NCBI GenBank assembly: GCA_034414575.1
Contig: DAOULZ010000001.1
Coordinates: 4,458-68,457 of the forward strand
DNA from: Dehalococcoidales bacterium
GTDB lineage: Bacteria; Chloroflexota; Dehalococcoidia; Dehalococcoidales; UBA5760
DNA length: 64,000 bases
Direction of reading: 5' to 3'
In this document: positions 1 to 64,000 of the stretch, one piece after another
How the letters are laid out: every line of letters begins with the position of its first letter
Numbering within the stretch: the first letter of the stretch is position 1
Notes under the pieces: generated by a model
What the model saw: the letters and a program-made list of their open reading frames with translations, nothing else
Databases searched by the model: none
What the model was told of the DNA's origin: nothing
Made by a program: the position numbers and the translations under genes

Positions 1-25
1 TGCTATAACCTTGGTCTTAAGTCTC

Positions 26-109
26 TGCCGCATCCCTACGCTCGTATTACCGAGATCAGGTTCCAAGGGTTGGCTAAAAACCTCTCAGCCTTTAAGCACC
101 CCTAGCGGA
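26..109 (-). ncRNA. TPP (thi-box) riboswitch; the regulated gene lies beyond the left edge of the window
   Basis: Minus strand reads CCGCTAGGGGTGCTTAAAGGCTGAGAGG...ACCCTTGGAACCTGATCTCGGTAATACGAGCGTAGGGATGCGG. It contains the TPP hallmarks GGGGTGC, GCTGAGA, ACCC, GAACCTGAT, a P5 hairpin CTCG-GTAATA-CGAG, GCGTAGGGA and a CCGC/GCGG P1. Confidence 0.95.
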
Positions 110-132
110 CTAACCTATTCAATTCTACCGTT

Positions 133-161
133 ACTATAGCACAAGCTTAGCTAAAATGCAA
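133..161 (-). promoter_or_regulatory. sigma70-type promoter for the TPP-riboswitch transcript
   Basis: Minus strand TTGCAT-N17-TATAGT with extended -10 TG, ending about 24 nt upstream of the riboswitch. Confidence 0.7.
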
Positions 162-242
162 TGCGGCTACCTATACTAGCTACCTCTCCACTTCTATCCC
201 GCTTCCCAGTAGCCGCACCGACAGGTTAAGCGCTATAGACTC

Positions 243-271
243 TTGACAAAGAAGAGCTAGGTATTTAAAGT
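243..271 (+). promoter_or_regulatory. sigma70-type promoter of corA
   Basis: TTGACA(243-248)-N17-TAAAGT(266-271); SD GAGGAGG before ATG 351. Confidence 0.6.
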
Positions 272-350
272 GTCCATACTAACCTACCGCTATGGTGATA
301 GTAGATAAGCCTAAGAATAGCCGCCATATTAGGCAGAGGAGGTACCACAC

Positions 351-1415
351 ATGCCCAGATTCTTAAAGAAGACATCCAAAAAGGCGGGGCTTCCGCCGGG
401 GACTCTGGTTCATATCGGGGAAAGGAAGACCGAGAAGGTGCGGATTAGCGTCATTGACTACGATGAAACCCAATTTGAACAGGGGGCAGTAAAGACGGTT
501 GAGGAATGCTTCCCCTTCAAGGATAAACCAACGGTCACCTGGATAAACATAGACGGTCTTCACGACGTTAAGGTCATAGAGAAACTCGGCCGCTATTTTG
601 ACCTGCACCCGCTGTTACTGGAAGACATCCTTAACACAGAGCAGCGTCCCAAAATGGAAGATTTCGGAAGTTATATCTTTCTCGTTTTTAAGATGCTCTA
701 TTATGACGACAAAACAGAACAGATCGAGGCGGAGCAGGTCAGCTTGATACTCGGCCCAAATTGGGTTATTACCTTCCAGGAGCGTGAAGGGGATGTCTTT
801 AACGCGGTCAGGGAAAGGATCAAAAAGGGCAAAGGCCGCATTAGAAAGATGGGGGCTGATTACCTTGCTTACTCTTTAGTGGACGCCGTTGTTGACCACT
901 ACTTCATAATACTGGAGGAATTCGGAGGAAAAATAGAAGATACGGAAACGGAGTTAGCCACCAATCCCATGCGGGAAACCCTGCAAACCATCCGTACCAT
1001 GAAGAGAGAAATGATATTCCTGCGCAAGTCGGTATGGCCCTTGCGAGAACTGGTCAGCGGCCTGGAAAGAGGCGAGTCACCGCTGATACACGAGTCTACC
1101 GGGATATATCTCAGGGATGTCTATGACCATACCGTCCAGGTTATCGATACCGTGGAGAGCTTCCGGGACATGATTTCCGGTATGCTCGATATCTACCTTT
1201 CCAGCATCAGTAATCGGATGAACGAAGTGATGAAGGTATTAACCATATTCGCAGCCATATTTATCCCGCTTACCTTCGTGGCTGGTATTTACGGTATGAA
1301 CTTTGAATACATGCCCGAGCTAAGATGGCACTGGGGCTACTTTGGAGTCTTGATCGTCCTAGCCTCTATCGCTAGCGCAATGTTGGTCTATTTCAGAAGG
1401 AAAAGGTGGCTGTGA
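351..1415 (+). CDS. corA: Magnesium/cobalt transporter CorA
   Basis: N-terminal KKAGLPPGTL, WINIDGLHD, HPLLLEDI, GIYGMNFEYMPEL (GMN motif) and two C-terminal TM helices. Confidence 0.97.
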   Translation: MPRFLKKTSKKAGLPPGTLVHIGERKTEKVRISVIDYDETQFEQGAVKTVEECFPFKDKPTVTWINIDGLHDVKVIEKLGRYFDLHPLLLEDILNTEQRPKMEDFGSYIFLVFKMLYYDDKTEQIEAEQVSLILGPNWVITFQEREGDVFNAVRERIKKGKGRIRKMGADYLAYSLVDAVVDHYFIILEEFGGKIEDTETELATNPMRETLQTIRTMKREMIFLRKSVWPLRELVSGLERGESPLIHESTGIYLRDVYDHTVQVIDTVESFRDMISGMLDIYLSSISNRMNEVMKVLTIFAAIFIPLTFVAGIYGMNFEYMPELRWHWGYFGVLIVLASIASAMLVYFRRKRWL

Positions 1416-1741
1416 AGGCGTTTAAACAGACCAGGACTAACAAGGAAATTAAAAACTCTCTCACCACCGAGGTATAATCCATATCTAACTTAGATGATGG
1501 CAAAATTACTGGGGGGATGCTGGACTCTCCCTATTATTCCTAGTCGCAGCTCCCCCCAAAACTAAAGAGAAGGAGAAAATAGACAAGCCCTTTTAATAAA
1601 CCAGATTGATATCGCCTATATTTCCCTTCCCTCAACTGGCTGATGCCTCCTTAACATCAGCCAACCGACAAAGCTCACTTCGACAGAGTTAGCCTGGCTA
1701 GCAACACCGCCTCCTTAATAACATTAAATACTGCCCCCACT

Positions 1742-2125
1742 CTAACAACTGCTCACTGCCTGTCGGTTCCTGCGTCTACGGCTAACCATTATGTCTTCCA
1801 TTTTGAGCTCGTTCCCCTCTCGCCCAATCTTGATACGCAATCGCTGTAACGCCTTTATCGTTTGCTTGACCCTAGTCTCATTTATACGCAGAAACTCTAT
1901 CAGGGTCTCTCCGCCCTTGGCGGTAAGTTGATATCCCCGGGAACCATTCCGCTTAAGATAGCCCCGCCTGACCAGTGAATGGTATAAATGAGAGATATAC
2001 TCACCAGGCATGTCACCCGTGGGACGCGCCAGGGTTTCTCTTCCAAAGCCACTAGCCTGAGCGATGGCTAGCAGGATAACCATTTCCGCGGGAAGTATGC
2101 GACTCCTTTCACTATTCTGTGCCAA
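1742..2125 (-). CDS. Hypothetical winged-helix DNA-binding protein
   Basis: 127 aa; helix followed by SLVRRGYL...GYQLTAKG wing motif typical of MarR-like wHTH proteins. Confidence 0.6.
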   Translation of the reverse strand: MAQNSERSRILPAEMVILLAIAQASGFGRETLARPTGDMPGEYISHLYHSLVRRGYLKRNGSRGYQLTAKGGETLIEFLRINETRVKQTIKALQRLRIKIGREGNELKMEDIMVSRRRRNRQAVSSC

Positions 2126-2247
2126 GAGACATCAATATAGCATATTATTAGACTATTGTCAAGTAATTTTCATACCAAAATGCCTATCAATCAACATATT
2201 AACTTGCAAAATTGCGACGGCACCGGGTAACGGTGGTATAATCTCTC

Positions 2248-2994
2248 GTGTCGATTATGGAAAAGCTCGATAGCGGAGCGAGTGAACTGGGGCTAGAACT
2301 CAGCCCAAGGCAGCTCAGCCAGTTCGATATCTATTATCACGAGCTAGTCGCCTTTAACCAGCGAGTGAATCTTACCCGCATCACTGGTTATGAAGAGGTA
2401 CAGATAAAACACTTCCTTGATTCGCTCACCGTGAGCCTAGCCTGGCCGCCCCCTAAGCCGAGCGCCCATCTCCGAGTTATCGATATCGGTACTGGTGCCG
2501 GCATCCCCGGCCTGCCGCTTAAGATTTTGTTCCCCAACATTAGGCTCACGCTGCTTGACGCCACAGCCAAAAAGGCCGCCTTTTTAGGACACCTCAGCCA
2601 TAAACTCGGCCTGAATAATGTTGAAATCGTGGTCGGGCGGGCCGAGGATGTCGCCCATCAGGCAGGATACCGGGAGAACTTCGATATGGTGCTCTCGCGT
2701 GGGGTCGCTCCTCTGGTAACCCTGGCGGAACTAACCCTGCCCTTCTGCCGCCTTGGTGGTAGCTTCATCGCCCAGAAAAAGGGGGACATTGAATCAGAAA
2801 CAGTCAAGGCCAGACAGGTAATTAGCCTTTTGGGGGGCAAGCTACGAGAGGTGAAAAGTATCAGCCTGGAAGAGTTCACCGATAACCGTAAGCTGGTGAT
2901 AGTTGACAAGGTATCCCCAACCCCCAAGCCCTATCCCCGCCACCCGGGTATCCCCGGGAAGAGACCACTGCTAGCTCATCCCGGTAATGGCTAA
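2248..2994 (+). CDS. rsmG: 16S rRNA m7G527 methyltransferase RsmG (GidB)
   Basis: VNLTRIT, KHFLDSL, IDIGTGAGIPG, YPRHPGIP motifs. Confidence 0.97.
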   Translation: MSIMEKLDSGASELGLELSPRQLSQFDIYYHELVAFNQRVNLTRITGYEEVQIKHFLDSLTVSLAWPPPKPSAHLRVIDIGTGAGIPGLPLKILFPNIRLTLLDATAKKAAFLGHLSHKLGLNNVEIVVGRAEDVAHQAGYRENFDMVLSRGVAPLVTLAELTLPFCRLGGSFIAQKKGDIESETVKARQVISLLGGKLREVKSISLEEFTDNRKLVIVDKVSPTPKPYPRHPGIPGKRPLLAHPGNG

Positions 2995-3080
2995 GGACGG
3001 GGCAAGCAGCCCGGGTAGTTACCTTCAGGATAAATGGTGTATCATAGGCTAGTATTCAGGCTAACTGCGGAGGCGCGAAG

Positions 3081-4265
3081 TTGTATGACGTAGCGGTTAT
3101 TGGTGGTGGACCGGTGGGTAGCCGGGTAGCTTGCCAGCTAGCCGGCGCGGAACATAAGGTGGTGGTCCTAGAGCAAAAGGAAAGCCCGGGAGAAAAGATC
3201 TGCTGCACCGGAATCGTAAGCCAGGAGTGCACCCGTGCCTTTGACATCGAGGACAACCTTATTCTGAGGCAAGTAAAAAGCGCCACCTTATTCTCACCCT
3301 CTGGGAAAGTGCTCAGGCTAGAGCGGCCCGCTACCCAGGCTTGCATTCTAGACCGGCTAGCCTTTGATATTGCCTTGGCCCGCCGCGCTCAGGACAAGGG
3401 AGCCGAATATGTGTTTCGTAGCCCGGTCAAGAATTTAGCAGTAAGCCGTGACCGGGTCAGAATTGAGACACTGCGGCAGGGGGAAAGGGTAGACCTTGAA
3501 GCCCGCGCCGCGGTTATTGCCTCCGGCTTTAACTCCCAACTGGTTAGGGAGTTGGGGCTGGGTAGCATTAAACATTTTTTCGCTGGCGCCCAGGCTGAGG
3601 TAGAAACCGATCCTTTAGACGAGATGGAACTCTACTTTGGCGAGGAGATAGCCCCCGGATTTTTTGCCTGGCTGGTGCCAACTTCACCACTTAAAGCTCG
3701 GATAGGGCTCCTCACCCGCCACCACCCAGGACACTACCTTAAGAAGCTGATTTCGTCGCTAGCGGCTCAGGAAAAGATAGCCTCAGCTGAAGCTGAGTTA
3801 AGATACGGGAGGGTGCCGATAAAGCCTTTAACCAGGACATATCATGACCGGCGGCTGGTAGTGGGGACGGCGGCCGGACAGGTAAAACCAACTACCGGCG
3901 GGGGTATTTACTACGGGCTGCTGTGTGCTGATATCGCGGCTAACACTCTGCATCAGGCACTAGCCAGTAATGACCTGTCGGCCAGAGGACTGGCTGACTA
4001 CGAGCGCAAGTGGCAGCAAAAACTAGGCCAGGAACTTAAAAAGGGCTACCGGGTACGCAGTTTTTATCAACACCTAAGCGACCCGCAGATTAACAAGCTA
4101 TTTGACACCATAGACGCCAAGGGAATGGCTGAGGTCTTGCTCCAAGATAGTGATGTCTCTTTCGACTGGCATAGCGGTGGCTTACTGAGACTTCTGGGAA
4201 GCGTCGCTATCTCCAGGATTACCCAAGCCCTGAAGAGCCCCCTCCACCCCCGGCATAAGGGCTAG
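3081..4265 (+). CDS. Geranylgeranyl reductase family FAD-dependent oxidoreductase
   Basis: GGGPVG Rossmann motif, CCTG, LDRLAFD, PGFFAWLVP, AAGQVKPTTGGGIYYG. Confidence 0.88.
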   Translation: MYDVAVIGGGPVGSRVACQLAGAEHKVVVLEQKESPGEKICCTGIVSQECTRAFDIEDNLILRQVKSATLFSPSGKVLRLERPATQACILDRLAFDIALARRAQDKGAEYVFRSPVKNLAVSRDRVRIETLRQGERVDLEARAAVIASGFNSQLVRELGLGSIKHFFAGAQAEVETDPLDEMELYFGEEIAPGFFAWLVPTSPLKARIGLLTRHHPGHYLKKLISSLAAQEKIASAEAELRYGRVPIKPLTRTYHDRRLVVGTAAGQVKPTTGGGIYYGLLCADIAANTLHQALASNDLSARGLADYERKWQQKLGQELKKGYRVRSFYQHLSDPQINKLFDTIDAKGMAEVLLQDSDVSFDWHSGGLLRLLGSVAISRITQALKSPLHPRHKG

Positions 4266-4339
4266 ACTTCGTCAAAAGGGCCCGCCGGTTTAGCTACGGC
4301 AGTAAAGTCAGCGCTGTTTTAGGTCAATGCCGATGGAGA

Positions 4340-4368
4340 TTGACCGCCGCCCGAATAGTGTTTACAAT
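4340..4368 (+). promoter_or_regulatory. sigma70-type promoter of greA
   Basis: TTGACC(4340-4345)-N17-TACAAT(4363-4368). Confidence 0.65.
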
Positions 4369-4399
4369 GGTGGTGGCAGGTGGAAAGAATATCCGTTAA

Positions 4400-5203
4400 G
4401 TGGACAGTAACCAAGGTCTAACCCTAAAGGAGGCAGCGACCCGCTTTCTGGTTAGCTTATCGCCCGAAGAGAGGCAAGCTAGCCAGAATGAGGTGTATAA
4501 ATTTGTGCGCTGGTACGGGCGAGACCAGTCTTTCGCTGAGCTTAAGGCTCCCGATATTGCCAACTATGCTGAGCGGTTATCTCTCTCGGATACTGATTAT
4601 GCGGGAAAGCTGGAAATAGTACGGCGCTTTCTTGCCTACGCTAAGAAGCAGAGATGGAGTAAGGGCAGCCTGGCTATCCACCTTAAGGCCAAGAAGATAA
4701 AGACGCAACCTCAATCTTCGGCTCCTCGCAGTTCACCTGAAGCTATCCCTCTAACCCAGCAGAGCTATGCCGAGCTGGAGGCCGAACTGGCTGGCCTCAG
4801 GGATAAGCGCTCCCGGCTTATTGACGAAATACGCAGCGCTGCGGCAGATAAGGATTTTCGAGAGAACGCACCGCTGGCCGCCGCCAGAGAGCAACGCGGA
4901 CATGTAGAGGGGCAAATCAGAGAGCTGGAGGAAACCCTGAAATCGGCCACGATTATTGATAAGGAACAGAAGAGCACCCTCAAGGTAAGCGCTGGTGATA
5001 GTGTTATTCTGCGTGACCTGGCTACTGGCGAAGAGCTGCGTTACCTTCTGGTCAGCCCCCGGGAGGTAGACCCAGTCCAGGGGAAGATCTCCGTTGCCTC
5101 CCCGATAGGCAAGGCAATTATTGGCCACCGCCAAGGAGAGGTAGTAGAGGTAGCGGCACCGGCCGGCAAACTACGCTACCAGATTAAGCAAATAGGGCAC
5201 TAA
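4400..5203 (+). CDS. greA: Transcription elongation factor GreA with an extra ~100-aa N-terminal helical domain
   Basis: C-terminal 155 aa: ADKDFRENAPLAAARE (catalytic D..E), GKISVASPIGKAIIG, GEVVEVAAPAG. Confidence 0.9.
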   Translation: MDSNQGLTLKEAATRFLVSLSPEERQASQNEVYKFVRWYGRDQSFAELKAPDIANYAERLSLSDTDYAGKLEIVRRFLAYAKKQRWSKGSLAIHLKAKKIKTQPQSSAPRSSPEAIPLTQQSYAELEAELAGLRDKRSRLIDEIRSAAADKDFRENAPLAAAREQRGHVEGQIRELEETLKSATIIDKEQKSTLKVSAGDSVILRDLATGEELRYLLVSPREVDPVQGKISVASPIGKAIIGHRQGEVVEVAAPAGKLRYQIKQIGH

Positions 5204-5265
5204 AGCGCCTAGTCCTGAGCTAAGTCCTCTGGCCCCGATGACCTCTAACCAAGTAGCCACCAACC

Positions 5266-6000
5266 CTATTTCACCAGGTTCATGACCTTGGGCAGAAGCT
5301 TAAGAATAAAGTTTGGCCGGGCAGTGCCGGCGATACTCCGCTCTAGGTTAGCTACCATCCGACTCAGCCTCTGATAAGGAACGCCAGCAACCATCTCCTC
5401 AGGTTTATAGCGCCCGAAAGCCCGACAGGCAATGTCCAGAAAGCTTACCCCAATCTTCCCGGTGGTAATCGGTACGGCAATAACTCCGGAGCAGAGAGGC
5501 TCACCGTGCACAGTATCAATCTCACCGGTCTCAAAGGCATCAAGAAACATGATACGGCTAATCTGCAGCGGTGTCCCCACGAACAGAACAACATCGGGGA
5601 CAAAAACAGCCCTCTCCAGCGGGGAAAAAGCAAGGTACTTTCCCGAATCAGGGGCCCGCTTTCTGGTTAAATCTAGCATTCGGCGCGCGGCTGCTCTCGA
5701 CCCAAAAATCTTTTCCCTACGCACGAGAAAGCCCTCCAGATCCCGGATAGGAGATTCAGCGATACCCAGATGAACTCTGCCACCGCAGACAATACTGCTG
5801 CCCGAGCAATAGAAGGCAACTCCTCTCCTAGCGCTTTGAATCATCATACACAGTGTCGCTTTACGCCGCCAACGCTTTAGCCCCTCCGGCAGCTCCGGCA
5901 TAACTGCCACCGCAACCGGACTCCCCTCAAGCTCAAGAGTACTTTTCAACCTAGTAGAAATGTCGGCTCTCTCTTGCTGCTCCTCTACTGACCCGGCCAT
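5266..6000 (-). CDS. DUF169 domain protein
   Basis: LELEGSPVAV, LCMMIQSARRG, CGGRVHLG, PDVVLFVGTPLQI, CSGVIAVP, VSFLDIACR and EEMVAGVP follow the DUF169 pattern. Confidence 0.8.
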   Translation of the reverse strand: MAGSVEEQQERADISTRLKSTLELEGSPVAVAVMPELPEGLKRWRRKATLCMMIQSARRGVAFYCSGSSIVCGGRVHLGIAESPIRDLEGFLVRREKIFGSRAAARRMLDLTRKRAPDSGKYLAFSPLERAVFVPDVVLFVGTPLQISRIMFLDAFETGEIDTVHGEPLCSGVIAVPITTGKIGVSFLDIACRAFGRYKPEEMVAGVPYQRLSRMVANLERSIAGTARPNFILKLLPKVMNLVK

Positions 6001-6169
6001 ACCTATCCTGACTCCTTAAGTTTCCTTAGCTAGCTGCTATTCTAAACCAATCTGACCGTTTTGGCGAATGGCAGACAACTGAAACGAGTAAAGCGAGTAG
6101 TAATGCCCAATCGTGAATACACTGGCTCTTGAATAATCAGAATTAGGGGAAAACCCAAACAGCCTGATG

Positions 6170-6988
6170 TCAACCGCTGGGGAGGCAGAATAGAAGACGG
6201 GCGTTCTCCGTGGTTACCCGGGCAATTGTTTCCGGAGACACTCCCCTAATTTCAGCCAGCAATCCTACAGTAGACGGCAGGTAGGCTGGTTCGTTACGTT
6301 GGCCGCGACGGCTCTGGGGCGGCAGAAAAGGGCTATCGGTCTCTACCAGCAACCGATCCTGGGGGATGCTCCTTATGACACTGTGCATATTACTGAAGGC
6401 AGGATATCCAATATAGGCACCGAGAGAAATAAAGAAGCCCACATCTAGATACTCTCTAGCAGTGTCAATATCACCACGGAAGCAGTGAACCACCCCACAC
6501 AGCCGACTGGTAACCCGCCTATGGCAGGTGGCCGAGCTACGAAGCAAAGGGAGCAGGTCCCTCTCAGCCTGTCGACAATGAATAACTACCGGCAGGTCTA
6601 TTCTTGCCGCCAGTTCTAGCTGCCACTTAAGCACCCTTAGCTGTGCTTCTCTAGGCGAGTAATCGCGGTAGAAATCCAGACCTATCTCACCAATAGCAAC
6701 CACCCGAGGATGCTCAGCAATTTGAGCTAGGTTAGCAATGTCTAGCTCATTTACCTCGGTCACATTGTGGGGATGGAAGCCAACCGCAGCCACAACCTCA
6801 GCATAACTCTCCGCTAGTTTAATCGCCTCACGGCTTGAGCTCGAGTCAATACCCACATTGATTATGGTACCAACCCCACAGTCCCGGGCTCGAGCAATGA
6901 CCTCGGTACGGTCTTTGTCGAAGGGAGCCATATCTAGGTGAGCATGAGTATCAACTATAGAGAGCCTCGCTCCAGCCAGTTTACCCAC
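6170..6988 (-). CDS. tatD: TatD family hydrolase
   Basis: DTHAHLD, VGFHPH, AIGEIGLDFY, VIHCR, VVHCF, LLVETDSPFL. Confidence 0.95.
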   Translation of the reverse strand: MGKLAGARLSIVDTHAHLDMAPFDKDRTEVIARARDCGVGTIINVGIDSSSSREAIKLAESYAEVVAAVGFHPHNVTEVNELDIANLAQIAEHPRVVAIGEIGLDFYRDYSPREAQLRVLKWQLELAARIDLPVVIHCRQAERDLLPLLRSSATCHRRVTSRLCGVVHCFRGDIDTAREYLDVGFFISLGAYIGYPAFSNMHSVIRSIPQDRLLVETDSPFLPPQSRRGQRNEPAYLPSTVGLLAEIRGVSPETIARVTTENARLLFCLPSG

Positions 6989-7162
6989 TCCTCAATAACA
7001 AAATCTAAAAATCCGCCACCAACTTCAACGGGGTATAAAAAATTGATAGCCCCTTTCCCTCCACAGACCCCCGATCACCAAGTCACTAGTTGGGTACTAT
7101 CAAACAAAAAAACACTAATCCCCACTGCACACCAAACCACAGTGGGACAAATTTAAGGTCGC

Positions 7163-7203
7163 AACTAAAAGAGAAGGGGAGCCATCGTATCTGGCTCCCC
7201 TTC
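7163..7203 (-). terminator. Intrinsic terminator downstream of the DUF5679-like gene
   Basis: Perfect 12-bp stem GAAGGGGAGCCA/TGGCTCCCCTTC (7173-7203), followed on the minus strand by TCTTTTAGTT. Confidence 0.8.
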
Positions 7204-7216
7204 AACCGCGCTGAAC

Positions 7217-7357
7217 CTAGGCTTTACCAATACGGAATACCTTGGTTCCACAGTTAGGACATTCCCCCTGAGTGGCGGGGCGCCCATTCTTCATAGTTAT
7301 AGACTTAGGGTTCTTAACTTCAACCTTCCTGCGGCACTTCACGCAATAAGCCTGCAT
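7217..7357 (-). CDS. Small zinc-finger protein, DUF5679-like (46 aa, absent from the ORF track)
   Basis: Manual translation MQAYCVKCRRKVEVKNPKSITMKNGRPATQGECPNCGTKVFRIGKA*. Two CxxC pairs, SD AAGGAGG before ATG, and a terminator directly downstream. Confidence 0.9.
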   Translation of the reverse strand: MQAYCVKCRRKVEVKNPKSITMKNGRPATQGECPNCGTKVFRIGKA

Positions 7358-7563
7358 TTTAACCTCCTTATTGGTAAGACCTCAGGCAAGAGGATATCAC
7401 ATAGCTAGGCATTAGTCAATAGGTTTTCTCCGAGATTATCCAGAAATTGCTAAAAAATCTTTGGACTAAACCACACTGTTTTCATAACTCTCCCCGCCAT
7501 GTTAGAATTCTTTGTTGCGGGCTAGTCCGTTTCGGCTAGCCCTAGTGGTGTTTGGGGAAGGAA

Positions 7564-10500
7564 ATGCCTTTAGACCTAACTAAGTTATTACATCTCATCA
7601 ACAAAATGCCAGCCTACCGCCAGCTTATATCTGGGCTACGCCGGTCGGGTGACAGCGCCACGTTAACGGTGCTTGATGCTGCCAAGCCCTACCTGATAGC
7701 GGCTCTATACCATAGTCTAAAGAGACCGCTGTTCGTAGTCACCGCACAACCGGAGACCGCCAAAGGTCTCTACGAACAGATCCCAATTTGGTCCGCCGCC
7801 GTCGAGCCAAAGCTCCTCCCCGAGCCGGATGCCCTGCCCTACCAACGCCTTAGCTCAGACATATCCACTGAACTCGAGAGGTTAAAGGTGCTTTCGGCTT
7901 TAGCCAATTTAGACGGAGACCAACATCCCCCCCTGGTTATTACCTCAGTCCTCGCCCTTATGCAGAAGACAGTCTCGCACCGCGATTTTACCACTGCATT
8001 CCACACTGCAGAAGTAGGGCAAGAAATAGAACCGCTCCGCCTTCTGCAACGCTGGCAGACTATGGGCTATAAAATTGAAAACACCGTTGAGCTTCCCGGC
8101 ACTATCAGCCACCGGGGAGGTATCGTTGACATCTACCCACCATCCAGTGAGCTACCAGCAAGACTTGAGTTCTACGGCAACACTATAGAGAGCATCCGCC
8201 TCTTCGACCCGGCTACGCAGCGCTCGCAGCAAGCGGTAACCAAGATAGCGATTACGCCGGCCACGGAACTGGTAACGCCGCTACTAAAAACTAAAACCGA
8301 ACTGGAGTTAACCCTATCCAGCCTTGACCTGATGAGCTGTAATCCCAAGGCAAGCGAAGAGTTCCGGCAAGACTTCTCCAGGCTGGTTGAAAAACAGAGG
8401 CCGAGCAAACTACAATTCTATGCCCCGCTCTTTAATAAAGATAATATCCTGAGCTACCTGCCCCAGGATAGCCTGATAATACTCGATGAGCCTCGGAGTC
8501 TAGAATCGACGGCCAAGGACCTGGAGGCTAAAGCCAGCGAGTTACGCACTGAAAGGCGACGCCAGGGCGAGCTGCCGACCAACTTTCCCACCCTGTATTT
8601 CACCTGGGAAGAACTCGAGGCGAAAATGATGAGTCAGCCGCGCCTGTCGCTTGCCGGCTGGAGTGCAGCCTCTGGTGAGAGACCACACCGCCTGAACTTC
8701 ACCACCACCCCCAGCTACGCGGGACAATTACCAGCTTTCATTAGAAAGGCAAAGAAGCTCCTGAGCCAGAAACACCGACTTATCCTCATTAGCCAACAGG
8801 CAAGCCGCCTGTCAGAGCTACTCAACGAAGAGGATATCATTGCCCCACCCCTTACCCAAATCAGAGAGACACCACCACCGGGTTCACTGACCCTGCTTAA
8901 AGGTTCGCTGGCTAAGGGCTGGATCATGAATAGCGACTCCCACCTGTTGACTGATTATGAAATCTTCGGCCTAACAAAAGAGCGGCGAATGGTCAAAAAA
9001 CACCCGGTGCCACGACAGAAACTCCTTGCCGAACTAACCCCCGGCGACTATGTAGTGCATATTGAGCACGGCATTGCCCGATTTTCAGGCGTGACCACCC
9101 TCGAGACCAATAACAGCCAGAGGGAGTACCTAGTGCTCGGCTATGCAGATGATGATAAGCTCTACGTCCCTACCGACCAGATTCATCGGGTCAGCCGCTA
9201 TGTGGGCTCAAGCGACCGACCACCGGTGTTAAGCCGACTGGGCACCCAAGAGTGGGCACGAAGCAAAGAAAGGGCCAGAGAGGCTGTAGCCAGCATCGCT
9301 CAGGAGCTACTAGCCCTCTACGCCACCAGAGAAGTTGCCTCCGGTTTTGCCTTCTCCTCCGATACCGTATGGCAGCAGGAGCTTGAGGCTTCCTTCCCCT
9401 ATATGGAAACACCAGACCAGATTGAGGTACAAAGGCAGGTAAAGGAAGATATGACCAAAGCCAAGCCCATGGACAGACTGGTCTGCGGGGATGTGGGCTA
9501 CGGCAAGACAGAGATAGCCATCCGGGCTGCCTTCAAGGCAGTAATGGACAATAAGCAAGTGGCCGTGCTGGTACCGACCACCGTGCTCGCTCAGCAGCAC
9601 TTCGCCACCTTCAGTCAGAGATTGGGTGCCTTCCCGGTAAGGATTGAAGTATTAAGCCGATTCAAGACGTCCCAAGAGCAGCCGACTATCCTTGAAGACC
9701 TGGCCAAGGGCAGGGTGGACATCTGCATTGGCACCCACCGACTTTTGCAATCGGACGTCCTCTTCAAGGACTTAGGGCTGCTCATCATTGATGAAGAGCA
9801 GCGTTTCGGTGTCGCCCATAAGGAACACCTCAAACAGAAGCGCCGTGAGATAGATGTCCTTACCCTGAGCGCCACCCCTATCCCCCGCACCCTCCATATG
9901 TCCTTAGTGGGGATAAGAGATATAAGCACCATGGAGACCCCCCCTGAAGACCGCCTGCCGATTAAGACCTACGTCGCTCCGTACAACGATAGCCTCACCC
10001 GGGAAGCCATCCTCCGGGAGCTAGAGCGAAATGGCCAGGTTTTCTTCGTGCATAATCGGGTTGAGACTATCCCGGTTATCGCCGCTAGAGTTCAGTCCTT
10101 GGTACCAGAGGCTAACATAGCCATCGCCCACGGCCAGATGCCCGAGGATAAGTTAGAAGCCGTAATGACCGACTTTACTCAGGGTAAGATAGACATTCTG
10201 GTCTGCACCACCATTATTGAATCCGGGCTGGATATGCCCAACGTCAATACCCTGATCGTGAACCAGGCGGACAGGTTTGGCCTTACCCAACTGTATCAAC
10301 TAAGGGGGCGTGTCGGCCGGGGGGCTAATCTTGCCCACGCCTACCTCCTTTACGACCGGGGCAAACGACTAACCGACACCGCTGAGAAGCGCCTCAGGAC
10401 CATCTTTGAAGCCACCGAGCTTGGCGCCGGTTTTAACATCGCCATAAGGGACCTGGAGATTAGAGGCGCCGGCACCCTGCTGGGGACAAAACAGAGCGGG

Positions 10501-11025
10501 TACATCAGCGCCGTTGGGTTTAACCTATACTGCCGCCTGCTGGCGGAGGCGATAGAAGGGCAGAAAGCGAGGCTGGCCGGGACCCCGAAACCCAAACCAT
10601 CCCGACTGCCACCCCCGACCATAGACCTACCCCTCCACGCCTATATCCCCGATGATTACGTTAGTAATCTGGCCACCCGCCTGGCCCTCTACCACCGGCT
10701 GGCCGGGGTGGACTCAGCCGAGGAAATAAAGGCTCTGGCCAGCGAGCTCGGCGACCGCTTCGGCAAAATACCTAAAGAAGTTAAAAACCTGCTCTATTCG
10801 GTGAGGATTAAAGCTCTGGCAGCCAAAGCCGGTATTGAGTCCATCGCCACCGAGCACGGCCAGATTATAGTAAGGCCCTTTGAGGGGATGCGCTTTGATA
10901 AGCACAAGCTGGAGCCGCTCCAGCAGGACGGCATCAGGATAGGCTCAAACCAGATCAGGATAAACTATAAAAGGCTACCAGACTGGGGGAAGTTGCTGGA
11001 GGAGGTACTCTATAATATAGAGTGA
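7564..11025 (+). CDS. mfd: Transcription-repair coupling factor Mfd
   Basis: UvrB-homology region, RID (GDYVVHIEHGI), GDVGYGKT, DEEQRFG, SATPIPRT, QLRGRVGR, RDLEIRGAG. ATG 7564 preferred over TTG 7552. Confidence 0.98.
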   Translation: MPLDLTKLLHLINKMPAYRQLISGLRRSGDSATLTVLDAAKPYLIAALYHSLKRPLFVVTAQPETAKGLYEQIPIWSAAVEPKLLPEPDALPYQRLSSDISTELERLKVLSALANLDGDQHPPLVITSVLALMQKTVSHRDFTTAFHTAEVGQEIEPLRLLQRWQTMGYKIENTVELPGTISHRGGIVDIYPPSSELPARLEFYGNTIESIRLFDPATQRSQQAVTKIAITPATELVTPLLKTKTELELTLSSLDLMSCNPKASEEFRQDFSRLVEKQRPSKLQFYAPLFNKDNILSYLPQDSLIILDEPRSLESTAKDLEAKASELRTERRRQGELPTNFPTLYFTWEELEAKMMSQPRLSLAGWSAASGERPHRLNFTTTPSYAGQLPAFIRKAKKLLSQKHRLILISQQASRLSELLNEEDIIAPPLTQIRETPPPGSLTLLKGSLAKGWIMNSDSHLLTDYEIFGLTKERRMVKKHPVPRQKLLAELTPGDYVVHIEHGIARFSGVTTLETNNSQREYLVLGYADDDKLYVPTDQIHRVSRYVGSSDRPPVLSRLGTQEWARSKERAREAVASIAQELLALYATREVASGFAFSSDTVWQQELEASFPYMETPDQIEVQRQVKEDMTKAKPMDRLVCGDVGYGKTEIAIRAAFKAVMDNKQVAVLVPTTVLAQQHFATFSQRLGAFPVRIEVLSRFKTSQEQPTILEDLAKGRVDICIGTHRLLQSDVLFKDLGLLIIDEEQRFGVAHKEHLKQKRREIDVLTLSATPIPRTLHMSLVGIRDISTMETPPEDRLPIKTYVAPYNDSLTREAILRELERNGQVFFVHNRVETIPVIAARVQSLVPEANIAIAHGQMPEDKLEAVMTDFTQGKIDILVCTTIIESGLDMPNVNTLIVNQADRFGLTQLYQLRGRVGRGANLAHAYLLYDRGKRLTDTAEKRLRTIFEATELGAGFNIAIRDLEIRGAGTLLGTKQSGYISAVGFNLYCRLLAEAIEGQKARLAGTPKPKPSRLPPPTIDLPLHAYIPDDYVSNLATRLALYHRLAGVDSAEEIKALASELGDRFGKIPKEVKNLLYSVRIKALAAKAGIESIATEHGQIIVRPFEGMRFDKHKLEPLQQDGIRIGSNQIRINYKRLPDWGKLLEEVLYNIE

Positions 11026-11027
11026 TA

Positions 11028-11858
11028 TTACAAACCTACCACTTCACCCCCCAACCCCGAGCATTCAAGCAACTTCTCTCCAACTACTCGAAATATCGAC
11101 CTTTCATCTCCGTTAATATAAAAGGCGCTGGGACTCATATCCCAACTAAAATCTTCCTCAGTGCCCTCCCAACTCCAAAGCATAATTAGTGCCACCTGAG
11201 GTCTACTTGGAAATAGTTTTTGAGCAATCTCTCTAACATCAAAACTGAATATTCCAGATTTGGTTGTATCCAAAGCAAGAATACCAGGATAATCCTCAGG
11301 TAACTGATTTCTAGTCTTGTCCAATAGATTTCTTACAACTCCTTTTATTGTTTTCAGTCTATCCCATTTCTCACCTACCCTAGATTTGAGTGATTTAGCT
11401 ATGGACTGAAATGATGTTACCTCGCAATAAATATCTTGCTGCAAATAATAAAGAAGCATGTCTGCATACCCGTCTCTATGAGGTAATTCTGGTTCAATCT
11501 CTTTCAGTAGATTCTTTTGCCAGAACCACAGAGTTATGTCTATTTGAGCTAAGAATTCCTGATATTCATCCCAATCAGAAGCACCCTGTAAGCGAGGTTT
11601 CAATCTACCATATCCAGCAATTGAGTCTAACTCAGCCAGCCTCTTCTCTAGAGTTGGCAAATGCCTGTTTGCATCAATGCTAGATTTTTCATTCTCCAAA
11701 CGTTGTAAAAGTTGGTTTTTTAATCCACTTCTATATTGCTTCCTAATAAAATCAGCATCTAAAAACTGATAAATGTGGGGATATGCAGACAGCATCGATT
11801 GTAATCGCAAGGGACACTCGTTTTCCATATAAGCTAAATATAGAAACCTCAGGGGCAT
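11028..11858 (-). CDS. Hypothetical protein, possible PD-(D/E)XK nuclease fold
   Basis: 276-aa AT-rich ORF; EIEPE...ADMLL...IYCEVTS resembles a D..E-x-T nuclease core. Family call is by eye only. Confidence 0.5.
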   Translation of the reverse strand: MPLRFLYLAYMENECPLRLQSMLSAYPHIYQFLDADFIRKQYRSGLKNQLLQRLENEKSSIDANRHLPTLEKRLAELDSIAGYGRLKPRLQGASDWDEYQEFLAQIDITLWFWQKNLLKEIEPELPHRDGYADMLLYYLQQDIYCEVTSFQSIAKSLKSRVGEKWDRLKTIKGVVRNLLDKTRNQLPEDYPGILALDTTKSGIFSFDVREIAQKLFPSRPQVALIMLWSWEGTEEDFSWDMSPSAFYINGDERSIFRVVGEKLLECSGLGGEVVGL

Positions 11859-11864
11859 TAGTCA

Positions 11865-11918
11865 AGAGAGTTACAGGGATGAGCTTCGCCCCTCTTTCTA
11901 ATATCCCCCTATCCCCCC
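11865..11918. repeat. Degenerate copy of a dispersed intergenic repeat (homologous to 19984-20066)
   Basis: GAGTTACAGG...GCTTCGCCCCTCTT..CTAAT..CCCCCTATCCCCC aligns with GAGTTAAAGAGG..GCTCCGCCCCTCTT..CTAAT-CCCTCTCTCCTCC at about 20 kb. Confidence 0.65.
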
Positions 11919-11997
11919 AAAAGTCTATTTACTTATAATTCCAGAGTGCGGTATACTAACTCGAATAAATACTTAGTGACAGGAGGGAAAACAGCAT

Positions 11998-12687
11998 ATG
12001 GACTTCAATCAACTTGCCTGGGGAGCCGTCTGCTTCTACTACCGGTCACTTGGCGATAATAAATACAGCAAGATTATGCGGGACACCGACTTCCTTACCC
12101 GACTGAGACATGAGCCGTCCAACATCAGTGCCATCGAGTTTGAGGAGAAGGTGCTTTTAGACCATGTCAATATTGAAAACTATGACCTGCTTATCGGGCA
12201 CGGCCTGGCAAGGAACGTCCTGGATAAGATAATTCAGCTCCAGCCAGAGACCTTCGCCCTTAAGGACATTACCCTGCTTGATTGTGACCTCTCCGACCGC
12301 AATATAAGTGACAAAATAAACATAATATACTCAAGCGTTTACTCAGTTAACGGTCTGTGGCTAACCGGGGTATCAAAAATCGTGCACCTCCTGAATGATA
12401 AACTATTTCCCTTGCTAAACCTGAACATATCAAAGCACTTTGGAATTCTGGAAGGCGATACCAACCTGATTCAGTGGGCGAAAATCACCCAGCAGAATGC
12501 CAGAGAGGTTATTGAGGACTTTAAGAAACATAAACTCCCGGGGGCACCGGAGAAATTCCTCTCCGAAAAGCTCGGTTATACCCGCTATGGTTATGAGAAA
12601 TCTTTAGTTAAGTTCCTCGACGAGTTCTTCTGGTTACGCTTCGGAGATAACCTGCCCATCCCACCCCGATGGGTCCCCCCAGCGTAA
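11998..12687 (+). CDS. Hypothetical protein with possible helix-hairpin-helix glycosylase-like C-terminal half
   Basis: Strong SD AGGAGGG. GLWLTGVSKIVHLLNDKLFP and KSLVKFLDEFFW resemble G..T.ASK.LH...P.LFP and S..R.LD...W motifs of HhH-like orphan families. Confidence 0.5.
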   Translation: MDFNQLAWGAVCFYYRSLGDNKYSKIMRDTDFLTRLRHEPSNISAIEFEEKVLLDHVNIENYDLLIGHGLARNVLDKIIQLQPETFALKDITLLDCDLSDRNISDKINIIYSSVYSVNGLWLTGVSKIVHLLNDKLFPLLNLNISKHFGILEGDTNLIQWAKITQQNAREVIEDFKKHKLPGAPEKFLSEKLGYTRYGYEKSLVKFLDEFFWLRFGDNLPIPPRWVPPA

Positions 12688-12777
12688 TATCAAACCTTCG
12701 ATAAGCCCCTCATCCGTATGATGACAGATATAACAAAAGATCAATAACGCCCCTTATGCCCTGCTTCCCACAGTCCG

Positions 12778-12972
12778 CTAATCATCAAAAATGAATAGCT
12801 CATCAATATGAACCCCTAACGCCCTAGCTACATTGTAAGCCAGCCTCAGGGAAGGGTTATATTTCCCCTGCTCCAGGAAGACAATAGTCTCCCGCCTGAC
12901 CCCAACCAGTTCCGCCAGTCTTTCTTGTGTCAGGTTACGCTTGGTTCGGTATTCCTTTATTCTTGTTTTCAT
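12778..12972 (-). CDS. XRE/Cro-C1 helix-turn-helix transcriptional regulator
   Basis: RIKEYR...[32 protein letters not shown]. Confidence 0.93.
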
Positions 12973-12997
12973 TGGTATACTACTTAAGCTGAGATAT

Positions 12998-13624
12998 TCA
13001 TCCGGGCGGTTGGGCTAGTTGCTTTCTGGCCAGTCCCCGGACACATATAACCAGCCCGCCAACCAGCCCAACCGCAATCGCCCCCGGTGACAAGATAACG
13101 GCGATGATGAAGAAAACCGGCTCCTCAACCCCCAATAGAGCACTCACCGCGTTGTGGAGGATAAAACTGCTAACGCCGGCTCCAGCCGCGATTCCGGCTA
13201 CCCGCAGAAAGGTCTTCAGCCGTCGTAACTCACCCTCACTCAGCTTGGGCTCTATTCGGTCATAGAAGATATAGGACAGTAGATAGACCAGTCCGCCGGC
13301 TAAAAAGAGGCCGCTCGTGATATGTACCGGATTGCGGTCAGTAACATAGCTCAGATTTATGCTGAAGAACAGCATCAGTGCCGCCGAGGCGATAGCGAAG
13401 AAGATAAACCCATTGCGGGCTGACTTCCCCATATTTTGGCGTACCCTCTCATCAAAGGGCGGGAGTCTTCTTTTCCTTATCAAATGCCAGAACTCGCGGC
13501 GACCAATGATGAAGATTCCGACGGCCAGGGCGATGGCAACATAGTACTCCTTTAACGAGACAAGAAGAATCACTAGTACCAGAGCCATGATACCAGCCGC
13601 TAAGAGTGCTCTTCTCATTTTCAT
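12998..13624 (-). CDS. DUF2178-like membrane protein
   Basis: Multi-TM protein with [13 protein letters not shown] motif; its position directly upstream of an XRE HTH gene is the usual DUF2178 context. Confidence 0.7.
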
Positions 13625-13637
13625 GGCGTCGCCCCCT

Positions 13638-13695
13638 GTTAGCTATTTCTAACGTTATATATTTCTAACATACAACATAACTTAAGTTTTGTCAA
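13638..13695 (-). promoter_or_regulatory. Promoter plus tandem palindromic operators of the DUF2178-HTH operon
   Basis: Minus TTGACA(13690-95)-N17-TATGTT(13667-72). Two abutting 16-mers GTTAGCTATTTCTAAC (13638-53) and GTTATATATTTCTAAC (13654-69). Confidence 0.7.
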
Positions 13696-13746
13696 TACCC
13701 CCAAAAGAATTAGGGTAAGTTTAGAGAGAAAATTGGAAAGTGCGGG

Positions 13747-14649
13747 CTAATCCAGCATGAGCTGTATCTGACGCCCGTTGGTTACCGCTTTATCCTGGTA
13801 ACAGTTGTTGAACAGCACATGGAGCTGGCGGGTCACCGAACTGAGGTGCTTGATCCGCGGCAGCCATTCCTTAAGCTCATCCTCGGAGTACAGATAGTTA
13901 AAACGCTCGGCGACGGTGATGCCGCCCTTCTCCCAGGTCTCTCTGTTTCTGCCGTGAAACCTGATGACCGCAATGTCAGAGGTAGCCTCCGCAATCGGCG
14001 GCAGACTGGACTTAAACCCCTGCGGTTCATCGACACATACCAAGGGTAAGTCGTTATCGCTCAGGAAATTCAAGGTGCTGGTAGCGTTTTTCTCATTTAG
14101 CCAAGAGCTATGTCGGAATTCCACAGCCAGCTTGTACTGGGGCAGTCTTACCTTACAGTCAAGGATATAGCGGCACGGCTCATCACCGGCATAAAACCAG
14201 GGCGGAAACTGAAAGAGAACTACTCCGAGCTTACCCGAGCTGTCCAGAGGCAGCAATGCCCGTTCAAAGCGGCGCCAGACCTCGTCTAATAAATCGCTGG
14301 GTAAATCGCGATAGTATAGGCTACTCCTCCCGGCTATTTCCTTAGGCAGCGCTTGCCTGATATCTTTCGGCAGCGAGTCTAACGGCGTCGGGTGCCGCGT
14401 AAAGAGACGGAACGCCTTAACGTCAAATATGAAGCTGTCCCCGGTTCTTCTTGCCCAGAGCCCGCTGGTCCTTTCACTGGGTAGAGCGTAGTAGGTGCTA
14501 TCCACCTCAACTATGGGAAACTGGCTGGCATAATACCGAAGCCGGACTTCGGCAGAGCGGGCCCAACCAGGATAGAAGCGCCCGCTTTCAATAAGAGTCG
14601 GGTCTGTCCAAGAACAGGTGCCAACCAGAATATCACCCATGGGTGCCAC
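13747..14649 (-). CDS. DUF72 (YecE) family protein
   Basis: VGTCSW, YASQFPIVEVDSTYY, FDVKAF, LFQFPPWF, AVEFRH, RFHGRN, FNYLYSEDEL, LFNN. Confidence 0.93.
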   Translation of the reverse strand: MAPMGDILVGTCSWTDPTLIESGRFYPGWARSAEVRLRYYASQFPIVEVDSTYYALPSERTSGLWARRTGDSFIFDVKAFRLFTRHPTPLDSLPKDIRQALPKEIAGRSSLYYRDLPSDLLDEVWRRFERALLPLDSSGKLGVVLFQFPPWFYAGDEPCRYILDCKVRLPQYKLAVEFRHSSWLNEKNATSTLNFLSDNDLPLVCVDEPQGFKSSLPPIAEATSDIAVIRFHGRNRETWEKGGITVAERFNYLYSEDELKEWLPRIKHLSSVTRQLHVLFNNCYQDKAVTNGRQIQLMLD

Positions 14650-14702
14650 TCCTTATCTCTCCGCATTAAATTTCAGCACCCAGAAGGATGCTAGTTGTCA
14701 GT

Positions 14703-15428
14703 CTACGGCTGATACCTGCTTAGAATCGCCCGGGCTCTATCACGGGCCGCCCTCTCAAGGTCAGACGCTGGTGCTGAGGGAAGCCGGTCGAGAAAGGCCC
14801 TGAGCTCTGCTGCTATCTCCTCAGTCTTAAGCCGAGCCTGCTCTTCATTGAGCGCCTTATAGCCCTGGAGCTTACGCGGGCCCTCGCTGCCGCTCTCCGC
14901 GAAATACCAGTCCTTAAAGCCAGCCCCGCAGCCGATTAAGAACATCATATAGCCCAGCGGCGTAGCCGCGGGAGGGATGCCCAGAGACAGTGAGCGAGCC
15001 GTATCCTGCTCGGCCGGGCTATCATACTCAACCATCAGGTGACCACCCGGTGGAATCAGACTAGCTAGATACTGAAATAGCTGCTGAGCTGGTCCGCCAG
15101 CAGTTATATCTAGCACCAGCTCAACTGAGCCAAAGCTCAGCCGCGGCACGAAGCTAATAACCTCAACCCAGTTATAGCTGGGATACCTACCCTGGTTAAA
15201 GAGACCAAGCAGCACCGGCTGGTTGCTTACCTTTCCAAAGGTGTTCTGCAGGAACACCCGAAAGTAACGGGCACCGAATCTATTATTCATCCCCAGCCAG
15301 ACGAGTAACTTATGTGAGTCGAGGCTTTTCCCCTGAAGGCTACCTAAAGGGTGCCGCTGGTTAGCCAAAGCCCATCCCTTCTCCAGCAAGCCATCGCCAG
15401 CAGAACCTTTGGGTAACATCAACATCAC
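14703..15428 (-). CDS. DUF1122 family protein
   Basis: YNWVEV, PGGHLMVEY, PPAATPLG, FKDWYFAESGSEGPRKLQ. Confidence 0.8.
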   Translation of the reverse strand: MMLMLPKGSAGDGLLEKGWALANQRHPLGSLQGKSLDSHKLLVWLGMNNRFGARYFRVFLQNTFGKVSNQPVLLGLFNQGRYPSYNWVEVISFVPRLSFGSVELVLDITAGGPAQQLFQYLASLIPPGGHLMVEYDSPAEQDTARSLSLGIPPAATPLGYMMFLIGCGAGFKDWYFAESGSEGPRKLQGYKALNEEQARLKTEEIAAELRAFLDRLPSAPASDLERAARDRARAILSRYQP

Positions 15429-15561
15429 CTACCCTCCCCAGTTTTCGGTATCATAGGTTACCATCACCTCGTTGTCAATTCTGATAGCCTTCCTGCCTAC
15501 ACTTGACAAACTTCCAGTTGTGTGGTGTATAATTTTATGTCTAGAGGTCTATTAGACCGGA

Positions 15562-15634
15562 CGGTTAGCAGTTTGCATTACCATCGTGCAGTTTCGTACC
15601 AGCTCTCAAGCCATGGATGACCAAACTGAAACCG
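15562..15634 (+). promoter_or_regulatory. Structured 5' leader of the zinc-ribbon gene
   Basis: CGGTT/AACCG, CAGTTTG/CAAACTG, CAT/ATG and CCAT/ATGG form a long stem closing just before the SD. Upstream TTGACA(15503-08) and TATAAT(15528-33), 19-nt spacer. Confidence 0.55.
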
Positions 15635-15658
15635 AATACCAAAGAAGGGAGGACATCC

Positions 15659-15967
15659 GTGAGCTACGAGGACAAAACCTTAACCTGTGTCGAGTGTGGC
15701 ACAAGCTTCACCTTCAGCGCCCAAGAGCAGGAGTTCTTTGCTGCCAAGGGGCTCGCCAATGAGCCCAAACGTTGTCCCGACTGCCGACAAGCCCGAAGGC
15801 AACAGCGCCGGGAATCGTATGGTGACGACAGCTACGGCTACCGACGGCCGAGGCAAATGCACGATGCGATATGTGCGTCGTGTGGCAAAGAGACACAGGT
15901 ACCATTTGAGCCTAGGGAAGGACGACCCGTATACTGCAGCGAATGCTACGCTAAAGTCAGGGGTTAA
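15659..15967 (+). CDS. Zinc-ribbon / CxxC-x17-CxxC domain protein
   Basis: SYEDKTLTCVECG..F.FSAQEQEFFA.KGL.NEPKRCPDCR and MHDAICASCGKETQVPFEPREGRPVYCSECY. GTG 15659 follows SD GGGAGG. Confidence 0.92.
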   Translation: MSYEDKTLTCVECGTSFTFSAQEQEFFAAKGLANEPKRCPDCRQARRQQRRESYGDDSYGYRRPRQMHDAICASCGKETQVPFEPREGRPVYCSECYAKVRG

Positions 15968-15992
15968 ACCCGTATTTCAAAGGCCAAACTAA

Positions 15993-16035
15993 AGAGGAGA
16001 GGTGGCACGATAAGACGCCTCTCCTCTCTTGTTTA
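15993..16035 (+). terminator. Intrinsic terminator after the zinc-ribbon gene
   Basis: AGAGGAGAGG(15993-16002)/CCTCTCCTCT(16018-27) stem followed by CTTGTTT. Confidence 0.75.
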
Positions 16036-16317
16036 ACTTCGCCGGCTTTCCTCCACCCAACTAGTCAAGCACTATCTTCACGGGTAATTAATAAAGAACA
16101 TCACCAAGAAACTGACTTGCCACACCCACCGTTACCTGTTGGGGTATTATATCATATATGATGGCACTTTTATCTATTCCTTTGGGAAATTAGGGCGGAA
16201 ATTTGACGAAGCTTTATAACGCACCGGCACTTGATAGACGTGCCACAGGTAATCTTGCCACCAGCCAAATCATGCCGCAAAAAGCGGTCATTCTCGCATC
16301 TCACATCGGCCCAGCAA

Positions 16318-16346
16318 TTGACAAACAAGAGCCAAAGTGGTAGATT
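16318..16346 (+). promoter_or_regulatory. sigma70-type promoter of the hrcA operon
   Basis: TTGACA(16318-23)-N17-TAGATT(16341-46) with extended TG. Confidence 0.8.
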
Positions 16347-16355
16347 TAATTGTAA

Positions 16356-16382
16356 TTAGCAATCTCAAGCTGCGACTGCTAA
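16356..16382 (+). promoter_or_regulatory. CIRCE element (HrcA operator)
   Basis: TTAGCAATC-TCAAGCTGC-GACTGCTAA versus consensus TTAGCACTC-N9-GAGTGCTAA, one mismatch per arm; lies between the promoter and the hrcA ATG. Confidence 0.92.
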
Positions 16383-16393
16383 TCAGGTTTAAG

Positions 16394-17419
16394 ATGTTAA
16401 CTGCCAGAAGAGAAATGATACTCAGGTCAATAGTGGGGCAATATATTTTGAAGGCGACACCGGTAGCCTCACAGAGTATTGTTAGTGACCATGAGTTGGG
16501 GGTATGTCCTGCCACCATCCGCAGTGAGATGGCACAGCTGGAGGAGGCAGGCTACATTACCCGTCAGCACTCTTCAGCCGGCAGCATACCCTCAGACAAG
16601 GGCTACCGCTACTATGTAGAGTCACTGGGTGAAATAGAACTCCCCCTTGTCGAGCAAATCCTGGTAAGCCACCTCTTCCATCAGGTGGAAAGAGAGCTGG
16701 AAGAATGGCTAAGGCTAGCCGCCAAACTTATCGCTCAACTAGTGCACAATATGGCGGTAGTGACCACCCCAAGGATGTCGAATTGCCAGTTCAAGTATCT
16801 GGAGCTAGTTAGCCTACAGGACTACTTGGCATTAGGTATCTTCGTGTTGCGGGGGGCCAAGATAAGACAACGATTAATGACCTTCGATCAGGCTATGCCT
16901 CAAACCAAGCTAATGGCTATGGCCAACAAGCTAAATACCGTTTATTCCGGTCTAGCTAGGTCGGAAATGCTAGCCAAGGAAATAGAACTCTCCCCGGTTG
17001 AGCAACAGATAACTGATTACTTGTTAAAGATCATGCAGGCAGAGGACGAGCAGGAATACGAGGAGCCCTATCTGGATGGCCTGCACTTTATGCTCAGCCA
17101 GCCGGAATTTGCCAAGGGGCAGCAGATGAAGTCCTTAATGGAGCTGATTGACCACCGCAGTCTAATCAAGATTATCGCCCCCGAAGGGATTAACAGCCAG
17201 GAGATACAGGTGGTCATCGGGAGGGAGAATAGGGCGGAGGCTATCCAGGATTACAGTGTCATCCTCGGCCGCTACGGTCTAGCCGACGAAGTGACCGGCA
17301 CCATCGGCGTCATCGGACCGACCCGAATGCCTTATGCCCGAGCCATCGCCACCGTAAGCTATCTTTCGTCACTACTGAGCAAACTGACCACCGAGCTATA
17401 CGGCAAAGAACCGGCCTGA
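16394..17419 (+). CDS. hrcA: Heat-inducible transcription repressor HrcA
   Basis: MLTARREMIL, ATIRSEM, SAGSIPSDKGYRYYV, GVIGPTRMPY. Start moved to ATG 16394, downstream of CIRCE. Confidence 0.97.
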   Translation: MLTARREMILRSIVGQYILKATPVASQSIVSDHELGVCPATIRSEMAQLEEAGYITRQHSSAGSIPSDKGYRYYVESLGEIELPLVEQILVSHLFHQVERELEEWLRLAAKLIAQLVHNMAVVTTPRMSNCQFKYLELVSLQDYLALGIFVLRGAKIRQRLMTFDQAMPQTKLMAMANKLNTVYSGLARSEMLAKEIELSPVEQQITDYLLKIMQAEDEQEYEEPYLDGLHFMLSQPEFAKGQQMKSLMELIDHRSLIKIIAPEGINSQEIQVVIGRENRAEAIQDYSVILGRYGLADEVTGTIGVIGPTRMPYARAIATVSYLSSLLSKLTTELYGKEPA

Positions 17420-17455
17420 AACAAACGATTCAAAAAGGAAATTTAAGGCTTAATC

Positions 17456-18007
17456 ATGATAAATGAACAGGAACCAGAGAGGGAGTCCGCTAAAACCGGC
17501 TCCGAGATAACCGAAATCGAGGAGGTAGAGTTACTAAAGCAGGCCCTGGCTGAAGAGAAGGAAAAGGCAGAAGCCAATCTGGCCGGCTGGCAACGGGCCC
17601 AGGCAGACTTCATCAACTATAAAAAGCGCAGCGAGCGGGAGAAGGCAGACCTCGGTAAGTACGCTAATAGCGAACTTATACTTAAGCTCTTGCCCGCCCT
17701 GGATGATTTGGAACGAGCCCTGGCGGCTATCCCGCCTCGCCAGGCTAAACTTAGCTGGGTCGAGGGCGTCAGACTTATCGAGCGTAAGCTAAAGGCGACT
17801 CTGGAAGCAGAGGGAATATCCCAGATAGAAGCTCTAGGAGAACCATTTGACCCATATTTCCACGAAGCCGTGATGCAGAGTAAAGGTAGGGAAGGAAGGG
17901 TCGTTGAGGAAATTCAGAAAGGCTACAAACTACACGATCGGGTTATTCGCCCAAGCAAGGTGGTCGTGGGCAGTGGGGAGGAAGATGAAGAAGGAGGAGA
18001 GGAATAA
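17456..18007 (+). CDS. grpE: Nucleotide exchange factor GrpE
   Basis: QRAQADFINYKKR, LLPALDDLERA, GEPFDPYFHEA, KGYKLHDRVIRPSKVVV. Confidence 0.97.
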   Translation: MINEQEPERESAKTGSEITEIEEVELLKQALAEEKEKAEANLAGWQRAQADFINYKKRSEREKADLGKYANSELILKLLPALDDLERALAAIPPRQAKLSWVEGVRLIERKLKATLEAEGISQIEALGEPFDPYFHEAVMQSKGREGRVVEEIQKGYKLHDRVIRPSKVVVGSGEEDEEGGEE

Positions 18008-18010
18008 ACT

Positions 18011-19918
18011 ATGGCAAAGGTAATTGGTATCGATTTGGGCACCACTTTCTCCTGTGTGGCCGTAATGGAGGCCGGGGAACCAAAGGTCATCCCCAATGCC
18101 GAAGGTGGGCGCACCACGCCGTCGGTGGTGGCCGTAAATAAGTCCGGGGAACGCCTGACCGGGCAGGTGGCCAAGCGCCAGGCAATTACCAACCCGGATA
18201 ATACCATCTTCAGCATCAAACGGCTGATGGGGCGCAAGTTTGATGAACCCACCGTCGAGTACGACAAGAAACTACTCCCATTCAAGATAGTTAAAGCAGA
18301 TAACGGTGACGCCTGGGTAAAGATGGGTGACAAGGAATACAGCCCACCGGAAATCTCGGCAATGATTCTGCAGAAACTGAAAACGGATGCTGAAGCCTAT
18401 CTCGGCGAGAAGGTTAACGAGGCAGTAATCACGGTACCGGCCTACTTCAATGACAGCCAGCGCCAGGCAACCAAGGACGCCGGTAAGATAGCCGGACTGG
18501 AAGTCTTGAGAATCATCAACGAGCCAACGGCCGCTTCCCTCGCATATGGCCTTGATAAGAAGGCAGATGAAACCATTGCCGTCTACGACCTTGGCGGCGG
18601 CACCTTTGATATATCCATCCTGGAACTGGGTGAAGGCACCTTTCAGGTCAAATCAACCAACGGTGATACCCACCTCGGTGGCGATGACTTCGACCAGAAG
18701 ATCATGGACTGGCTATGCGACGAGTTCAAGCGGGAGCAGGGCATCGACCTGAGGCAGGATAAAATGGCCCTGCAGCGACTAAAGGAAGCCGGCGAAAAGG
18801 CCAAGTGCGAGCTATCCACCGTCCAGCAGACTGAGGTAAACCTGCCCTTTATCACCGCTGATGCCAGCGGCCCCAAGCACCTCAGTATCACCCTCACCCG
18901 GGCCAAACTAGAGCAGCTGGTAATGGAGCTGGTGGAGAAAACCATCGAGCCCTGTAAACAGGCGCTAACCGACGCCGGCAAGACCGCCGCCCAGATTGAC
19001 GAGGTGGTTCTGGTAGGCGGGCAGACCCGTATGCCCCTGGTTCAGGAGAAGATAAAACAGTTCTTCGGCAAGGAAGCTCACAAGGGGGTTAATCCCGATG
19101 AGGTAGTCGCCGTCGGGGCCGCGATACAGGCAGGAGTACTTAAGGGCGAGGTCAAGGATGTGCTGCTGCTTGACGTGACGCCGCTCACCCTAGGCATCGA
19201 AACCCTGGGTAGGGTGGCGACACCGCTTATTCCGCGCAATACTACCATCCCTACCTCCAAGAGCCAGATCTTCTCGACGGCGGCGGATAATCAACCCAGC
19301 GTTGAGATTCACGTGCTCCAGGGGGAGCGACCTATGGCAGCAGACAATAGGACCCTGGGACGTTTTATGCTTGACGGTATTCTACCGGCACCCAGAGGTG
19401 TGCCCCAGATTGAAGTCACCTTTGATATTGACGCCAACGGCATTCTCAGCGTCAAGGCCCACGATAAGGGCACCGGTCGGGAGCAGAAAATCACCATCAC
19501 CGCTTCCAGCGGGCTCTCCAAGGATGAGGTGGAGCGGATGCAGCACGAAGCCGAGGCACATGCCGCTGAGGATACCAAGCGACGCGAAGAGGTTGAGGTA
19601 CGCAACGCCGCGGATACCCTAGCCTATACTGCGGAAAAGACACTGCGGGACCAGAAGGATAAGATACCCGCCGACCTGAATAAGGAGACGGAAGATAAGG
19701 TAGCCGCTGTGCGTTCGGCACTGCAGGGTAGCGATATTGAGGCTATCCGCCAAGCAACACAGGAACTAAACAGCACCATGCAAAAAATCGGGGCAGCAGT
19801 TTACCAACAGCAGCCACCCCCACCGGGTGCTGAGCCACCTCCACCGGGAGAAGAAACTCCACCCGGTAAAGAGGGCGGCGAGGAAGGCACCGTAGAAGGC
19901 GAGTTTAGAGAGGTTTAA
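18011..19918 (+). CDS. dnaK: Chaperone DnaK
   Basis: [31 protein letters not shown]; Pro-rich C-tail ending EGEFREV. Confidence 0.99.
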
Positions 19919-19920
19919 TA

Positions 19921-19954
19921 AGGACTGCGGAAGAGGTAAACTCTGCGGAGTCCT
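19921..19954 (+). other. Intergenic hairpin immediately after dnaK (mRNA stabiliser or partial terminator)
   Basis: AGGACT..AGAG-GTAAA-CTCT..AGTCCT imperfect inverted repeat with no U-tract. Confidence 0.45.
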
Positions 19955-19983
19955 AATAAGGGCATGGTAAGATTTGCCAAAAT

Positions 19984-20066
19984 GGGGAGTTAAAGAGGGG
20001 CTCCGCCCCTCTTATACCTAATCCCTCTCTCCTCCAAAGGGCAGGGGGACACCAAGGGTGAGGTAG
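19984..20066. repeat. REP-like double-hairpin intergenic repeat between dnaK and dnaJ
   Basis: GGGGAGTTAAAGAGGGG-CTCCG-CCCCTCTT (8-bp perfect stem), then CCCTCTCTCCTCCAAAGGGCAGGGGG and GGGTGAGGT. A second degenerate copy lies at 11865-11918. Confidence 0.7.
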
Positions 20067-20073
20067 AACATAA

Positions 20074-21153
20074 ATGCCAGTCAAGCGGGATTACTATGAA
20101 GTCCTCGGCATCCCCAGAAATGCTACCGATGAGGAAATAAAGCGAGCCTTCCGTAAGCTCGCCTTCAAGTATCACCCAGATCATAACCGCAACGGTGATG
20201 CCGAGGCGAAATTCAAAGAGGTGAACGAGGCCTACCAGGTACTCGCTGACCCGGACAAGCGCGCCGCCTATGACCGTTTTGGCCACGGTGGCACTGAGGG
20301 GTTCTTCGGGCGCGGCTTCGAGGGCTTCGACTTCGGCGGTTTCGGCGATATCTTTGATGCCTTCTTCGGCGGTGCCACCAGTACTGCTCGCCGGGGGCCG
20401 CAACGTGGTACTGACCTGACCTATAACACCTATATCACCCTTGAAGAAGCTGCCTTTGGCTGCGAAAAGGAAATAAGTATTCTGCGCACTGAGAACTGCC
20501 CCCTGTGCCAGGGCACTGGCTCCAGGCCCGGCAGTCAACCCACCAAGTGCCCTAACTGCAACGGTTCCGGGCAAGTAAGACGGGTCCAGCAGAGTATCTT
20601 CGGCCGTTTCACTAACATCAATACCTGCCCTCAGTGCCGCGGTGAAGGCAGAATTATAACTGAACCCTGCAAGCAGTGCCGGGGCACAGGCAAGGCAAAG
20701 CGTGAGCGCCGTATCTCAGTCAAAATCCCGCCTGGAGTTGATAACGGCAACCAAGTGCGACTAAGTAGGGAAGGTGAGGCTGGCGATAGAGGCGGTCCTC
20801 CCGGTGACCTCTACATTTCCTTAACCGTAAAGCCACATGAGCTTTTCACTCGGGATGGCGATAATATCATCTACAATCAACCAATCAACTTTGCTCAGGC
20901 AGCTCTCGGCACTGAAATCGAGGTGCCCACCCTAGACGGTAACACCAAGCTCAAGCTAAAGGCGGGCAGTCAAAGCGGCGAAGTCTTAAAACTCAAGAAC
21001 AAGGGTGTCTCGCATCTCCGCAGTCGGGGACGGGGTGACCAGTTCATCAAGCTACGCGTGATTACCCCTGAGTCACTAACTAAAGAACAGCGCCGACTAT
21101 TTGAGGAACTGGCGGAAACCCTGAACCTAACCGGAGACACTCACGAAACATAG
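20074..21153 (+). CDS. dnaJ: Chaperone DnaJ
   Basis: J-domain with HPD, G/F-rich region and four CxxCxGxG zinc-finger repeats. Confidence 0.98.
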
Positions 21154-21225
21154 CCAGAATATAGGTTAGTAATAAATAAAGGCTCGATTCACTCAACTGA
21201 TAGACAACCGGCAGTAGAATAGACC

Positions 21226-22275
21226 TCAGTCATGCTTCCGATTTTGGGAAAAGTCAGAGAAAGCCCAATTTTGCCCCGCCAGCTCATGGCTGGCCTCAGT
21301 CGATGTGATCTCAGCCACTACCTGGTGCGGATCAGCACCTTTGAACAGAACCTGGTAAATCTTTTCCGTCACCGGCATCCCCAGCCTGTACTGCCGGGCT
21401 AGGCTTCTGGCCGCGACCGTAGTATTAATCCCCTCAGCTATGCCAGTCATTGAGGCTGTTATCTCCTCTAGCGGGCGCCCCTTGGCTAACTCTACCCCAA
21501 GGTAGTGATTACGACTCAGCGGGCTAGCACAGGTAGCTATGGTATCCCCCAAGCCGGCCAGACCGGTAAAGGTGAGTGGATTTGCCCCCAGAGCCACCCC
21601 CAGAGCCGCTATCTCAATTAAGCCGCGGGTAATAAAGGCTGCCTTGGTATTATCACCAAAACCAAGCCCGTCTACCATACCAGCACCCAGAGCAATGATA
21701 TTCTTGAGCGCCCCCCCCAGCTCTACTCCAATGACATCGGTATTGGTGTAAACACAGAATCTGTCTGTGGAGAGTAGCCGCTGGGCTTCCTTGGCTACAG
21801 CTTCGCTGGCCGCCGCCACTACGGTGGCAGAGGGTAGATCAAGAACGATCTCTCGGGAGAGATTAGGCCCAGAAAGGACACAGATATTAGCCTCTAGTTC
21901 GGGGGCTATCTCCTCAGCGATTACCTGGCTCATTCGCTTATTGCTACCTAACTCCAAACCTTTAGCAGCACTGATCACCAGCACTGACCTATTGAGGTAA
22001 TCTCTAGCCAGTCTAATGTTATGCCGCATCGTCTGAGAGGGTATTGCCAGAATCACCGCCTGCGCCGAAGCCAGGGCTTCGTTTAGGGAACTGGTAATAA
22101 ATAGTTGAGAGGGTAAGGCAACCGGAACCCGACCGCCGTTAGACTTGCCTTCTCTTAGCTTAACAGCCTCTGCCTCAGTCCGAGCCCACAATGCAATCCT
22201 TCGTCCCTTATTGGCTAGTACCACCCCTAAAGTCTTTCCCCAACTGGTGGTACCAATAATGGCTATCTTGGACAT
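21226..22275 (-). CDS. gpsA: NAD(P)H-dependent glycerol-3-phosphate dehydrogenase
   Basis: AKGLE, LSGPNLSRE, GVELGGALKNIIA, GLAGLGDTIATC..PLSRN, EG..T. Confidence 0.96.
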   Translation of the reverse strand: MSKIAIIGTTSWGKTLGVVLANKGRRIALWARTEAEAVKLREGKSNGGRVPVALPSQLFITSSLNEALASAQAVILAIPSQTMRHNIRLARDYLNRSVLVISAAKGLELGSNKRMSQVIAEEIAPELEANICVLSGPNLSREIVLDLPSATVVAAASEAVAKEAQRLLSTDRFCVYTNTDVIGVELGGALKNIIALGAGMVDGLGFGDNTKAAFITRGLIEIAALGVALGANPLTFTGLAGLGDTIATCASPLSRNHYLGVELAKGRPLEEITASMTGIAEGINTTVAARSLARQYRLGMPVTEKIYQVLFKGADPHQVVAEITSTEASHELAGQNWAFSDFSQNRKHD

Positions 22276-22346
22276 ATAGCTACACCACTCTCATCGCTTT
22301 CGAACATCAAAATCAGAAACGAGCCTGTGAGGTATATGGCAAGGGG

Positions 22347-23006
22347 TTAACTTCTTAACCTAGCCCTCTGACCCAACTTACGCTCCCTACCAGCCAGTAA
22401 ACGACTGATATTATCCCGATGCATAATAATTATCACTACGGAGCCGATTAAAGCGTAAATCAGATATTCAATCGGAAACCGATTGAATATGGTGAGGGGG
22501 ATTAACACGGCGTAAGTGCCTACCGCAGCGGAAATGGAAGCCAGAGAAACAAACTTGGTGAGTCCGGCTCCGATGATAAAAATTTCGCCGCCAAACAGGG
22601 CCGCCGGGGGAAACAGGGCCGCCATGCCACCAAAAAAGGTGGCTACCCCCCTACCGCCAGCACGAAACCTAAGAAATACCGACCGATTATGTCCGGCCAT
22701 AGCTGAAAGAGCCGCTATGACCTGGGCTACCAGCACCCCCCAGTGAAAACCACCCACCACCAGATAATCCTTACCAACAATTAACCCAGCAATCACCACC
22801 GCGGCGACTCCCTTCAAAAGATCCAGAACAAAGACAAGCACCGCCGCTTTACTGCCCGCCGTCCTAAGGACATTGGTCGTCCCCACCTTGCCACTACCAT
22901 ACTGCCTGACATCCACCCCAGCCATCCGCCGGCCTACTATTATTCCAAAGGGAATCGAGCCCAAAAGGTAACCAATCAAGCCAACCAGAATAAACTGGGC
23001 AACCAT
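22347..23006 (-). CDS. plsY: Glycerol-3-phosphate acyltransferase PlsY
   Basis: GYLLGSIPFG, GSGKVGTTNVLR, DLLKG, GH...F..GGRGVAT, HRDNISRL. Confidence 0.95.
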   Translation of the reverse strand: MVAQFILVGLIGYLLGSIPFGIIVGRRMAGVDVRQYGSGKVGTTNVLRTAGSKAAVLVFVLDLLKGVAAVVIAGLIVGKDYLVVGGFHWGVLVAQVIAALSAMAGHNRSVFLRFRAGGRGVATFFGGMAALFPPAALFGGEIFIIGAGLTKFVSLASISAAVGTYAVLIPLTIFNRFPIEYLIYALIGSVVIIIMHRDNISRLLAGRERKLGQRARLRS

Positions 23007-24346
23007 TATGGCTCCCTCCTCGTTTTGAAGACCAAGCGAATTGGCGTGCCCTCAAAGCCAAATGACTGGCGGAGCCTATTTTCAAGGTAGCGCTGGTATG
23101 AGAAATGCACTAGCTGGGGGTAATTAACAAAGAAGACAAAGGTCGGTGGGTTTACTTCAGCCTGAGTGGCGTAGAGAATCTTTAGCTGGCGGCTACCCTT
23201 TCGCGGCAGACCATGAGCCGCCACTGCCTCCTGGATGACACTATTAACAACCGCGGTAGATAGGCGCTTAAGCCTCTCCTGATATATCCGACGTACCTGA
23301 GGCATTATCTTATCTACCTCCCACCCTAGCTTCGCTGAAACAAATATCACCGGTGCATAAGAGACAAACCTGAACTGGCTCCTGAGGTACCGGTCATACT
23401 CAACTTTGTTCCCAGTCTCGACCAGGTCCCACTTATTAACTATAATCATAACACCCTTTGCCGCCTGCTGGATATAACCTGCAATATGCATATCCTGAGC
23501 GGCGACTAACTGCCCCGCATCCAGAACCAAGAGCGCGATATCAGCCCGCTCAATGGCTCTAAGCGCTCGGATGACGCTGTACTGCCCTACCCCACCACCG
23601 ATCCGTCCCCGCCGCTTAATGCCAGCAGTATCAATAAGTAGCACACTTTCCCCCTCAAAGTCAACTGGGGTATCTATGGCATCACGAGTCGTCCCCGGCG
23701 CCTCATCAACAATCACCCGCTCACCACCCAGGAGAGTATTTAGCAGGGTTGACTTACCCACATTCGGCCTGCCGACAATAGCCACCCCAATCGCCTCTGG
23801 CTCAGCACTGGCCGCCGATGGTGACGGTAGTAAAGGGGTAACCCTGTCTAATAGCTCAGGGATACCCCGCCCATGATAGGCACTAACCGCCAGTGGCTCA
23901 CCCAGACCCATCTGGTAAAACTCTACCGCTCCGGTCTCATATTTAGCGTTATCTGCCTTATTAGCCACCAGCACTAAAGGCTTACCCAGTTCCCGAAGCC
24001 GATCGGCTATTTCCAGGTCGGCAGGCGTCACCCCATCCCTGATATCAACCAGGAAAACAATGAGGTCCGCTTCCATAATAGCTGCCATGACCTGCTCATT
24101 AACCCCCTGAGATATAGCGGAGTCGGGTCTCAGTTCCAGCCCGCCGGTATCAACGATGGTAAACTCTCTCCCCAGTGCGGTAACATCAGCCATGATACGG
24201 TCGCGGGTTGTCCCCGGCAGATCATCAACAATGGCAACCCGCCTACCCGCCATGCGATTAAGGAGGGTAGACTTGCCCACATTCTGCCGGCCAACGATAG
24301 CTACCATCGGCTTACTCGCACCCATAGTTAAAACCCTCTGACTCAC
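23006..24346 (-). CDS. der: Ribosome biogenesis GTPase Der (EngA)
   Basis: Two GTPase domains (GRQNVGKS and GRPNVGKS, DTGG/DTAG, NKAD/NKWD) and C-terminal FGFEGTPIRL. ATG 24325 is a plausible real start. Confidence 0.97.
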   Translation of the reverse strand: MSQRVLTMGASKPMVAIVGRQNVGKSTLLNRMAGRRVAIVDDLPGTTRDRIMADVTALGREFTIVDTGGLELRPDSAISQGVNEQVMAAIMEADLIVFLVDIRDGVTPADLEIADRLRELGKPLVLVANKADNAKYETGAVEFYQMGLGEPLAVSAYHGRGIPELLDRVTPLLPSPSAASAEPEAIGVAIVGRPNVGKSTLLNTLLGGERVIVDEAPGTTRDAIDTPVDFEGESVLLIDTAGIKRRGRIGGGVGQYSVIRALRAIERADIALLVLDAGQLVAAQDMHIAGYIQQAAKGVMIIVNKWDLVETGNKVEYDRYLRSQFRFVSYAPVIFVSAKLGWEVDKIMPQVRRIYQERLKRLSTAVVNSVIQEAVAAHGLPRKGSRQLKILYATQAEVNPPTFVFFVNYPQLVHFSYQRYLENRLRQSFGFEGTPIRLVFKTRREP

Positions 24347-24501
24347 GTAAGAGTGGAGAGACCTTGTCTCTGAAATACCAGTTCCCCCAGAGATTATAAA
24401 TTACTAAAATGTTTAAGAAATAACAGGGTTTTTACTGACTATTCTCCTTTTTTTCTCTGAGGTGAAAGGCAACTCAAGGAGGCAGGCTAAATAGACAACC
24501 C

Positions 24502-25179
24502 CTACTTTGCCGGCGACAGCTCCTGGGCAAACCTGACACTGGGGGGTTCAATCTCAGTCCGGGTAATCTTTTTCAGCTCACTGATGCTGTCTCGAAACTC
24601 CTGGGCAAAGGCATTATATTCCATCACCATTCGGTTATACTGGTCTTTCGTCTCCTTGGGAATCTCCACCGTCCCGGCTACCTCATAAAACTGCTCGATA
24701 AATTCGTAATAGTGATTATTCACCAGCCACAGCTCATTGAGATAGGTATAGAGGTAAACCTCGGGGCGTACGCTCCTGACGTCACTCTCTATCCGATTGA
24801 TGAAGCTATCACACCAGGTATTAAACAAGCGCTTAGCCATATCGCACGCCCGCGCCCAGTCCCACAGCTTGGGGTTATCCACCGTAAAGAGACTGTCTAT
24901 GATGGCAAAGATGGAGAGAGAGGAATCACCCATAAAACGGCGATTAAAATAGCCCGCCCTCTGTCTGAGCCTGGAGAGTGAGAGCTCAAGTCTCTGCCTT
25001 CGGGTGCTGATTATTGCCGCCGCCAGACCACTAACCAAAACAGCAACCAGAATTGGGGCCAGAGCCTGGATTGGCCATCCATACCCAGTGCCAACCAGCG
25101 CCAGCGCCGTGATGGCAACGGGCCACCAGATCCAGCTAGCCATGTTTCTTGATACGTTCATTGCTATCCCCCTTGTCAA
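24502..25179 (-). CDS. Hypothetical protein with two N-terminal TM helices
   Basis: 225-aa ORF whose start overlaps the argF stop (ATGA); hydrophobic N-terminus, helical soluble C-terminus. Confidence 0.7.
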   Translation of the reverse strand: MTRGIAMNVSRNMASWIWWPVAITALALVGTGYGWPIQALAPILVAVLVSGLAAAIISTRRQRLELSLSRLRQRAGYFNRRFMGDSSLSIFAIIDSLFTVDNPKLWDWARACDMAKRLFNTWCDSFINRIESDVRSVRPEVYLYTYLNELWLVNNHYYEFIEQFYEVAGTVEIPKETKDQYNRMVMEYNAFAQEFRDSISELKKITRTEIEPPSVRFAQELSPAK

Positions 25180-26114
25180 TATCCGGGCAGCGGTATCTCC
25201 AGACCTCCCAGCATCATCGCCAATAGTGCCTTCTGCATGTGCAGCCTATTCTCAGCCTGGTCGAAAACCACCGACCTCGGGCTATCCAGAACAGTCTCGG
25301 ACACCTCCTCACCCCGATGTGCCGGCAAGGGATGCATCAGTATGGCATCCTCCTTAGCTAAAGACAGGAGTTCATCATTCACCTGATAACGCTTGAATAC
25401 CCGGCGCCTCTCTTCCGCCTCGGCCTCTTGCCCCATGCTTGTCCAGACATCAGTATACACGACGTCGGCACCACTGACCGCCTCCAGCGGCTCCTCGGTA
25501 GTCAGTATTTCCGAGCCGTTAGCCAGAGCATAGTCCTGAGCCAGGCTCAGCACCCTGTCCTGAACCCGGTAGCGGGACGGCGAGGCAATCCGGAAATTCA
25601 TTTCGGTAAGCGTAGCGGCTAACATAAGGCTGTGAGCCACATTGTTACCGTCACCAATAAAGGCCAGGGTCAGGCCCGCCAGGTCATTCTTCTTCTCGTA
25701 AATGGTAAGCAGGTCAGCCAGGGCTTGGCAGGGGTGTTCCAAATCAGAGAGAGCATTTATCACGGGCACGGTAGCCTGGCGTGCCAGAACCTCCAGAGTC
25801 TGGTGAGAAAAGGTGCGGGCGGTAATAACATTAACATAGCGGCTGAGTACCCGGGCCACATCCGGAACTGATTCGCGCTCCCCCAGCCCAACCTCAGCGG
25901 GAGAGAGATAAATGGTCTCCCCACCCAACTGCCGCATCGCCAGCTCAAAGCTAACCCTAGTCCGCAGCGAGGGCTTCTCAAACATAATGGCTAGAGTTTT
26001 GCCACTGAGCAAAGAGAGCCAGCCCTCATTCTTCATATCAACCGCGTCCTTAATAAGCAGGCGGATGTCCTCGATACCGAGGTCAGATACGGAAAGTAAA
26101 TCCTTACCTAGCAA
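25176..26114 (-). CDS. argF: Ornithine carbamoyltransferase
   Basis: FEKPSLRTR, HPCQALAD, GDGNNVAHS, YTDVWTSMGQE, QAENR. Confidence 0.93.
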   Translation of the reverse strand: MLGKDLLSVSDLGIEDIRLLIKDAVDMKNEGWLSLLSGKTLAIMFEKPSLRTRVSFELAMRQLGGETIYLSPAEVGLGERESVPDVARVLSRYVNVITARTFSHQTLEVLARQATVPVINALSDLEHPCQALADLLTIYEKKNDLAGLTLAFIGDGNNVAHSLMLAATLTEMNFRIASPSRYRVQDRVLSLAQDYALANGSEILTTEEPLEAVSGADVVYTDVWTSMGQEAEAEERRRVFKRYQVNDELLSLAKEDAILMHPLPAHRGEEVSETVLDSPRSVVFDQAENRLHMQKALLAMMLGGLEIPLPGY

Positions 26115-26246
26115 GCTACCCCCCCTCTATATGCCCATAGTATACCACGAAAACTAGCTGTTAAGTAGAGGGACAGGGCAGAAAAATACCCCCTGCTTTA
26201 CTGCCAAAAAGAAACCTGTTTTAATGAGTATGCTAGAGGCAATGCT

Positions 26247-26726
26247 ATGGATCAAATAATAATGCACCCCATTGGCATAATCCACTCACCCTACAAAGAA
26301 AGAAGGAACATGCCTATCCAAGGGACTTTTGACAACGGAGTAGAAGCTTGGCTTGAATTAAAGGACGAGTATACTAATGGATTAAAGGACCTAGATGCAT
26401 TTAGCCATGCCATAATCATATACTATTTCCACCAATCGCCCAGAGAAGAGATTGAAGGTAGACCCTTTCTGGAAAAGCGTAAACACGGTATTTTCGCCAT
26501 CAGGAGCCCCCACCGCCCCAACCACATCGGGTTTTCCATCATAAAAATTAAGAGCATAAAGGCAAATCGAGTCTACTTTACCGAAGTGGATGTACTGGAC
26601 GGGACCCCGCTCCTGGACATAAAACCGTATGTCAAATACTTTGACAATCGAGAGAATGTTATTTCAGGCTGGCTCGAGAAGCACTTTAATCACGGAAAAA
26701 GCCCAGATAAAACAATCATCCCGTGA
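26247..26726 (+). CDS. tsaA: tRNA (N6-threonylcarbamoyladenosine) methyltransferase TrmO/TsaA family
   Basis: PIGIIHSP, GLKDL..FSH, GIFAIRSPHRPN.IG, DVLDGTPLLDIKPY. Confidence 0.92.
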   Translation: MDQIIMHPIGIIHSPYKERRNMPIQGTFDNGVEAWLELKDEYTNGLKDLDAFSHAIIIYYFHQSPREEIEGRPFLEKRKHGIFAIRSPHRPNHIGFSIIKIKSIKANRVYFTEVDVLDGTPLLDIKPYVKYFDNRENVISGWLEKHFNHGKSPDKTIIP

Positions 26727-26768
26727 TGTCAAGCAGCTAAAAAGTACCGCGGTTATAGGAGGTTAACC

Positions 26769-27035
26769 ATGACCGAAGTCGAAAAGACCACCAGCGAAAA
26801 GTTTACCGTATCCGGAGACGACCTGGTCGAGAAAGTAAAGCAACTCATCCACGAAGGCAACATCAGAAGGGTGCGCCTGATTTACAAAGAGAAGACGGTA
26901 TTTGATATTCCGCTGACGATAGGGGCACCAGCGGCGGCCGCCATAATTATGGCCGCCCCGGTGCTGGCAGCGATCGGTGCCTTTGCGGCGCTGGTAACCG
27001 AATGCACACTTGAGGTAGAGAAGGTCGAGAAATGA
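26769..27035 (+). CDS. DUF4342 domain protein
   Basis: EKFTVSGDDLVEKVKQLIHEGNIRRV, APVLAAIGAFAALVTECTLEVE. Confidence 0.88.
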   Translation: MTEVEKTTSEKFTVSGDDLVEKVKQLIHEGNIRRVRLIYKEKTVFDIPLTIGAPAAAAIIMAAPVLAAIGAFAALVTECTLEVEKVEK

Positions 27036-27079
27036 TAGCTCTGTATAGCAGGGCAGGGTAGTCTCAAGGAAATAGACTA

Positions 27080-27526
27080 ATGACTAAGGGAAGCTATATT
27101 CTCCTTATCACACTGCCTGAAGGAGGCACAATTAAAGCCGGCAGCCTAGCCGATACCCGCTTCCCCGCTGGCTGCTATGCCTACGTTGGCTCGGCAATGG
27201 GTGGCTTCACACCCAGACTGAAGCGCCACCGTAAAAAAGACAAAAAACCTCACTGGCACATCGATTACCTGCTGGAGAGGGCTAATATCAGTGCCATAAT
27301 CCTCTGCCAGACTGAGAAAGGGGTAGAATGCGCTATTGCCCAGGCCCTCAGCCAGCGACTTAGCTCCATCCCCGGCTTCGGCTCAAGCGACTGTAGTTGC
27401 CAAAGCCACCTCTTTCTTGCAGCCAACGGGAACCAAATGAAGTCAAGTATATTAGCTATACTCAACTCACTGCCGGTAGATAAGAGAATACGCCAGCTAC
27501 CTCCCCAAATAGAGGGGCAAAAATGA
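27080..27526 (+). CDS. DUF123 / GIY-YIG-like nuclease family protein
   Basis: KGSYIL, GCYAYVGSA, HWHIDYLL, GFGSSDCSCQSHL. Confidence 0.85.
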   Translation: MTKGSYILLITLPEGGTIKAGSLADTRFPAGCYAYVGSAMGGFTPRLKRHRKKDKKPHWHIDYLLERANISAIILCQTEKGVECAIAQALSQRLSSIPGFGSSDCSCQSHLFLAANGNQMKSSILAILNSLPVDKRIRQLPPQIEGQK

Positions 27527-28155
27527 TAGAAATCATCCTGGCAAGACACGGGGAAACCGAATGGAACAGGCGGGAAATCTTTAGGGGTAGAGCCGATATT
27601 GAACTCAATGAGACCGGAACTAAACAGGCTGAGCTACTAGCTAAATACCTGAGCCCGATAAAAATAGCGGCCATATTTTCCAGCCCGCTAAAGCGAGCCT
27701 TGAAGACCGCCGAAGCCATCGCTAGCTATCATAACATTGAGGTAAGAACCACCGCCGGACTTATAGATTTTGACTACGGAGAATGGCAGGGCCTATCCCA
27801 TCAGGAGGTGAAAGAGAGGTACCGAAAACTCTATGCCGAATGGCTTAAGACACCCCACCGGGTAACAATGTCGGGCGGTGAAAGCCTCGATGATGTCAGA
27901 AAACGAGCCCTCAGTGTCATAGACGGGATGATACGCCACTATGAGGGCACGGTAGTCCTGGTATCCCACCGGGTGGTGAACAAGGTTCTCATCTGTGCGC
28001 TACTGGGGCTAGGAAATGCCCACTTCTGGAACATAAAACAGGACGTCGGTGCCATCACCGCCTTTGACCATGATAACGACCGTTTCATCCTCACCAGACA
28101 CAATGATACTTCCTTCCTAAAAGCCATCCCCACCGTCCCGCTCAGTGATTTCTGA
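27523..28155 (+). CDS. Histidine phosphatase family protein (CobC/GpmB-like)
   Basis: LARHGETEWN, SSPLKRA, E/DFG.WQG, GGES, VSH. Confidence 0.92.
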   Translation: MIEIILARHGETEWNRREIFRGRADIELNETGTKQAELLAKYLSPIKIAAIFSSPLKRALKTAEAIASYHNIEVRTTAGLIDFDYGEWQGLSHQEVKERYRKLYAEWLKTPHRVTMSGGESLDDVRKRALSVIDGMIRHYEGTVVLVSHRVVNKVLICALLGLGNAHFWNIKQDVGAITAFDHDNDRFILTRHNDTSFLKAIPTVPLSDF

Positions 28156-28215
28156 CCGTATAAGTTCGGTCAAATCTGTTAACCAAACCAGCGGGCACTC
28201 TGCTATAATAAAACC

Positions 28216-30951
28216 GTGAAGAAGCCGCTGCTGATGCTTTTTGATGGTAATGCCTTACTTCACCGCGCCTTCCATGCCCTGCCCCCGCTAACGGTGAGCC
28301 GGACCGGCGAGATGGTGGGCGCTGTCTACGGCTTCGCCCTGATGCTGCTTAAGGCGATAAATGAGCTAAAGCCCAGCCACTGTGCCATCGCCTTTGATTT
28401 GAAAGCCCCCACCTTCCGCCACCAGCTCTTCAGCGAGTATAAAGCCCACCGTCCGCCTGCCCCCGAGGAGCTGATCAGTCAGCTGGAGCGGGTAAGAGAG
28501 CTAGTGAGCACCTTCAATATCCCCATCTTCGAGCTTGAGGGCTATGAGGCGGATGATGTTCTGGGCACCCTCAGCCGAGAGGCAAGCGGTCAGGGCATCG
28601 AGTCCGTCATCGTTACCGGTGATGCCGATACCATGCAGCTGGTGTCACCCAGGGTTAAGGTGCTCTACCCCAGGCCGAGGGGAAGCTTCAGCGACACTAC
28701 GCTCTATGATGAGTCTGAGGTAAACGAAAAATATGGGGTCGCCCCGGAACACATCGCCGACCTTAAGGGGCTGGCTGGCGACCCATCGGACAACATCCCC
28801 GGCATCCCCGGTGTCGGCAAGAAGACGGCAGCTAAGCTCATCCACCAGTTCGGCCCGGTAGAAGAGATCTATGCCCACCTGGACGAGGTCAGCCCACCCA
28901 AGCTCCAGGCACTTCTGCGCCAGCACGAAGCAACCGCCCGCCAGAGCAAGAAACTGGCTACCATCGTGACCGGGGTTCCGCTCACTCTTCGCTTCGATAC
29001 CTGCTACCTCAGTCATTATGACCGTCAGCGGGTAGCCGAGCTCTTCCGCGAGCTCGAGTTTTTTAGCCTCCTCCCGAAGCTGCCCGAAATAGAAGCCGCT
29101 ACCAAAGAATCCAGGGCGATAACCCAGACTAAGATTACACCCCAGCCCGAGTCAGCCTATCATACTATAACGACAACTCAAGGTTTCAATGAGCTTCTCA
29201 GCCACCTTAAAGGAGCCAAGTCCTTCGCCTTTGACCTGGAGACAACCAGCCTAGATGCCATGAAAGCCCAGCTGGCGGGTATATCGCTATCCCCAGCCCC
29301 AGCTGAGGCCTATTACATCCCAGTAGGTCACGTCGGCTGGGGCGAACTAGAACAATTACCCCGGGAACAGGTGATAAACGGACTCAAACCCATGCTGGAG
29401 GATGCTTCCCTCCCCAAGCTAGCCCACAACGGTAAGTATGATGTGACGGTACTGGCCGAGTATGGAGTAGCCGTAAGTAACCTGGCGTTTGACACCATGG
29501 TGGCTGCCTATCTCCTGGGTGAGAAATCCTTAAGCCTGAAAGCCCTTGCCTTCAGCCGGCTCGGTATCGAGATGACACCTATCAGCGACCTTATTGGCAG
29601 CGGCTCAAAGCAGCTCTCCATGTCAGAGGTGCCGATAAAAGAGGTCGCCAAGTATGCCAGCGCTGATGCCGACATCACCGGACAGCTAGCGGGACTGCTA
29701 GAGCCAGAACTTCACAAACAGGGGTTGTGGCGGCTGTTCTCAGAGGTCGAGATGCCCCTGGTACCCGTTTTGGTCAGTATGGAGAGAAACGGTATTGCCC
29801 TGGATATAGAGCTACTCAGGCAGATGGCCCACCGCCTCGGTGAGCAACTGCTGCGGCTGGAGGCGGAAATCTATAACAGCATAGGGCACCGCTTCAACAT
29901 AAATTCCCCCCAGCAGCTAAGCTCGGTCCTGTTCCAGGAGCTAAGACTACCTTCAACCAAAAAGACCAAGAGCGGTTATTCCACCGGTGCCTCAGTTCTG
30001 GAGGAACTGCGGGGCGTCCACCCGGTGATAGAGCTAATCCTGGATTACCGCCAGCTCAGTAAGCTCAAGTCAACCTATATCGACGCCCTGCCGGCACTGG
30101 TAAACCCGAAGACCGGTCGGGTACATACCAGCTTTAACCAGACGCGGACGGCCACCGGCCGCCTTTCTTCCAGCGAGCCAAATCTGCAGAATATCCCGGT
30201 TCGGGGTGAAATGGCAAGAGAAATCAGAGAGGCTTTTGTGGCTCCGCCCGGTGCCTATCTGCTGGCCGGGGACTACTCCCAGATTGACCTGCGCGCCCTA
30301 GCCCACCTGTCCCAAGACCCGAACCTTAAAGCCGCCTTCCAGCAAGACGAGGACATCCACACCGCCACTGCTGCCCAGCTCCTCAGCGTGGAGACCTCGC
30401 AGGTAACACCGGACATGCGCCGCCTAGCCAAGACAGTCAATTTTGGAGTTATTTACGGTATGAGCGACTACGGGCTGGAACAGGCTACCGAGCTCTCCCG
30501 GCAGGAGGCAGCCCAGTTCATCACCGCCTACTTTGAGAAATACCCCGGCATAAAAGAGTACCTGGAATCGACTAAAGACGAGGTACGCAAGTCAGGCTAC
30601 GTGCAAACGATACTGGGTAGAAAACGCTTTATTCCGGAGATTAACTCATCCAATCGGCAGGTGAGGGAAGCTGCGGAACGGATGGCGATAAATATGCCCG
30701 TGCAAGGGACATCCGCCGACATTATCAAAGTGGCTATGATTAACCTAGCCCGGGAGATGAGCCAGCAAAAGCTCAGAAGCAAGATGCTCCTTCAGGTTCA
30801 CGACGAGCTTATCTTTGAGGTGCCCGAAGAGGAGATGGAGATAATGCGTGAGCTGGTGCCGGAGATAATGTCCACGGCCCTGGTGCTCAGCGTGCCGCTA
30901 AAGGTGGATCTCAAGACCGGCCGAAACTGGGGGGAGATGGAACCTTCATAA
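28216..30951 (+). CDS. polA: DNA polymerase I (5'-3' exo, 3'-5' exo with intact DLE/HN..YD/Y...D motifs, polymerase)
   Basis: FDGNALLHRAFHA, GYEADD, FAFDLETT, TATGRLSS.PNLQNIP, DYSQI, AKTVNFGVIYG, QVHDEL. Confidence 0.98.
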   Translation: MKKPLLMLFDGNALLHRAFHALPPLTVSRTGEMVGAVYGFALMLLKAINELKPSHCAIAFDLKAPTFRHQLFSEYKAHRPPAPEELISQLERVRELVSTFNIPIFELEGYEADDVLGTLSREASGQGIESVIVTGDADTMQLVSPRVKVLYPRPRGSFSDTTLYDESEVNEKYGVAPEHIADLKGLAGDPSDNIPGIPGVGKKTAAKLIHQFGPVEEIYAHLDEVSPPKLQALLRQHEATARQSKKLATIVTGVPLTLRFDTCYLSHYDRQRVAELFRELEFFSLLPKLPEIEAATKESRAITQTKITPQPESAYHTITTTQGFNELLSHLKGAKSFAFDLETTSLDAMKAQLAGISLSPAPAEAYYIPVGHVGWGELEQLPREQVINGLKPMLEDASLPKLAHNGKYDVTVLAEYGVAVSNLAFDTMVAAYLLGEKSLSLKALAFSRLGIEMTPISDLIGSGSKQLSMSEVPIKEVAKYASADADITGQLAGLLEPELHKQGLWRLFSEVEMPLVPVLVSMERNGIALDIELLRQMAHRLGEQLLRLEAEIYNSIGHRFNINSPQQLSSVLFQELRLPSTKKTKSGYSTGASVLEELRGVHPVIELILDYRQLSKLKSTYIDALPALVNPKTGRVHTSFNQTRTATGRLSSSEPNLQNIPVRGEMAREIREAFVAPPGAYLLAGDYSQIDLRALAHLSQDPNLKAAFQQDEDIHTATAAQLLSVETSQVTPDMRRLAKTVNFGVIYGMSDYGLEQATELSRQEAAQFITAYFEKYPGIKEYLESTKDEVRKSGYVQTILGRKRFIPEINSSNRQVREAAERMAINMPVQGTSADIIKVAMINLAREMSQQKLRSKMLLQVHDELIFEVPEEEMEIMRELVPEIMSTALVLSVPLKVDLKTGRNWGEMEPS

Positions 30952-30994
30952 GTTACCATCACTACGTTGGCGAAAATTAGGGGGAGCTATATAG

Positions 30995-31822
30995 ATGCCC
31001 GAGCTTCCGGAAGTAGAGACGATAAAGAACGAGCTTATCGCCCACGTCGTCGGGCGTAAGATTACCGGGATCACCCTCGGCTGGGAAGGGATAGTTAAAA
31101 AGCCCTCGTTAGCAGAATTCTGTTCTCGCCTCATGGGGCAGCAAATAAGCAGGCTCAGTCGGCGCGGCAAGTACCTCATCTTCAGCCTGAGCAGTGGCCA
31201 AGCCCTGATTATCCACCTGAAGATGACCGGCTCACTGCTACTTAATCACGCTTCGGATAAGCTTGATAAATTCACACGCGCCGTGCTGGATCTGGATAAC
31301 GGTTGCCAGCTCCGCTTCCGCGACCCGCGTAAGTTCGGAGCCATGTGGCTGGTGGAAGACATAAGCAGCGTGGTAGGAAAGCTTGGCCCCGAACCTCTGG
31401 AAGAAGACTTCACCGCCCGGGTGCTGGCGGAGCGGCTGGCCAAGCGCAAGGCACCAATAAAACCCGTTCTCCTCGACCAGAACTTTGTTGCCGGTATCGG
31501 TAACATGTATGCCGATGAGGCTTTGTATGATGCCAGAATCCACCCCCTAAGGCTAGCACCAAGCCTGACTCAGGAAGAGATAACGAGACTTCATAGGGCT
31601 ATCCAACAGGTATTGTGGGCAGCCATCGGCAATAAGGGGGCCAGTGTGGAGAACTACTTCCGTCCCGGCGGGGAGCTGGGCACAGCGCACTTTGAGTTTC
31701 GGGTCGCCCACGGGCTGGGGGGTAAGTTCTGTCAGCGGTGCGCCACACCGATTGAGAGAATAGTGATCCGTAACCGGGGCACCTACTTCTGCCCCAGGTG
31801 CCAGCCGCTATTCACCCTCTAG
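30995..31822 (+). CDS. mutM: Formamidopyrimidine-DNA glycosylase
   Basis: N-terminal MPELPEVE, RRGKYL, HLKMTG, DPRKFG, GIGNMYADE and C-terminal Cys4 zinc finger. Confidence 0.97.
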   Translation: MPELPEVETIKNELIAHVVGRKITGITLGWEGIVKKPSLAEFCSRLMGQQISRLSRRGKYLIFSLSSGQALIIHLKMTGSLLLNHASDKLDKFTRAVLDLDNGCQLRFRDPRKFGAMWLVEDISSVVGKLGPEPLEEDFTARVLAERLAKRKAPIKPVLLDQNFVAGIGNMYADEALYDARIHPLRLAPSLTQEEITRLHRAIQQVLWAAIGNKGASVENYFRPGGELGTAHFEFRVAHGLGGKFCQRCATPIERIVIRNRGTYFCPRCQPLFTL

Positions 31823-32791
31823 CTTCCTAAAGTCTTTCGCAGGCCACATCTTATGTTGTGAGCAAAAACGTAATATTTCCTTCTTTTCTTCCTCGGTATA
31901 CTCAAAGAAGTAACTTCTAAACGCCAACGTGTCATAGGGCCCCATGATAACAAAAAATCTACCCTTAGTAGCAAAAAACAGCGGGTTTATATCGCGACGA
32001 ACAACATCAGCCAGCCAATTAGCTGCCTTTGTAGCTTCTATCACATGTTTTTTACATTTATCTTGCCAAGCGTCATATTCATTAAAAAGCTGCTGATATA
32101 CGTCATGGTCTTCTATCCACCCTTGGGACCTATAAAACCTTTCTTCAACTAATATGTTATCTCGCGTCTTGCTAGTTTCACAATGTTCACAAAATGTCGC
32201 GATAGCCGCATGCGTCTCGTAAGTCAATTTTTTAAGTGCACATTCCAGCTCAGGCAGAGTCTTCGGCCACACAGCACCAATAATCTTGTTGAGGAATTCA
32301 AATAATCTTCTCGGCGCGTCTTCATCCCAGTTCATATTTGTAGACAGTGCCCGACTCGCCCATTTATCCCAGCTATCAAGCTGACATGCTTCCACTGTAG
32401 CATCTATTAAGTCTGCATAAATTACATCTTGCGCAGTCTTACGTATGTCCCCGCTCTCAGAGAGTGTCTGCTGCACCCACAATTCATGCTGGTCTTTAAT
32501 TAAATGTAATTTCTCAACAGGGTAGTCTTCCGGACTCTTATCAATAATTACGTGATGAGTGGGACACAGGAGAATAAGATTAAAATATGAGTTACGTTCG
32601 TCTATAGAGAGAGGACTCTTTCCTCGTGGAGCACTATCACTCTCCCCGACAATATGTGCCTGCTCGCCTAGAGGAAAACTTTCGGAAGCTAGACTTTTAT
32701 CTTGCGTTAGTTCAATTCTACAGTCGGGGAATGAACACCGCCCTGCTGCTCTAGCCCACAGTAACTTAATATCCCTCTGCGAAATGGACAT
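31808..32791 (-). CDS. HNH endonuclease domain fused to an uncharacterised ~210-aa helical domain
   Basis: KLLWARAAGRCSFPDC...GEQAHIVG...PRG...NLILLCPTHH.IID; lower GC than the flanks. Confidence 0.85.
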   Translation of the reverse strand: MSISQRDIKLLWARAAGRCSFPDCRIELTQDKSLASESFPLGEQAHIVGESDSAPRGKSPLSIDERNSYFNLILLCPTHHVIIDKSPEDYPVEKLHLIKDQHELWVQQTLSESGDIRKTAQDVIYADLIDATVEACQLDSWDKWASRALSTNMNWDEDAPRRLFEFLNKIIGAVWPKTLPELECALKKLTYETHAAIATFCEHCETSKTRDNILVEERFYRSQGWIEDHDVYQQLFNEYDAWQDKCKKHVIEATKAANWLADVVRRDINPLFFATKGRFFVIMGPYDTLAFRSYFFEYTEEEKKEILRFCSQHKMWPAKDFRKLEGE

Positions 32792-32854
32792 ACATGCCCC
32801 CCCTACATTATAACCCCATGCATTAGAGCATTGAAGAGAGGGTAAGAATGCTAG

Positions 32855-33430
32855 TCACTTCCTCAGCCTTAAATCAATCCCCAAACTCTCCGCCATCCTG
32901 CTGATTAGCGCCCTAACGGTCTTAGCTTTATCTTTGAGAGGAGTATTCTGGCTTATCTCTGCCTCCGCCTCCTTAAGCGCTTCCCTCAATTTATCCAAGG
33001 GCACAAGCTGACAGCTGGTGCAGTAAAAGCTCTTGGAACGACCTTCGTCATAGTTAGCCAGGAGATACTTGAGGAATTCCTGCTTCTCAAGCTCCAGTCG
33101 GGCAAATTCCTCAATACCATGCTCACGGATGAAGGAAAAATTAGCCTTAATCGGGCGGTGGGAAAGGAAAGAGTCCTTACTCTTCGCCGAATCAAGAAGC
33201 CTAGCTATCCGCTCACAATCATCAAAACTGGCACACTCAGCGCAGGTCTCAAGCCCCTTCTTCCTGACACAGCAGGTAATGAAACCACAGCCGGGCATCT
33301 TCTCCCAGAAACCCGGGCCGCAGCAGCCGGGACATCTCGATACCCCTTCAGTATAGTATCTCGGGCATAGGCCGCAGTTGAGACCGCAGACGCCGACCAG
33401 GGGATACTTCCTAAGCGGATATTTGTCCAT
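32855..33430 (-). CDS. DUF3795 domain Cys-rich protein
   Basis: GVCGLNCGLC, CPGC, CGFITCC..KKGLETCAEC. Confidence 0.85.
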   Translation of the reverse strand: MDKYPLRKYPLVGVCGLNCGLCPRYYTEGVSRCPGCCGPGFWEKMPGCGFITCCVRKKGLETCAECASFDDCERIARLLDSAKSKDSFLSHRPIKANFSFIREHGIEEFARLELEKQEFLKYLLANYDEGRSKSFYCTSCQLVPLDKLREALKEAEAEISQNTPLKDKAKTVRALISRMAESLGIDLRLRK

Positions 33431-33444
33431 CGCAAAGCAGCAGG

Positions 33445-33612
33445 CTACGCCCTTAGCTTTTTAACCAAAAAGGCGACGTTCTTGCCGAAGTTCCAGACTG
33501 TCTCCAGACCCTCTTCATCCCCAGTAACCTCGCCCTTCTCCCAGCCAAAAGCCATATTCCAGTAGGTGGAGCCGGGAACAAAGCAGCCCACTACCTGAAA
33601 CCAGTAGTTAAA
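33445..33612 (-). pseudogene. C-terminal remnant of a flavodoxin / iron-sulfur flavoprotein (NADPH-dependent FMN reductase family)
   Basis: Manual translation FNYWFQVVGCFVPGSTYWNMAFGWEKGEVTGDEEGLETVWNFGKNVAFLVKKLRA*. No usable start codon, and the SD GAAGGAGG abuts the fragment. Confidence 0.8.
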
Positions 33613-33624
33613 CCTCCTTCACAT

Positions 33625-35088
33625 TTACTGCAGCTTATCTATCGCCGTCCCAATCCGCTCAAGACACCGCTTCTTACCCAAGACTGACATAGTTTCAAAC
33701 AGGGGCGGGGCTACCATCCGCCCGGTAACCGCTACCCGCAGCGTGCCGAAAAGCTGTCCCGTCTTCAGCCCCAACTCCCCAGCCAGAGGCCTGAGCACCG
33801 CCTCCAGAGACTCGTGGTCAAACTTCTCAATTGGCTCAAGCCGCTGCCTTGATGCTTCTAACGCCTGGATGGCTGATTCCTGATTCATTTTCTTGACTAT
33901 CAACAGATGAGGCCCGTAGTTAAGCTCATCAGTAAAAAAGAAGTCAACGAGCTCGGCTACCTCAGCCAGAATGCGCGCCCGCTCCTGGATAAGGGGCGTA
34001 ATCTGCCTGGTGTAGTCTATGTCCAGCGGCCGCTTGACCCCGGCGGGCAAACCCTTCTCCAGAAACGGCATTACTCTCTGTGTAAAATCCTCCACGGTCA
34101 GACTACGAAGGTACACCCCGTTCATCCAGTCGAGCTTATCCCGATTGAAGATGGCTCCCGTCTTGCTGATTCGATCCAGAGAGAAGTTCTCCACCAGCTC
34201 CTGGCGCGACATAATCTCGGTCTTGTCATCCAGAGACCAGCCGATTAAGGCGAGAAAGTTGAACATCGTCTCCGGCAGGTAACCCTGCTGCCGGTACTCG
34301 AGGATAGAGACCGCGCCGTGCCGCTTACTGAGCTTAGAGCGGTCAGGGCCAAGTATCATCGGGTGATGGACAAACTGCGGCGGCTCAAGCTCCAGAGCCT
34401 GATAGAGGAGCATATGGCGCGGGGTGCTGGAGATCCACTCCTCAGCCCGAATAACGTGGCTTACCCTCATGGCGCTGTCATCAACCACGTTAGCCAGGTG
34501 ATAGGTGGGGTAGCCATCGGACTTAAGAAGCACGAAATCATCAATGGTGCTGTTCTCAAAGACCACCTCCCCCCAGATAAGGTCATTAAATCGGGTCTGC
34601 CCCTCAAGCGGGACCTTAAAGCGGACCACCGGCGTGATGCCTTCTGCCTCCCGCTGCGCCCTTTCCTCCCGGGTTAAATCACGGCAACAGCGGTCGTAGC
34701 CCGGCGGCTGCTTGCTTCTCACCTGCTCGGCGCGCATCTCCTCCAGCCGCTCTGGGGAACAATAGCAGTAGTAGGCATCCCCCTGGGAAACGAGCCGCCC
34801 CGCCGCCTCGTGATACAGCTCAAGACGCTGCGACTGAAAGTAGGGCCTGTAGTCACCCCCCACCTCCGGCCCCTCATCCCAGTCAAGCCCCAGCCACCTG
34901 AGGCCGTCAAGGATAGCCTCGAGCGCCCCCTTAACCTTACGGGCAACGTCGGTATCCTCAATGCGGAGGATAAACTTGCCGCCCGTGTGTCGGGCCAGGA
35001 GCCAGTTAAACATGGCCGTCCGCATATTGCCCACGTGGGGGTAGCCGGTGGGGCTGGGGGCAAAACGCACTCTAACTGGTGTGGTCAT
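33625..35088 (-). CDS. gltX: Glutamate--tRNA ligase
   Basis: RFAPSPTGYPHVG, LRIEDTD, YHLANVVDD, KLSKR. Confidence 0.98.
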   Translation of the reverse strand: MTTPVRVRFAPSPTGYPHVGNMRTAMFNWLLARHTGGKFILRIEDTDVARKVKGALEAILDGLRWLGLDWDEGPEVGGDYRPYFQSQRLELYHEAAGRLVSQGDAYYCYCSPERLEEMRAEQVRSKQPPGYDRCCRDLTREERAQREAEGITPVVRFKVPLEGQTRFNDLIWGEVVFENSTIDDFVLLKSDGYPTYHLANVVDDSAMRVSHVIRAEEWISSTPRHMLLYQALELEPPQFVHHPMILGPDRSKLSKRHGAVSILEYRQQGYLPETMFNFLALIGWSLDDKTEIMSRQELVENFSLDRISKTGAIFNRDKLDWMNGVYLRSLTVEDFTQRVMPFLEKGLPAGVKRPLDIDYTRQITPLIQERARILAEVAELVDFFFTDELNYGPHLLIVKKMNQESAIQALEASRQRLEPIEKFDHESLEAVLRPLAGELGLKTGQLFGTLRVAVTGRMVAPPLFETMSVLGKKRCLERIGTAIDKLQ

Positions 35089-35096
35089 ACTTTAAC

Positions 35097-36179
35097 TCAA
35101 AGCCTCTTTAATGAATCTAGAGAGAAGTCTATTTCCCATACCTCGGGAGAGGTTGAGATTGAACTTAAGCAACTAACCTCACTCACTATATTGTCAGATA
35201 CATCATTAAGGCTAGAGGTTAGTGAGACTAAGATAGGCTTTATATTAAAGCCTCTTCCTCCTAAAATATGGCCACCTATGTCTTCTCGTGCCCAACTGAT
35301 ATAATATTCAAGCTGTATGGGTGCAAAATTTACGTTTGTTGTCGACTTAGGGTGCTTTAATTCTATCAATCTATATAAATTACTTGTTTCGTCTATCTTT
35401 TCTATGGTAACGACATCTATTTTTTGCATTCCAGTACCAGCAAATACTTCATTACCTATCCATACTATATTTCTACCAAATATTTCAGGGAAAAATTTAT
35501 TACTATATAACTCGAGGTTTTGTAAAATGTAAGCCTGAAAGTGTGTCTCACTATTCCCAATGTCCGCTTTCGGCACAACTACAGAATCACCAATGCTGTG
35601 GCTACAAGTTGCATCCCCCTTACAAATTTTGTAATTAGAGCAATCTACAGTAAAGTCTCTGTAACTCAAGGATTCACCATGATTCTCGTCTGCTATTAGA
35701 GAAATTAGCCGCTCTGTTTCCCAAGGGAAAAGCATTGTGTTTCCTCTTCCTGCTTTCATTTTCCTATATATAAGAGTCCATAACAATTCTTTTGAATAAG
35801 TAGGTAGCTTATCTAATGCCTCCCACTCCAGAACCCCCTTGCTATAAACCTTGTAAGGTTGTATCCTCTTTCTATATATTAGCTTTAGTGGTTTAGTTTC
35901 TCCCTTTTTGATATATACAGGTAGATTGGGGTTATTAGCATTGTTACCGGTTAAGTGATATACAACTTCATCCACTGCTTTAAAGACCCCAAAGAACCTT
36001 CCCTTCTTATTTTCCCTACCTTCAATATAGAAGAAAATAAAATCCCCCCCTTTTACCCTAACTATGTCTGAGAGAAGGCCTATATTATTGTCTCTACCCC
36101 CAGTGCTAACTCCAACAAACATGTATTCCAAATGGATTGGGAGTGTTTCTTCATTTACTATAAAAACATGGCCTCTCAT
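35097..36179 (-). CDS. EVE/DCD (PUA-superfamily) domain fused to a NucS-like PD-(D/E)XK nuclease; putative modification-reading restriction endonuclease
   Basis: N-terminus GHVFIVNEETL...FVG...RVKGGDFIFFY...FFGVFKA; C-terminus ETHFQAYI...NEV...KIDVV...LIELK...QLEYY. Strongly AT-rich. Confidence 0.75.
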   Translation of the reverse strand: MRGHVFIVNEETLPIHLEYMFVGVSTGGRDNNIGLLSDIVRVKGGDFIFFYIEGRENKKGRFFGVFKAVDEVVYHLTGNNANNPNLPVYIKKGETKPLKLIYRKRIQPYKVYSKGVLEWEALDKLPTYSKELLWTLIYRKMKAGRGNTMLFPWETERLISLIADENHGESLSYRDFTVDCSNYKICKGDATCSHSIGDSVVVPKADIGNSETHFQAYILQNLELYSNKFFPEIFGRNIVWIGNEVFAGTGMQKIDVVTIEKIDETSNLYRLIELKHPKSTTNVNFAPIQLEYYISWAREDIGGHILGGRGFNIKPILVSLTSSLNDVSDNIVSEVSCLSSISTSPEVWEIDFSLDSLKRL

Positions 36180-36182
36180 TAG

Positions 36183-37325
36183 CTATTTCCCTTTTTTAAA
36201 AAGCATAATGTATTCGTGCTTGAAGACATAAAAGCCACCAACCAACGCCCGGTATCGCCAAAGTTCCCTTTGGTTTCTCTTAGCCCGTGTTTCCTCAAAG
36301 TTTTTGACTATTATGCCCTTTAGTGAGTATTTTCTTTTTAAAACTTCCTCCATACAATAGAAACCCAAGGGTATCCATTCACCCCTGGAATATTTATCTC
36401 CTATAACAAGAGTAAAATATCTTCCCTTCTCCAAGAATAAAGCCGCATTATCCACTACCTCACCAAACATTTTCAGGAATTCACCAACATTTTCAGCCTG
36501 AGAGAGGTCTCTTCGGTTTTTAGAAAAGCCGATAATGTCGTAATAGGGGGGATGCATAATAAGAAGTTGAACCTGCTTTACGCCATATTTTTCAAGAATT
36601 TTTTCAATATTCACAGTTCTGCTATCTTCAGGGATAACTTCAGTGGTTACACCATATTTATTAATTTCCTTCTCCACTAACTCCTTTGCTTTCCCAGCCA
36701 CTTCAGGATTTAGCTCTATCCCAATGCCATTTCTTCCCAACCTGCGGCATTCAATCAGTGTTGTTCCACTACCAACAAAAGTATCTAAAATCCAATCTCC
36801 TCTCTTGGTATATCTGAGCATCATTTGGTGGGGAATCTGTGGAATAAAGTTTCCCCAATACCAACCAAGATGAGCGCCCGCAGTGTCTCGCTTATCAAAC
36901 ACCCAAAGACTATCAGTAATGATGTCATCATATTCCTTCCATCTCAGAAGGTTTATATCGCTAACTTTGTTAGTCTTAGTCCTTTGAACTCCGCTCTGCA
37001 ATCTCTTCAAGTAATATTTAGCTCTCTCGATGGTCTGTGCCTCTAAAATCTGATCCAGCTCTGAAATAAGCACATCCCTACGCAAAGAGACAGTGTCGCC
37101 ATTTGAATCGATGTTTAATATGCCTTCTTGGTCGTCCCTAGGGAAAGATATAACCCATTTTAACGAGACAACCCCATTCTTTAGCCGAGTCAAATCGGTT
37201 ATATCGCCGTACTCTTCTAGAATCCCTACAAACCTCTCTTTGTTCAGAATGGCAAGACCCGAAACCGGGGAGGCTAACTCTAAACTTTCAAAAAGTCTTG
37301 GCTCTACTCTACGGTTATTTTTCAT
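36183..37325 (-). CDS. N4-cytosine/N6-adenine DNA methyltransferase with N-terminal extension
   Basis: GNFIPQIP, SAM-binding LDTFVGSGTT, GIELN, catalytic-type MHPPY, HEYIMLFKK; AT-rich. Confidence 0.9.
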   Translation of the reverse strand: MKNNRRVEPRLFESLELASPVSGLAILNKERFVGILEEYGDITDLTRLKNGVVSLKWVISFPRDDQEGILNIDSNGDTVSLRRDVLISELDQILEAQTIERAKYYLKRLQSGVQRTKTNKVSDINLLRWKEYDDIITDSLWVFDKRDTAGAHLGWYWGNFIPQIPHQMMLRYTKRGDWILDTFVGSGTTLIECRRLGRNGIGIELNPEVAGKAKELVEKEINKYGVTTEVIPEDSRTVNIEKILEKYGVKQVQLLIMHPPYYDIIGFSKNRRDLSQAENVGEFLKMFGEVVDNAALFLEKGRYFTLVIGDKYSRGEWIPLGFYCMEEVLKRKYSLKGIIVKNFEETRAKRNQRELWRYRALVGGFYVFKHEYIMLFKKGK

Positions 37326-37370
37326 AACTTTTTCCTTTTGCCTATTCTACCACCCAAATCTAAGGAGATT

Positions 37371-38285
37371 CTACCCAAGCTCCTCAAGCACCCGCTCCAG
37401 GTCCGGCGGCAGATTGGAGGTAAACTCTTTATACTCACCACTGGCGGGCAGCTTGAAGCCCAGGCGGCAGGCGTGGAGGAAGAGGCGGGGTAAGCGCTCT
37501 GACCTGGCCCCGTAGACCCTATCGCCAAAGACCGGATAGCCAATCGCCGCTAGGTGCACCCGAATCTGGTGGGTGCGTCCAGTCTCCGGTCTTACCTCAA
37601 GCAGGGTATAGTCCCCGATGTGCCTTAAGACGTGATAGTTGGTTCTTGCATCCCGCCCTCTAGCCTCAGCCACCACCGCCATGCGCTTCCGATGGCGGGA
37701 GTCACGCCCGATGGGTGCCTCAATCACCCCGTCACCCGGAGTGAGGCACCCCTTAACCAGCACCAGATAAGCCTTCACTACCGAGCGGGCTTTGAACTGG
37801 GAAGTCAGATTTAGCTGAGCTTCTCTACTCTTAGCCACCACCATCAGCCCGGAGGCATCCTTATCCAGGCGGTGCACTACCCCGGGACGACGAAAATCAT
37901 CACTCTCCGGCAAACGGGGGACTCGCGACAGGATAGCATTAATCAGGGTATGGCTGGGGTGACCCGGCGCCGGGTGAACCGTCAGCCCGGCCGGCTTATC
38001 CACAACTAAAAGGTCATTATCCTCATAGAGGATATTTAGCGGCATCGCTTCCGGCGACGGGGACTCCTCAGGAGGCGGTAGCGTAACCCTTACCCTATCA
38101 CCGGCATCGAGTTTCAAGCTGGCTTTAGCCACCTGCTCGTTAACTGTAACCAGGCCGTCGCTAACCAGCTTCTGGGCCTGGGTACGGGAAAGCTCGGGGC
38201 ACTTCTCCGCCACATACCTATCAAGGCGCATCCCAGGCTCGCCAACTACCAGGCTAACCACCTTAAGAGCGGGTATCAACCTCAC
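37371..38285 (-). CDS. rluD: RluA/RluD family 23S rRNA pseudouridine synthase
   Basis: S4 domain RLDRYV, DKPAGLTVHP, GVVHRLDKDASG, TGRTHQIRVH. Confidence 0.93.
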   Translation of the reverse strand: MRLIPALKVVSLVVGEPGMRLDRYVAEKCPELSRTQAQKLVSDGLVTVNEQVAKASLKLDAGDRVRVTLPPPEESPSPEAMPLNILYEDNDLLVVDKPAGLTVHPAPGHPSHTLINAILSRVPRLPESDDFRRPGVVHRLDKDASGLMVVAKSREAQLNLTSQFKARSVVKAYLVLVKGCLTPGDGVIEAPIGRDSRHRKRMAVVAEARGRDARTNYHVLRHIGDYTLLEVRPETGRTHQIRVHLAAIGYPVFGDRVYGARSERLPRLFLHACRLGFKLPASGEYKEFTSNLPPDLERVLEELG

Positions 38286-38290
38286 CCCCT

Positions 38291-38827
38291 TTAGGCTGCG
38301 GGAGAACCGCTGTCGTTACGCGAGGCCACCTGCTTCTCCCTAACGAGGAGATAGATCAGGAAGCCAGCGAATACCGAAGTGCCCGTGGTTATTGAGGCAT
38401 CAGCCACATTAAACGCCGGGAAGGTGCCAACCCCAATAAAGTCGGTAACGTAGCCCAAGCTTAACCGGTCAATCAGGTTACCTACCGTGCCACCGAGAAC
38501 CACGCCCAGCGCCGCCATGCTTATCCCGTTATTCAGGAAGGCATACCGACGGCGAACATAGAAGGTGTAGAACAGAATAACAGCCGCCCCGATAAAGCTA
38601 ACTATGGTCAGTGGAAAGGTATGATTCTGAAATATGCCGAAAGCAGCCCCGGTATTTTGGACATGAGTCAGCCGCAGAAATCCCTCTTCAGGTAACGATT
38701 GCCCGACCGCCAGGTTAGACCGTATCCATGCCTTGCTGAGCTGGTCACCAACCGCTATCGCCAGGGCAACAAGGAAAAAGACTACCGTTCGCCACCACTT
38801 ACCCCAGAAACTACTTACCCTTCGCAT
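38291..38827 (-). CDS. lspA: Lipoprotein signal peptidase
   Basis: DQLSK, NTGAAFG, GGTVGNLIDR, VTDFI, FNVAD. Start moved to ATG 38827, which overlaps the dksA stop. Confidence 0.93.
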   Translation of the reverse strand: MRRVSSFWGKWWRTVVFFLVALAIAVGDQLSKAWIRSNLAVGQSLPEEGFLRLTHVQNTGAAFGIFQNHTFPLTIVSFIGAAVILFYTFYVRRRYAFLNNGISMAALGVVLGGTVGNLIDRLSLGYVTDFIGVGTFPAFNVADASITTGTSVFAGFLIYLLVREKQVASRNDSGSPAA

Positions 38828-39179
38828 CCTTTGCCTGACTAGCCTTACAATCCAAGCACAGGCTTGCTTGGGGGAGAGCATCCAGCCTTTCCGGGGGGAT
38901 AGGCTGGCCACAATTGTCACACAGGCCATAGGTCCCCTGCTCAAACTTGGCTAGCGCGTGCTCAACTGCCGTCAGTTGGTCTATAATACGCTTCTCCAGC
39001 TCAAGGCGCGTCTCCAGCTCAGCCGCCTCGGTAGCTTCTTCCTCTCTCTTACCAAAGGGACTGCCCTCCCGCCTCTCATCCGCCGGCCGGACACTGGCCT
39101 TTAATTGCTCCAACTCTTGAGTTAAACGCTTTTGCTCACTCTCCAAACGAGCGCGAAGTAAATCGTAGTTAGTAGCCAC
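38811..39179 (-). CDS. dksA: TraR/DksA C4-type zinc-finger protein
   Basis: Coiled coil, then GTYGLCDNCGQPIPPERLDALP.ASLCLDC; SD GAGGAGG. Confidence 0.85.
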   Translation of the reverse strand: MATNYDLLRARLESEQKRLTQELEQLKASVRPADERREGSPFGKREEEATEAAELETRLELEKRIIDQLTAVEHALAKFEQGTYGLCDNCGQPIPPERLDALPQASLCLDCKASQAKDAKGK

Positions 39180-39560
39180 TCTAGCCTCCTCTCCAGCTCA
39201 CCTGTCAAATTCTAAGACATCCTCCTGCGACCAGCCTTATCTAAGAAGTCGCCAAGTAAGCCATTATACTAAGTGGCAAATAATAAAGCAATCATCGCAC
39301 CATAAAATTGGTCAATGGTGCTCTCTATCTTCCGAATAAAAATTACCCCTGGTGGGTAAAATAAACCCATTAAACACCAGGGTGTCTATAACTTTACACC
39401 TTAAGTTTATAATAACTAATCTACTTTATCAATACCCCACCGACAGTATTTAACAGCCGGTTAGCACTAGTATAAACGCTATGACTAATCGCAAACTAAA
39501 CAAGGGCCATAATTGTGATATACTATACCAGCTATCGTGAATATAAGCGAGGCAAAATGA

Positions 39561-40400
39561 ATGGCAGAGTTACTTTTTGGCACCGGCGGCATCCCTCACA
39601 GCGCCAAGCAACCGGCTACCGTCTCTGGAATTGAACGGATCCATGAGCTCGGACTTGGCTGCATGGAGCTAGAGTTTGTCCAAGGAGTAAGGATGAGCGA
39701 GGCGGCAGCTTATCAGGTAGCCGAAACCGCCGCCAGGACCGGTATCAAGCTATCCGCCCATGCCCCCTACTTCATAAATCTCAACGCCCACGAGCCAGAA
39801 AAGATAGGTTCAAGCCAAGAGCGGCTTCTGAAAACAGCCTATGTTGCCTCTCTGTGCGGGGCGGAAAGTATTGTTTTCCACGCTGCTTTTTACCTCGGGG
39901 ACCCTCCCCACAAAACCTACCAGATGGTCAGGCAAAACCTAGCCAAGATATTAGACCAGCTAAAAAATAAAAACCACAAGCTGTGGCTCAGACCCGAAGT
40001 CACGGGTAAGCCCAGCCAGTTCGGAACCATAGCCGAAATCCTTGACCTATGCACCGACCTTGAGGGACTGGCTCCCTGCATCGACTTTGCCCACTGGCAC
40101 GCCCGGACGGGAGAGTTTAATTCCTACCCGGAGTTTGCCTCTGTCCTCGAGCAGGTTGAGCAACGACTGGGGAGAGCTGCCCTGGATAACATGCATATCC
40201 ACATTTCTGGCATCAGGTACGGCAAGAAGGGAGAACTGGGCCATCTGAACCTAAGAGACTCAGACCTGGGGTACGTCCAGCTTCTCCAGGCACTAAAGGA
40301 CTACGAGGCCAAGGGTCTACTCATCTGCGAAAGCCCTAACCTCGAAGAGGATGCTCAACTTCTTAAGCTAACCTATCAGAGCTTAACAAAGGGGCCGTAA
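39561..40400 (+). CDS. nfo: Endonuclease IV-like AP endonuclease (TIM barrel)
   Basis: SAHAPYFINL, VFHAAFY, RPEVTGK..QFG, CIDFAH, HIHISGI, ICESP. Confidence 0.85.
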   Translation: MAELLFGTGGIPHSAKQPATVSGIERIHELGLGCMELEFVQGVRMSEAAAYQVAETAARTGIKLSAHAPYFINLNAHEPEKIGSSQERLLKTAYVASLCGAESIVFHAAFYLGDPPHKTYQMVRQNLAKILDQLKNKNHKLWLRPEVTGKPSQFGTIAEILDLCTDLEGLAPCIDFAHWHARTGEFNSYPEFASVLEQVEQRLGRAALDNMHIHISGIRYGKKGELGHLNLRDSDLGYVQLLQALKDYEAKGLLICESPNLEEDAQLLKLTYQSLTKGP

Positions 40401-40563
40401 CTGTCTTTGGGTATAACTCAAATCACTCGATTCGGGGGTAGTTCTAAAGCCCACCATATGATAGGGAAGCCTGTGTTTTCCCTTTACAAATATTTCTGAT
40501 ATAATTAGGCTGGTGTAGGGGCAGTGTCCTGAGCCGATAGAAGATTAACACCGAAGGTGAAGG

Positions 40564-42492
40564 ATGAAATTTGGTTTGAATCGCAACCTGATAATCTTTA
40601 TCGCTGTGCTCACCGTGGCCATAGCTCTTTTCTCCTATTTCTCACCTCAAGCTAACGAACCTGAGGAAGTCAGCCTCGATGAGACTATCGCCATGTCTCA
40701 GAATGGCGAGATAGGAAAAATTGTGCTCGATGGCGAAGAACTACTCATTACCACCACTGCCGATACCGAGCTAAAAGCAGTCATTGGCAGCCTGAGCTTG
40801 GTTGACCTCCAGGAGCTAGGCCTCAACCTAGAGGGGGTTGATTGGGAAGTCAAGCCATCGGGATTTAACTGGGCTAGCTTAGCGCTGAACTTTCTCCCCC
40901 TCATGATCTTTGGTGGCTTGCTATTCTTTCTCTTCCGCAGGGCACAAGGAGCGAACACCCAGGCGATGAATTTTGGCCGCAGCCGAGCTCGACTGTTTGC
41001 CTCTCAGACACCTACGGTAACCTTTGATGATGTCGCCGGCGTAGATGAGGCTAAGCAGGAAGTTCATGAAGTAGTGGAGTTTCTCAAGTCAAGGGAGAAA
41101 TTCCAGAGACTGGGTGCCCGTATCCCCAGAGGGTTACTTCTGATTGGTCCACCAGGCACAGGGAAGACCTTACTGGCCCGAGCCATAGCTGGTGAGGCCG
41201 GCGTGCCCTTCTTCTCTATAAGCGGTAGTGAGTTCGTAGAGATGTTTGTCGGCGTCGGTGCCTCCCGGGTGCGCGACCTCTTTGAGCAGGCGAAACGTAA
41301 CGCCCCCTGCCTTATCTTCATTGATGAGATTGATGCCGTCGGCCGTCACCGCGGTGCTGGACTGGGTGGTGGCCATGATGAACGGGAACAAACCCTCAAT
41401 CAGATCCTCACCGAGATGGATGGCTTTGATACCAATACTAACGTGATTGTTATCTCGGCTACCAACCGACCGGATATACTTGACCCCGCTTTACTTCGCC
41501 CGGGTCGCTTCGACCGCCGTGTTATCCTTGATCGGCCCGATATCAACGGTCGTGCCGCCATTCTTAAGGTTCACGCCAATGGTAAACCTCTGGCCAAGTC
41601 GGTCAATCTGGAGGTACTAGCAAAGCAGACCGCCGGTTTCAGCGGGGCTGACCTTGCCAACCTAGTCAATGAGGCAGCTATTCTGGCGGCCCGACGGGGC
41701 AAGGATACCATTGACATGCAGGAACTAGATGAGTCTATCGACCGGGTGATTGCTGGCCCGGAGAGAAAGAGCCGGCGGATAAGCCCCAAGGAAAAAGAGA
41801 TCACCGCCTATCATGAGGCCGGACATGCCCTGGTCGCCAAAAGGCTACCCAATGCTGACCCGGTTCATAAAATCTCAATCGTGGCTAGGGGAATATCACT
41901 CGGCCACACCAGGCAGCTACCCACCGAGGACCGCTACCTAATGACACGCTCTCAATTCATGGACATGCTGGCTACCCTCCTGGCGGGATACACTGCGGAG
42001 AAGCTGATCTTCAACGAGATGTCCACCGGGGCTGCTGATGATATTGAGCGGGCGACCATGATTGCCCGTAAGATGGCTACTGATTACGGCATGAGTGATA
42101 AACTGGGGCCACGAACCTTCGGGCATAAGGAGGAGCTAGTCTTCCTCGGCCGTGAAATCACCGAGCAGAGGAACTACAGCGAGAAGATAGCCCAGGTGAT
42201 TGATGAGGAAGTCCATAATCTCATCGAGCACGCCTCCCAGGTAGCCACCAAGATTCTGACAAAAAACAAAGATAGACTAATAAAGATCACCAAAGCGCTC
42301 ATCGCTAAGGAGACCCTGGAGGGCGAAGAGCTTGAGGCAGTACTCAGCGAGTCGGTCGCTCCATCCCCTAAAGTAGCTCGTGCCAAAACGGTAACAACGC
42401 CGACAAAGACTAAGGCCAAGACCAAGGCTGTGACTGAGAAAGTCAAAATCCTGCCTGAGCCCCCCGCCGAAACCAGCCCGGGCTATGCTTAG
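40564..42492 (+). CDS. ftsH: ATP-dependent zinc metalloprotease FtsH
   Basis: Two TM helices, [17 protein letters not shown] ([20 protein letters not shown]), HEAGH. Confidence 0.98.
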
Positions 42493-42558
42493 CCTTACCC
42501 AAGATAGCCCCATAGCACTCGAGGGGCAAATTTAACCTCTAAAAGACGTGAGAGAACT

Positions 42559-42969
42559 ATGGGTATGGTCGTAATTACCGAAGAGCCGATTTCCCCCGAA
42601 ACTACCGTTAATCAAGCCAAGACTAAAAAGAGTGGTGGCGTCATCACCTACGTCGGGCTGATTCGGGAAAGCTCCCGGGGCAAGCCAGTCCTCTCCGTAG
42701 AATACAGTAACCCCGAGAGTAAAGCAGAACAAAGGCTTGAGCAGATAGTCAGCGATGCCAAGCGAAGATGGGCAGTAAATAACATCGCCATCTGTCACCG
42801 AATCGGCAAGTTAAAGGTGGGTGATATCAACCTAGTTGTAGCCGTAGCTTCGGCTCACCGCCAGGGAGGATTCGCTGCCTGCCAGTACGTTATTGACCAG
42901 TTCAAAGAGAAACTGCCGACTCACAAAGTAGAAACTTATCGAGATGGCAGCACCTTTACTCAAGGGTAA
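42559..42969 (+). CDS. moaE: Molybdopterin synthase catalytic subunit MoaE
   Basis: GGVITYVGLIR, HRIGKLKVGD, SAHR, K.E motif. Confidence 0.85.
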   Translation: MGMVVITEEPISPETTVNQAKTKKSGGVITYVGLIRESSRGKPVLSVEYSNPESKAEQRLEQIVSDAKRRWAVNNIAICHRIGKLKVGDINLVVAVASAHRQGGFAACQYVIDQFKEKLPTHKVETYRDGSTFTQG

Positions 42970-42981
42970 AAACTAACATCT

Positions 42982-43950
42982 CTACTTCTTCCGCGCCACC
43001 ACATATTGAGCCAGTTCTTCTAGCGACCTCCGAGCCGGATTTGCCGGCAAAAGGCCAAGATGGCGACAAGCTCTTAGACAATAATCTGAGGCAACCTGGT
43101 GGCATTCTTCAAGCAACCCAGAGTCAGTTACCAACTCTATGGCCAGCCTTACATTCTCCTGCCGGTCGCCTTCATGCTGAAAAAGCCGCCTTATCGGATT
43201 ATCACCCGGGTAGCGCTCCAGAACCAGCATGGCGGGCAGAGTCAGGGTGCCTTCAGCCAGGTCGGAGCCGGTAGGCTTACCCATTTCTGCCTCATCACCA
43301 ATAAAATCCAGGATATCATCGACAATCTGGAAAGCGATGCCCAAACTATAACCGTACTCCCTTAACGCCGCAACCATCCTCGGCGGTGCCTGACTCAGAA
43401 TAGCCCCGGACTCAGTAGCCAGGGTAATCAAGGAAGCCGTCTTCGCCGAAATCCTGGCCAGGTACTGCTCCCGCGTCTGCCCCAGATTAAAGGCATTAAA
43501 AGCCTGGCCCAGCTCCCCGTCGGCAATAGTCATAATAGTCTGGGCAAAGAGCCTGACGACGTGCAGATTTTGAGTCTCGCTGACGAGTTCTTCAGCCCTA
43601 GCGAGGAGATAGTCCCCGAGGAGAATGGCTTTATCCTCGCCCCATATCTTGTTAATCGTGGGACGACCGCGCCGAAGCAGGGAATGGTCAATAGCGTCAT
43701 CATGAACCAGGGTTGCCGTATGCAAGACCTCCACCGCCACCGCCATCGGTAGCAGGTAACCAAGGTCGTAATCACAAAACTTGCCCGACAGAAGAACCAG
43801 CGCCGGTCGGATCCTCTTGCCGCCACCTCCCAGGCTATGCGCCAGAAGCTCAGCTAGCCAGGGAGAGCTAACTTCAGCAACTCCCTTTAGCCTAGTCTCC
43901 ACCTCAGCTAAGTCCTCTTGAATCGGCTCGTAAATGGTTTTTAGTGACAA
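42982..43950 (-). CDS. Polyprenyl diphosphate synthase (HepT/IspB-like)
   Basis: GGKRIRP, LVHDDAID..LRRG, KTA, FQIVDDILD, GKPTGSDL.EG. Confidence 0.93.
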   Translation of the reverse strand: MSLKTIYEPIQEDLAEVETRLKGVAEVSSPWLAELLAHSLGGGGKRIRPALVLLSGKFCDYDLGYLLPMAVAVEVLHTATLVHDDAIDHSLLRRGRPTINKIWGEDKAILLGDYLLARAEELVSETQNLHVVRLFAQTIMTIADGELGQAFNAFNLGQTREQYLARISAKTASLITLATESGAILSQAPPRMVAALREYGYSLGIAFQIVDDILDFIGDEAEMGKPTGSDLAEGTLTLPAMLVLERYPGDNPIRRLFQHEGDRQENVRLAIELVTDSGLLEECHQVASDYCLRACRHLGLLPANPARRSLEELAQYVVARKK

Positions 43951-43966
43951 AACTATCCCCCACCTA

Positions 43967-45682
43967 CTAACTACGACTCTGCCCTAAACGGCTGACTTCG
44001 TCTGCTATCAAATCCTCGTCTAACTTAGAGAATAGAGGCTTCGGGGAAAGCAACTTCTGACCCGATACCGGGAAACCCGGCTGCCAGCCATAATCTTCAA
44101 TACCACCCCCAAAGCCGAGAAATTTGTGCAGCCGCTGAGAGCTAAAGGGCAGGAAGGGATACAGGGCTATTCTCAAGCAAGAGATAACCGAGATGGCATC
44201 ATATAAAGCATCGGCGGCAGCTTGCTTATCTTCCTTAATTACCTTCCACGGCGATTTCTCATCGAGATAACGGTTTGCTTCTTGAGCCAGTGTCATCGCC
44301 TGCCTCAGCGCCAGCTTAAACTGGCACCGCCCCAGGCTTTCGTCCATAGACTTCAGGATAGCCCCACAATTAACCTGTAACTGCGTAGCGTAATCAATGC
44401 CGTAACTCGGCTCCGGGACGCAGCCCCCGAAGCTACGGTAGGTAAAGGTGAGTACCCGATGCACCAGATTTCCGTAGGTGGCCACCAGCTCGTCATTATT
44501 ACGCCGCACAAACTCACGCCAGGAAAAATCGGTATCACTGGTCTCCGGCATACCTACCGACAGCAAATAGCGCAGCGGGTCCGGGTCGTAACGCTCCAGG
44601 TAATCGGGCAGCCAGACGGCCCAGTTGCGGCTGGTGGAGAGCTTCCTACCCTCAATCATTAAGAACTCATTGGCCGGGACATCATAGGGCAGATTCAGGC
44701 CTCCGTAACCCATCAGCATCGCCGGCCAGATGATAGTATGAAAGACGATATTATCCTTACCGATAAAGTTATATATCCTGACAGAACTGTCCTGCCAGTA
44801 GTCCCGCCACTTCTCCGTATCACCTCGAGACTGAGCCCACTCCTTAGTTGCCGAAAGGTAACCAATGACCGCCTCAAACCAGACGTAGAGACGCTTGTCC
44901 TCAAAGCCCGCTACCGGCACCGGCACTCCCCAGTCTATATCACGGGTAATCGCCCGATCCTTCAGCCCCCCCTCAAGATAACGCAGCGTGAAGTTGAGGA
45001 CATTCTGCCGCCAGTGGCTCTGCTGGCGCACCCACGCGAGAAGCCTATCCTGAAAAGCCGAGAGCCGAAAGAAGAAGTGCTCCGAATCTTTAAACTCAGG
45101 GGTGGTATTACAGAAGGAGCAGCGCGGGCTAGCCAGCTCAGCCGGGTTAATCGGCTTACCACACTGGTCACACTGGTCACCCCGTGCTCCGGGGGACTGG
45201 CAGTAGGGGCAGACACCCTCAATATAGCGGTCGGACAGAAAGCGCCGGCAGTGAGGACAGAAAGGCTGTGACACCGTAGCCTTATAGATGTAACCCCTAT
45301 TAAGCAGGGTCAGGAAAACGTCCTGGGCTACCGCAGCATGGTTTGCTGTGCCGGTAGTGGTAAACAGGTCAAAAGAGATGCCAAATCGCTTAAACGAGTC
45401 CAGAAATTCTTGGTGATACCGGGCAGCTATCTCCTCAGGCCTGGTTCCCTCTCTTTCCGCCCTCAGAGTTATCGGAGTACCATGCTGGTCAGAACCCGAT
45501 ACCATCAAAACCTGGTTACCCTTGAGGCGATGATAGCGGGCAAATATATCTGCCGGCAGATACGCCCCCGCAATCTGCCCGAGATGTAACGAGCCATTGG
45601 CATACGGCCAGGCTACCCCTATTAGTATCCTCTCCACCATTAAATCTGCCTCTTTGACTAGCGATGTTGCCTCGCCAGCCAA
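43967..45682 (-). CDS. metG: Methionine--tRNA ligase (short form, two zinc knuckles)
   Basis: AWPYANGSLHLG, SGSDQHG, RDIDWG, YVWFEA, GKDNIVFH, KLSTS. Confidence 0.97.
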   Translation of the reverse strand: MAGEATSLVKEADLMVERILIGVAWPYANGSLHLGQIAGAYLPADIFARYHRLKGNQVLMVSGSDQHGTPITLRAEREGTRPEEIAARYHQEFLDSFKRFGISFDLFTTTGTANHAAVAQDVFLTLLNRGYIYKATVSQPFCPHCRRFLSDRYIEGVCPYCQSPGARGDQCDQCGKPINPAELASPRCSFCNTTPEFKDSEHFFFRLSAFQDRLLAWVRQQSHWRQNVLNFTLRYLEGGLKDRAITRDIDWGVPVPVAGFEDKRLYVWFEAVIGYLSATKEWAQSRGDTEKWRDYWQDSSVRIYNFIGKDNIVFHTIIWPAMLMGYGGLNLPYDVPANEFLMIEGRKLSTSRNWAVWLPDYLERYDPDPLRYLLSVGMPETSDTDFSWREFVRRNNDELVATYGNLVHRVLTFTYRSFGGCVPEPSYGIDYATQLQVNCGAILKSMDESLGRCQFKLALRQAMTLAQEANRYLDEKSPWKVIKEDKQAAADALYDAISVISCLRIALYPFLPFSSQRLHKFLGFGGGIEDYGWQPGFPVSGQKLLSPKPLFSKLDEDLIADEVSRLGQSRS

Positions 45683-45698
45683 TACCGGAATTACCCAT

Positions 45699-45899
45699 CT
45701 ACTCCGGGAAGAAAGTTAATACTTGCTCCCGCCTGTCTTCCCGGTACCGGGCGTACCCCTTCTCCAAACAACAATTAATACACAGACTTACGGTAACACC
45801 ATCCGACTCTTCAATAACCAGATAACGCTCGGCATGCGGGATAACACGCTGACAGCCACCACACCGAACGTTACCTAACGATATACACCCTCGACGCAT
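45699..45899 (-). CDS. Small Cys-rich hypothetical protein (putative zinc finger)
   Basis: 66 aa with CGGC and CINC pairs; sits between rsmI and metG on the same strand. Confidence 0.7.
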   Translation of the reverse strand: MRRGCISLGNVRCGGCQRVIPHAERYLVIEESDGVTVSLCINCCLEKGYARYREDRREQVLTFFPE

Positions 45900-45970
45900 T
45901 CTATAGCCTCCAAGTCAACATAAACTCCTGATAACAAAATCAGGTTAGCCGAAGCGCAAAAACCGAGTGC

Positions 45971-46786
45971 CTAAAGTAATTTGAGCCAGGCACGATAAAG
46001 CTCTCTCCGAGACAAGCCCGTTTCCTTAGCTAACCTGGCAATTGCCTCCTTAGCCGTTACCCCACAAAGGCGCATACTGTGTAACTGCCGTTCAACATCC
46101 TCGGTCAGCTGTGGCTTTCCTTCCCCTTCCCTACCAGCAATAACCAGGGTAAACTCACCCTTCGGCTGGGTAAAGTACGCCAGCGCCTGGCTCGTCACGC
46201 CGCGGAAAACCTCCTCATGAATTTTGGTCAGCTCGCGACATACCGCCACCCGCCTGTCTCCCAAGACGCTTAGAATATCGTCCAGGGTAGCCCGCAAACG
46301 GTGCGGCGACTCCAAGGCGACAATAGTGCCCTCTTCACTGACCACCGACTCCAGTAACCGCCGCCGGCTACCAGCCCGGCGAGGCAGAAAGCCCAGGTAG
46401 ATAAACCTCCCGGTAGGTAGTCCCGAAACAACCAGCGCCGTGATAACGACTGAGGGTCCAGGAATAGGCACCACCGGAAAGCCTCGTTTATTGGCAGCGA
46501 CAATCAGTTCGTAGCCCGGATCACTCATCCCCGGCATCCCGGCATCAGAGACCAGGGCCACATCACCACCGGCAAGAAAGTCCAGAATATAACCCATCCT
46601 TGCCCACTTGTTGTGCTCATGATAGCTTACCAGCGGCGTCTTAATCTCATACTTATTAAGAAGCTGCCGGCTGCGGCGGGTATCCTCAGCCGCGATAAGC
46701 CCCACTTCTCGCAGGGTGCGTAGTGCCCGCAGGGAAACATCCTCTAGATTACCGATTGGAGTCGCCACCAGGTAAAGAGCCGCCAT
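45971..46786 (-). CDS. rsmI: 16S rRNA C1402 2'-O-methyltransferase RsmI
   Basis: LYLVATPIGNLED, AEDTR, VSDAGMPG.SDPG, ESPHR, RELTKIHEE. Start moved to ATG 46786. Confidence 0.96.
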   Translation of the reverse strand: MAALYLVATPIGNLEDVSLRALRTLREVGLIAAEDTRRSRQLLNKYEIKTPLVSYHEHNKWARMGYILDFLAGGDVALVSDAGMPGMSDPGYELIVAANKRGFPVVPIPGPSVVITALVVSGLPTGRFIYLGFLPRRAGSRRRLLESVVSEEGTIVALESPHRLRATLDDILSVLGDRRVAVCRELTKIHEEVFRGVTSQALAYFTQPKGEFTLVIAGREGEGKPQLTEDVERQLHSMRLCGVTAKEAIARLAKETGLSRRELYRAWLKLL

Positions 46787-46850
46787 CGCCTTATATCTTC
46801 CCCTTACCACGCCTATTATAACCTTATACCTCGTCGCTCGTCTATACCTA

Positions 46851-46879
46851 TTGACAAATGGATATACCACCTGTATTAT
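46851..46879 (+). promoter_or_regulatory. sigma70-type promoter of the DegV gene
   Basis: TTGACA(46851-56)-N17-TATTAT(46874-79). Confidence 0.65.
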
Positions 46880-46936
46880 CACTGGCATACTTAGATAATC
46901 TATCTCCCCCCGCGCGAAAAACCAAAGGAGGCAATA

Positions 46937-47800
46937 ATGAGAGAGGTAGCGATCATAGCCGACGGTGTTGCTACCCTACCGCCGGAGGTAGTACAAGAAT
47001 ACGACATCCTAGTGGCACCTTTCCATATCAAGATGGATGACAAGGACTACCTAGAAACGGAAATAGACAGGGAAAAACTCTATAGCCGACTGAGGGGTAA
47101 GGAGAACCTGCCCACCACCTCACCACCCTCTCCTGGAGAATTCTTAGAGCTATGTAAGAAGGCAAGCCAGCAGGCAAAGGCTATTTTGATTATCGTTCTA
47201 ACCAGTGGCTTCTCCCAGGCATATAACTCAGCGCTGAACGCCAAAAAATCGGCAGCGAAACAACTACCTAATACCACTGTTGAGGTCTTTGATTCCCTCA
47301 CCGTTATCGGCGGCCAGATGCTCGTCACCATTGAGGCAGCCAAGGCAGCCCGGGAAGGCAAAACCCTGTCTGAAGTGATCGAGGCTGCCGACAAAGTAAG
47401 GCAACGCGTGGCCTCGCTGGCCATAAGAGAGTCCCTCTTTCATTTTGACCGCAGTGGCCGAGTCGGCAAGGCTAAGGACTGGGCTAAGTCGGAAATCCCC
47501 ACCGCAACCGTACTAGAGACCAGTGCCGCCAGTAGCGGAGTGACCAAACCGATATTAAGAGAGCGAACCCTGACTAAAGCAATTGATGCCACGCTCGACT
47601 TAGTTGCCGAAAAGAGCGGGGGCAAGCATTTACACGCAGCGGTAACCCACACCAATGCCCCCAAGAAAGCTGAGGAGCTAAGAGAGAAGCTAGCATCACG
47701 GTTTAACCCGGTTGAACTCTATCTCAACGAGTGCTCACTGGTGGCGGCAGTCATAAACGGAGAGGGCTTGGTTGAGTTTGGATTCTACAGTGAAGACTAA
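46937..47800 (+). CDS. DegV family fatty-acid-binding protein
   Basis: VAIIADG, PTTSPPSPGEF, SG.SQAYNSA, VFDS, SGRVGKA; SD AAGGAGG. Confidence 0.88.
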   Translation: MREVAIIADGVATLPPEVVQEYDILVAPFHIKMDDKDYLETEIDREKLYSRLRGKENLPTTSPPSPGEFLELCKKASQQAKAILIIVLTSGFSQAYNSALNAKKSAAKQLPNTTVEVFDSLTVIGGQMLVTIEAAKAAREGKTLSEVIEAADKVRQRVASLAIRESLFHFDRSGRVGKAKDWAKSEIPTATVLETSAASSGVTKPILRERTLTKAIDATLDLVAEKSGGKHLHAAVTHTNAPKKAEELREKLASRFNPVELYLNECSLVAAVINGEGLVEFGFYSED

Positions 47801-47992
47801 GAGGCTACCCCATTGTCCCTATGAGAAACTGCTCTGATGTAGGTCTAAGTTAAGAGATAAACCGACTAACGCTGAGCCATCTTTTAAATTATGCTGCTAC
47901 TAGCTGCCTTCGTAAAGCAGCCTCATCTAAAACTTCCTTGACTTTGAAGCATTGTCTTTGGTATATTTCCAGTTTAAGAAGGGAAATTTAAG

Positions 47993-49138
47993 ATGACCAT
48001 TCCTCAGTCTAAGCAGTTGCGACGCGCCTACGGGTTCGACGAGGTAGCCATAGTACCGGGCGAGGTAACTATCAACTCCGACCAGACAAATATAGATCTC
48101 AAGATAGAGAGTCTCACCTTCTCCATCCCCATTATCGCCTCCGCCATGGATGCGGTGACCGATGTCAATTTCGCCATCCTGATGGGTAAGCTAGGGGGGC
48201 TCGCCGTCCTCCACCTGGAAGGGGTTCAGACTCGGTATGAGCAGCCCCAAGAGATACTCGCCGAAATTGCTCAGGCATCTGATGCTGAGATCACTCAGCT
48301 ACTCCAGAAGGTCTATTCCCAACCGATTAAGGATAACCTTGTCGGCGAACGAATCCAGGCGATTAAGAAAGCCGGCGCCGCATGCGCGGTTTCGGCGACC
48401 CCAGCCAATACCAAACGCCTGTCACCGATAGCTGCTGAAGCCGGGGCCGATATCCTAGTCATCCAATCCACGGTTACCACCGCCCGACATACCTCCAAAA
48501 GCTACCGCGGACTAATATTCTCTGAGCTTCGTAAATCGGTACCCATGCCCATCATCGTAGGCAACTGTGTCAGCTATGGTGCCTGTCTGGAGCTAATGAG
48601 AACCGGGATCTCCGGGGTCCTGGTCGGTATCGGGCCCGGGGCTGCCTGCACCACCCGGGAGGTTCTGGGCGTCGGTGTTCCCCAGATAACAGCCACCATA
48701 GACTGTGCTGCCGCTAGAGATGAGTACCAGCGGGAGTCGGGGAGATACGTACCGATAATCACCGACGGTGGTTTCCGCAAGGGCGGAGACCTGTGTAAAG
48801 CCCTGGCTAGTGGGGCTGACGCCATGATGCTCGGCTCCATTCTGGCTCAAGCCAAAGAGGCACCCGGCTTGGGTTATCACTGGGGCATGTCCCACCCACA
48901 CCCAGCCCTCCCCAGAGGAACCCGGATAAAGGTCGGTATCACCGGCTCACTGGAGCAGATTCTCTTTGGCCCGACTTCAGTCACCGATGGTAGCCAAAAC
49001 CTGGTCGGGGCAATTCGCACCGCCATGGGTGTCTGCGGCGCCTTTACCATCCCGGAGATGCACCAAGCTGAGATGGTAATCGCCCCGGCAATCACCACCG
49101 AAGGAAAATTCTGGCAACTGTCAAAGTCGCCACGCTAG
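47993..49138 (+). CDS. guaB3: GuaB3 family IMP dehydrogenase-related protein
   Basis: RRAYGFDEVAIVP, IIASAMD, GIGPGAACTTREVLG.GVPQ.TA, DGG..KGGD, HWGM; no CBS domains. Confidence 0.9.
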   Translation: MTIPQSKQLRRAYGFDEVAIVPGEVTINSDQTNIDLKIESLTFSIPIIASAMDAVTDVNFAILMGKLGGLAVLHLEGVQTRYEQPQEILAEIAQASDAEITQLLQKVYSQPIKDNLVGERIQAIKKAGAACAVSATPANTKRLSPIAAEAGADILVIQSTVTTARHTSKSYRGLIFSELRKSVPMPIIVGNCVSYGACLELMRTGISGVLVGIGPGAACTTREVLGVGVPQITATIDCAAARDEYQRESGRYVPIITDGGFRKGGDLCKALASGADAMMLGSILAQAKEAPGLGYHWGMSHPHPALPRGTRIKVGITGSLEQILFGPTSVTDGSQNLVGAIRTAMGVCGAFTIPEMHQAEMVIAPAITTEGKFWQLSKSPR

Positions 49139-49191
49139 TGCTATAATAGCACGACGCAGGTTTTCACACCTAACAGGTAGAGGGCTTTTTA

Positions 49192-50436
49192 ATGTTACAC
49201 AAAATCTCCCTAGGAATCTCTGATATCAACAAATATCGCCTTATCGAAAGCCGGGGACTCATCGATGAAGTGGTAAGTCTGGGGGAGGAGCTCAAGGGAC
49301 TGCGCCTCTGCCACATCAACTCCACGCCCTTCGGGGGCGGGGTCGCCGAGCTCCTGGTCTCCTACATACCACTTCTGCGGGCGCTGGGCATTAAGGCCGA
49401 CTGGCAGGTAATACGCGGTGACCGCCATTTCTTTACTATTACCAAGGGTCTGCATAACGCCCTGCAGGGAGCCCCTTTTCCTGAAATCAACAAGCAGAAT
49501 ATCAGAAGAAGGTACCTGTCCAATAACCTAGCTAATGCCCGCGAACTTGACCCCAATTACGACGTCTTTATCGTCAACGACCCCCAGCCGGCTGCCCTGC
49601 GTCACTACTCCCCAGAAAACAAAGCCAAATGGATATGGCGCTGCCATGTGGATAGTTCCCAGCCAGACGCCACGGTGTGGAATTTCCTGCGCCCCTACGT
49701 TCAAGAGTATGACGCTGCGGTCTTCACCACCGAGAAATTCATACCCCAGAACCTTAACCTTAAAAAAATCTCCGCCATGACACCAGCTATCTGTGCCTTC
49801 AGCTCTAAGAATATGTTCATCAAAAAGTATGTCTGCCGGGAAATGCTGGAAAACCTTGGCTTTGACCGCAACCGCTTCCTGATTACCCAAGTATCCCGCT
49901 TTGACCGCTGGAAGGACCCCTTCGGCACCATTGCTGCCTACCGACTGGCCAAAAAAGAAATTCCCGGCCTCCAGCTAGCCATGATAGGTAGCTTTGCTCA
50001 GGACGATCCGGAATCATGGGACATGTATGCTGCCATTCACACCGAGGCCAATAAAGACGATGACATGTTTGTCCATTCCAACCTGACTGGCATCGGAAAC
50101 ATGGAGGTTAACGCCTTCCAGCGCGCTAGCGACGTAGTTATTCAGAAATCAATCAGGGAGGGCTTCGGCCTGGTAGTCGCGGAAGCACTATGGAAAGAGA
50201 CACCAGTAGTCGCCGGTAACGCCGGTGGTATCCCCCTGCAAATGACCGGCGAGCTTAGTAACTACCTGGTAAACAGCGTCGAGGAATGTGCTGAGAAGAT
50301 AGTCTACCTGCTACGTAATCCAGCCGTCTGCCAGCGGTTAGGAGCAGAAGGTAAGGAGATTGTCACCCAGAATTTCCTTCTGCCCCGACTGGTTCGGGAC
50401 GAGCTTAATCTGATAAAGAGCTTGCTGAATAAATAG
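49192..50436 (+). CDS. treT: Glycosyltransferring trehalose synthase TreT (GT4)
   Basis: HINST.FGGGVAELL, DPQP, WIWRCHVD, QVSRFDRWKDP.G, QKSIREGFGL.V.EALWK.TPVV.G..GGIPLQ. Confidence 0.88.
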   Translation: MLHKISLGISDINKYRLIESRGLIDEVVSLGEELKGLRLCHINSTPFGGGVAELLVSYIPLLRALGIKADWQVIRGDRHFFTITKGLHNALQGAPFPEINKQNIRRRYLSNNLANARELDPNYDVFIVNDPQPAALRHYSPENKAKWIWRCHVDSSQPDATVWNFLRPYVQEYDAAVFTTEKFIPQNLNLKKISAMTPAICAFSSKNMFIKKYVCREMLENLGFDRNRFLITQVSRFDRWKDPFGTIAAYRLAKKEIPGLQLAMIGSFAQDDPESWDMYAAIHTEANKDDDMFVHSNLTGIGNMEVNAFQRASDVVIQKSIREGFGLVVAEALWKETPVVAGNAGGIPLQMTGELSNYLVNSVEECAEKIVYLLRNPAVCQRLGAEGKEIVTQNFLLPRLVRDELNLIKSLLNK

Positions 50437-50519
50437 ACTGCCGATAATTCTACCGGGTGACCAGTTGACCGCTTACCCGATAGAAAACCCAGGAAGTGAC
50501 GCCAAGCTAGTCTTCGCCA

Positions 50520-51305
50520 CTATGAATCACTAGGTAGCTCTTCCTCACTTTCTATCTCCACCTCCCGGCTAATAGGAGGTAGCAAAGCCTTTGCCTTACC
50601 CCGCCGCCTTTGTGACGGGAAGGCTAGTTTATCAATTGCCTCTCGGAGTTGCCTTAAACCCCCACGGGGTCCACCGGCGCCAGCCGGCACGATAACACCA
50701 TCCACTCCGGCTTCCCACAGCATCTTAACCTCACCAACCGTCACTTTGGACGGCACCGAGACTAACAAAGGGCAGGCCAGCAGACTGGCGAAGCGCTGAA
50801 TAAGCATCAGCTCACGCCAGGTAAGAGAGGCACCATCCTTTCGTTCCCCAGAAACAAGGACGCCATCCACCGGAAGCTCACTAATCGTGCGGATCACGCT
50901 GGCACCCAGCGTTGCCTCAACCTCCAGTATCTTACCCGCTTCAGTATCCTCAAGAACCCCCAGCGGTGTGCTCGCCGCCGGGAAAATTACAAAATCGCCG
51001 CTGAGAGCCTTAATCTTCTGACTTCTTGGCCACCTGCTGCCTTTAATCCAGCCGCCCCAAGGGATATCGGGGACAGCATCGGCACACCCTCGAAGAGCCT
51101 CACCATCATTCTTTAGCTCGGAAATATCTATTAGCCCGGCATCAGCCCCGCTCACCAAATCAGCCAGATTACTAACCCTGGCCTGAGCCAAGCTGGCAAC
51201 CAGCAGTATCTTAGGCTTGGCTGAGGCTAGTTGTCCCCGTCCAAATCCCATCGGTTGCGCTGTAGCCTGCGAAGCAAGCTTTAATTTATCTATGAATCTG
51301 CTCAT
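50520..51305 (-). CDS. Hypothetical protein (possible HpcH/HpaI-like TIM barrel)
   Basis: 261-aa ORF with alternating beta/alpha pattern and LWEAGVDGVIVP. Confidence 0.6.
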   Translation of the reverse strand: MSRFIDKLKLASQATAQPMGFGRGQLASAKPKILLVASLAQARVSNLADLVSGADAGLIDISELKNDGEALRGCADAVPDIPWGGWIKGSRWPRSQKIKALSGDFVIFPAASTPLGVLEDTEAGKILEVEATLGASVIRTISELPVDGVLVSGERKDGASLTWRELMLIQRFASLLACPLLVSVPSKVTVGEVKMLWEAGVDGVIVPAGAGGPRGGLRQLREAIDKLAFPSQRRRGKAKALLPPISREVEIESEEELPSDS

Positions 51306-51470
51306 ACACCTGCCACCATTAGCTAGAAGAAAATTATAGAAAAAAACACGGAGAAATGCAACGCAAAACCACTACTTCCGACTTTATACTGCTTAAGGGG
51401 CTGTTATTTTGCATTATGTTATGTTAGAATACTTATGTTAACAAAGGATATCATCCCATGGGGCAGGAAT

Positions 51471-52376
51471 ATGAAAGAGAATATTGAGAGTTTCCTTGAT
51501 TACCTCACATCAGAGAAGGGCTTTTCCCAGAACACGGTATTTGCTTATCGCAATGACCTCTACCAACTAGCCAGCTTCGTTGAAGAAGAGGCCGCCAGGC
51601 GTGGGGCTACCCCTTCGTGGACCAGTTTTGGACACCAGGGTATTTTAAGCTATCTCCTTAACCTCAAGGAGCGGAACTACGCAGCGACCACGACCGCCCG
51701 TAAGGTAGCAGCGATGAGGTCATTTTTTGACTTCATGATGAATGAGGGCAATATTAAAGACAACCCCTCACACAATGTGGCTTCACCTAAGGTCGGCCGG
51801 GCACTACCCAAACCCATCTCCATCAGTCAGGTTCGCCGCCTATTAGATGAGCCAGCTAGGCAGCTAAGGCCGGAGGCGAAAAGGGATACCGCCATCCTGC
51901 ACCTCCTGTATGCCAGTGGCATGAGGGTGAGCGAGTTGGTTTCCTTAAACCTTAACGATCTTGACCTATCAGGCGGCTTTGTACGCTGTTTCGGCAAGGG
52001 ACGCAAAGAGAGGATTATACCCATTCACGAACGGGCCATCCAGGCCATAACTGAATACCTTGAGGAGGTTCGTCATCGCCTGGTAGCCAACCGGGAAGAA
52101 CCAGCTCTATTCCTCAATGCTCGAGGTGAACGACTAACGAGGCAGGGGCTGTGGCAGAAACTGAAGGAATATGCCAAGTCAGTCGATCTAGAAGGTATTA
52201 CCCCTCACACTTTAAGACATAGCTTCGCCACCCATATGCTTAGTGGTGGGGCTGACCTGAGGTCAGTTCAGGAACTGCTGGGGCATGCCAACATCTCAAC
52301 GACACAGATTTATACCCATCTTACCACCGACCATATCCGCCAAACCTATGAAAAATCCCACCCCAGAGCAAAGTGA
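51471..52376 (+). CDS. xerD: Site-specific tyrosine recombinase XerD
   Basis: SAM-like N-domain, LYASGMRVSEL, GKGRKER, HTLRHSFATH, QELLGHA..TTQIY; ATG 51471 after SD. Confidence 0.92.
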   Translation: MKENIESFLDYLTSEKGFSQNTVFAYRNDLYQLASFVEEEAARRGATPSWTSFGHQGILSYLLNLKERNYAATTTARKVAAMRSFFDFMMNEGNIKDNPSHNVASPKVGRALPKPISISQVRRLLDEPARQLRPEAKRDTAILHLLYASGMRVSELVSLNLNDLDLSGGFVRCFGKGRKERIIPIHERAIQAITEYLEEVRHRLVANREEPALFLNARGERLTRQGLWQKLKEYAKSVDLEGITPHTLRHSFATHMLSGGADLRSVQELLGHANISTTQIYTHLTTDHIRQTYEKSHPRAK

Positions 52377-52412
52377 AGAAGAGTGGCCGGAGTGCTGATA
52401 CGGAGGTTTTAG

Positions 52413-52700
52413 ATGCCTAGCAAATCACGGCGCAAGCGAGGCAAGTATTCATTTCAAGGTAAAAAGCGAAAAGGCAAGCTGACCCCTGTCTCCAAGACCG
52501 CGGAACAAGCAGTAACCACTCAAACCCACGTGCCAGCGGCTCCTTCCCCGACGACAGCTCCTCCGGCAGGTGCCCCGACACCAACGTCCAAACCGGCAGT
52601 GACCGGTTACCCCTACGTGGCTAGCGAACTAAAAAGGATTGGCATCATAGCCGGGATTATGGTAGCAGTACTTGTTATCTTGTCCCGTGTTCTATCCTAA
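52413..52700 (+). CDS. Hypothetical protein: Lys/Arg-rich N-terminus, Pro/Thr linker, C-terminal TM helix
   Basis: 95-aa ORF between xerD and pcm on the same strand, preceded by SD-like GGAGG. Confidence 0.7.
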   Translation: MPSKSRRKRGKYSFQGKKRKGKLTPVSKTAEQAVTTQTHVPAAPSPTTAPPAGAPTPTSKPAVTGYPYVASELKRIGIIAGIMVAVLVILSRVLS

Positions 52701-52724
52701 GCTGTCCTGAATTGGGCATCCACC

Positions 52725-53363
52725 ATGGACTTTGAGGCAGCGAGAGCCAGATTAATCGAGCACCTTAGCCCCGAGATTAAGGATAAGCGAGTACTGGCCA
52801 CCATGGCGCACGTGCCCCGAGAGCGCTTTGTGCCCCCTGATGAAGAGCACCTAGCCTATGAAGATATACCACTACCCATCGGACTAGACCAAACAATTTC
52901 ACAACCCCTTATTATTGCCATCATGACTGAAGCTCTGGAACTTACCGGTAGTGAGAAGGTATTAGAGGTTGGCACCGGTAGTGGATATCAGGCAGCCATT
53001 CTTGCCGAATTGGCCCGCTTCGTAGTGACAACCGAGCGCTTCCCCACTCTGGCGGAGAGGGCAAGGCAAGTACTAGACAGCCTAGGTTATACCAACGTCG
53101 AAGTTCACCTAGCTGAGGAAACCCTGGGATATCAGCCTAAGGCGCCCTATGATGCCATCATGGTTACCGCCGCCGCCCCTGTGGTGCCGACTGACCTTCT
53201 GACACAGCTAGCTATCGGGGGACGGATGGTAATCCCAGTAGGCTCACGCCATGTGCAAGACCTGTGTAAAATCACCAAGAGGCGGCAAAAGAATGTTGTC
53301 CAGAACCTGGGTGGCTGCCGCTTCGTTCCCCTCGTCGGCAAAGGTGCCTGGGAAGAGAAGTGA
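52725..53363 (+). CDS. pcm: Protein-L-isoaspartate O-methyltransferase
   Basis: VPRERFV, AYED.PLPIG..QTISQP, LEVGTGSGYQAA, APYDAI.VTAA, GGRMVIPVG, CRFVPL. Confidence 0.96.
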   Translation: MDFEAARARLIEHLSPEIKDKRVLATMAHVPRERFVPPDEEHLAYEDIPLPIGLDQTISQPLIIAIMTEALELTGSEKVLEVGTGSGYQAAILAELARFVVTTERFPTLAERARQVLDSLGYTNVEVHLAEETLGYQPKAPYDAIMVTAAAPVVPTDLLTQLAIGGRMVIPVGSRHVQDLCKITKRRQKNVVQNLGGCRFVPLVGKGAWEEK

Positions 53364-53504
53364 GAAGCCCACCCTTAGGCGTTCTGGGGTTAAGAGCAGA
53401 AAATATGTATAATGGAGCCAGAAAGTATAAACACTCAAGGAGACAAGTATGGAAATCCAAGAGGCAATTAAGCTCTACCTATTTTAATTTCAAGGAGGTT
53501 ACCT

Positions 53505-53990
53505 ATGTATGAGATAGGCTTGGCTACCCCCTACTGGCTGGTGGTGCTGATGTGGATCGGCAGAATAGCGGTCTTGGTTGCTATCTGCTCTCTTCTTGCC
53601 TGGCTTGGGATTAGAGCTCTGGATGCGCTTACCCCTCACATCAAAGAGCGGGAGCGCATTGGAGAAAGCCCAATTGCCACCGGCCTCTTCATTGCCGGCT
53701 TTTTTATCCTGGTAGGGCTTGTCATCCACGGAGCGGCCACCGCCTACACCGCCGTCGGCGTCTCCGCGGTTAGCTTTATTTTCGACTTCAGGACCTGGGG
53801 CTTAGTCGCCGTCAGCTTTGCCATAAGCCTGTTAATTGGCATTGCCCTCTTGAAGATTGTGGACAAACTAACCCCTAAGATACCCTTCTTGAACGTCAAC
53901 AAAGACCCCAAAGCAGTGGGTATTTACGTCTTTGGCTATCTGATTTTCTTCGGCCTAATACTCCACGCCGCCCTAACCACACCGCTATGA
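53505..53990 (+). CDS. Polytopic membrane protein with two DUF350-like repeats
   Basis: Repeated D.LTP.I...E....P.A.G pattern (DALTPHIKERERIGESPIATG and DKLTPKIPFLNVNKDPKAVG). Confidence 0.6.
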   Translation: MYEIGLATPYWLVVLMWIGRIAVLVAICSLLAWLGIRALDALTPHIKERERIGESPIATGLFIAGFFILVGLVIHGAATAYTAVGVSAVSFIFDFRTWGLVAVSFAISLLIGIALLKIVDKLTPKIPFLNVNKDPKAVGIYVFGYLIFFGLILHAALTTPL

Positions 53991-54829
53991 AAAAGATAAA
54001 GATTTCCGTCATTTTGATATCCCTACTTCTCGCCGGATTAGCCACTACAAACTATGCTTGGGCGACACCATCAGCTAACTTCAACGAGCTAAATGGTGAG
54101 GTTTCTGACGACTGGGGCATCTTCAGAACCAGAGCCTTTGGTGAAGACGGCTTCTACCAGCTATCCGAGACCACCTTCCGCCCGGTCATTGCCTTCGAGA
54201 GCCTGGGGGCGGACACGGCTCTAGCCTACAGCTTGGGAAGGGACTTCGCCACTGAATATCCCGACGAAATACAGCGGGCCGAGGCAGTGTTTCACTTCGT
54301 TCGGGACAAGGTACAGTATACCCCTGATGTGGACCAGTTTGGCTACGAGGAGTTCGCCATGAATGCTGACGAGCTGGCAACCACCATTAGCCAAAACGGC
54401 CTGGGTCATGGCGACTGTGAGGATAGCGCCGTCCTGCTGGCAGTAATGTATAAAGGAGCCGGCTACCGCTCGGCGATTGCCGTCGGTAAGGAGCACACCG
54501 CAGCCTTGGTCTACCTGCCTGGCTATGAAAAAGCTACCGCCGTCTTTGAGATGGACGGCGAGCCGGGCTGGATCTGGGCTGAGGCTACCGGCAAGAATAA
54601 TCCGCTGGGCTGGGTACCCAAGGAATTCATTGATGCTCAAGTAGCCGTCTATGAGATAGGTGAAGAACCGGTAGAGAGGCAGGAACCACCCAGCGAACCA
54701 TCAACCGCGGTTGCCCCGGGAAGCGGGGGGACTTCCATTGCTCAACCCCCTCCATTCCTGATTGTGATGGGCTTCTTTTTGATTATCTCCCTAGTTCGAA
54801 GGAGACGACGGCGCACCTCCTATCGCTAG
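53987..54829 (+). CDS. Secreted transglutaminase-like (Cys-His-acid) protein with C-terminal membrane anchor
   Basis: Signal peptide; FHFVRDKVQY..D, GDCEDSAVLLA, EHTAA, W.EATG; C-terminal PPP-TM-RRRRRR. Confidence 0.8.
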   Translation: MKKIKISVILISLLLAGLATTNYAWATPSANFNELNGEVSDDWGIFRTRAFGEDGFYQLSETTFRPVIAFESLGADTALAYSLGRDFATEYPDEIQRAEAVFHFVRDKVQYTPDVDQFGYEEFAMNADELATTISQNGLGHGDCEDSAVLLAVMYKGAGYRSAIAVGKEHTAALVYLPGYEKATAVFEMDGEPGWIWAEATGKNNPLGWVPKEFIDAQVAVYEIGEEPVERQEPPSEPSTAVAPGSGGTSIAQPPPFLIVMGFFLIISLVRRRRRRTSYR

Positions 54830-54922
54830 TAGTACTACAAAGCCAAAAATGACGCTGACACTGCTCTTGACATCAAGCCGGTAATCACCAATAATGCGGT
54901 AAACCCTGCTTCGGAGTAGCCA

Positions 54923-55762
54923 ATGAAGAAATCCATGATACTGGCGATAGTCCTGTCCTCTCTTCTCTTGGTGACGATGCTTACCGGATGCACTACACCG
55001 CCTTCGACACCCACCGAGCCCAGAATCGTCACCTTCCCCGACGAGAACCTAGCGGCAGCCATCAGGGAGGCCCTGGGTAAGCCCGCTGACGAAGAGATAA
55101 TGTCCACGGAACTGGCTCAGCTTACTAAATTAAAGGCCTGGGACGCTGGCATTACCAATCTATCCGGTATCGAATACTGCACCAATCTGACTTCGCTTGA
55201 CCTACATAGAAACCCGATAAGCGACGTCTCACCACTTTCCTCCATGACCTGCCTGACTGACCTGCATCTATGCGATAACCAGATTAGCGATATCTCACCG
55301 CTCACCTCTCTGAACAACCTGACCTTCCTCGCCATTACTGAAAACCCGGTAAGCGACCTCTCGCCTCTTTCCTCTCTCGCCAGGCTGCAGGTTCTCGACC
55401 TCGCCAGCGATGAGATAAGCGATATCTCGCCCCTTTCCCCCCTCAAGAACCTGACCATCCTGTGCCTTCAGGGTAACGAGGTAAGTGACATCTCACTCCT
55501 CTCCTCCCTCACTAACCTCGTTGACCTCCGCCTTACCCAGAACCAAGTAAGCGACCTCTCACCGCTACAGGAAAACACCGGGCTGGGGAAAGGGGACACG
55601 GTGCTGCTTGGGGGCAATAATCTCGACCTTTCCCAGGGCTCAGAAGATATGAGGAACATAATGACTTTAGAGGCAAGAGGCGTGGTGGTTTCCCTCGACC
55701 CGCAGCAGTGGGCACCAGAAAACGTGTTACCAGGAACACCAGTCCCCATCCCCCCAGGGTAG
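54923..55762 (+). CDS. Leucine-rich-repeat (internalin-like) lipoprotein
   Basis: Lipobox LTGC, cap FPDENLAAAIREAL, about seven 22-aa repeats (L..L.L..N.ISD.SPL). Confidence 0.9.
   Translation: MKKSMILAIVLSSLLLVTMLTGCTTPPSTPTEPRIVTFPDENLAAAIREALGKPADEEIMSTELAQLTKLKAWDAGITNLSGIEYCTNLTSLDLHRNPISDVSPLSSMTCLTDLHLCDNQISDISPLTSLNNLTFLAITENPVSDLSPLSSLARLQVLDLASDEISDISPLSPLKNLTILCLQGNEVSDISLLSSLTNLVDLRLTQNQVSDLSPLQENTGLGKGDTVLLGGNNLDLSQGSEDMRNIMTLEARGVVVSLDPQQWAPENVLPGTPVPIPPG
55160..55580 (+). repeat. Degenerate 66-bp tandem repeats encoding the LRRs
   Basis: Recurrent (A/G)TAAGCGA(C/T)..CTC(A/G)CC motif at 66-nt spacing. Confidence 0.8.
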
Positions 55763-55833
55763 TAGCTTCTCTTGAACCTGTAACAGGTACTCTGAAGGAG
55801 CCGAGTGCAGATCAAAGATACCGCCGGAGGCTG

Positions 55834-56235
55834 CTATCCTTCCTCCCCAACAAACTTTAGCGCTACCGAATTAAGGCAGTAGCGAAGGCCGGTCGGTGGC
55901 GGGCCGTCGGTAAAGACATGCCCCAGATGGGCATGACACCGGCGGCATTTCACCTCGGTGCGCACCATGCCTTGACTTGCATCTTGGGCAGTCTCAATAC
56001 TCTCTTCTGAAATCGGTGTCCAGAAGCTGGGCCAGCCGGTACCAGAGTCAAACTTTGCTTCGGAACTAAACAGGTTACTACCACAGCCGACGCACTGGTA
56101 TTTACCCCTCCCCTTAAAGGCGTAATACCGGCCGCTGAAAGCCGGCTCGGTGCCCCTACGCCGGGTAACCTCGTACTGCTCCGGGGTAAGCAGCCGGCGC
56201 CACTCCTCATCGCTCCTTATTATCTTTTCTGGCAA
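55834..56235 (-). CDS. msrB: Peptide-methionine (R)-S-oxide reductase
   Basis: GTEPAFSG, KFDSGTGWPSF, RTEV.C..C.AHLGHVF.DGP.PTGLRYCLNS. Confidence 0.97.
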   Translation of the reverse strand: MPEKIIRSDEEWRRLLTPEQYEVTRRRGTEPAFSGRYYAFKGRGKYQCVGCGSNLFSSEAKFDSGTGWPSFWTPISEESIETAQDASQGMVRTEVKCRRCHAHLGHVFTDGPPPTGLRYCLNSVALKFVGEEG

Positions 56236-56364
56236 ACCATCCTCCCACTCAGGGACTAATAGTCACCGCACAGCAAAATTTATCTGGTCAGGGTTCTCTC
56301 TGTCAAGAGCCTCTCTTCCCCACCCCCTAATTATGCTAAAATAACTAACAAGAGGAACCCTTTA

Positions 56365-58935
56365 ATGATTCCTATTAAGCTATCACTGCGTAACTTCATG
56401 TGCTACCGGGATAACGTGCCCCCGCTCCTCTTTGACGGTATCCACACCGCCTGCATCTCCGGAGATAACGGCAACGGTAAGTCAACCCTTATTGACGCCA
56501 TGACCTGGGCACTATGGGGGAAAGCCAGAGCCAAGAGTGATGACGACCTCGTTCACCTGGGCCAAGCGGATACGGAGGTAGAATTTGACTTCGCCGTCAA
56601 CGGGCAACCCTACCGCATCATCCGCAAGCACTCCAAACCCAAGCGACGCGGCGGACAGGGAAAGACCATCTTAGAGTTCCAGATAGCCACCGACGGCGAT
56701 TACCGGGCGCTGACCGGCAGCAGTATCATCCGCACCCAGCAGAAGATCACTGACATCCTGCATATGGACTACACCACCTTTGTCAACAGTGCCCTGCTCC
56801 TGCAGGGTCGTGCTGATGAGTTCACCATCAAACGCCCCGTCGAGCGCAAGCAGGTGCTGGCTGACATTCTGGGGCTCTCCTTCTACGATAAGCTGGAAGA
56901 GCAAGCCAAAGACCAGGCTAAGGAGCAGGAAATAGCAAAAACACAGCTGGAGAACGCTATCCAAGATATAAATAGTGAACTCGCCCAAAAACCAAGCTAT
57001 GAAGCCGAATTTAGAGCCGGGCAGAGCCAGCTAGCGGCCATAGAAAAAGAGGTAATCGAGCGGGAAGCTAGGCTCAACAAACTGAGGCAGGAAAAGGAAG
57101 CCCTAGAAAATAAGCAATCTGAACTAACTCAGCTCGAGGAACGCCTCAGTAAGACAAAAAGAGACCTCGAGCGCTGGGATGACCAGCTGAGACGGCACCG
57201 CCTGAAGCTCAAAGAGTATGAGGCCCTAATAGCCCAACGCCTCACGATAGAAGAAGGCTTCTCCCAGTTCACCGAAGCCAAGAGGCTAACTGGCGAACTT
57301 GACCAGAAGTTAAGGCTGGTCACCACTCTGAGCGAACGCCGACATCAGCTTGAGCTGACCATCACCCAGGCCGGGCAGGCTCTAGTTCAAGAACACGCCG
57401 TAGCGCAAAGCCGGATAGGCGAGCTGGTAACCGGCTCACAGAAACTGCCATCGCTCAAGAAAGAGTTACCGCAGCTACAGGCTCAACTACTCAAGCTGGC
57501 TGAGCCGGAGGAAAAATTAAGACAAGCCAAACAAAGCAGTCAAGAACTAAGAACCCAGGTAAACCACCTGGAGTCCAGAAATGTCCAACTGGAACGGGAA
57601 ATAAAAGAGCTGGGAGAAAAGCTCGACCTACTGCTAACTCAAAAGGGCACCAAGTGCCCGCTATGCGAGACCGAGCTTGAGGTCGAAGGTATAAAACTCA
57701 TCGAGATCAAGTACACTGGCGAGAAACAAAGCAAGCTTGAATCCCTAAAACTGAGCCAGGCTGAGCTGGCCCAAAAGGCAACAGAGCTTACCCGGCGGGA
57801 AAGCGAAATATCTCAGCTTGAAACCAAGCTAAATCAAGGTAGAGCCTCGCTCCAGACTAAAGCCAGTATCCTGAGCCAGGAGTTACTTAAAGCTGAAGAA
57901 GCCGCCAGTAAACTAAATGAGGCAAGAAAAAGCCTGGCCGAGATTGAAGAACACCTGGCCCGAAGAGACTTTGCCCTTGCCGAACAACAGGCTCTACAGG
58001 AGCTCGAAAGCGAGCTAGCTAAACTTGGATATGATGCCAAGCAGCACGATGAGATACGCCAGCGCCTAACCAGCCTAGAACAGCACGAAGCCCTAAAGCG
58101 AAAACTGGAGGAAGCCGAGAGACTGGTGAGCCAGGAAAAAGAGGCGACCGCGAGAGCTGAGGAGGCTGCTCAAGAGCTACACCACAGCCTTGAGATAGAA
58201 AATCAGAGACGTGAGTCTCTAATTGAAGAACTCAACCGGCTGCCCCAACTGATTAGTGATTTTACCCGGGCTGAGGACGAATATCGGGCATCACTGTCCA
58301 AGCAAAAGCAGGCTCAGGAGACGATCTGGGGTGTGAAGGCAAAGCTGGAACGCCTGACAGAACTGGACATAAAAAGGCAGGAAAAGGAAAAACTGCTATC
58401 TCAGGCTATAAAAGAGGAGAAAATCTATAAAGACCTAGCTCAAGCCTTCGGTAAGAGGGGAATCCAGGCCCTGCTCATTGAGAGTGCTCTCCCTGAAATC
58501 GAGGCTGAAGCCAACGAACTACTGGCTCGTATGACTGACAACAGAATGCATATCAAGATTGAGACGCAGCGGGAAACCAAGGCGGGGAATGTTGTGGAAA
58601 CCCTGGATATTAAAATCTCTGACGAACTGGGGACACGAAATTACGAGATGTTCAGCGGTGGCGAAGCCTTCCGCATTAACTTTGCCATTCGGATCGCCCT
58701 GTCCAAGCTACTGGCGAGACGAGCCGGAGCTCCATTACCCACCCTAGTTATTGATGAAGGCTTCGGCACCCAGGATAGCACCGGGATTGAAAAACTCAAG
58801 GAAGCCATAAACTCAATTCAAGACGACTTTGATAAGATACTGGTTATTACTCATATTGAGGAGCTGAGAAACGCCTTCCCCACCTGCATCAATGTCATCA
58901 AGACAGCCAACGGCTCCACGCTTGAAGTAAGCTAA
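56365..58935 (+). CDS. sbcC: SMC/Rad50-like ATPase SbcC
   Basis: Walker A GDNGNGKS, Q-loop, coiled coil with CPLC hook, signature FSGGE, IDEGFG, H-loop ITH. Confidence 0.88.
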   Translation: MIPIKLSLRNFMCYRDNVPPLLFDGIHTACISGDNGNGKSTLIDAMTWALWGKARAKSDDDLVHLGQADTEVEFDFAVNGQPYRIIRKHSKPKRRGGQGKTILEFQIATDGDYRALTGSSIIRTQQKITDILHMDYTTFVNSALLLQGRADEFTIKRPVERKQVLADILGLSFYDKLEEQAKDQAKEQEIAKTQLENAIQDINSELAQKPSYEAEFRAGQSQLAAIEKEVIEREARLNKLRQEKEALENKQSELTQLEERLSKTKRDLERWDDQLRRHRLKLKEYEALIAQRLTIEEGFSQFTEAKRLTGELDQKLRLVTTLSERRHQLELTITQAGQALVQEHAVAQSRIGELVTGSQKLPSLKKELPQLQAQLLKLAEPEEKLRQAKQSSQELRTQVNHLESRNVQLEREIKELGEKLDLLLTQKGTKCPLCETELEVEGIKLIEIKYTGEKQSKLESLKLSQAELAQKATELTRRESEISQLETKLNQGRASLQTKASILSQELLKAEEAASKLNEARKSLAEIEEHLARRDFALAEQQALQELESELAKLGYDAKQHDEIRQRLTSLEQHEALKRKLEEAERLVSQEKEATARAEEAAQELHHSLEIENQRRESLIEELNRLPQLISDFTRAEDEYRASLSKQKQAQETIWGVKAKLERLTELDIKRQEKEKLLSQAIKEEKIYKDLAQAFGKRGIQALLIESALPEIEAEANELLARMTDNRMHIKIETQRETKAGNVVETLDIKISDELGTRNYEMFSGGEAFRINFAIRIALSKLLARRAGAPLPTLVIDEGFGTQDSTGIEKLKEAINSIQDDFDKILVITHIEELRNAFPTCINVIKTANGSTLEVS

Positions 58936-58947
58936 TTAGCCCAAAAG

Positions 58948-59499
58948 CTAAAGCCCAAGGTCACCGGCAATGCCCTGCATCGCCCGCAGCCCCAACTCGA
59001 CAAACTCACCAAGCTCAAGCCCGAGCTGGCGGCATGATGAAATCTGCTCCCTATCCACCGCGGCCGCAAACCTGGGTTCCTTAAACCTCTTGAGGACTGA
59101 TTTAGTGGTCAGACCAGCTAATTTCTTATCCGGCCTGACCAGAGCGGCCGCGGTAATCAGCCCAGTCAAGGGGTCAATACAGAAGAGAGCCTCATCAAGC
59201 TTAGTCTCACAGGGGACGCCGTGTGCTTGATTATGGCAGAGAATAGCGTGAGACATGGCCTCACTTGCCCCCAGCTCCCGAGCCAAGTCAGCCCCCAGCT
59301 TACTATGGGCCTTCATATCCCCCTCGGTTAGCTCCACGTCGATATCGTGTAAGAGACCGGTAAGCCCCCATTCCTCCTCATCCTCACCCAGGCGCCGGGC
59401 CACGGCACACATTACCGCCTCGGTAGCTAACATATGCTTCACCAGGTTCTGGTTCTCCACATTCTCTTTGACCGAGTTAAGCACTTCTTTTCGATTCAT
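58948..59499 (-). CDS. HDIG domain metal-dependent phosphohydrolase
   Basis: NLVKHMLA, GLLHDID, H..LG, AILCHN, RPDKKL, KRFKEPRFAA. Confidence 0.88.
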   Translation of the reverse strand: MNRKEVLNSVKENVENQNLVKHMLATEAVMCAVARRLGEDEEEWGLTGLLHDIDVELTEGDMKAHSKLGADLARELGASEAMSHAILCHNQAHGVPCETKLDEALFCIDPLTGLITAAALVRPDKKLAGLTTKSVLKRFKEPRFAAAVDREQISSCRQLGLELGEFVELGLRAMQGIAGDLGL

Positions 59500-59530
59500 C
59501 GCATCCCCTGAATATCAACTTAAAGATACC

Positions 59531-62380
59531 CTATTTAGTTAAAACACACTCCGCATCTCTAGTCAATACCCTGCGCAGATACTGCCCGGTGGCTGATGAG
59601 CGCTCCCGTGCTATCTTCTCAGGCGTGCCGATAGCAATTACGCAGCCACCCCGGTCACCCGCCCCCGGTCCGAGGTCAATAACATAATCGGCATTCTTAA
59701 TCACATCAAGATGATGCTCAATAACAATCACCGTGTTGCCACCGTCAACCAAGCGCTGCAGTACGCGCAACAGAGCCGCCACATCATCAAAGGCAAGGCC
59801 AGTAGTCGGTTCGTCAAGGATATAAAGCGTGCGGCCCGTGGACCGCCGGGACAGCTCGGTAGCCAGCTTTACCCGCTGCGCCTCACCCCCGGAAAGGGTA
59901 GGGGCCGGCTGCCCCAGGCGAATATAGCCCAGGCCGACATCACGCAGGGTCTCCAGCTTATTCCTCACCTTGGGGAAATGCTCAAAGAAGTTAAGGGCCT
60001 GCTCCACCGTCATATCCAGCACCTCAGCGATGTTCCTATCCTTAAACCTGATCTCGAGAGCCTCACGGTTATAACGCTTCCCCTGGCACACCTCACAGGG
60101 GACGGTCACGTCGGGCAGGAACTGCATCTCGATCTGAGTAAAGCCCTCGCCACGGCAGGCTTCACAACGCCCGCCCTTGACATTAAATGAGAACCGACCT
60201 GGAGCATAACCCCTCATCCTAGCCTCGGGGACCGCGGCAAAGAGTTCTCGAACCGGGGTAAAAGTCCCGGTGTAGGTGGCCGGGTTACTGCGCGGGGTAC
60301 GCCCGATGGGCGACTGGTCAACGTTAACTACCTTGTCAACATGCTCCACACCAAAGATACCATCACAATCACCAACCCTCTCTCTAGACCTATAAAGCAG
60401 CCGAGCTAAATTACGGTACAGTACCTCATCAATAAGGGTGCTCTTACCGCTACCCGAGATCCCGGTAATACAGACAAACCTGCCCAAAGGAATGCTAACG
60501 TCTATATTCTTGAGATTGTTCTGCCGTGCCCCTTTGACCACGAGCTCCTCACCGGAACCAAGACGACGCTTTGGGGGTAGGGGAATCTGCTTCAGGCCGC
60601 TGAGATACTGACCGGTTATTGATTCCGCCGAATTCATAATGTCAGCTAGGGTACCAGTCGCCACAACCCCCCCCCCGTGCTCTCCCGCTCCGGGCCCCAT
60701 ATCAATAATATGATCCGCAGCGCGCATCATCGCCTCGTCATGCTCAACCACCAGTATCGTATTGCCCAGGTCGCGCAGCCGCTTTAGGGTCTCAATCAAG
60801 CGAAAGTCATCGGCGGGATGAAGACCCACCGTCGGCTCGTCGCAGATATAAAGTACCCCCATCAACCCGCTACCGATCTGAGTAGCCAGGCGAATCCGCT
60901 GTGCCTCACCGCCACTCAGGGTAGCCGAGGGACGGTCTAGGGTAAGATAATCCAAGCCCACATCCTCAAGGAAGCCCAACCGGGCCCCGATCTCCTTGAG
61001 GACCTGATGGGCTATCATTCGCTCACGCTCACTAAGTATTGCCTCCTTGCCACTTAGAGCCGCCACCCAATCCAGAGCCTGAGCAACCGACATTGAACTG
61101 ACCTCGATAATGTTGCGGCCACCAATGGTTATGGCCAGGGACTCAGGCCGGAGGCGCTTCCCCTGGCAGACAGGGCACTGCCGAGATACCATATAGCGCT
61201 CCAGTGACAGCCGGGAATTCTCTGATTCCGTATCCCGATAGAGCCTCTCCAGCCGTGGAATCACCCCCTCATAGCCGGTGAAATACTGCCTTACCCGACC
61301 GAAGCGACGGTAACTTACCAGCTCACCCTCTTCGCCGTAAAGCACCAGTCTAAGCTGCTCCTGGGTCAAATCTCGCACCGGGCTATAGATAGAAAAACCA
61401 TAGCGTCCCCCTAGATCATCAAGCTGGTGAAGATACCAGAACCCCGACTGGTAGGGACGAATCGCTCCTTCCGCGATGGACAGGTCTTTATTGGGAATAA
61501 CAAGATCAGGGTCCAGCTCCTGCTTAAAGCCTAACCCGCTACAGGCAGGACAGGCGCCATGGGGGCTGTTAAAGCTGAAGGTTCGGGGGGCAATCTCACC
61601 CAGGCTGATACCGCAATGCACGCAGGCAAAGTGCTCTGAGAAGAGTAACTCCTCACCATCAACAATGGACACCAGAACTACCCCGGCCCCGAGCTTGAGT
61701 GCCGTTTCCACAGAATCGGCGATACGGCTCTGGCTGCCACTCTGCCCGATTACCAGGCGGTCAACGACCGCCTCGATAGAGTGCTTCTTATTCTTATCCA
61801 GCTGAAAATCATGAGATAAGTCACCGACCTGCCCGTCAACTCGAACCCTTACGTAGCCCGCCTTACGCAGATCGTCAAATACTGCCTGGTACTCACCTTT
61901 ACGATCCTTAACCAGGGGAGCCAGAATCACGATCCGGCTACCATCGGGAAGCGCCTGCACGGCATCAACAATCTGCTGTACGGTCTGCATAGCAATCTCG
62001 CGCCCACAACTCGGGCAGTGGGGATGCCCCACCCGGGCAAAAAGCAGCCTCAGGTAGTCATAGATCTCGGTCACCGTACCCATAGTCGACCTTGGGTTCC
62101 GACTGGGACCCTTCTGGTCAATGGAAATTGCCGGGCTTAAGCCCTCGATATAATCAACGTCAGGCTTTTCCATTCGGCCCAGAAACTGACGGGCATAGGC
62201 CGAGAGAGACTCCACATAGCGACGCTGCCCCTCGGCATAGATGGTATCAAAGGCCAGCGAACTCTTACCCGATCCCGAGACGCCGGTAATAACCACCAGC
62301 TTATCACGGGGAATAGTGACATTAATATTCTTGAGATTATGCTCCCGAGCCCCGGTGACAATTATGGAATCCAGTGGCAT
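59531..62380 (-). CDS. uvrA: Excinuclease ABC subunit UvrA
   Basis: Two ABC cassettes ([24 protein letters not shown] twice) and zinc fingers; ATG 62380 after SD GGAGGGG. Confidence 0.98.
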
Positions 62381-62450
62381 ATCCCCCTCCATACTCAACA
62401 ATATTATTGTAGCACCAGCGTCAAAAACAAAACAACAGAAGTCCGCCCCA

Positions 62451-62479
62451 TTGACACCCAGAATGCCCTGCAGTAATAT
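62451..62479 (+). promoter_or_regulatory. sigma70-type promoter of yifB
   Basis: TTGACA(62451-56)-N17-TAATAT(62474-79). Confidence 0.6.
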
Positions 62480-62577
62480 AGCAGCGAATCATCGATCGAC
62501 TAGCCTAGCCAAAAACCAGAATCGGCTCCCAACAGTTGACCACCAACCAATACCTGTGTTATTACCTATGGAGAAAC

Positions 62578-64000
62578 ATGCTAGCCAAGGTAACAAGCTG
62601 CGCCGTAGTCGGACTGGAAGGGGCAGTCATTGAGGTCGAGGTAGATATCTCGCCGGGGCTACCCTCACTTACCATTGTGGGGCTACCCGATGCTGCTGTT
62701 CAGGAAGCCAGGGAGCGAGTCCGCGCCGCCATCCGAAACTCCGGCTGCAACTTTCCCATGAGACGCACCGTAGTGAATCTCGCCCCGGCTGACCTCAAGA
62801 AGGCCGGGCCAGCCTATGACCTCCCCATTGCCGTCGGCATCCTCTTAAGTTCACAGCAGATTCAGTCTGATGTCTCACAGACCATTATCCTGGGTGAGCT
62901 ATCACTAGACGGCAGCCTGCGTCACACCAACGGCATTCTACCCATGGTCGCCCTCGCCCACAAGAAAGGATTCTCCTCGGTGATTGTGCCTCAGGCGGAT
63001 GCTAGAGAAGCCTCCTTAGTAACCGGGATCAAAATCATTCCCGTCGCCTCACTGTCACAATTGGTTAGTTACCTGCGCGGAGAAATACCGGCACCTGAAT
63101 ACAAACCTGAGGAAAGCGAAGAGACCGAAAAACACGCCCCTCTTACCGCTTTGGTTACTGACTTGGCCTACATTAAAGGACAGGAGCACGTCAAGCGAGC
63201 CTTAGAAGTAGCCGCCGCCGGGGGGCATAATGTAATCATGATGGGGCCTCCGGGAAGCGGCAAAACACTGCTGGCACGCTCTCTCCCTTCCATACTACCC
63301 CCAATGACCAATGAGGAAGCCCTTGACGTCACCAAAATCTACAGTGTCAGCGGGCTGCTACCTCCGGATACCCCTCTGATGACACAAAGACCCTTCCGTT
63401 CTCCCCACTACACCATCTCCAACGCCGGTTTAGTCGGGGGCGGGCGCTGGCCCAAGCCCGGGGAAATAAGTCTCAGCCATCGCGGGGTACTATTCCTTGA
63501 TGAACTCCCTGAATTCGGGCACGCCGTGCTCGAGTTACTGCGCCAGCCCCTCGAGGATAAGGTAATCACTATCAGCCGGGCGCAGGGCAGCCTGACCTTC
63601 CCGGCCAACTTTATGCTGGTCGGGGCCATGAACCCCTGCCCGTGCGGCTTCTACGGCGACCCCTTCCGAGCCTGTACCTGCTCGCATAGTCTGGTCTCAC
63701 GATACCAACAACGCATTAGCGGGCCCTTTATTGACCGGGTTGATATTTTTATCGAGGTACCCCACATTGAATACGAAAAACTAACTGATGATAGACTAGG
63801 AGAGAAATCAAGCCAGGTTCAAACCAGAGTCAAGGCCGCCCGCTTAAAACAACAGAAACGCTTTAACGGAACCAAGCTGACCTACAATGCTGAGATGACA
63901 CCCGCCGAGGTAAGAGATTTCTGTCAGGCGGAGGAGTCGGCCCAGAGCCTCCTCAAGGCAGCCATGAAACAGCTTCATCTCTCCGCCCGCGCCTTCCACC
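62578..64000 (+). CDS. comM: YifB/ComM family Mg-chelatase-like AAA+ ATPase (runs off the window; missing from the ORF track)
   Basis: Manual reading from ATG 62578: [15 protein letters not shown]..., [77 protein letters not shown]. Confidence 0.95.

What the first reader, a model, noticed from the sequence alone, without database searches (positions are those of the whole stretch)
35097..37325. Methyltransferase + EVE/DCD-reader PD-(D/E)XK nuclease module: an atypical restriction-modification system
Seen: an AT-rich two-gene cassette (3-nt gap, same strand) inserted in the dksA-lspA-rluD-gltX run. Gene 1 is an amino-MTase (motif I DTFVGSGTT before an unusual HPPY catalytic motif) with a ~120-aa extra N-terminal region. 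Gene 2 has an N-terminal PUA-superfamily EVE/DCD-like domain (G.VFIVN.ET...FVG...VK.GD.IFFY...FFGVF.A) and a C-terminal NucS/EndoMS-like nuclease (E..FQ.YI..N...NEV...IDV...IELK...QL..Y). Established: EVE/DCD/YTH/SRA domains read modified bases, and their nuclease fusions usually act as modification-DEPENDENT restriction enzymes without a cognate MTase. Pairing with an MTase is therefore the puzzle. Hypotheses (inference): the reader uses the host mark as an allosteric self signal, or licenses cutting of unmethylated sites as BREX/DISARM-like logic would; the system restricts a phage modification while the MTase masks the host; or the MTase marks invading DNA for destruction. Being embedded in an essential operon would keep it constitutively expressed.
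Basis: partly seen in the sequence, partly recalled or inferred. Interest (0 to 1): 0.75.

Follow-up and report, generated by a model that had tools for sequence, protein, structure and literature searches.

The report
Restriction-modification pair with EVE-domain nuclease
This is a two-gene restriction-modification system whose DNA-cutting enzyme carries an EVE "modified-base reader" domain, yet always travels with a protective methyltransferase and swaps places with an ordinary restriction enzyme in related genomes. The reader domain therefore most likely checks that DNA lacks the host's methyl mark, rather than hunting for modified phage DNA.

Summary
Two minus-strand genes, 3 nt apart, form a 37-40% GC cassette between rluD and gltX. 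Gene 1 is an amino-MTase (motif I at residue 181, invariant HPPY at 258). Gene 2 is an EVE-fold N-domain fused to a PD-(D/E)XK nuclease (E211, D255, E273-x-K275). The "NucS-like" label is not supported.

The pairing is obligate: every informative locus with the nuclease (over 30, many phyla, unrelated neighbours) has this MTase just upstream. In relatives of the window organism the same rluD…gltX slot keeps the MTase (77-84% identity), but the nuclease is either a 32%-identical EVE-nuclease or an IceA/NlaIII-family HNH restriction enzyme. Phage contigs carry the MTase alone. Some R genes are frameshifted beside an intact M.

The nuclease therefore behaves as the methylation-blocked R subunit of a Type II-like system. 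It is not a modification-dependent enzyme, and "MTase marks DNA for destruction" is excluded.

How the well-conserved EVE domain senses methylation is inferred only: it may license cutting on an unmethylated flipped base, or inhibit on the self mark. The target site is unresolved (GATC or CATG).

This is a new variant of a known kind, of moderate-to-good interest.

The parts
36183..37325 (-). DNA amino-methyltransferase (M subunit). It has a family-specific N-terminal region (residues ~1-125), motif I DTFVGSGTT (residue 181), and motif IV HPPY (residue 258) placed after motif I. Its highly conserved C-terminal region is the putative target-recognition part.
   Evidence: Pfam N6_N4_Mtase 2.5e-20. 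PADLOC Type II MTase PDLC03351 7.6e-144, full length. Motif positions, and their invariance across MTases paired with different nucleases. More than 7,000 homologs.
35097..36179 (-). EVE-PD-(D/E)XK nuclease (R subunit), 360 aa.
   Evidence: ORF. 1,886 homologs, nearly all unnamed. 326 clusters at 50% identity with constant architecture. AF2 pLDDT 89.8, pTM 0.89. The MTase is immediately upstream in every informative locus.
35685..36179 (-). EVE-fold domain (residues 1-165), including the conserved C-terminal strand/helix segment LWxLIYRKxKxxRGNT. Residues invariant across six clades: H4, T12, F21, G23, D38, D46, F50, Y51, F62, G64, K67, R103, V116, E118, W134, K140, R145, G146.
   Evidence: Foldseek against PDB: PH1033 E=1e-6, MJECL36 target TM 0.74, THYN1, VcaM4I, YTHDF2. 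Pfam EVE weak in 34/37 members. Conservation 0.50-0.57 across clades, as high as or higher than the nuclease core.
35565..35684 (-). Variable linker with two beta-hairpins (residues 166-205).
   Evidence: Secondary structure of the models. Low cross-clade conservation, 0.29.
35100..35564 (-). PD-(D/E)XK nuclease domain (residues 206-360). Catalytic candidates are E211, D255, E273 and K275, plus Q289.
   Evidence: Invariant in 37 sequences and in six clades. Alpha-beta-beta-beta-alpha-beta core in the model, pLDDT 90.6. Weak Pfam YhcG_C PDDEXK hits in 6/37 members. Foldseek hits are non-significant but are almost all PD-(D/E)XK nucleases.
35089..35108 (-). Junction with gltX. There are only 8 nt between the nuclease stop (TGA, 35097-35099) and the gltX ATG (35086-35088). 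Any gltX ribosome-binding site (AAGAGG at 35103-35108, or GAG overlapping the stop) lies inside the end of the nuclease gene.
   Evidence: Sequence read directly. The same tight R-gltX coupling is seen with the IceA-like R gene in L039, L040 and L043.
37326..37370 (-). 45-nt spacer between the rluD stop and the MTase ATG, containing an AGGA-type ribosome-binding site. No promoter was detected.
   Evidence: Sequence. Promoter and terminator scans are at chance level.

Best explanation
The cassette is a Type II-like restriction-modification system.

The MTase puts an N6-adenine or N4-cytosine methyl mark on a short site in host DNA. The candidates are GATC and CATG, with adenine more likely. The EVE-PD-(D/E)XK protein is the restriction endonuclease. 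It cuts DNA that lacks this mark and is blocked by the mark.

Shown:
- The domain make-up of both proteins.
- The obligate M-to-R linkage across phyla.
- Replacement of this nuclease by a classical IceA/NlaIII-family HNH restriction enzyme next to the same MTase, at the same chromosomal slot in related genomes.
- Orphan copies of the MTase on phage contigs.
- Decay of R with retention of M.

Inferred: the EVE domain is the methylation-status sensor. It probably flips the target base into its conserved aromatic/acidic pocket. The favoured version is that only the unmethylated amino group fits or bonds, which licenses the nuclease domain. The alternative is that binding the methylated self base holds the nuclease inactive.

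The cassette is transcribed and translated as part of the dksA-lspA-rluD-M-R-gltX operon, with gltX translation coupled to the end of the R gene.
For: Domains:
- MTase.
- EVE fold.
- PD-(D/E)XK motif.

Linkage:
- The MTase is immediately upstream on the same strand in 25/25 informative genome loci from many phyla. The other 3 start at a contig edge.
- It is also upstream in 4/4 further loci with unrelated housekeeping neighbours, in viral L029, and in L033/L034.

Interchangeability at the same rluD…gltX slot, in relatives with gltX 72-80% and rluD 68-73% identical:
- M at 80% with a 32%-identical EVE-nuclease (L033).
- M at 77-84% with an ICEA-family HNH REase (L039, L040, L043).
- The third genes in L014 and L036 pass Pfam's ICEA cutoff (27.4 and 29.1 bits against 24).
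- MTase motifs and the C-terminal region are the same whichever partner is present.
- M and R similarities are incongruent. The window's closest MTases sit beside clade-2, clade-3 or ICEA nucleases, while its closest nucleases sit beside MTases that are 55-74% identical.

Phage contigs L030 and L031 carry the MTase without the nuclease.

R decay: R is frameshifted next to an intact M in L045, and there is a truncated remnant in L044.

The EVE domain is as conserved as the catalytic core across six clades.

Precedent for amino-group reading: in VcaM4I's EVE pocket the flipped cytosine's N4 donates two hydrogen bonds (PMC7897488), so N4 or N6 methylation could plausibly be sensed.
Against: - There are no biochemical data. 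The recognition site, the methylated base and the cleavage behaviour are all unknown.
- All characterized EVE- and PUA-nuclease fusions are modification-dependent (PMC6765204, PMC7897488).
- Three independent intact three-gene loci carry both an ICEA-like and an EVE nuclease with one MTase (L014, L036, L041/L042). That is odd if the two nucleases are fully redundant, and it hints at a complementary activity.
- The C-domain has no significant structural neighbour.
- Site inference conflicts. The ICEA family points to CATG. GATC avoidance in the window lineage, and a distant HPPY MTase in a DpnII-like cluster, point to GATC.
- Sequence-level support for EVE is sub-threshold.
Confidence: 0.7

Rival explanations
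1. Self-mark-gated, 'anything but self' nuclease. The EVE domain positively recognises the MTase's methylated base and switches the nuclease off. DNA lacking the exact mark is then cut, including phage DNA whose hypermodified bases block ordinary restriction enzymes. This would explain why the EVE nuclease is sometimes kept alongside a classical IceA-like enzyme.
For: - EVE and YTH domains characteristically bind modified bases in hydrophobic pockets.
- This family has invariant aromatic residues F21, F50, Y51, F62 and W134.
- In VcaM4I the EVE domain and linker autoinhibit the nuclease (PMC7897488).
- Intact three-gene loci with both nucleases exist in both gene orders.
- It is compatible with all the linkage and swap data.
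Against: There is no direct evidence. The known EVE nucleases use binding to activate, not to inhibit. Three-gene loci are a minority (3 of about 40) and could be transitional states of R replacement.
Confidence: 0.2
2. A conventional modification-dependent (Type IV/IIM) EVE nuclease that attacks foreign modified DNA such as 5mC, 5hmC or a different m6A context. The neighbouring MTase would be functionally separate, either masking host sites or acting as an epigenetic orphan.
For: All characterized PUA/EVE-nuclease fusions are modification-dependent (PMC6765204; PMC7897488). Bell et al. propose EVE-linked R-M systems that also hit modified DNA (PMC7641849).
Against: - The strict M-to-R linkage, with 2-40 nt spacing in every informative locus across phyla, would be unexplained.
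- The nuclease occupies the same slot as a classical REase beside the same MTase.
- R decays while M persists, and phages carry an orphan M.
- Lutz et al. used the absence of MTases as the hallmark of such enzymes.
Confidence: 0.07
3. An RNA-directed module. The MTase modifies rRNA or tRNA, and the EVE-nuclease reads or cleaves RNA. This would fit its position between rluD and gltX.
For: EVE and YTH domains also bind modified RNA. The MTase has weak hits to RNA m2G MTase families (TRM5/TYW2, UPF0020, TIGR01177; E about 1e-2 to 3e-4). JGI often labels homologs RsmD. In the window lineage the neighbours are RNA-related.
Against: - The strong full-length match is to a Type II DNA MTase profile (7.6e-144) and to DNA MTase Pfam and PHROG families.
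- Neighbours differ completely in other phyla.
- The alternative partner is a restriction-endonuclease family.
- The cassette is low-GC and mobile, and phage orphan copies exist.
Confidence: 0.03

Closest known systems
Classical Type IIP restriction-modification systems, in particular IceA/NlaIII-type (HNH REase plus m6A MTase) systems
   Same: Two-gene M-to-R operon and mobile low-GC cassette. The same MTase family is found paired with an ICEA-family REase at the identical locus in relatives. Orphan MTases occur on phages, and R decays while M is retained.
   Different: The nuclease is an unrelated fold (PD-(D/E)XK) fused to an EVE reader domain that no characterized Type IIP enzyme is known to use. 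The recognition site is untested. The ICEA-like partners here are only distantly related to NlaIII (27-29 bits).
PUA/EVE-nuclease modification-dependent restriction enzymes (VcaM4I/TspA15I EVE-HNH; YenY4I group PUA-PD-(D/E)XK; MspJI/AspBHI SRA-like-PD-(D/E)XK)
   Same: N-terminal PUA-superfamily reader domain plus C-terminal nuclease in one ~350-aa chain. VcaM4I is a direct structural hit for the N-domain.
   Different: Those enzymes are solitary: fewer than 6% have a DNA MTase within 3 kb. They cut modified DNA. This family is always MTase-linked and interchangeable with a methylation-blocked REase, which implies the opposite logic.
EVE/DCD-associated R-M-like systems predicted by Bell et al. 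2020 (standalone EVE with Type I R-M; DCD-MTase fusions followed by a PD(D/E)XK nuclease)
   Same: Co-occurrence of an EVE-like reader, an MTase and a PD-(D/E)XK nuclease in one operon. Methanocaldococcus loci even add a standalone EVE gene after R.
   Different: The system is a minimal two-gene Type II-like pair. This exact arrangement was not found in the passages read.
Standalone archaeal EVE proteins PH1033 / MJECL36
   Same: Best structural matches to the N-domain (E about 1e-6, target TM 0.70-0.74). The sequence register is shared: GDxhhhY, GhaxV, YRhxh.
   Different: Those are ~145-aa single-domain proteins of unknown ligand. Here there is an inserted helix (residues ~125-142) and a fused nuclease.
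NucS/EndoMS
   Same: PD-(D/E)XK C-terminal catalytic domain preceded by a beta-barrel-like N-domain. One distant clade gives a weak NucS_C hit (6.8e-4).
   Different: The window protein has no NucS hit by Pfam or Foldseek. There is no PCNA/beta-clamp motif context, and the protein is MTase-linked.

Membership tests
Type II restriction-modification system | DNA MTase with SAM-binding motif I and catalytic motif IV | tested here: met
   PF01555 2.5e-20. PADLOC MTase_II 7.6e-144. DTFVGSGTT at 181 and HPPY at 258, invariant across homologs.
Type II restriction-modification system | Adjacent endonuclease gene with an intact catalytic motif, conserved as a pair with the MTase | tested here: met
   Invariant E211, D255, E273-x-K275. 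The MTase is upstream in all informative loci.
Type II restriction-modification system | Nuclease and MTase recognise the same short DNA site, and cleavage is blocked by the cognate methylation | not testable with these tools
   Indirect support only: interchange with an ICEA-type REase beside the same MTase, phage orphan MTases, and R decay with M kept.
EVE domain (Pfam PF01878, PUA superfamily) | Sequence match above Pfam's gathering score | tested here: not met
   16.7 bits against a cutoff of 23 for the window protein. 34/37 family members match weakly, best 4.2e-5. hhalign against a bona fide EVE gives E=0.0099.
EVE domain (Pfam PF01878, PUA superfamily) | EVE/YTH beta-barrel fold | tested here: met
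   Foldseek: PH1033 1e-6, MJECL36 2.7e-6 (target TM 0.74), THYN1, VcaM4I, YTHDF2, 2eve, on a model with pLDDT 89.8.
EVE domain (Pfam PF01878, PUA superfamily) | Pocket that accommodates a flipped (modified) base | tested here: inconclusive
   Invariant aromatic, acidic and basic residues lie on the topologically equivalent elements (compared with VcaM4I pocket residues). No coordinate-level superposition or ligand test was possible.
PD-(D/E)XK nuclease superfamily | E...D...(D/E)xK motif on an alpha-beta-beta-beta-alpha-beta core | tested here: met
   The motif is invariant. The secondary-structure order appears in a model with pLDDT 90.6. Weak YhcG_C hits.
PD-(D/E)XK nuclease superfamily | Significant structural similarity to a solved member | tested here: inconclusive
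   Best Foldseek E is about 0.1. The top hits are AddB, BsmI, SPARDA, HamA, CinB and Mus81, all PD-(D/E)XK but none significant.
NucS/EndoMS | Match to the NucS C-terminal nuclease domain (PF01939) or to NucS structures | tested here: not met
   No hit for the window protein. Only the L033 clade hits, at 20.1 bits against a cutoff of 24.
Modification-dependent PUA-nuclease restriction enzymes (Type IV/IIM) | Solitary gene without a cognate DNA MTase | tested here: not met
   The family MTase is adjacent in every informative locus, whereas the figure for known PUA-nucleases is below 6%.
Modification-dependent PUA-nuclease restriction enzymes (Type IV/IIM) | Cleavage requires modified DNA | not testable with these tools
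   This needs enzyme assays.
DCD domain | Match to PF10539 | tested here: not met
   No hit for the window protein. Only the standalone EVE of L035 gives a weak DCD hit.
ICEA/NlaIII restriction endonuclease family (alternative partner, not in the window) | Pfam PF05315 above the gathering score | tested here: met
   27.4 and 29.1 bits against a cutoff of 24 for the L036 and L014 genes. PF05315 is precomputed on many of the 318 homologs.

The most novel reading that the evidence does not exclude
The EVE domain is a positive reader of the host's own methyl mark, and reading the mark vetoes cleavage. The enzyme would then cut any copy of its site that lacks the exact self mark, including hypermodified phage DNA that escapes ordinary restriction enzymes. 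It would be a reader-gated 'anything-but-self' restriction enzyme, which would explain why it is sometimes kept together with a classical IceA-like enzyme under one MTase.
Probability: 0.2. Interest if true: 0.8.

Novelty: new variant of a known kind. Interest (0 to 1): 0.58.

Why it matters
EVE, YTH and SRA domains are known as readers that recruit nucleases to modified DNA. This is a large, uncharacterized family: about 1,900 sequences in 326 clusters at 50% identity, spanning bacteria, archaea and some viral contigs. In it, the same fold sits in the nuclease of an MTase-protected system and can be swapped for a textbook restriction enzyme.

If the inference is right, an EVE domain is being used to verify either the absence of a methyl group or the presence of the self mark. 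That extends what PUA-superfamily domains do, and it gives a tractable two-gene system for studying how a base-flipping reader discriminates methylated from unmethylated amino groups.

It also offers potentially new restriction enzymes from thermophiles, and a clear natural example of non-orthologous displacement of the R gene at a fixed chromosomal slot next to an essential gene.

Tried and rejected
1. Sequence searches of the nuclease against the PDB, as a single sequence and as a profile, found nothing useful.
2. PADLOC, NCBIfam and PHROGs gave no family for the nuclease.
3. The C-domain modelled alone and searched with Foldseek gave no significant neighbour, and NucS was not recovered.
4. 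The ~210-aa 'EVE-less short forms' seen turned out to be a frameshifted gene (L045) and a truncated remnant (L044). They are not natural nuclease-only enzymes.
6. I tried to infer the recognition site from palindrome avoidance. GATC is strongly avoided in the window lineage and CATG is not, but pooled hosts avoid both (and CTAG). The result is not decisive.
7. The HPPY motif is not described in the searchable literature.
8. UpaP162, a CATG REase 'without recognisable domains' (PMC6191088), was considered as a possible characterized homolog. Its partner MTase is C5-like and its sequence is held only as an image, so the link could not be tested and seems unlikely.
9. Plasmid records hold no homolog of the nuclease, and only one distant MTase relative.
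10. There are no flanking direct repeats, integrase genes, or promoter/terminator signals above chance around the cassette.
11. The RNA-modification reading was rejected (see the rival explanations).
Full report
**Observation**

The window carries two minus-strand ORFs at exactly the stated coordinates: 36183-37325 (380 aa) and 35097-36179 (360 aa). They are separated by TAG-cta-ATG. GC falls to 0.35-0.43 across them, against 0.55-0.64 on both sides, with sharp edges.

Upstream on the same strand are a dksA-type zinc-finger gene, lspA and rluD. Downstream is gltX. The packing is very tight. There are 45 nt between the rluD stop and the MTase start. There are only 8 nt between the nuclease stop and the gltX ATG, so any gltX ribosome-binding site lies inside the end of the nuclease gene.

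Consensus scans find no promoter or terminator above chance, and repeat search finds no insertion scars.

**Gene 1: the methyltransferase**

It matches Pfam N6_N4_Mtase (2.5e-20). It matches the PADLOC Type II MTase profile PDLC03351 over almost its whole length (7.6e-144, residues 26-378). The "extra" N-terminal ~120 residues are therefore a regular feature of an existing, if unstudied, MTase family and not a novelty of this gene.

Motif I (DTFVGSGTT) is at residue 181, and HPPY at residue 258 follows it. This order is permuted relative to the beta-class enzymes that PF01555 mostly describes. Both motifs are invariant in all homologs examined.

The family is very large, with more than 7,000 hits at E<1e-10. 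I found no description of an HPPY catalytic motif in the searchable literature.

**Gene 2: the nuclease**

By sequence, the EVE assignment is sub-threshold: 16.7 bits against Pfam's cutoff of 23. However, 34 of 37 family members give the same weak hit.

An AlphaFold2 model built on a 37-sequence alignment is confident (pLDDT 89.8, pTM 0.89). Its N-terminal ~165 residues match solved EVE and YTH domains. The hits are PH1033 (E=1e-6), MJECL36 (target TM 0.74), THYN1 bound to 5mC DNA, the EVE-HNH restriction enzyme VcaM4I, YTHDF2, and the founding EVE structure 2eve.

The C-terminal half has invariant E211, D255, E273-L-K275 and Q289 on an alpha-beta-beta-beta-alpha-beta core. This is the PD-(D/E)XK signature. 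Modelled alone (pLDDT 90.6), the C-terminal half has no significant structural neighbour. The weak hits are nearly all PD-(D/E)XK nucleases (AddB, BsmI, SPARDA, HamA, CinB, Mus81), and NucS is not among them. A distant clade gives a sub-threshold NucS_C hit.

So "EVE plus PD-(D/E)XK" is confirmed, while "NucS-like" and "DCD-like" are not.

**Is the pairing real?**

The nuclease family has 1,886 detectable members. These form 326 clusters at 50% identity, with a constant ~350-400-aa architecture. Almost all are unnamed. They are spread over Elusimicrobia, WOR-3, Planctomycetes, Omnitrophota, Kryptonia, Thermodesulfobacteria, Dehalococcoidales, Methanocaldococcus and others.

- In 28 genome loci, a homolog of the window MTase lies immediately upstream on the same strand in 25. 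The other three start at a contig edge.
- Four more loci on long contigs show the same M-to-R pair among unrelated housekeeping neighbours.
- I found no locus with room upstream and no MTase.

This contrasts with characterized PUA-nuclease fusions. Fewer than 6% of those have a DNA MTase within 3 kb, and the authors used that fact as evidence of modification dependence (PMC6765204).

**The decisive comparison**

Looking up contigs that encode the closest MTase homologs showed that relatives of the window organism carry the MTase at the same chromosomal slot. In these relatives gltX is 72-80% identical, rluD 68-73%, and fpg 62%. The nuclease partner differs:

| Locus | Arrangement |
|---|---|
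| L033/L034 | rluD - (glycerate kinase) - M (80% identity) - EVE-nuclease only 32% identical to the window's - gltX |
| L039, L040, L043 | M (77%, 80%, 84%) - ~216-aa Cys-rich HNH protein - gltX |

The HNH protein belongs to Pfam's ICEA family. That is the IceA/NlaIII restriction-endonuclease family. Its members in L036 and L014 score 27.4 and 29.1 bits against the cutoff of 24. It has 318 homologs.

The MTases beside EVE-nucleases and beside ICEA-like enzymes are indistinguishable in their motifs and in the conserved C-terminal region.

Similarities are also incongruent. The window's nearest MTases sit next to ICEA, clade-2 or clade-3 nucleases. Its nearest nucleases (67-75%) sit next to MTases that are 55-74% identical. 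The R slot is thus exchanged freely under a constant M. This is what one expects if all these nucleases are restrained by the same methyl mark.

**Further life-cycle evidence**

- Viral contigs carry the MTase with the nuclease once (L029). Twice they carry it without the nuclease: L031, next to a tape-measure-like gene and other structural genes, and L030, next to a second MTase. This is the familiar phage tactic of self-methylation to escape a methylation-blocked enzyme.
- The ~210-aa "short forms" in the homolog lists are decay products. L045 has a frameshift inside LWSLIYRK, with an intact MTase upstream and transposase fragments beside it. L044 has a truncated MTase and a nuclease remnant next to a more distant full-length EVE-nuclease. 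R decay with M retained is typical of classical R-M systems.
- Stable coexistence of M and R everywhere excludes the idea that the MTase marks DNA for destruction by this nuclease.

**What the EVE domain does**

Across six divergent clades the EVE domain is as conserved as the catalytic core, or more so (0.50-0.57 against 0.43). Its invariant residues are H4, T12, F21, G23, D38, D46, F50, Y51, F62, G64, K67, R103, V116, E118, W134, K140, R145 and G146. It is therefore functional.

In VcaM4I the EVE pocket sandwiches a flipped cytosine between aromatic residues and takes two hydrogen bonds from its N4 amino group (PMC7897488). A pocket of that kind could discriminate an unmethylated from an N4- or N6-methylated base in either direction.

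- My favoured reading is that the domain flips the target base and only the unmethylated form fits, which licenses cleavage.
- The alternative is that it binds the self mark and vetoes cleavage.

The alternative would make the enzyme insensitive to other phage modifications. It would also explain three intact three-gene loci where one MTase serves both an ICEA-like and an EVE nuclease, in both orders (L014 and L036; L041/L042). Neither version can be tested here.

**Recognition site**

This is unresolved.

- Characterized members of the ICEA family (NlaIII, H. pylori IceA/HpyAI) act on CATG with m6A protection (established knowledge). But the ICEA-like partners here are distant from those enzymes.
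- The only relative of the MTase in a cultured organism is a 244-aa HPPY enzyme in Fusobacterium vincentii. It lies in a cluster with a Dam-like MTase, a DpnII-like REase and an Mrr-like gene, which is a GATC context.
- In the window, GATC is the most depleted 4-mer palindrome (84 observed, 245 expected). In the syntenic relatives it is nearly absent (2 observed, 37 expected), while CATG is not depleted there.
- Pooled over all host loci, both are at about 0.55.

I therefore give GATC or CATG, probably m6A, as candidates only.

**Comparison with what is known**

In logic and gene organisation this is a Type II R-M system. In protein architecture the nuclease resembles the PUA-nuclease modification-dependent enzymes, but it fails their defining genomic criterion of solitariness.

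Bell et al. (PMC7641849) describe standalone EVE genes with Type I systems, and DCD-MTase fusions followed by PD(D/E)XK nucleases. I did not find this fused EVE-nuclease plus separate MTase pair in the passages read.

I rate it a new variant of a known kind. REBASE, which I could not query, may already list these genes as putative.

**Verdict**

The system is atypical in its architecture, but most probably ordinary in its self/non-self logic.
- The open and interesting question is how an EVE domain reads methylation status in a methylation-blocked enzyme.
- Interest is 0.58.

Noticed in passing
window 31808-32791 (minus strand): A second low-GC island (0.40-0.44) encodes a 327-aa protein. Its N-terminal ~117 residues match HNH nuclease modules of defence effectors (PADLOC PDC-M68A 1.6e-33, SAVED-HNH 7e-31; Pfam HNH_2 just above cutoff). 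The C-terminal 200 aa have no match. It sits between fpg and a DUF3795 gene, and the syntenic relative L039 lacks it.
   Followed up: partly
window, whole 64 kb excluding the cassette; L039, L040, L043: GATC (observed/expected 0.34, z=-10) and GGCC (0.55, z=-9.6) are strongly avoided in the host sequence. In the close relatives GATC is almost absent (2 observed against 37 expected). This suggests long exposure to GATC- and GGCC-specific restriction in the lineage.
   Followed up: partly
L035 6101-6547 (Methanocaldococcus lauensis) and L012 7086-7526: A standalone 146-148-aa EVE protein (Pfam EVE 1.7e-28) lies directly after the M-to-EVE-nuclease pair. These archaeal loci therefore carry two EVE domains, one fused to the nuclease and one free.
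   Followed up: partly
L014 7062-7730; L036 4562-5212; L041/L042 4001-5799: Three-gene versions carry one MTase and both an IceA/NlaIII-like HNH nuclease and an EVE-nuclease, in either order, with all genes intact. It is unclear why both nucleases are kept.
   Followed up: partly
L040 2299-2837: A 119-aa fragment matching the ThaI restriction endonuclease family (PF15514), plus a 78-aa ORF, lie between rluD and the MTase. This looks like a remnant of yet another R-M system at the same hot spot.
   Followed up: no
L033 3540-4895: In one relative, a glycerate-kinase-like gene (DUF4147/MOFRL, GC 0.46) is inserted between rluD and the MTase. This indicates that the rluD-gltX interval is a recurrent insertion site.
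   Followed up: no
L044 1961-6208: A composite decayed locus. It holds a truncated MTase, a distant full-length EVE-nuclease (346 aa), a 211-aa remnant of a clade-1 EVE-nuclease, and then a second R-M pair (N6_N4 MTase plus a BglII-family endonuclease).
   Followed up: partly
L046 (NZ_CP084075.1 657170-663859): In Fusobacterium vincentii, a 244-aa MTase with the same unusual HPPY motif sits in a Dam-like MTase / DpnII-like REase / Mrr-like cluster. The record is labelled a 2.1-Mb 'plasmid' with one annotated feature and is probably a chromosome.
   Followed up: partly
BFVD hits A0A481Z0B9 (Mimivirus LCMiAC01) and A0A2H4UVJ4 (Bodo saltans virus): Giant-virus proteins of 312-345 aa, one named 'EVE domain-containing protein', align to the full-length model over both domains (Foldseek E=1.7e-4 and 4e-4). 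This suggests related two-domain EVE proteins in eukaryotic giant viruses.
   Followed up: no
window 38291-39179 (minus strand): The longest lspA ORF (TTG start at 38944) overlaps the dksA-like ORF by about 130 nt. The true lspA start is probably further downstream.
   Followed up: no
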